In this document: positions 1 to 29,146 of the stretch, in pieces
Layout of the letters: each line of letters opens with the position of its first letter
Numbering within the stretch: position 1 is the stretch's first letter
DNA from: Candidatus Aenigmatarchaeota archaeon
GTDB lineage: Archaea > Aenigmatarchaeota > Aenigmatarchaeia > Aenigmatarchaeales > DAIDAN01
Assembly: GCA_027310605.1 (NCBI GenBank)
Contig: DAIDAN010000001.1
Coordinates: forward strand, 1-29,146
Reading direction: 5' to 3'
DNA: 29,146 nucleotides
Translations under genes and position numbers: made by a program
Notes under the pieces: model-generated
What the model was told of the DNA's origin: nothing
Databases searched by the model: none
Seen by the model: the letters and a program-made list of their open reading frames with translations, nothing else

Positions 1-7604: not shown

Positions 7605-8843
7605 ATGCGAGCAGTGAAAGACAGGCTGTACGGGAAAATAAGAATCGAGAAGCCGGTGCAGGATATTTTGCGCTGCGAAAAAATCCAAAGGCTCGGAAAA
7701 GTTTCCCTTTCCGCGGTTCCGGACAGGTTTCTCGTGCCGCGATATTTCAAGGATATGGCAAGCAGGCTGGAGCACTCGATAGGGATGAGCCATCTTGTTT
7801 CCGTGCTTTGCGGCTTCAGGCCCGAGTTCGAGGAATATCGCAATCTGCTCCTGCTTGCGGCGGTCTGCCATGACGCCGGGGCGCCGCCCTTCTCGCACAA
7901 CGGCGAGTACCTGCTTGGGGAGCTGACAGGCATGAACCACGAGCGGTATACTGAACATATCCTGAAAGGTTCGGTCGCAGCGGATGTTATAAAAAAATAC
8001 GGATACCCGCTCAGGCAGATAACTGAAATAATAAACGGAGGCTCCGGTTTTTTAGGCAAGCTGATGAACAACACCGTAGACTTGGACAACGCTGACAACA
8101 CGGAAAGGTACGGCTTCGGTTCTGGGATTGTCGGCAGGATTTCGGACCCGGAAGAGCTTGCCAAGGCTTTCCTGCTTAAAAACGGCGGACTGTTTCTCGA
8201 CAGAAAATATTCTGCGGAATTGGAAAAATGGAAACTTTGCAGGAAAAAAGTCTACGGAAAAATAGTTTACGGCGATGCCAACATCTCGGCGGGAGGAATG
8301 CTGCGCCGCGCTCTCGGTTTCGTTTACGAGGAAAATGGAAAAGCTCTTAAGAAGGAAGGTTTTCTGGAATTCAACGATAATGAGGCGCTGAAATATATGG
8401 AGGAAAACAGCCCCGAAGCCAGGGCGCTGATAGAAAGCGCAGAGAGCGGAATCTTTTACAGGAAGGTCGCGGAGATAAGCTCGTTCAATCCGTCCGCGAA
8501 AATGGAAGAGCTGTGCGGGAATTGGAGCGGAAGAATCGGTATCGCGGACGGCATCTGCGAAAAATTCGGGCTGCGGAGGCAGGATGTATGCGCGCAGGCG
8601 TTCCGCCAAAAACCGGAAAGAAGCGCGGAAAATTTTTATCCGCAAAAGAAAAAATCCGAGAAAAAGAAATGGGGAACCGCACGAAAATCCAGCGGGATTT
8701 TCGGCGCAGCCGGAAACTCCGTTTCCGTGCGCGTTGGGGGCGAAGCCCCCCGATTTGACATGAGGGTTTTCGTCAATCCGCGGCTGCGGATAAGCGCGAA
8801 GAATGTGCTGAAATTTCTGTTGGAAATAACGGATATGCAATGA
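7605..8843 (+). CDS. HD-superfamily phosphohydrolase (dNTPase/YdhJ-like)
   Basis: IQRLGKV, SRLEHSIG, AAVCHDAGAPPFSH, DLDNAD...RY; carries an in-frame family A element near the C-terminus. Confidence 0.88.
   Translation: MRAVKDRLYGKIRIEKPVQDILRCEKIQRLGKVSLSAVPDRFLVPRYFKDMASRLEHSIGMSHLVSVLCGFRPEFEEYRNLLLLAAVCHDAGAPPFSHNGEYLLGELTGMNHERYTEHILKGSVAADVIKKYGYPLRQITEIINGGSGFLGKLMNNTVDLDNADNTERYGFGSGIVGRISDPEELAKAFLLKNGGLFLDRKYSAELEKWKLCRKKVYGKIVYGDANISAGGMLRRALGFVYEENGKALKKEGFLEFNDNEALKYMEENSPEARALIESAESGIFYRKVAEISSFNPSAKMEELCGNWSGRIGIADGICEKFGLRRQDVCAQAFRQKPERSAENFYPQKKKSEKKKWGTARKSSGIFGAAGNSVSVRVGGEAPRFDMRVFVNPRLRISAKNVLKFLLEITDMQ
8678..8731. repeat. Multi-hairpin element family A, copy 3 (54 nt, in-frame inside the HD CDS)
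   Basis: C-GCACG AAAATCC agcg GGATTTT CGGCgcaGCCG GAAAC tcc GTTTC CGTGC-G; translates within ...TARKSSGIFGAAGNSVSVR... Confidence 0.9.
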
Positions 8844-8881
8844 TATAAGATTTGGAAATAAAATATGATTCGGTAATGAGT

Positions 8882-10339
8882 ATGTTCGGATTCTTGAAAA
8901 AAAAGCTGAAGGAAGCGGTGGAGAAGATATCGGGAGTCGCGAAGGAGGAGGTTGCGGCTGAAAAGATAGCGGAGGCTGCGGCCGAGGCGTCGCAGGAGAA
9001 GGAGCTGGCTGCCGAGACATTGGAAAAGAGGGAGCTGATTCGGGAATCGGGGATGGCGGAAACCAGCGAAGTCAGCGAAGCCTTGGAAAAGCCTGCGGAG
9101 CAGATAATGGAAAAGGGACTTCTGGGAACTGTCTCGGAAACATTTGAAGAAAGAGCTGAAGAAGTTGTCGCTGAACAAACCGCGGAAAATATCCCTGAAG
9201 GAAAGAAAATAATTGAAGATCTAAAGGAAAATGAATCGGAAGAAAAAATAACGGAAGAGGAAACCGGGAAACCAGAAATCATTGGAGAGAAGGTTGTTCC
9301 GGAAAATCTGGAAGTTGTAAAACAAGAAATAATTCCTGAAGAAAAAGCGAGGAAAAAAATTGGGTTGCTCGAAAGGCTGAAAGGGAAAAAGAAAAAGCCG
9401 GAGGAAAAACTCCCGCAGGGATTCGGGATTGAGGAGGAGGCCGAGAAGAAAGAGGAAAAGGAAAAGACGGGGCTGTTCAAAAAGATAAGGAAGGCGGTCT
9501 CGGAGAAAGCCATAGAGGAGTCTGACATCAAGGAAATTTTATGGGAACTGCAAATCGGGCTGATAGAGAGCGATGTCGCGGTGGATGCCGCGGAAAAGAT
9601 TTCCTCAGGCCTGAAAAAAGAGCTTGTGGGAAGGAGGCTGCCAAAAAAGCAAATCGAAAGCATAGTAAGGGGCAGCATGAAAAAATCGTTGAGGGAGATT
9701 CTTGATGCCGGCAGCCTGAGTATTATGGAAAAAATAAAATCCAAAAAGCCGTCCCTTATCCTTTTCCTCGGATTCAACGGCGTCGGCAAGACCACTACAA
9801 TAGCGAGGGTCGGCAGCTTGCTGAAGGAAAAGGGACTGAGATGTATTTTCGCAGCCGCGGACACATGGAGGGCGGGCGCGATACAGCAGCTGGAGCATCA
9901 CGGGGAGCGGCTCGGGATAAAAGTGATAAGGCATGAATACGGCAGCGACCCGGCCGCGGTGATATTTGACGCGAGAAAATACGCGGAGGCGCACGGCATC
10001 GACGTGATACTCGCGGACACCGCGGGGCGCTCGCACACGAACATGAACCTCGTTGACGAGCTGAAAAAAATAGCGAGGGTTAACAAGCCTGACATGAAGA
10101 TACTCGTGCTTGACGCGCTCACCGGAAACGATGTCATGGAGCAGGCGAAATATTTCCACGAGGCCGTTGGCGTTGACGGGATAATAATCACGAAAACGGA
10201 TGTTTACGAGAAGGGCGGCGCGCTGCTTTCGGCTGTTCATACGATAAGAAAACCGATTCTTTACCTCGGCGTTGGACAGGGCTATGGCGACCTGGAGGAG
10301 TTCGATGTCGGGAAAGTTGTGGAAAGATTGCTGGAATAG
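8882..10339 (+). CDS. ftsY: Signal recognition particle receptor FtsY with long acidic N-terminal region
   Basis: MFGFLKKKLKEAV N-terminus; LIESDV; GFNGVGKTTTIA; AADTWRAGA; DTAGRSH; TKTD...GGA. Confidence 0.96.
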   Translation: MFGFLKKKLKEAVEKISGVAKEEVAAEKIAEAAAEASQEKELAAETLEKRELIRESGMAETSEVSEALEKPAEQIMEKGLLGTVSETFEERAEEVVAEQTAENIPEGKKIIEDLKENESEEKITEEETGKPEIIGEKVVPENLEVVKQEIIPEEKARKKIGLLERLKGKKKKPEEKLPQGFGIEEEAEKKEEKEKTGLFKKIRKAVSEKAIEESDIKEILWELQIGLIESDVAVDAAEKISSGLKKELVGRRLPKKQIESIVRGSMKKSLREILDAGSLSIMEKIKSKKPSLILFLGFNGVGKTTTIARVGSLLKEKGLRCIFAAADTWRAGAIQQLEHHGERLGIKVIRHEYGSDPAAVIFDARKYAEAHGIDVILADTAGRSHTNMNLVDELKKIARVNKPDMKILVLDALTGNDVMEQAKYFHEAVGVDGIIITKTDVYEKGGALLSAVHTIRKPILYLGVGQGYGDLEEFDVGKVVERLLE

Positions 10340-10462
10340 ACATTACGCATAAATTATGAAATCGGTTTCAGGAACGCTTATTGGATTCTGTTAGATAGAA
10401 AATCGATTCAGCACAACTGTAAATCATTTCATATCGAATTCATTTCATATCGGTTTTATTTT

Positions 10463-10621
10463 TCAGAAGTTATCGCTTTTTGTTTCGCCATGAACATCCT
10501 TATCTTTCCAATATTTCGATTCTACCTCAAACCTATAATTGAAATATTTTGTTATCGACAGTTTACAACTGTAAAATAAATCAAAGGCATTTAACAGCAG
10601 TCTTGAAATCATAATTATCAT
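10463..10621 (-). CDS. Possible 52-aa hypothetical protein in AT-rich patch
   Basis: ATG at 10621, 2 nt after the duplicated stop at 10624-10626; MIIMISRLLLNAFDLFYSCKLSITKYFNYRFEVESKYWKDKDVHGETKSDNF; no motif. Confidence 0.2.
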   Translation of the reverse strand: MIIMISRLLLNAFDLFYSCKLSITKYFNYRFEVESKYWKDKDVHGETKSDNF

Positions 10622-10622
10622 C

Positions 10623-10710
10623 TTTATCTCGGTATAATAATCCCTTCCAAATGGAAACCTACGGTTCCCATCCCTCCCTTCATTTATCTGGGTATTATTA
10701 TCCCTTCCAA
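10623..10710 (-). repeat. 28-bp direct repeat (period 60) duplicating the DUF429 gene 3' end, with a hairpin between the copies
   Basis: 10623-10650 vs 10683-10710: 25/28 identical, both encode LEGIIIPR-stop; hairpin ATGGGAACC-GTA-GGTTTCCAT (10651-10671, minus strand). Confidence 0.85.
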
Positions 10711-11169
10711 GTCCTCGAACTTTTTATCGAGGTAAAATTTCGCTGTGAGCGCGCACAAGAGCGCCTCGTACTCGTGCTCGTTGCCCTTCGGCTCGCGCGA
10801 GACCTGGAGTATTTTCTCGGTTGCGAATGCGGAGGCTTCTATCACGCGGAAGCCTTTCGCGCGGAGTGCCTGCACTATCCCCTTCGCGCGGAGCGCAAGA
10901 ACCTGCATCGAAGGCAGTTTTGGGGAAACCGGCTTGAAGCCGCGCTTCATCAGGAGTTCCTCGCTCCTTCTCCAGAATCCAGAAGCGGGAGTCCAGAACG
11001 GCGCGTCAATCGCGATGCAGTCCGGCCTCGCCTCTTCTATCGCTTTGAGTATTTCCGAATCCTCTTTCAAGATTCTTATCTCCGTCTTCACTTCGCCGTC
11101 CGCTTCCAATATGCAGAATCCTGTCGGGTTTTCCGGCTTTCCCGCAAGGTCTATGCCGATGACTTTCAT
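10684..11169 (-). CDS. DUF429-family protein (predicted RNase H-fold nuclease)
   Basis: MKVIGIDLAG...PTGFC, IAIDAP, RRSEELL, VIEA, HEYEALLCALTA. Confidence 0.8.
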   Translation of the reverse strand: MKVIGIDLAGKPENPTGFCILEADGEVKTEIRILKEDSEILKAIEEARPDCIAIDAPFWTPASGFWRRSEELLMKRGFKPVSPKLPSMQVLALRAKGIVQALRAKGFRVIEASAFATEKILQVSREPKGNEHEYEALLCALTAKFYLDKKFEDLEGIIIPR

Positions 11170-11327
11170 AACAAAACCTTTAACAAGAGAGAATTATAGC
11201 TGCCTGAATGCAGTTCTTATGATAATAATAATCGCAATAAGATTTAAATGCGTATCTGCAAACTGATTCGTATCGCGCTTTCCCGCACTTTTATAACTTT
11301 CTGTTTGCAATATATTTGCTGATTAAA

Positions 11328-12647
11328 ATGGTGTTAGACAAAATCGGCGAAGGCTTGCGCGCCGCGCTCGACAAGGTGACGCGGGCGGGCTTGGTTGATA
11401 GGAGCACGATAGAAGGGCTTGTGAAAGACATTCAGCGCACTCTTTTGGCAGGAGATGTTGATGTCAAGCTTGTCTTCGAGCTAACGCAGAAAATTAAGAA
11501 ACGCGCCCTCGATGAGAAGCCGAAGGCGGGAATGACCGCGCGGGAGCAGGTTGTAAGGATAGTTTATGAAGAGCTTGTCTCCTTTGTCGGAGGAAAATCG
11601 GAAGCGAAGCTTCGCGGAAAGATTTTGTTGTGCGGGCTGTTCGGCTCGGGAAAGACGACGACCGCGGGGAAGCTTGCAAGGTTCTACCGGAAGAAAGGCT
11701 TGAAAGTCGGGTTGATTTGCTGCGACGCGTTCAGGCCTGCGGCTTACGAGCAGCTGCAAACATTAGCAGAACAAATTGGAGTTCCTTTCTTCGGGATAAG
11801 GGGCGAGAAGGACAGCGCGAAAATCCTGAAGGAGGGGATGAAAAAAATCGGGGAGAGGGACATAATAATAATCGACAGCTCCGGAAGGGATGCGCTTGAC
11901 AGCGGGATGATTGAGGAAATTAAGAATCTTAACTCTATTTCAGCGGCGGACGAGCGCCTGCTTGTGTTGCCCGCCGACATCGGGCAGGCCGCGCGCGAGC
12001 AGTCCGAGGAATTTCAGAAGGCGCTTGGGATAACAGGTGTGATAATAACAAAGCTTGACGGAACAGCGAAAGGCGGCGGAGCGCTCACAGCCTGCGCGAT
12101 AAGCGGCGCTCCCGTGAAATTCATCGGCACCGGCGAAAAGCTTGAAGCCTTCGAGCAGTTCGACCCGGAGAGGTTCATCTCAAGGCTCGTGGGTTTCGGC
12201 GACCTGCAGTCCTTATTGGAGAAGGCGAAGGAAAGCGGCGCAGAGGAAAGCGCGAAAGCGATTGTCTCGGGAAAATTCACGCTGTCAGAATTTTTTGAAC
12301 AGCTGGAGGCGATGCAGAAGATGGGGCCGCTGAAAAGCGTTCTCGACTCGATACCCGGCTTCGGGATGATGAAAATGCCGAAGGAATTCGACTTGGGCAA
12401 GCAGGAAGGAAAGATGAAAAAATGGAAGTACATAATCCAGTCGATGACTAAAAAAGAAAAAGAAAGCCCGGACTTGATTGACAGCCCGCGCATAAGGAGG
12501 ATAGCGAAAGGCTCCGGCACTTCGGAGTCCGAGGTGAGGGAGTTGCTGAAAGCGTTTGAACAGTCGAAGAAAGTCATGAAGATGGTTTCCGGCGGCAAGC
12601 GCGGGCTGATGGGAAAGATGATGAAAAGGTTCAAGGGGTTTGGATAA
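11328..12647 (+). CDS. srp54: Signal recognition particle protein SRP54
   Basis: MVLDKIG..., GDVDVKLV, GLFGSGKTTT, DAFRPAA, DSSGR, TKLDGTAKGGGAL, GFGDLQSL, Met-rich M domain (IIQSMT, RIRRIAKGSG). Confidence 0.97.
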   Translation: MVLDKIGEGLRAALDKVTRAGLVDRSTIEGLVKDIQRTLLAGDVDVKLVFELTQKIKKRALDEKPKAGMTAREQVVRIVYEELVSFVGGKSEAKLRGKILLCGLFGSGKTTTAGKLARFYRKKGLKVGLICCDAFRPAAYEQLQTLAEQIGVPFFGIRGEKDSAKILKEGMKKIGERDIIIIDSSGRDALDSGMIEEIKNLNSISAADERLLVLPADIGQAAREQSEEFQKALGITGVIITKLDGTAKGGGALTACAISGAPVKFIGTGEKLEAFEQFDPERFISRLVGFGDLQSLLEKAKESGAEESAKAIVSGKFTLSEFFEQLEAMQKMGPLKSVLDSIPGFGMMKMPKEFDLGKQEGKMKKWKYIIQSMTKKEKESPDLIDSPRIRRIAKGSGTSESEVRELLKAFEQSKKVMKMVSGGKRGLMGKMMKRFKGFG

Positions 12648-12842
12648 ATTGTAGGTTTAATGAAAATTGCATTGGCAATTGCAGCAAAATACTCCAGAAA
12701 AACGGGAACGATATTGCGTTGGGAGAATTCGTAACATATACTTGCAAGGAAACCGGTGACACGCGCACAGAATATTTGTGAGAATCATAATAACCTCCGA
12801 TTCCTGGAAATTATTTATACTCTTCTACAAAAACATTTTCTT

Positions 12843-14396
12843 ATGAAAGAGAAAAAAACGCTTTACGATAAAAAAGGAAAAAGAAAGAAGTTCTACCTGA
12901 CAACATCCATAGCGTACACGAACGCGCCGCCGCATATAGGCTTTGCGTACGAGCTCATACTCTCGGATGTTGCGGCGAGGTTCCGCAGGATGAAAGACGA
13001 GGGCATCTTTTTCCTGACGGGAACGGATGAGCACGGGATAAAAATCCAGAAGGCTGCCGAGAAGGCGGGAAAACCTCCGGAAGAGTTCGTGAACGGGATA
13101 TCGGAAAGGTTCATGGAGCTTTGCAAAGCCTTGGCTGTCTCAAACGATTTTTTCATCAGGACAACCGACAGGCAGGTTCACTGGCCGACAGCGCAGAAAA
13201 TCTGGCAAATGCTTGAGAAGAGCGGCGATATCTACAAGAAAAAATACAGCGGATTGTATTGCTATGGCTGCGAGAGCTTCAAGACGGAAAGGGAGCTCGT
13301 GAACGGCCTGTGCCCCGATCACCAGACTGCGCCGGAACCAGTTGAAGAGGAGAATTATTTTTTCTCACTGACAAAATACACCAAGAAAATAGCGGAGCTT
13401 ATAGAAAAGAACGAGATGCTTATAGTTCCCGAGGCAAGGAAGAACGAGGCGCTGAACATATTGAAGGAGATTGAAGACATAAGCTTTTCCCGCCCCGTCT
13501 CATCATTGAAGTGGGGCATTCCCGTTCCTGGCGACGATTCGCAGGCGATTTATGTCTGGTGTGACGCGCTGACGAATTATCTTTCTGGAGTCGGCTTCAC
13601 TTCCGAGCCTAAAAAGTTCAGGAAATACTGGCCTGCGGACCTGCAAGTCATAGGAAAGGACATACTTAAGTTCCACGCGATTTTCTGGCCCGCGATGCTG
13701 CTTTCCGCGAAGCTGCCGCTGCCGAAAAAGATATTCGTGCACGGCTTCATCACCTCGCGCGGGCAGAAAATGAGCAAAACCATTGGCAATGTAGTTGATC
13801 CGTTTGAAATAATAAAGATGTATGGAGCAGAGTCGCTAAGATATTTTTTGCTGCGAGAAATTCCGCACGGCGAGGACGGGGACTTCACGGAGGAAGCTTT
13901 TATGCAGCGCATCAACTCGGACCTCGCGGACAACCTCGGCAATCTTGTGAACAGGGTGCTGGTGTTGACGGAAAAATATTCCGGGGGCAAAGTCCCTAAT
14001 ACGGAAAAGGAATCATTCCTGAAAGAAAAGGCTGAGGAAACGATAAAAAAAGTAAGCGGGAATATGGAAGAATTAAAATTCCACCGTGCGCTTGAGGGCA
14101 TTTTCTCGCTCTCTTCCGAAGCGAACCGCTATCTGAACGAGTCCGCGCCTTGGAAGATAACAGTGAAGGAGGAGCTGGACGCGATACTCTACAACGCGCT
14201 CGAGACGATAAGGATAATATCGGTTTTGCTCTACCCCTTCATGCCGCAGACCGCGGAAAGGATTTCGGAACAGCTCGGAGTGGAAAAGAAATTCACGCAG
14301 GAAAAATTGGCGTGGGGCTTGCTGAAGCCGGGAACAAAAACAAAGCGCGGCGACTTGCTGTTCAGGAAAGTGATGAAGGTGGATGTGGGGGAGTGA
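12843..14396 (+). CDS. metG: Methionine--tRNA ligase, short bacterial-type form
   Basis: FYLTTSIAYTNAPPHIGFAYE, TGTDEHG, single Zn knuckle CYGC...CPDH, WGIPVP, YVWCDAL, GKDILKFHAIFWP, KMSKT; no C-terminal tRNA-binding domain. ATG 12843 chosen over the upstream GTG. Confidence 0.95.
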   Translation: MKEKKTLYDKKGKRKKFYLTTSIAYTNAPPHIGFAYELILSDVAARFRRMKDEGIFFLTGTDEHGIKIQKAAEKAGKPPEEFVNGISERFMELCKALAVSNDFFIRTTDRQVHWPTAQKIWQMLEKSGDIYKKKYSGLYCYGCESFKTERELVNGLCPDHQTAPEPVEEENYFFSLTKYTKKIAELIEKNEMLIVPEARKNEALNILKEIEDISFSRPVSSLKWGIPVPGDDSQAIYVWCDALTNYLSGVGFTSEPKKFRKYWPADLQVIGKDILKFHAIFWPAMLLSAKLPLPKKIFVHGFITSRGQKMSKTIGNVVDPFEIIKMYGAESLRYFLLREIPHGEDGDFTEEAFMQRINSDLADNLGNLVNRVLVLTEKYSGGKVPNTEKESFLKEKAEETIKKVSGNMEELKFHRALEGIFSLSSEANRYLNESAPWKITVKEELDAILYNALETIRIISVLLYPFMPQTAERISEQLGVEKKFTQEKLAWGLLKPGTKTKRGDLLFRKVMKVDVGE

Positions 14397-14401
14397 AGAA
14401 T

Positions 14402-14929
14402 TTATGATGTTACAGCTTCGGTTTCCATCAAACCCAGTTTCTTGGTTGCTTCCACGAAAAACTCCGCACAATCGCGCTTTACTATTTCTTCAGCCACAAC
14501 AGAACTCTGCTTTAGCGGAGCCGGCTGCGAGCCGATTGCGCTTATCTCTTTCGCTACATCATCCTTTATCTTCATAAACGCTTTTCGATAGTCATCCGGA
14601 AGCGAATCCAACAATTCAACAATAGCTTTTTTGTCGCGATATGCCATCTTCATAATGTAATTGTGTACGTAAGTAGAAGTGCATCCAAGATCTAGCCGGT
14701 CTTTCACATAAACATAGTCTATTATGTTTGTTTTTGATATGGTAATTATTGAAGATATACCATTTACCTGAAAAAGGTCCTTTGCGCTGCGGGATGTTAG
14801 CTTCAACTCAGGAAAATATTTTTTATTTTCCTCAAGAATAATAAACTTTTTGCGGCGCTTGTCGCTGATATTTATTGCTTTTTCCTCAAGCCTCTTCATA
14901 AAATTTCTTTCAGAAAAATAGTCATCCAT
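14402..14929 (-). CDS. Hypothetical 175-aa protein, AT-rich
   Basis: Long ORF in AT-rich DNA, downstream of and co-oriented with the RHH gene. Confidence 0.7.
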   Translation of the reverse strand: MDDYFSERNFMKRLEEKAINISDKRRKKFIILEENKKYFPELKLTSRSAKDLFQVNGISSIITISKTNIIDYVYVKDRLDLGCTSTYVHNYIMKMAYRDKKAIVELLDSLPDDYRKAFMKIKDDVAKEISAIGSQPAPLKQSSVVAEEIVKRDCAEFFVEATKKLGLMETEAVTS

Positions 14930-14992
14930 AACATTCTATTGAAAGAAAAGCATTTATAGTTGCATAAATTCTCAGATCTTCTTATCAGAGAT

Positions 14993-15187
14993 TTATTTCT
15001 TGAACAGATTTTTATATCCTATAGCTTGTTCCCTGTTTTCTAAGGTTTCTTCCTTTTCTTTTATTAAATTTCTTGCTGCATATCTTACTGCAGCGTCTAT
15101 ATCTTTAAACCAACCAGTATCCACCATTCTTTCAAGAATTTGTAAATCATATCTAGGAATGCTAAATTTTCTGGTTTTAGCTTTCAT
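14993..15187 (-). CDS. Ribbon-helix-helix (CopG/Arc/MetJ, ParD-like) regulator or antitoxin
   Basis: 64 aa; beta-strand TRKFSIP followed by LQILERMVDTGWFKDIDAAVRYAARNL, matching the LxxLVxxGxFxxxSEAVRxAxRxL pattern. Confidence 0.7.
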   Translation of the reverse strand: MKAKTRKFSIPRYDLQILERMVDTGWFKDIDAAVRYAARNLIKEKEETLENREQAIGYKNLFKK

Positions 15188-15279
15188 AATCTCACACTAT
15201 TATTTAATTAATCTCCTAACTTTTATATAGACAGATAGCTTTATATAGATGTTATCTTATAGTAGTATATGGTGATAAT

Positions 15280-15429
15280 ATGCCACCTGAAAAAATGAAG
15301 CTAAAGGGTATTGAAATAGAAAAGGGTACTCCAATGGAAGTTGCAGAAAAAGTTATCGGAGAAAAAAATGTAGTAATATATCCAGCAACAACAATCAAGA
15401 ATTATGCTGGTATGAAACCCGAGGAATAA
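15280..15429 (+). CDS. 49-aa small protein divergent from the RHH gene (weak DUF2080-like resemblance; below the ORF-track length cutoff)
   Basis: MPPEKMKLKGIEIEKGTPMEVAEKVIGEKNVVIYPATTIKNYAGMKPEE; GGTGAT SD directly upstream. Confidence 0.6.
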   Translation: MPPEKMKLKGIEIEKGTPMEVAEKVIGEKNVVIYPATTIKNYAGMKPEE

Positions 15430-15491
15430 TTTTATTATTTTTCCTATTTTCCTTAACGCTTAAATAAGCAGCCATAGAAATCTTTCTGAGC

Positions 15492-15799
15492 GGGCTCGTA
15501 GTATAGCTGAGCTTTTCTTTCCCGCGCACGAAAAGCTCCACTTTTCGGCGGAGCCGGAAAATCTTAAAGATTTTTCGTGCCAAAGAAAATCTTAAGGAAA
15601 AGAAAGGGTTAGTAAAGCGTCTAGAATGGTTCAGTATCCCTGCCTTGGGAGCAGGAAACCCCTGAAGGCCTTTTTCTTTTTGGTGAAGAACACAAAAAAA
15701 GAAAAACGCCTGCGAAAAAGAAAAACTCAAAATAAAAAGAATAGGAAAAAGGTTCTGGGGATTTCAAAGACCTGAATGAGAGTCAGGGCGAGCCCACCA
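15492..15799 (+). tRNA. tRNA-Pro(TGG) with three introns: D-loop (15509-15626), 53/54 (15665-15762), 59/60 (15769-15782); encoded CCA
   Basis: GGGCTCG/CGAGCCC-A-CCA; anticodon arm CCTGC-CT-TGG-GA-GCAGG; T-stem CCCTG/CAGGG. BHB central helices: CCCC/GGGG (intron 2) and TTCA/TGAG (intron 3) fully paired; intron 1 has 3 of 4 pairs, so its junction is less certain. Confidence 0.9.
15525..15581. repeat. Multi-hairpin element family A, copy 4 (inside tRNA-Pro intron 1)
   Basis: C-GCACG AAAAG ctcca CTTTT CGGCggaGCCG GAAAATCT taa AGATTTTT CGTGC-C; sits in the loop of hairpin TTTTCTTT/AAAGAAAA. Confidence 0.9.
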
Positions 15800-15875
15800 A
15801 GTCTTTTCTTTAAACCGAAAGAGCAGAAACAAAAGGTTTAAATAGATTTGTAGCCAATAAACAGTAGTGATAAAC

Positions 15876-24900: not shown

Positions 24901-24970
24901 TACGAATCAGCAGCAGGAGCGCCGGCAACATTACGGCTTGATTTGTAGGAACGCCGGCATTACGAATCAG
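24901..24970 (+). repeat. Dispersed repeat family B, copy 3 with internal partial tandem duplication
   Basis: TACGAATCAG at 24901 and 24961; AGGAGCGCCGGCA and AGGAACGCCGGCA; 24929-24954 is 25/26 identical to 4951-4976. Confidence 0.75.
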
Positions 24971-25058
24971 TTTTAGGTTACGCTGATCATAGCGTTCATA
25001 TCGAGCGGCTCCAACAGTCGTTCTGATTTTCTGGATTCATATAGCAATAAAAATATTC

Positions 25059-26003
25059 TCACTCCTTTATCTCAACAGAATCTATCACGCCGTCGGAGTC
25101 CGAGTCAATCCCTTCAACGACTTTTGCAATAACCTTCGGATTGTGCGCGTTGCCCGAGCACACCTCATCGAGCCTGTTCATGATGGCAAGTATCGCGGAT
25201 TTCGTGCCTTGGCTTCTCTTTCCCGCTATAACCATGATATGCTTGTCCGCGACAAATGGGCTTTTCATTTTTACGATTATGCCGTTCTCGTCCTCGCCGT
25301 AAGTTTTTCTGGAAAGCGAGGAAAAGATGTCCGTGTAGAAGCCTTTTCTTTTCAAGTCCTCCTTGAATTTTATCGGCAATTTTTCGTTTATTTGCGCAGC
25401 AAGCCTGTTTACGCCTGGACCGCCGATAATAATCAGGTTCTGTTTGAGGTCGTCTTTTGCAATTTCCGTGTCAAGCTTTACCGAGGCAGAGGGCGCATAG
25501 TTAAGGAAGCTTCCGAGAAAAACCCCGAGATTGATTCCGTAAGGCGCGTCCTTAGCCCTCGCCTTTGTCGGGCCGTGCGGGTCAAGCGAGCCGACGACTA
25601 TGGTGGCGTTCAGGTTGCCCTTGCTGATGAACGGATGCAAAAAACCATGATGCTCGTCATTTATCTGCGACAGCTTCTGCGACTCTTCCATGTCCTTGAG
25701 CACCAGCGCGAACGCGGGCTCGTTTATGTCATATATCTTCGCGGTTACTCCGTACATGCTTTCCGTCTTGGCAACCCTTACCAGCCCGGACTTCTCAAGG
25801 TTTCTTATGTGGTAATAAACTTTCTGCTCGTGAACCTTCAGCCTTTTTCCTATCTCCTTCGGATACGAGGGCTTTTCTGAAACGGATAGCAGTATCCTCC
25901 AGGCGAGCGGGGAGAGCGCAGCCCTTGCCTGGCGCGGCTCGATAAATCTCGCGGGCAGGCTGAAGGTTTTTCCGTCCCTCTGCTCCACAATCCATCTTGA
26001 CAT
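25059..26003 (-). CDS. Winged HTH (ArsR/Lrp-like) regulator fused to an S-layer-like C-terminal domain
   Basis: RILLSVSEKPSYPKEIGKRLKVHEQKVYYHIRNLEKSGLV; NLIIIGGPGVNRL motif typical of archaeal S-layer-type domains; IAGKRSQGT. Confidence 0.8.
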   Translation of the reverse strand: MSRWIVEQRDGKTFSLPARFIEPRQARAALSPLAWRILLSVSEKPSYPKEIGKRLKVHEQKVYYHIRNLEKSGLVRVAKTESMYGVTAKIYDINEPAFALVLKDMEESQKLSQINDEHHGFLHPFISKGNLNATIVVGSLDPHGPTKARAKDAPYGINLGVFLGSFLNYAPSASVKLDTEIAKDDLKQNLIIIGGPGVNRLAAQINEKLPIKFKEDLKRKGFYTDIFSSLSRKTYGEDENGIIVKMKSPFVADKHIMVIAGKRSQGTKSAILAIMNRLDEVCSGNAHNPKVIAKVVEGIDSDSDGVIDSVEIKE

Positions 26004-26261
26004 TTGACAAACACCAGAATGATATTAAAAATATTGTTTTATTAGTGTTATAATAAGAACCATAAGCATATAAAGCTTTCTATAACCTAAAGAAAAATTT
26101 TTTAGCAAGCATTATAAGGCGGTTTCTGCAAAAAGAATTTTACATAATTGGCTTTGGCGTAAAACCGGATTATTCGCAACGGGAACTTCGAAAGAATTAT
26201 GCAGAGAAGCGGGCAGAAAAATCTGGAGGCTTGCTTCTATAGTTTTATCGGGGCGAAAAAT

Positions 26262-28028
26262 ATGTGCGGCATTATAGGTTATAGTGGAAATCGAGAAGCT
26301 GCCCCCATACTTTTCAGCGGCTTGAAAAATCTCGAATACCGCGGCTATGACTCCTGCGGAATCGCCACCGTCCACGGGAATGCGCTGCACCTGAAAAAAG
26401 ATGCGGGAAAGATTGACGAGGTCCACAAAAAACTTTCGCTGGATGCGCTGCCTGGGAAATGCGGCATAGCGCACACGAGATGGGCGACTCACGGCTCTGT
26501 TACCAAGGAGAACGCGCATCCGCACTTGTCAAGCAGCGGAAAGATAGCTGTCGTGCACAACGGCATAATAGAAAACTTCCAGAAACAAAAGGATTTCCTG
26601 ACAAGCAAAGGGTTTGTTTTCAATTCCGACACGGACACGGAAGTGATTCCGAATATGATGGAATACCATATGAAAAAAGGCTATGATTTCATCGAGGCAG
26701 CGAAGCGCTCGCTGAAGCACATGGAAGGGCAGTATGCGATTGTTGCGGTGAACGACGAGGGCAGGATGGTTGCGGCGAGGAAGGAGGCGCCGCTCGTTGT
26801 AGGCGTTGGTAACGGAGAATATTTTTTCGCCTCTGATGTCACAGCTTTTCTTGAGCACACGAAGAACGCGATTTTCCTCGAGGAGAACGACCTTGCCGCG
26901 ATAGACGGCGGATTAAAAATCTTTAACTTGGATAAGAATGAATTTGTCGAAAGACCCGTCTCGAAAATACAGTGGGATGCGGAGCAGGCGAGGAAGGGGA
27001 ACTTCGACCATTTCTTCCTGAAGGAGATAATGGAGCAGGCGGAAGTGATAGAAAGAATATCGAAAATGGATATGAAAATCATAAAGGAAATTGCCGCCGA
27101 GATAAGAAAGGCGAAAGGGATTTTCATAGTCGCCTGCGGGACAGCGTCTTATGCATGCATGACTGGCTTGTATTTGTTTTCAAAGATTGCGAAGACGCAC
27201 ATAAACTTCTGCCTTGCCTCGGAATTCCGGCACTTCAAGCATTTTCTTTCCGACAAGAGCCTTATAATTTCGGTTTCGCAGAGCGGAGAAACAGCGGACA
27301 CATTGTCGGCTATACGCGCGGCAAAGTCGATGGGCGCGAAAGTGATTTCGATAACGAACTCGGAAGGCTCCTCGCTTGCAAGGGAGTCGGACAGGGCGAT
27401 TGTGCACCGCGCAGGGCCGGAGATAGCGGTAAACGCCACGAAGACCTACACTTCGCAGCTTGCGGTGCTTTCGCTGCTCGCCTACGAGCTGGACAACAGG
27501 CTCGATGATGGTTTGGAAGAGCTAAGGGATGCGTCGCGATATATTTACTATCTCACATCCGACAACGCGAGAAAATTCGTGAAGGGGCTGGCGGAAATAT
27601 TGAAGGACAAGGAGCATCTTTACCTTATCGGAAAGGGTTTGCAGTATCCCACTGCGCTCGAGGCTGCGCTCAAGATAAAGGAAATTTCTTACATCCACGC
27701 GGAGGCTTTCGCTGCCGGAGAATTGAAGCACGGCACGCTTGCGCTCGTTTCCGAGGGCACGCCTTGCATCGCCTTCACCTCCGAGGAAACGGAATCGGAG
27801 ATGTTGAACAGCATAATGGAGGTCAAGGCAAGAGGCGCGTTCGTGATAGGGATCGGCCCGAAAAGGAGCAGGGCATTTGACTTTTTCATAAAGGTTCACG
27901 AGGCCGGGGACTTCAACCCTATCGTTCAGATAATCCCGATGCAGATACTGGCGTACCAGCTCGCGCTCCTGCGCGGCTGCGACCCGGACAAGCCGCGGAA
28001 TCTCGCGAAGAGCGTGGTGGTGAAATAA
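26262..28028 (+). CDS. glmS: Glutamine--fructose-6-phosphate aminotransferase (isomerizing)
   Basis: MCGIIG, LEYRGYDS, AHTRWATHG, NAHPH, HNGIIEN, DTDTEV, SQSGETADT, LKIKEISY, ELKHG, DKPRNLAKSV. Confidence 0.98.
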   Translation: MCGIIGYSGNREAAPILFSGLKNLEYRGYDSCGIATVHGNALHLKKDAGKIDEVHKKLSLDALPGKCGIAHTRWATHGSVTKENAHPHLSSSGKIAVVHNGIIENFQKQKDFLTSKGFVFNSDTDTEVIPNMMEYHMKKGYDFIEAAKRSLKHMEGQYAIVAVNDEGRMVAARKEAPLVVGVGNGEYFFASDVTAFLEHTKNAIFLEENDLAAIDGGLKIFNLDKNEFVERPVSKIQWDAEQARKGNFDHFFLKEIMEQAEVIERISKMDMKIIKEIAAEIRKAKGIFIVACGTASYACMTGLYLFSKIAKTHINFCLASEFRHFKHFLSDKSLIISVSQSGETADTLSAIRAAKSMGAKVISITNSEGSSLARESDRAIVHRAGPEIAVNATKTYTSQLAVLSLLAYELDNRLDDGLEELRDASRYIYYLTSDNARKFVKGLAEILKDKEHLYLIGKGLQYPTALEAALKIKEISYIHAEAFAAGELKHGTLALVSEGTPCIAFTSEETESEMLNSIMEVKARGAFVIGIGPKRSRAFDFFIKVHEAGDFNPIVQIIPMQILAYQLALLRGCDPDKPRNLAKSVVVK

Positions 28029-28121
28029 AAAACAGTTTTCCTAAAATAAAATTACATAGAAATCTTGTTCTTCACAAATTGCGGATATTTAAGCTATTCT
28101 GGTACAAAATATTTGTAGCAT

Positions 28122-28331
28122 AGCCCCGTGGTCTAGCGGCCAAGGTTGAGGCGGTGACTTTCATGCGCAAGTTTGCATAAGTTGTCCGCGTCACCACCGA
28201 AAGGATGGCGGGCTTTGGCGTCTGCTAAAGCAAAGACGGATTTATTTTTTTAAAAGAAAATATTTCCGGATGACGAAGACACCCGCAGACGGCAGAAACA
28301 TTGCCGATTTCGAATCTGCCCGGGGCTACCA
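28122..28331 (+). tRNA. tRNA-Gln(TTG) with three introns: D-loop (~28143-28201), 37/38 (28219-28280), 53/54 (28296-28308); encoded CCA
   Basis: A1-U72 acceptor AGCCCCG/CGGGGCT-A-CCA; GCGGG-CT-TTG-G|A-CCCGC; GGCAG|TTCGAAT-CTGCC. BHB central helices CTTT/GAAG and CGGC/GCCG fully paired; intron 1 junction lies within a duplicated AAGG and has 3 of 4 pairs. Confidence 0.92.
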
Positions 28332-28364
28332 TTTTTTAAATCAAAAAACAAACGAGGCGATTTT

Positions 28365-28802
28365 ATGGTTGACAAGAAAACAGGCGTCGGAGTCGGAATA
28401 TTGATTTTGAAAAACGGAAAAATACTTTTGGGAAAAAGGCACGACGACCCGGAGAAGGCATCAAGCCTGATGCATGGCGAGGGAACTTGGACAATGCCTG
28501 GCGGAAAATTCCATTTCGATGAACTTCTGCATGAATCTGCGGCGCGCGAAGTCCTGGAAGAGACGGGAATAAAAATAAGAAACCCGAAAGTCATAAGCAT
28601 CTCGAACGACATCGTGACAGACGCGCATTTTGTCACCGTGGGATTTCTTGTCACGGAGTTTGAGGGCGAGCCGAAAACGATGGAACCGGACGAGATAGCG
28701 GAATGGAAATGGTTTTCGCTTGACAACCTTCCGGCGAAACTTTTTCCTCCGAGCAAAAAAGTTTTGGAGAATTACAAGGATAAGATAATCTACAGATTAT
28801 GA
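28365..28802 (+). CDS. Nudix hydrolase (MutT/NUDT15-like)
   Basis: Nudix box PGGK...DE....AAREVLEETGI; GVGVGILI, HFVTVGF, EPDEIAEWKWF. Confidence 0.92.
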   Translation: MVDKKTGVGVGILILKNGKILLGKRHDDPEKASSLMHGEGTWTMPGGKFHFDELLHESAAREVLEETGIKIRNPKVISISNDIVTDAHFVTVGFLVTEFEGEPKTMEPDEIAEWKWFSLDNLPAKLFPPSKKVLENYKDKIIYRL

Positions 28803-29066
28803 TAGAAATCTGGCGAAGCTATAAACGCTTAAATAGTTTGTTTACGAAATGAGAAAAGCGCAATAAAACCATTCGTATCTGATTTCAATATTTTTGGATA
28901 AATAATGGTTTTTGGAAAAAATAAGTAAAACAAGAATCTAATAATAATGAAAGAATAAATTTTCAAGAAAATGTTTTCATGTTAAACAGTTTTTCAATAA
29001 ATAAATCATGTATGCGGAAAACACTGCGTAATTTGAAAAATATATTGCAATAAAGAGGTCCTGATT

Positions 29067-29146
29067 ATGGGAGAATTCGGGGGAAGGGAGCTGAAAAAGA
29101 GAAGGCAGAAGCTGCGGTGGAAGGACATCCACTACCAGAACCGTGT
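29067..29146 (+). CDS. rps12: 30S ribosomal protein S12 (uS12), 5' fragment running off the window
   Basis: MGEF..RELKKRRQKLRWKDIHYQNRV matches the archaeal uS12 N-terminal pattern GEFAGRKL..KR.KFRW.D..Y..R; GAGG SD-like sequence upstream. Confidence 0.8.
   Translation, partial: MGEFGGRELKKRRQKLRWKDIHYQNR

Follow-up and report, generated by a model that had tools for sequence, protein, structure and literature searches.

A palindromic repeat nested in a second repeat, inserted in frame and probably translated in an HD phosphohydrolase gene of a DPANN archaeon

Introduction

A short palindromic repeat that lies within a gene and is read through without a stop codon raises the question of whether it is mobile DNA that has become translated as extra protein sequence or an intervening sequence that leaves the messenger before translation. 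The question is posed here by a gene for an HD-domain protein of a DPANN archaeon, located in a window of 29,146 nucleotides, by which is meant the whole stretch of DNA that was analysed. Archaeal bulge-helix-bulge (BHB) introns include rare mRNA introns, e.g. that in cbf5 of Crenarchaeota, and IS200/IS605-derived miniature elements are palindrome-associated transposable elements of haloarchaea and cyanobacteria. To our knowledge, palindromic selfish DNA placed in frame in protein-coding genes is textbook matter for Rickettsia only, and no report of in-frame palindromic elements in DPANN or other archaea was found in the literature searched. In the MITE review PMC10969869, the Rickettsia palindromic elements (RPEs; Ogata et al. 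2000) are described as multicopy palindromic selfish DNA of ~100-150 bp, with a conserved peptide per family, which sits in frame in unrelated and often essential genes.

An earlier note, made from the sequence of the window, had left two readings of a 54-nt repeat copy in the HD gene side by side: a tolerated, RPE-like peptide insertion and an mRNA intron whose retention is harmless.

The inserted block in the HD gene

The HD gene (Table 1) encodes a protein with a Pfam HD domain (E 3.5e-07). A profile made from the family of this protein finds PDB 2hek and 2q14 along with numerous SAMHD1 chains, and the protein is therefore regarded as a SAMHD1/dGTPase-like phosphohydrolase. Its HD residues are conserved in 15 orthologues, which are 56-68% identical to it, and by their database names the relatives are MAGs of Aenigmatarchaeota and Nanoarchaeota.

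The 54-nt element reported in the earlier note is complete, in frame and free of stops, and the reading frame of the intact gene runs straight through it. The window contains no second occurrence of this exact sequence (shuffling predicts 0 matches), and the element scores 61.7 bits (E 4.5e-16) against the covariance model of its family, here named A, for which it was itself 1 of the 25 training rows. The element reads N-GCAC, a hairpin of 20 nt (8683-8702), a centre (8703-8711), a second hairpin of 15 nt (8712-8726) and GTGC-N; the closing stem pairs 8679-8682 with 8727-8730, and the central GGC-nnn-GCC of the family is here GGC-GCA-GCC. RNA folding of 8660-8750 gave the two hairpins of the element and a third just downstream (z = -2.9).

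No segment aligned to the insert in any of the 15 orthologues (two congeneric ones of 387 aa, 63-64% identical to the HD protein, and 13 further ones), and an 18-residue counterpart in element-free orthologues, which the earlier note had named as the observation that would speak against an insertion, was thus seen in none of them. The linker from NFYP to FD[IM]RVF is 37 aa long in the HD protein versus 12-14 aa in most orthologues and 24 aa in four. The size of the event did need correction. A gain of 18 codons through a lone 54-nt insertion had been proposed, and while the A element is complete and its segment is missing from all orthologues, the surplus of the HD protein amounts to 23 codons, and the residues VGGEAPR downstream of the element are also inserted and belong to a second repeat, B. 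Alignment of the DNA with that of orthologues displays a sharp 3' junction right before TTTGAC, after 8753 and not after 8731, whereas the 5' edge of the block is uncertain by 1-2 nt (G). Since B flanks A, since a near-identical block of B and A lies on another contig (C123, see below) and since the 3' junction falls after 8753, the unit that entered the gene is best read as a composite of B and A of about 84 nt, spanning about 8671-8753.

A hairpin with the arms GCGGA and TCCGC, to which the earlier note had also drawn attention, does exist upstream of the element, its arms being 8625-8629 and 8639-8643. It lies, however, inside the conserved coding part ending in NFYP, and when complementarity of these arms was sought in the DNA of orthologues it was absent, so that the hairpin is native coding sequence and part of no element.

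Table 1. Features of the HD gene and its surroundings in the window
Feature	Position	Strand	Basis or remark
Host gene, HD-domain SAMHD1/dGTPase-like phosphohydrolase, 412 aa	7605..8843	+	Intact ORF; Pfam HD
Upstream hairpin GCGGA...TCCGC, native coding sequence (...AENFYP...), no element	8625..8643	+	Residues conserved in orthologues
Entire insertion, repeat B with A inside it, about 83-84 nt, residues ~356-383	8671..8753	+	Absent from congener DNA
Left arm of repeat B, G-run and AAC	8671..8677	+	Empty B copies continue from AAC directly into CGTT, without A
Family A element, 54 nt	8678..8731	+	Sequence, covariance model, 25-copy alignment
Right arm of repeat B, which contains the hairpin GGGGGC-GAA-GCCCCC (8736-8750)	8732..8753	+	Shared with other B copies
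Neighbouring intergenic family A copy, palindromic-centre subfamily	7446..7497	.	Context only

The sequence on either side of the block belongs to one HD gene, read in one frame and aligning co-linearly with the orthologues (357 aa upstream, 29 aa downstream), the contig is 29 kb long, and analogous in-frame copies occur in the independent assemblies G001 and G002. We therefore regard it as extremely improbable that the presence of the repeat in the HD gene is an error of metagenome assembly, an explanation to which the fragmentation of this MAG (178 contigs) and the presence of an A copy near the start of several contigs would lend themselves. The insert-bearing HD protein is known from a single contig in one assembly, which speaks for such an artefact and counts against the explanation preferred below.

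Repeat family A

A structural scan of this genome (G000; 701,568 bases) found 61 simple copies of family A, 48-59 nt in length, and nested composites in addition to these. An alignment and the covariance model were built on 25 copies. The GCAC/GTGC feet are unchanged in all 25 rows, together with two inverted hairpin units, and the central GGC/GCC is invariant as well. Paired states make up 99.2% of the stem cells, and 9 pairs change on both sides; double changes were observed in 63 cells versus 15.8 in shuffles, and in slid controls the paired proportion fell to 30-51%. G-U pairs account for 2 of 500 stem cells, and each copy scores on both strands. Such near-pure Watson-Crick covariation along with scoring on both strands points to a palindrome of the DNA type and not to an RNA structure of one strand.

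Two subfamilies can be told apart, one with an asymmetric centre and a 5' C (61 of 62 copies), the other with a palindromic centre and a 5' T (51 of 57). In a flank logo of 119 copies the first base alone is conserved (5' C or T; 3' A or C), within diffuse T-rich and A-rich flanks. With both strands counted, the covariance model matched 73-80 times in the congener G001 and 43-52 times in G002, corresponding to ~43 and ~27 loci, while it gave no match in the sister genus G003; of 38 further genomes of the order that were searched, 37 gave no match and the remaining one a single marginal match. Family A, genus-restricted in its abundance, is best explained as a non-autonomous palindromic mobile DNA element. 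An Rfam search over the window found no known RNA family that covers the element, and a tRNA at 3368-3507 was all that reached the threshold.

Contigs C3, C8, C32, C105, C131 and C170 of G000 each have an A copy some 290-340 nt in from their start. The assembly was probably broken at repeats, and the copy number is hence probably underestimated.

Repeat B and the nesting of A in B

Repeat B consists of 30 nt, namely a G-run, AACC, GTT, the hairpin GGGGGC-GAA-GCCCCC and then CGA, and in the HD gene it is split into 7 nt before A and 22 nt after A. In G000 it is empty at C11, C137 and C171 and filled with A, exactly between AAC and CGTT, at C90, C119 and C123; all in all four B sites, including those of rpS9 and of the HD gene, hold an A copy at this same internal point. 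The block at G000:C123:19382-19463 is identical to that of the HD gene at 81 of 83 positions; it occupies the signal-peptide-like N-terminus of a different, pilin-like gene and is read there in a different frame.

Twelve copies of B at 10 independent sites were found across G000-G002. Copies were located at C11, C119, C137, C171 and C123 of G000, at C19, C13 and C46 of G001 and at C14, C56 and C99 of G002 (loci L093-L104). Every one of the 10 sites is within an ORF, and eight of these hosts have domains recognised by Pfam: rpS5, rpS9, ThrRS, ProRS, aRF1, a radical SAM protein, a DUF234 ATPase and the HD protein. The two hosts that Pfam did not match are the pilin-like gene and an ORF of unknown function. 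B is in sense orientation at all 10 sites and is read in the frame GGTVGGEAPR at 7 of them, and its positions in the proteins are terminal extensions or inter-domain linkers. ProRS and aRF1 of G000 are without B, which a congener has there.

Mode of insertion and the multiple-of-3 rule

Comparison of filled and empty B copies shows that A enters as an exact block, N-GCAC...GTGC-N, with no duplication of the target. A copies also nest in each other. Among the classical MITE features, inverted termini are thus present, whereas target-site duplication is absent both in the filled/empty comparisons and in the nested copies.

Similar pairs are found in other conserved genes. GluRS of G001 carries 54 nt (18 aa) that are missing from G000, a second conserved gene (L054) has an A insert of 51 nt (17 aa), and PolB of G002 (L078, G002:C96:16827-18108) contains a nested in-frame pair of A copies, 34 aa in all, which follows the YGDS motif in an intein-like region and is absent from G000:C123:1177-2346. 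Three orthologous A copies in the pilin-like gene measure 54, 51 and 57 nt, and lengths of 51, 54 or 57 nt are likewise the only ones among the ~9 coding copies whose coding status is supported by homology or a very long ORF. The peptides that A copies encode are unrelated, and all three frames are used. A computational excision test, which is independent of the reading frame of the element itself, was applied to 119 copies (those of G000 and the fetched loci of G001 and G002), a long ORF being required to extend for 200 nt or more beyond the junction in both directions. Such an ORF was obtained for 13 of 64 copies with a length divisible by three and for 1 of 55 others (Fisher p=0.0015).

Two candidates for antisense coding copies were left out of the count, L052, where two adjacent genes are joined by a chance open frame, and L085, which has no homologue. 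The verified coding copies of A with an asymmetric centre are in sense orientation at 6 of 6 independent sites. The sense-only occurrence of these A copies and of B in genes is not predicted by random DNA insertion filtered by reading frame alone, and counts against the explanation that we prefer.

An orthologue from a Logan assembly (protein P0012) contains a 17-aa insert between the conserved motifs ...LACE and IRRL, and an N-terminal extension with ...NSVSV...; judged from the protein sequence, both segments look like translated two-hairpin elements.

Retention or removal from the RNA

The element is, like an archaeal BHB intron, a short structured insert in an archaeal gene, and the sense bias of the A and B coding copies would suit an intervening sequence, either the element or the whole B+A block, that is cut from mRNAs (and tRNAs) by the splicing endonuclease or another RNA-processing route, with retention being harmless and not the normal outcome. 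A further point in favour of such removal is a family A copy at 3434-3486, which interrupts the T-stem of a tRNA at 52/53, so that a functional tRNA would require its removal; it counts against the explanation preferred here, and it fits no BHB. BHB motifs, defined as helix-bulge-helix-bulge-helix with 3-nt bulges 4 bp apart, were searched for in 8620-8800 by a scripted scan with control introns. A relaxed BHB-like pairing does put the 5' cut exactly at 8677/8678, but it is 1 of 7 chance-level matches in 180 nt, has flanking helices of 2 bp and places its 3' cut within the element, by 3 nt. Under the strict geometry both ends fail, while the genuine intron at 37/38 of the tRNA-Gln in the window was recovered (flanking helices of 5 bp and 3 bp). 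Attempts to register a BHB by hand, on the tRNA copy as on the HD copy, also failed, and no match of the scan fits both ends.

Beyond geometry, A differs from BHB introns in that its stems avoid G-U and match both strands equally, its copies are mostly intergenic, and its coding copies are multiples of 3 and stop-free. Splicing would leave no reason for such a frame rule, which is why we consider the insert to be retained and translated. The intron reading of the earlier note has consequently been abandoned for the BHB type, and removal at the RNA level by whichever route appears quite unlikely.

The tRNA at 3368-3510 has a long variable arm and G73 (a serine-like body) but the anticodon GCG. 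It was recovered by Rfam and missed by ARAGORN, which reported no tRNA at all in the window.

The site in the protein

In an AF2 model of the HD protein (mean pLDDT 66.9, moderate), residues about 345-383 form a coil with a pLDDT of 24-36 between the strands 328-334 and 384-390. The model of an insert-free orthologue (mean pLDDT 71.0, moderate) has the same two strands with a 16-residue coil of low confidence between them. No solved structure covering the C-terminal part of the HD protein was found. The models place the insert in a predicted coil, and the linker loop may be seen as a permissive landing site.

HD orthologues from a JGI metagenome (L105:1001-2194, L106) have a different insert of 30 nt, or 10 codons, in the same linker, which holds a perfect 16-nt palindrome, GCCGCCG-TA-CGGCGGC. 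By its sequence, this suggests that the loop has been hit independently in another lineage.

Gains of other inserts in this loop by other lineages could also mean that the extra loop, or the hairpins in the mRNA, have acquired a function (e.g. as an interaction surface or a translational pause) and are kept by selection. Likewise, the restriction of B to genes, in one orientation and at 7 of 10 sites in one frame, could reflect selection on the peptide. Such exaptation is nevertheless very unlikely in our estimate: the insert is missing from all 15 orthologues, the two congeners included, the near-identical block on C123 uses another reading frame, disorder is predicted for the encoded peptide, and the copies of the family encode unrelated peptides in all three frames.

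Origin of the insert and relation to known elements

The explanation in which we have good confidence is that an RPE/REPIN-like element, inserted at the level of DNA, is translated into a disordered loop of the HD enzyme. An A element would have come to lie at the fixed point in B, and the B+A composite of ~84 nt would have been inserted, after the split of the lineage from the sequenced congeners, at the place where the HD gene codes for the disordered linker between two C-terminal beta strands. With a length that is a multiple of 3 and no stop, the block would be transcribed and translated as ~28 extra loop residues, which the enzyme would tolerate, and the insert would be selfish DNA at a permissive site, presumably neutral and without a function of its own. 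The tolerated, RPE-like peptide insertion envisaged in the earlier note is in this respect corroborated by the lack of the segment in orthologues, the essentially constant multiple-of-3, stop-free nature of the coding copies and the low-confidence coil at the site.

Compared with the RPEs, the likeness consists in in-frame, palindromic, multicopy inserts which are missing from orthologues in lineage-restricted, reduced genomes, and in an extra peptide at structurally permissive sites, which for family A is probably translated. The differences are that family A is 48-59 nt long, uses three frames and has hairpin tips that are hypervariable but always paired, that two families are nested here (A in B), and that the host is a DPANN archaeon. 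The resemblance would be one of phenomenon and not of a homology family, and a relationship in sequence is not to be expected.

In our analysis the outcome matches the RPEs, while the anatomy seems closer to REP/REPIN doublets. Family A shares with these a short hairpin with a conserved foot tetranucleotide (GCAC in A versus GTAG in REPs), an inverted symmetric doublet without target-site duplication, and tens to hundreds of copies, mostly intergenic, with nesting and clustering. Unlike REPs, which are extragenic by definition, family A is repeatedly found in coding sequence, and no repeat-flanked RAYT was found, a Y1 gene being present in one congener only and without flanking A. With IS200/IS605-derived elements it shares subterminal hairpins and the lack of terminal duplication, and strand-specific insertion of that kind could explain the sense bias. 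It may differ from them in its target, as the flank logo showed no conserved tetra- or pentanucleotide past the first flanking base, and it does differ in being far smaller (54 nt) and in that no tnpA was found in G000 (75% complete). The ends and hairpins would most resemble the products of single-strand, hairpin-guided transposition by HUH (Y1) enzymes, as in REP/REPIN-RAYT or IS200/IS605-derived systems. We propose this route because the ends are exact, no target is duplicated, the hairpins are of Watson-Crick pairs only, copies nest, also at a fixed point of B, and abundance is restricted to the genus.

A search with PF01797 (Y1/RAYT) found no such gene in G000 (75% complete as noted), G002 or G003. 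In G001 there is one gene for an IS200/IS605-type Y1 (HUH) transposase with HUH and Y motifs (L092:1456-1908, G001:C25), located between rpS2 and a methyltransferase gene and flanked by its own, unrelated hairpins. No A copy lies within 1.5 kb of it, and with these hairpins at its flanks it was rejected as the RAYT/IS200 driver of A.

What the simple model of insertion and translation leaves unexplained is that B is sense-only at 10 of 10 sites, 7 of them in one frame, that A has a sense bias in coding sequences, and that a copy sits in a tRNA T-stem. On account of these observations one may speculate that A and B act strand-specifically and that RNA or transcription is involved in how they spread or are removed, be it as a non-BHB intervening sequence excised from mRNA and tRNA or through entry into genes in the sense direction only; we hold this to be unlikely. 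The orientation bias could also be explained by replication-coupled, strand-specific insertion.

If the favoured reading of a translated DNA-level insertion is correct, the same outcome as that of the RPEs is now seen in a DPANN archaeon with a genome of <1 Mb, through elements that are much smaller and mutually nested. The core genes affected are those of GluRS, the PolB/intein region and the HD enzyme for A, and those of ProRS, ThrRS, the ribosomal proteins S5 and S9 and aRF1 for B. The multiple-of-3 rule of the genic copies argues for translation, and the filled/empty pairs may be regarded as natural experiments on loop insertion in essential proteins. In MAGs of this kind, extra peptides, fragmented assemblies and tRNA genes hidden from standard finders call for careful annotation.

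The neighbouring A copy upstream of the HD gene (Table 1) is flanked by a prefoldin-like gene on one side and, with 108 nt to the start codon, by the HD gene on the other. It could influence the promoter or the 5' end of the HD transcript.

What the first reader, a model, noticed from the sequence alone, without database searches (positions are those of the whole stretch)
15492..15799. 308-nt tRNA-Pro gene with three non-canonical introns and a 6-nt micro-exon
Seen: introns of 118, 98 and 14 nt in the D-loop, at 53/54 and at 59/60; none at the canonical 37/38 site. The exon between introns 2 and 3 is only TTCAAA (15763-15768). T54 is needed both in the 3' bulge of intron 2 and in the central helix of intron 3, so the two BHBs are mutually exclusive and splicing should be ordered (inference). 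Intron 1 carries a family A element and ends in GTCTAG, echoing exon GTATAG. Established: triple-intron tRNAs are known mainly from Thermoproteales; standard tRNA finders often miss genes like this.
Basis: partly seen in the sequence, partly recalled or inferred. Interest (0 to 1): 0.65.

Follow-up and report, generated by a model that had tools for sequence, protein, structure and literature searches.

The report
Three-intron proline tRNA gene, DPANN archaeon
This stretch hides a real proline tRNA gene cut into four pieces, one only six bases long, by three introns. [quoted passage not shown]

Summary
Confirmed. Window 15492-15799 encodes tRNA-Pro(UGG) in four collinear exons with introns of 118, 98 and 14 nt: D-loop, 53/54 and 59/60.

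- **The product is a tRNA.** The joined exons give a 78-nt cloverleaf that ARAGORN calls tRNA-Pro(tgg). It is 83-90% identical to uninterrupted orthologues in three other families of the order.
- **Standard tools miss the gene.** ARAGORN and Rfam find nothing in the unspliced DNA.
- **One correction.** Intron 1 is 15509-15626, not 15507-15624. All eight orthologues then read AGCTTGG in the D-loop.
- **Conservation.** Introns 2 and 3 sit at the same sites in three relatives. A sister genus has all three as mini-introns of 22, 15 and 16 nt.
- **Repeats.** The two long introns are swollen by genome-wide repeats: a hairpin family shared among tRNA introns, and a MITE-like element.
- **Machinery.** The genome encodes a two-subunit EndA (alpha plus beta) and a fragment of RtcB.
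- **Splicing order.** Intron 3's outer helix exists only once intron 2 is gone, so ordered splicing is plausible. It is not shown, because no RNA runs were listed.

The gene is typical here: about 35 tRNA genes average about 2.3 interruptions each. This scan has noted multi-intron DPANN tRNAs on other DNA many times. It is a new member of a known kind.

The parts
15443..15457 (+). Promoter-like block TTAACGCTTAAATAA (TATA-like box TTAAATAA at 15450-15457), about 35-40 nt upstream of the tRNA 5' end
   Evidence: Identical in the same-genus orthologues G001 and G002, while the surrounding DNA differs (alignment). Promoter function is inferred from archaeal TATA-box knowledge, not tested.
15492..15508 (+). 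Exon 1: tRNA nucleotides 1-17 (acceptor 5' strand, U8 A9, D-stem 5' strand GUAU, D-loop AGCU)
   Evidence: The boundary was set by identity of the product's D-loop (AGCTTGG) with all orthologues.
15509..15626 (+). Intron 1, 118 nt, in the D-loop one base 5' of G18. It has a relaxed BHB. Central helix: 15504-15506 with 15621-15623, plus an A15503 x G15624 mismatch. 5' bulge: C U | G at 15507-15509. 3' bulge: A A | U at 15625-15627. Inner helix: 15510-15515 with 15614-15620, with G15619 bulged.
   Evidence: Geometry read and scored (3 of 4 central pairs). A homologous 22-nt intron with the same helices sits at the same site in G003. The intron is absent in G001 and G002.
15524..15589 (+). Family A repeat (MITE-like multi-hairpin element) nested in the distal loop of intron 1
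   Evidence: 30 BLAST hits in the genome. 9 lie inside the census tRNA genes and 21 lie outside the 35 census gene spans. An 88-nt stretch that includes it is 91% identical to a G001 site in apparently non-coding DNA, just upstream of what reads as a start codon and coding sequence (by eye).
15627..15664 (+). Exon 2: nucleotides 17a-53 (rest of D-arm, anticodon arm with UGG at 15645-15647, 4-nt variable loop, T-stem 5' strand)
15665..15762 (+). Intron 2, 98 nt, at 53/54. Canonical HBh' motif. Central helix: CCCC 15659-15662 with GGGG 15757-15760. 5' bulge: U G | A at 15663-15665. 3' bulge: A U | U at 15761-15763. Inner helix: 15666-15668 with 15754-15756, continuing further.
   Evidence: 4 of 4 central pairs, h' run of 3. 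The same site and helix occur in G001 (69 nt), G002 (85 nt) and G003 (15 nt). The first three pairs of the inner helix differ compensatorily: AGG/UCU, UGG/CCA, UAA/UUA.
15666..15711 (+). Family B hairpin, a structured repeat shared by introns of many tRNA genes, forming the 5' part of intron 2
   Evidence: 21 BLAST hits. The copies start at exon-intron junctions of other tRNA genes, in the D-loop, T arm and variable arm. Twelve aligned copies keep a 13-pair hairpin with compensatory changes at four pairs.
15763..15768 (+). Exon 3: 6-nt micro-exon UUCAAA, T-loop positions 54-59
   Evidence: Identical in G000-G003, and matches the T-loop of the uninterrupted orthologues.
15769..15782 (+). Intron 3, 14 nt, at 59/60. 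hBH / bulge-helix-loop motif. Central helix: UUCA 15763-15766 with UGAG 15777-15780. The 5' cut (A A | G) lies in a 10-nt loop. 3' bulge: A G | U at 15781-15783. The outer helix is the T stem (15660-15664 with 15784-15788), which becomes contiguous only after intron 2 is removed.
   Evidence: 4 of 4 central pairs; outer helix scores 0 in the unspliced coordinates. Present at the same site in G001, G002 (U54.G becomes U54-A), G003 (16 nt) and G015 of another family (36 nt).
15783..15799 (+). Exon 4: U60, T-stem 3' strand, acceptor 3' strand, discriminator A73 and encoded CCA (15797-15799)
15802..15811 (+). T-rich tract (TCTTTTCTTT) just after CCA; possible archaeal transcription stop
   Evidence: Read. 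Function is inferred only.

Best explanation
Window 15492-15799 is most likely the working tRNA-Pro(UGG) gene of a small-genome DPANN archaeon from mine drainage, and no second copy was found in the assembly.

The proposed pathway is as follows. The gene is transcribed as one precursor of at least 308 nt from a conserved TATA-like box. The cell's splicing endonuclease (a two-subunit alpha/beta EndA) cuts at three bulge-helix-bulge type motifs, and RtcB joins the four exons (17, 38, 6 and 17 nt) into a 78-nt tRNA with its CCA encoded.

- **Intron 1** (15509-15626, D-loop) uses a relaxed motif.
- **Intron 2** (15665-15762, 53/54) uses a canonical HBh' motif.
- **Intron 3** (15769-15782, 59/60) uses an hBH / bulge-helix-loop motif. 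Its outer helix is the T stem.

Intron 2's motif consumes C49-C51 and places U54 in a bulge. Intron 3's motif needs the T stem and pairs U54. The two therefore cannot coexist, and intron 2 is most likely removed before intron 3 (inference, about 60%).

The three introns are old mini-introns: 22, 15 and 16 nt in the sister genus. In this genus introns 1 and 2 grew by acquiring repeated elements. A structured hairpin family (B) recurs in introns of many tRNA genes, and a MITE-like element (A) also lies outside tRNA genes.

Shown here: gene structure, conservation, motif geometry and presence of the enzymes. Inferred: transcription, actual cleavage sites, splicing order and circular intron products.
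For: 1. The joined exons are called tRNA-Pro(tgg) by ARAGORN. They are 83-90% identical over 78 nt to uninterrupted orthologues of three other families.
2. Eight orthologues show covarying stems. One example is D-stem pair 12-23, which is A-U in G000, G003, G010 and G015 and C-G in G001, G002, G005 and G018.
3. Introns 2 and 3 sit at identical sites in G000-G003. Intron 3 is also present in G015. G003, which is 98% complete, has a single match to the anticodon-arm pattern, and that gene carries all three introns.
4. Motif geometry. Intron 2 has 4/4 central pairs plus an inner helix, with compensatory changes in that helix between genomes. Intron 3 has 4/4 central pairs, one of which changes from U.G to U-A. 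Intron 1 has 3/4 plus an inner helix, and the same arrangement is seen in G003. The cut rule (after the second bulge base; the four exon bases before the 5' bulge pair with the intron) follows PMC4090602 and the preprint's motif definition.
5. No other UGG copy was found in the assembly. The only other proline tRNA found is GGG, on C119, itself with one intron. CCG and CCA make up 65 of 98 proline codons in six window genes.
6. Two adjacent EndA genes lie on C98. The 226-aa protein keeps the catalytic Tyr and His and carries a Lys-rich insert between them. Its best match is the Nanoarchaeum equitans alpha subunit (3IEY_A). The 170-aa protein lacks the catalytic His and Lys, so it looks like a beta subunit. 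An RtcB fragment is present on C144.
7. The promoter-like block is conserved in G000-G002.
8. The locus is present in DNA contigs of two samples.
Against: - No RNA evidence: no spliced junction, precursor or intron circle has been seen.
- Intron 1's motif is only of the relaxed class (3 of 4 central pairs, inner helix interrupted by a 1-nt bulge). Motifs of that quality are common by chance, as shown and by the warning in the preprint. Its exact cut sites therefore rest mainly on orthologue comparison.
- Nearest-neighbour folding prefers other pairings. The unconstrained energy is -99.3 kcal/mol, against about -83 kcal/mol with the motifs enforced. It also does not separate the two T-arm conformers (-83.2 against -82.9).
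- The EndA alpha candidate has Ala where the catalytic Lys of M. jannaschii EndA aligns.
- The genome is only 75% complete, so a second UGG copy or a CGG isoacceptor could be unassembled.
Confidence: 0.82

Rival explanations
1. Same gene, but intron 1 is cut as the first reader implied (15507-15624). The mature D-loop would then read AGAAUGG rather than AGCUUGG.
For: The product has the same length and is also accepted by ARAGORN as tRNA-Pro(tgg). The central helix also scores 3 of 4 pairs at this placement.
Against: It needs two substitutions relative to all six orthologues without the intron, and a different pair of substitutions again in G003, whereas the 15509-15626 cut gives AGCTTGG in all eight genomes. 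No inner or outer helix abuts the bulges at this placement (h' run 0, h run 0).
Confidence: 0.06
2. The G000 copy is a dying gene. Swelling of intron 1 by repeat insertions, on top of an imperfect central helix, prevents splicing, and proline CCA/CCG codons are served by an unassembled gene.
For: Intron 1 is absent from the two other species of the genus. Its motif is relaxed. The assembly is 75% complete. No RNA data exist.
Against: All four exons are intact and keep every cloverleaf pair and the conserved T-loop. The promoter block is conserved. The repeat sits in the distal loop of the intron and leaves the junction helices as they are in G003's 22-nt intron. About 34 of 35 tRNA genes in this genome are interrupted in the same way, many with the same repeats, so such insertions are evidently tolerated.
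Confidence: 0.07
3. A rival to the ordering sub-claim only. Introns 2 and 3 are removed independently or in either order, because the precursor switches between conformers and a broad-specificity EndA accepts the bulge-helix-loop of intron 3 without a stacked T stem.
For: The two enforced conformers are isoenergetic in nearest-neighbour models. In the red alga C. merolae some introns of a three-intron tRNA are removed in either order (PMC3728597).
Against: In unspliced coordinates intron 3 has no outer helix at all. A 98-nt arm would sit between the T stem and the central helix. Nested archaeal introns that form their motif only after another intron has been removed are described in print.
Confidence: 0.3

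Closest known systems
Multiple-intron tRNA genes and intron 'transposition' in Thermoproteales (Sugahara 2008; Fujishima 2010; reviewed in PMC4033280 and PMC4090602)
   Same: Up to three protein-spliced introns per tRNA at non-canonical sites, including the D-loop and T arm. Relaxed BHB motifs. A two-subunit EndA. Near-identical intron sequences recurring in different tRNA genes at different positions.
   Different: The host is a DPANN-type archaeon of about 0.7-1 Mb, not a crenarchaeon. The interruption load is higher: about 2.3 per gene here in my rough census, against 1.54 in Pyrobaculum calidifontis. The long introns are composites of a mini-intron plus repeats that (for family A) also lie outside tRNA genes.
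[quoted passage not shown]
   Same: About 2.2 intervening sequences per gene, up to five in one gene. Many lie in the D-arm and are missed by standard annotators. They sit at BHB-competent sites.
   Different: [quoted passage not shown] Here one family (B) at about 75-90% identity occupies introns of many different tRNA genes.
[quoted passage not shown]
   Same: A three-intron tRNA processed through BHB motifs in a reproducible order.
   Different: It is a eukaryote. Its motifs can all form independently and one intron is at 37/38. Here none is canonical and two motifs are mutually exclusive.
Nanoarchaeum equitans (alpha-beta)2 EndA (PDB 3IEY) and other broad-specificity EndAs (PMC5829648, PMC3239211)
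   Same: The adjacent 226-aa and 170-aa EndA paralogues match the catalytic alpha and the non-catalytic beta patterns. The alpha candidate has a Lys-rich insert between the catalytic Tyr and His, as in the N. equitans alpha subunit.
   Different: The assembly state was not tested. The alpha candidate aligns Ala to the catalytic Lys. N. equitans uses its enzyme mainly on split tRNAs.

Membership tests
Archaeal protein-spliced (BHB / EndA) tRNA intron | Removing the insert restores a canonical cloverleaf tRNA | tested here: met
   ARAGORN calls the joined exons tRNA-Pro(tgg). The product is 83-90% identical to uninterrupted orthologues.
Archaeal protein-spliced (BHB / EndA) tRNA intron | A 4-bp central helix between the four exon bases before the 5' bulge and the intron bases before the 3' bulge, 3-nt bulges holding the cuts, and at least one flanking helix | tested here: met
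   Intron 2: 4/4 central pairs plus an inner helix (HBh'). Intron 3: 4/4 central pairs plus the T stem as outer helix once intron 2 is removed (hBH / BHL). See and the coordinates under parts.
Archaeal protein-spliced (BHB / EndA) tRNA intron | The same motif for intron 1 | tested here: inconclusive
   3/4 central pairs (A x G mismatch), correct 3-nt bulges, and an inner helix of 1+5 pairs interrupted by one bulged base. This is the relaxed class, which is frequent by chance. The same arrangement is conserved in G003.
Archaeal protein-spliced (BHB / EndA) tRNA intron | The host encodes a splicing endonuclease able to cut relaxed or non-canonical motifs, and an RtcB-type ligase | tested here: met
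   EndA alpha-like and beta-like genes are adjacent on C98. An RtcB fragment lies on C144. Substrate range itself is not testable here.
Archaeal protein-spliced (BHB / EndA) tRNA intron | Spliced RNA and excised intron observed | not testable with these tools
   No RNA run is listed for this DNA.
Transposing intron families (Thermoproteales type) | Closely similar intron sequences in tRNA genes of different identity and at different positions | tested here: met
   Family B copies at 75-90% identity start at junctions in the D-loop, T arm and variable arm of other tRNA genes. By template and ARAGORN these are Arg, Tyr, Leu(GAG) and at least three others, with anticodon labels provisional.
Split or permuted tRNA gene | Exons on separate loci or in permuted order | tested here: not met
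   All four exons are collinear on one strand within 308 nt.
Self-splicing group I / II intron or known intron-borne sRNA (for example box C/D) | Match to a curated RNA family | tested here: not met
   No credible Rfam match at E<=10 in 15400-15900. The best hits are chance-level at 0.4-5.7, far below their gathering scores.

The most novel reading that the evidence does not exclude
This DPANN family may hold an active, structured intron family (B) that spreads between tRNA genes at BHB-competent sites.

The tRNA-Pro locus appears to catch several stages of the process side by side:
- bare mini-introns of 22, 15 and 16 nt in the sister genus;
- the same introns swollen by family B and family A repeats in this genus;
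- three different B subtypes at the same 53/54 site in three congeners;
- a clean loss of the D-loop intron in two congeners, whose D-arm then matches the intron-free tRNA-Pro(GGG) paralogue, which suggests gene conversion.

If this holds, it combines an Asgard-level load (about 2.3 interruptions per gene, up to 4) with a Thermoproteales-type copying signature in a genome of about 1 Mb. That would make a tractable natural system for the open question of how archaeal tRNA introns arrive and leave.
Probability: 0.4. Interest if true: 0.7.

Novelty: new member of a known kind. Interest (0 to 1): 0.45.

Why it matters
On its own, the gene is one more multi-intron archaeal tRNA. It has three wider uses.

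1. **Annotation.** It shows concretely why tRNA sets of DPANN genomes look incomplete. Rfam finds 6 tRNAs at E<=0.001 in this genome and 6 in a 98%-complete relative, against 29-42 in intron-poor members of the same order. A template-guided search recovers about 35 genes.

2. **Intron history.** The locus gives an unusually clean comparative series for intron growth, turnover and loss among close relatives.

3. **An experiment.** The two mutually exclusive motifs around a 6-nt exon are a simple natural test case for ordered EndA splicing.

Tried and rejected
- **RNA evidence.** No RNA holder was listed for this DNA. The four runs laid are DNA contigs of one mine-drainage study. They confirm the locus and the multi-copy nature of the repeats, and nothing about expression.
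- **Thermodynamic folding.** Folding of the precursor and of partially spliced forms does not reproduce the splicing motifs. It cannot rank the two T-arm conformers either.
- **Naming the organism.** A genome-contig scan with the MetRS gave best hits to CPR bacteria and assorted DPANN at 44-53% identity, which is uninformative. An exact look-up of the MCM protein returned only an unnamed Logan contig. The phylum name Aenigmatarchaeota comes from an earlier scan note and was not verified.
- **Wider intron survey.** The anticodon-arm pattern was found in only 8 of 42 genomes of the order. This is probably because other lineages differ in the stem or carry a 37/38 intron, so occupancy beyond those eight is unknown.
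- **Known RNA families.** None was found in the introns, including box C/D, H/ACA and group I/II.
- **Other tools and sources.** The bacterial-type promoter and terminator scan is irrelevant here and found nothing useful. The Sugahara 2007 paper (PMC1852824) is not held.
- **Alternative T arm, considered and rejected.** A T arm CCUGA-AUGAGAG-UCAGG (15771-15787) that would avoid the micro-exon lacks the T54-Psi55-C56 loop and leaves an extra base before the acceptor stem.

Full report
**What is there**

ARAGORN calls it tRNA-Pro(tgg), with a normal cloverleaf and an encoded CCA. None of the partly spliced versions is called.

The unspliced DNA is missed by every tool available here. ARAGORN fails with or without intron mode. 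The Rfam tRNA model fails at gathering score and at E<=1 genome-wide. Every Rfam family fails at E<=10 on 15400-15900.

The window is contig C90 of a 0.70-Mb, 178-contig, 75%-complete assembly. The source is a mine-drainage metagenome. DNA contigs from two samples cover the locus, one in a single piece with one difference.

**Orthologues**

A DNA search of 40 relatives plus an anticodon-arm pattern search found the same gene in seven other genomes of the order.

| Genome | Relation | D-loop intron | 53/54 intron | 59/60 intron |
|---|---|---|---|---|
| G000 (this one) | – | 118 nt | 98 nt | 14 nt |
| G001 | same genus | none | 69 nt | 14 nt |
| G002 | same genus | none | 85 nt | 14 nt |
| G003 | same family, other genus, 98% complete | 22 nt | 15 nt | 16 nt |
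| G015 | another family | none | none | 36 nt |
| G005, G010, G018 | three families | none | none | none |

The three uninterrupted genes are 77-78 nt long. The G000 spliced product is 67/78, 70/78 and 65/78 identical to them. The stem differences appear compensatory by eye, in the T stem, the acceptor pairs and D-stem pair 12-23. That pair is A-U in four genomes and C-G in four.

Each of G001, G002 and G003 (92-98% complete) has a single match to the anticodon-arm pattern. The interrupted gene is therefore the only copy found in each of them.

**Limits of intron 1**

All six orthologues that lack the D-loop intron read AGCTTGG after the D-stem. Cutting G000 at 15508/15509 and 15626/15627 gives exactly that, and so does the equivalent cut in G003.

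I applied the published motif rule: the four exon bases before the 5' bulge pair with the intron bases before the 3' bulge, and the cuts fall after the second base of each 3-nt bulge (PMC4090602; the motif definition). Under that rule the revised limits give:
- central pairs 15504-15506 with 15621-15623, plus an A x G mismatch;
- bulges C U | G and A A | U;
- an inner helix 15510-15515 with 15614-15620, with one bulged base.

G003's 22-nt intron has the same helices.

CTAG is self-complementary, so the intron strand that pairs with exon (A/C)TAG looks like a repeat of it. With the C12 seen in other lineages the helix would be a perfect CUAG/CUAG.

A caveat applies. By strict scoring intron 1 is only in the relaxed class, and motifs of that quality are common by chance (warning). 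The limits therefore rest mainly on the orthologue comparison.

**Introns 2 and 3**

Intron 2 has a full 4-bp central helix (CCCC 15659-15662 with GGGG 15757-15760). Its bulges are U G | A and A U | U. Its inner helix begins A-U, G-C, G.U. In G001 and G002 those first pairs read U-A, G-C, G-C and U-A, A-U, A-U, so they are compensatory.

Intron 3 has a 4-bp central helix between the micro-exon (UUCA 15763-15766) and UGAG 15777-15780. In G002 the U54.G pair becomes U54-A. Its 3' bulge is A G | U. Its 5' cut lies in a 10-nt loop. Its outer helix is the T stem. This is the hBH / bulge-helix-loop class, which the (alpha-beta)2 and epsilon2 enzyme types are reported to cut (PMC4033280).

**Splicing order**

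In unspliced coordinates intron 3 has no outer helix, because intron 2 sits between G53 and U54. Intron 2's motif uses C49-C51 and bulges U54. Intron 3's motif needs C49-G53 in the T stem and pairs U54.

Removal of intron 2 first is the simplest reading. Nested archaeal introns that form their motif only after another has been removed are mentioned in print (PMC3728597). Energy models do not help: -83.2 against -82.9 kcal/mol for the two enforced conformers, both well above the unconstrained -99.3. The order remains an inference.

**What fills the long introns**

The core of intron 1 (15524-15589) has 30 BLAST hits in the genome. Nine fall inside the tRNA genes I could map and 21 fall outside the 35 census gene spans, at least one of which lies in a tRNA gene the census missed. 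An 88-nt stretch that includes it is 91% identical to a G001 site in apparently non-coding DNA, just upstream of what reads as a start codon and coding sequence by eye. It behaves like a MITE lodged in the distal loop of what is a 22-nt intron in G003.

The 5' part of intron 2 (15666-15711) belongs to a second family with 21 hits. Copies begin right at exon-intron junctions of other tRNA genes, in the D-loop, T arm and variable arm. Twelve aligned copies keep a 13-pair hairpin with compensatory changes at four pairs. G001 and G002 carry different subtypes of this family at the same 53/54 site. G001's subtype matches the 53/54 intron of G000's tRNA-Lys. This is the signature described as intron transposition in Thermoproteales.

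**Genome context**

I took 41 tRNA templates from the intron-poor relative G018 and ran a spliced alignment against G000. It recovered 35 tRNA gene candidates. One is uninterrupted, five have one interruption, 14 have two, 12 have three and three have four, counting interruptions of 8 nt or more. ARAGORN gave a call on most of the spliced products, though a few calls carry an unresolved or shifted anticodon. The boundaries are approximate, so these counts are rough.

The T-loop micro-exon layout recurs in tRNA-Lys (C4), tRNA-Gly(GCC) (C94) and tRNA-Tyr (C11).

Rfam detects 6 tRNAs at E<=0.001 in G000 and 6 in G003. It detects 12 in G001, 23 in G002, 17 in G015, and 29-42 in G005, G010 and G018.

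**Need for the gene and machinery to splice it**

The only other proline tRNA found is GGG on C119, itself with one intron of about 91 nt near 60/61. CCG and CCA are 65 of 98 proline codons in six window genes.

Two adjacent EndA genes lie on C98:
- The 226-aa protein keeps the catalytic Tyr and His. It has a Lys-rich insert between them and best matches the N. equitans alpha subunit.
- The 170-aa protein lacks the catalytic His and Lys, so it is beta-like.

An RtcB fragment is on C144.

**Verdict**

The gene type is known from Thermoproteales and now from Asgard. DPANN genomes had already been flagged as disruption-rich (PMC5829648). This scan has also noted multi-intron DPANN tRNA genes many times on other DNA. 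What is worth keeping is the comparative series at this locus and the repeat families inside the introns.

Noticed in passing
G000 C170:1080-1497 (+); also C112:3582-3305 (-) and C167:1288-1756 (+): tRNA genes with four intervening sequences. The tRNA-Leu(GAG) on C170 splices to a clean class II cloverleaf that ARAGORN accepts. Its introns are about 49, 33, 72 and 175 nt, and the last holds two family A copies. Reviews up to 2014 give three as the archaeal maximum, while the 2026 Asgard preprint reports up to five.
   Followed up: partly
window 15771-15787: Intron 3 bases CCUGA pair with U60-G64 of the T-stem 3' strand, giving an alternative 5-bp hairpin that folding prefers. The pairing is kept in G001 (UCUGA, with U.G), G002 and G003. 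In G015, whose T stem differs, another intron segment (GCGGAUU) pairs with AAUCCGC. This may be a conserved holding structure for the 3' T-stem strand while intron 2's motif is formed.
   Followed up: partly
G001 and G002 orthologues (L100, L099) versus G000 C119:3697-3529: The two congeners that lack the D-loop intron have a D-arm (GTCTAGCTTGGTT.AGGAT, pair C12-G23) almost identical to that of the tRNA-Pro(GGG) paralogue. G000 and G003 keep the intron and have pair A12-U23. This fits intron loss by gene conversion between isoacceptors.
   Followed up: no
G000 C98:5055-8319 (L013), frames 1474-2154(-) and 2167-2679(-): Two adjacent EndA paralogues. The catalytic-type one aligns Arg-Ala-Asn where M. 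jannaschii and N. equitans have Arg-Lys-Lys, so the canonical catalytic Lys appears to be missing. About 3 kb away on the same contig is a cluster of family A and B repeats inside tRNA genes (3098-3573).
   Followed up: partly
window 3368-3507: The only Rfam tRNA hit in the window (37 bits). It carries a long insert in the T-stem region that holds a family A copy (3433-3469). ARAGORN on the census splice calls it Arg(gcg) on a Ser-like body.
   Followed up: no
window 28122-28331: A second multi-intron tRNA (Gln-type template) in the same window.
   Followed up: partly
window 12756-14396: The MetRS gene's closest relatives in the genome collection are mostly CPR/Patescibacteria bacteria (about 50-55% identity), mixed with DPANN archaea. 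This hints at inter-domain transfer among ultrasmall organisms.
   Followed up: no
window 53-3208: A 1051-aa open frame with no Pfam match at E<=0.001.
   Followed up: no
G001 C33:5533-5619 (L012): An 88-nt stretch of intron 1's interior, including the family A element, recurs at 91% identity in apparently non-coding DNA. It lies next to a second family A copy and just upstream of what reads as a start codon and coding sequence. The repeated unit can therefore be larger than family A alone.
   Followed up: partly
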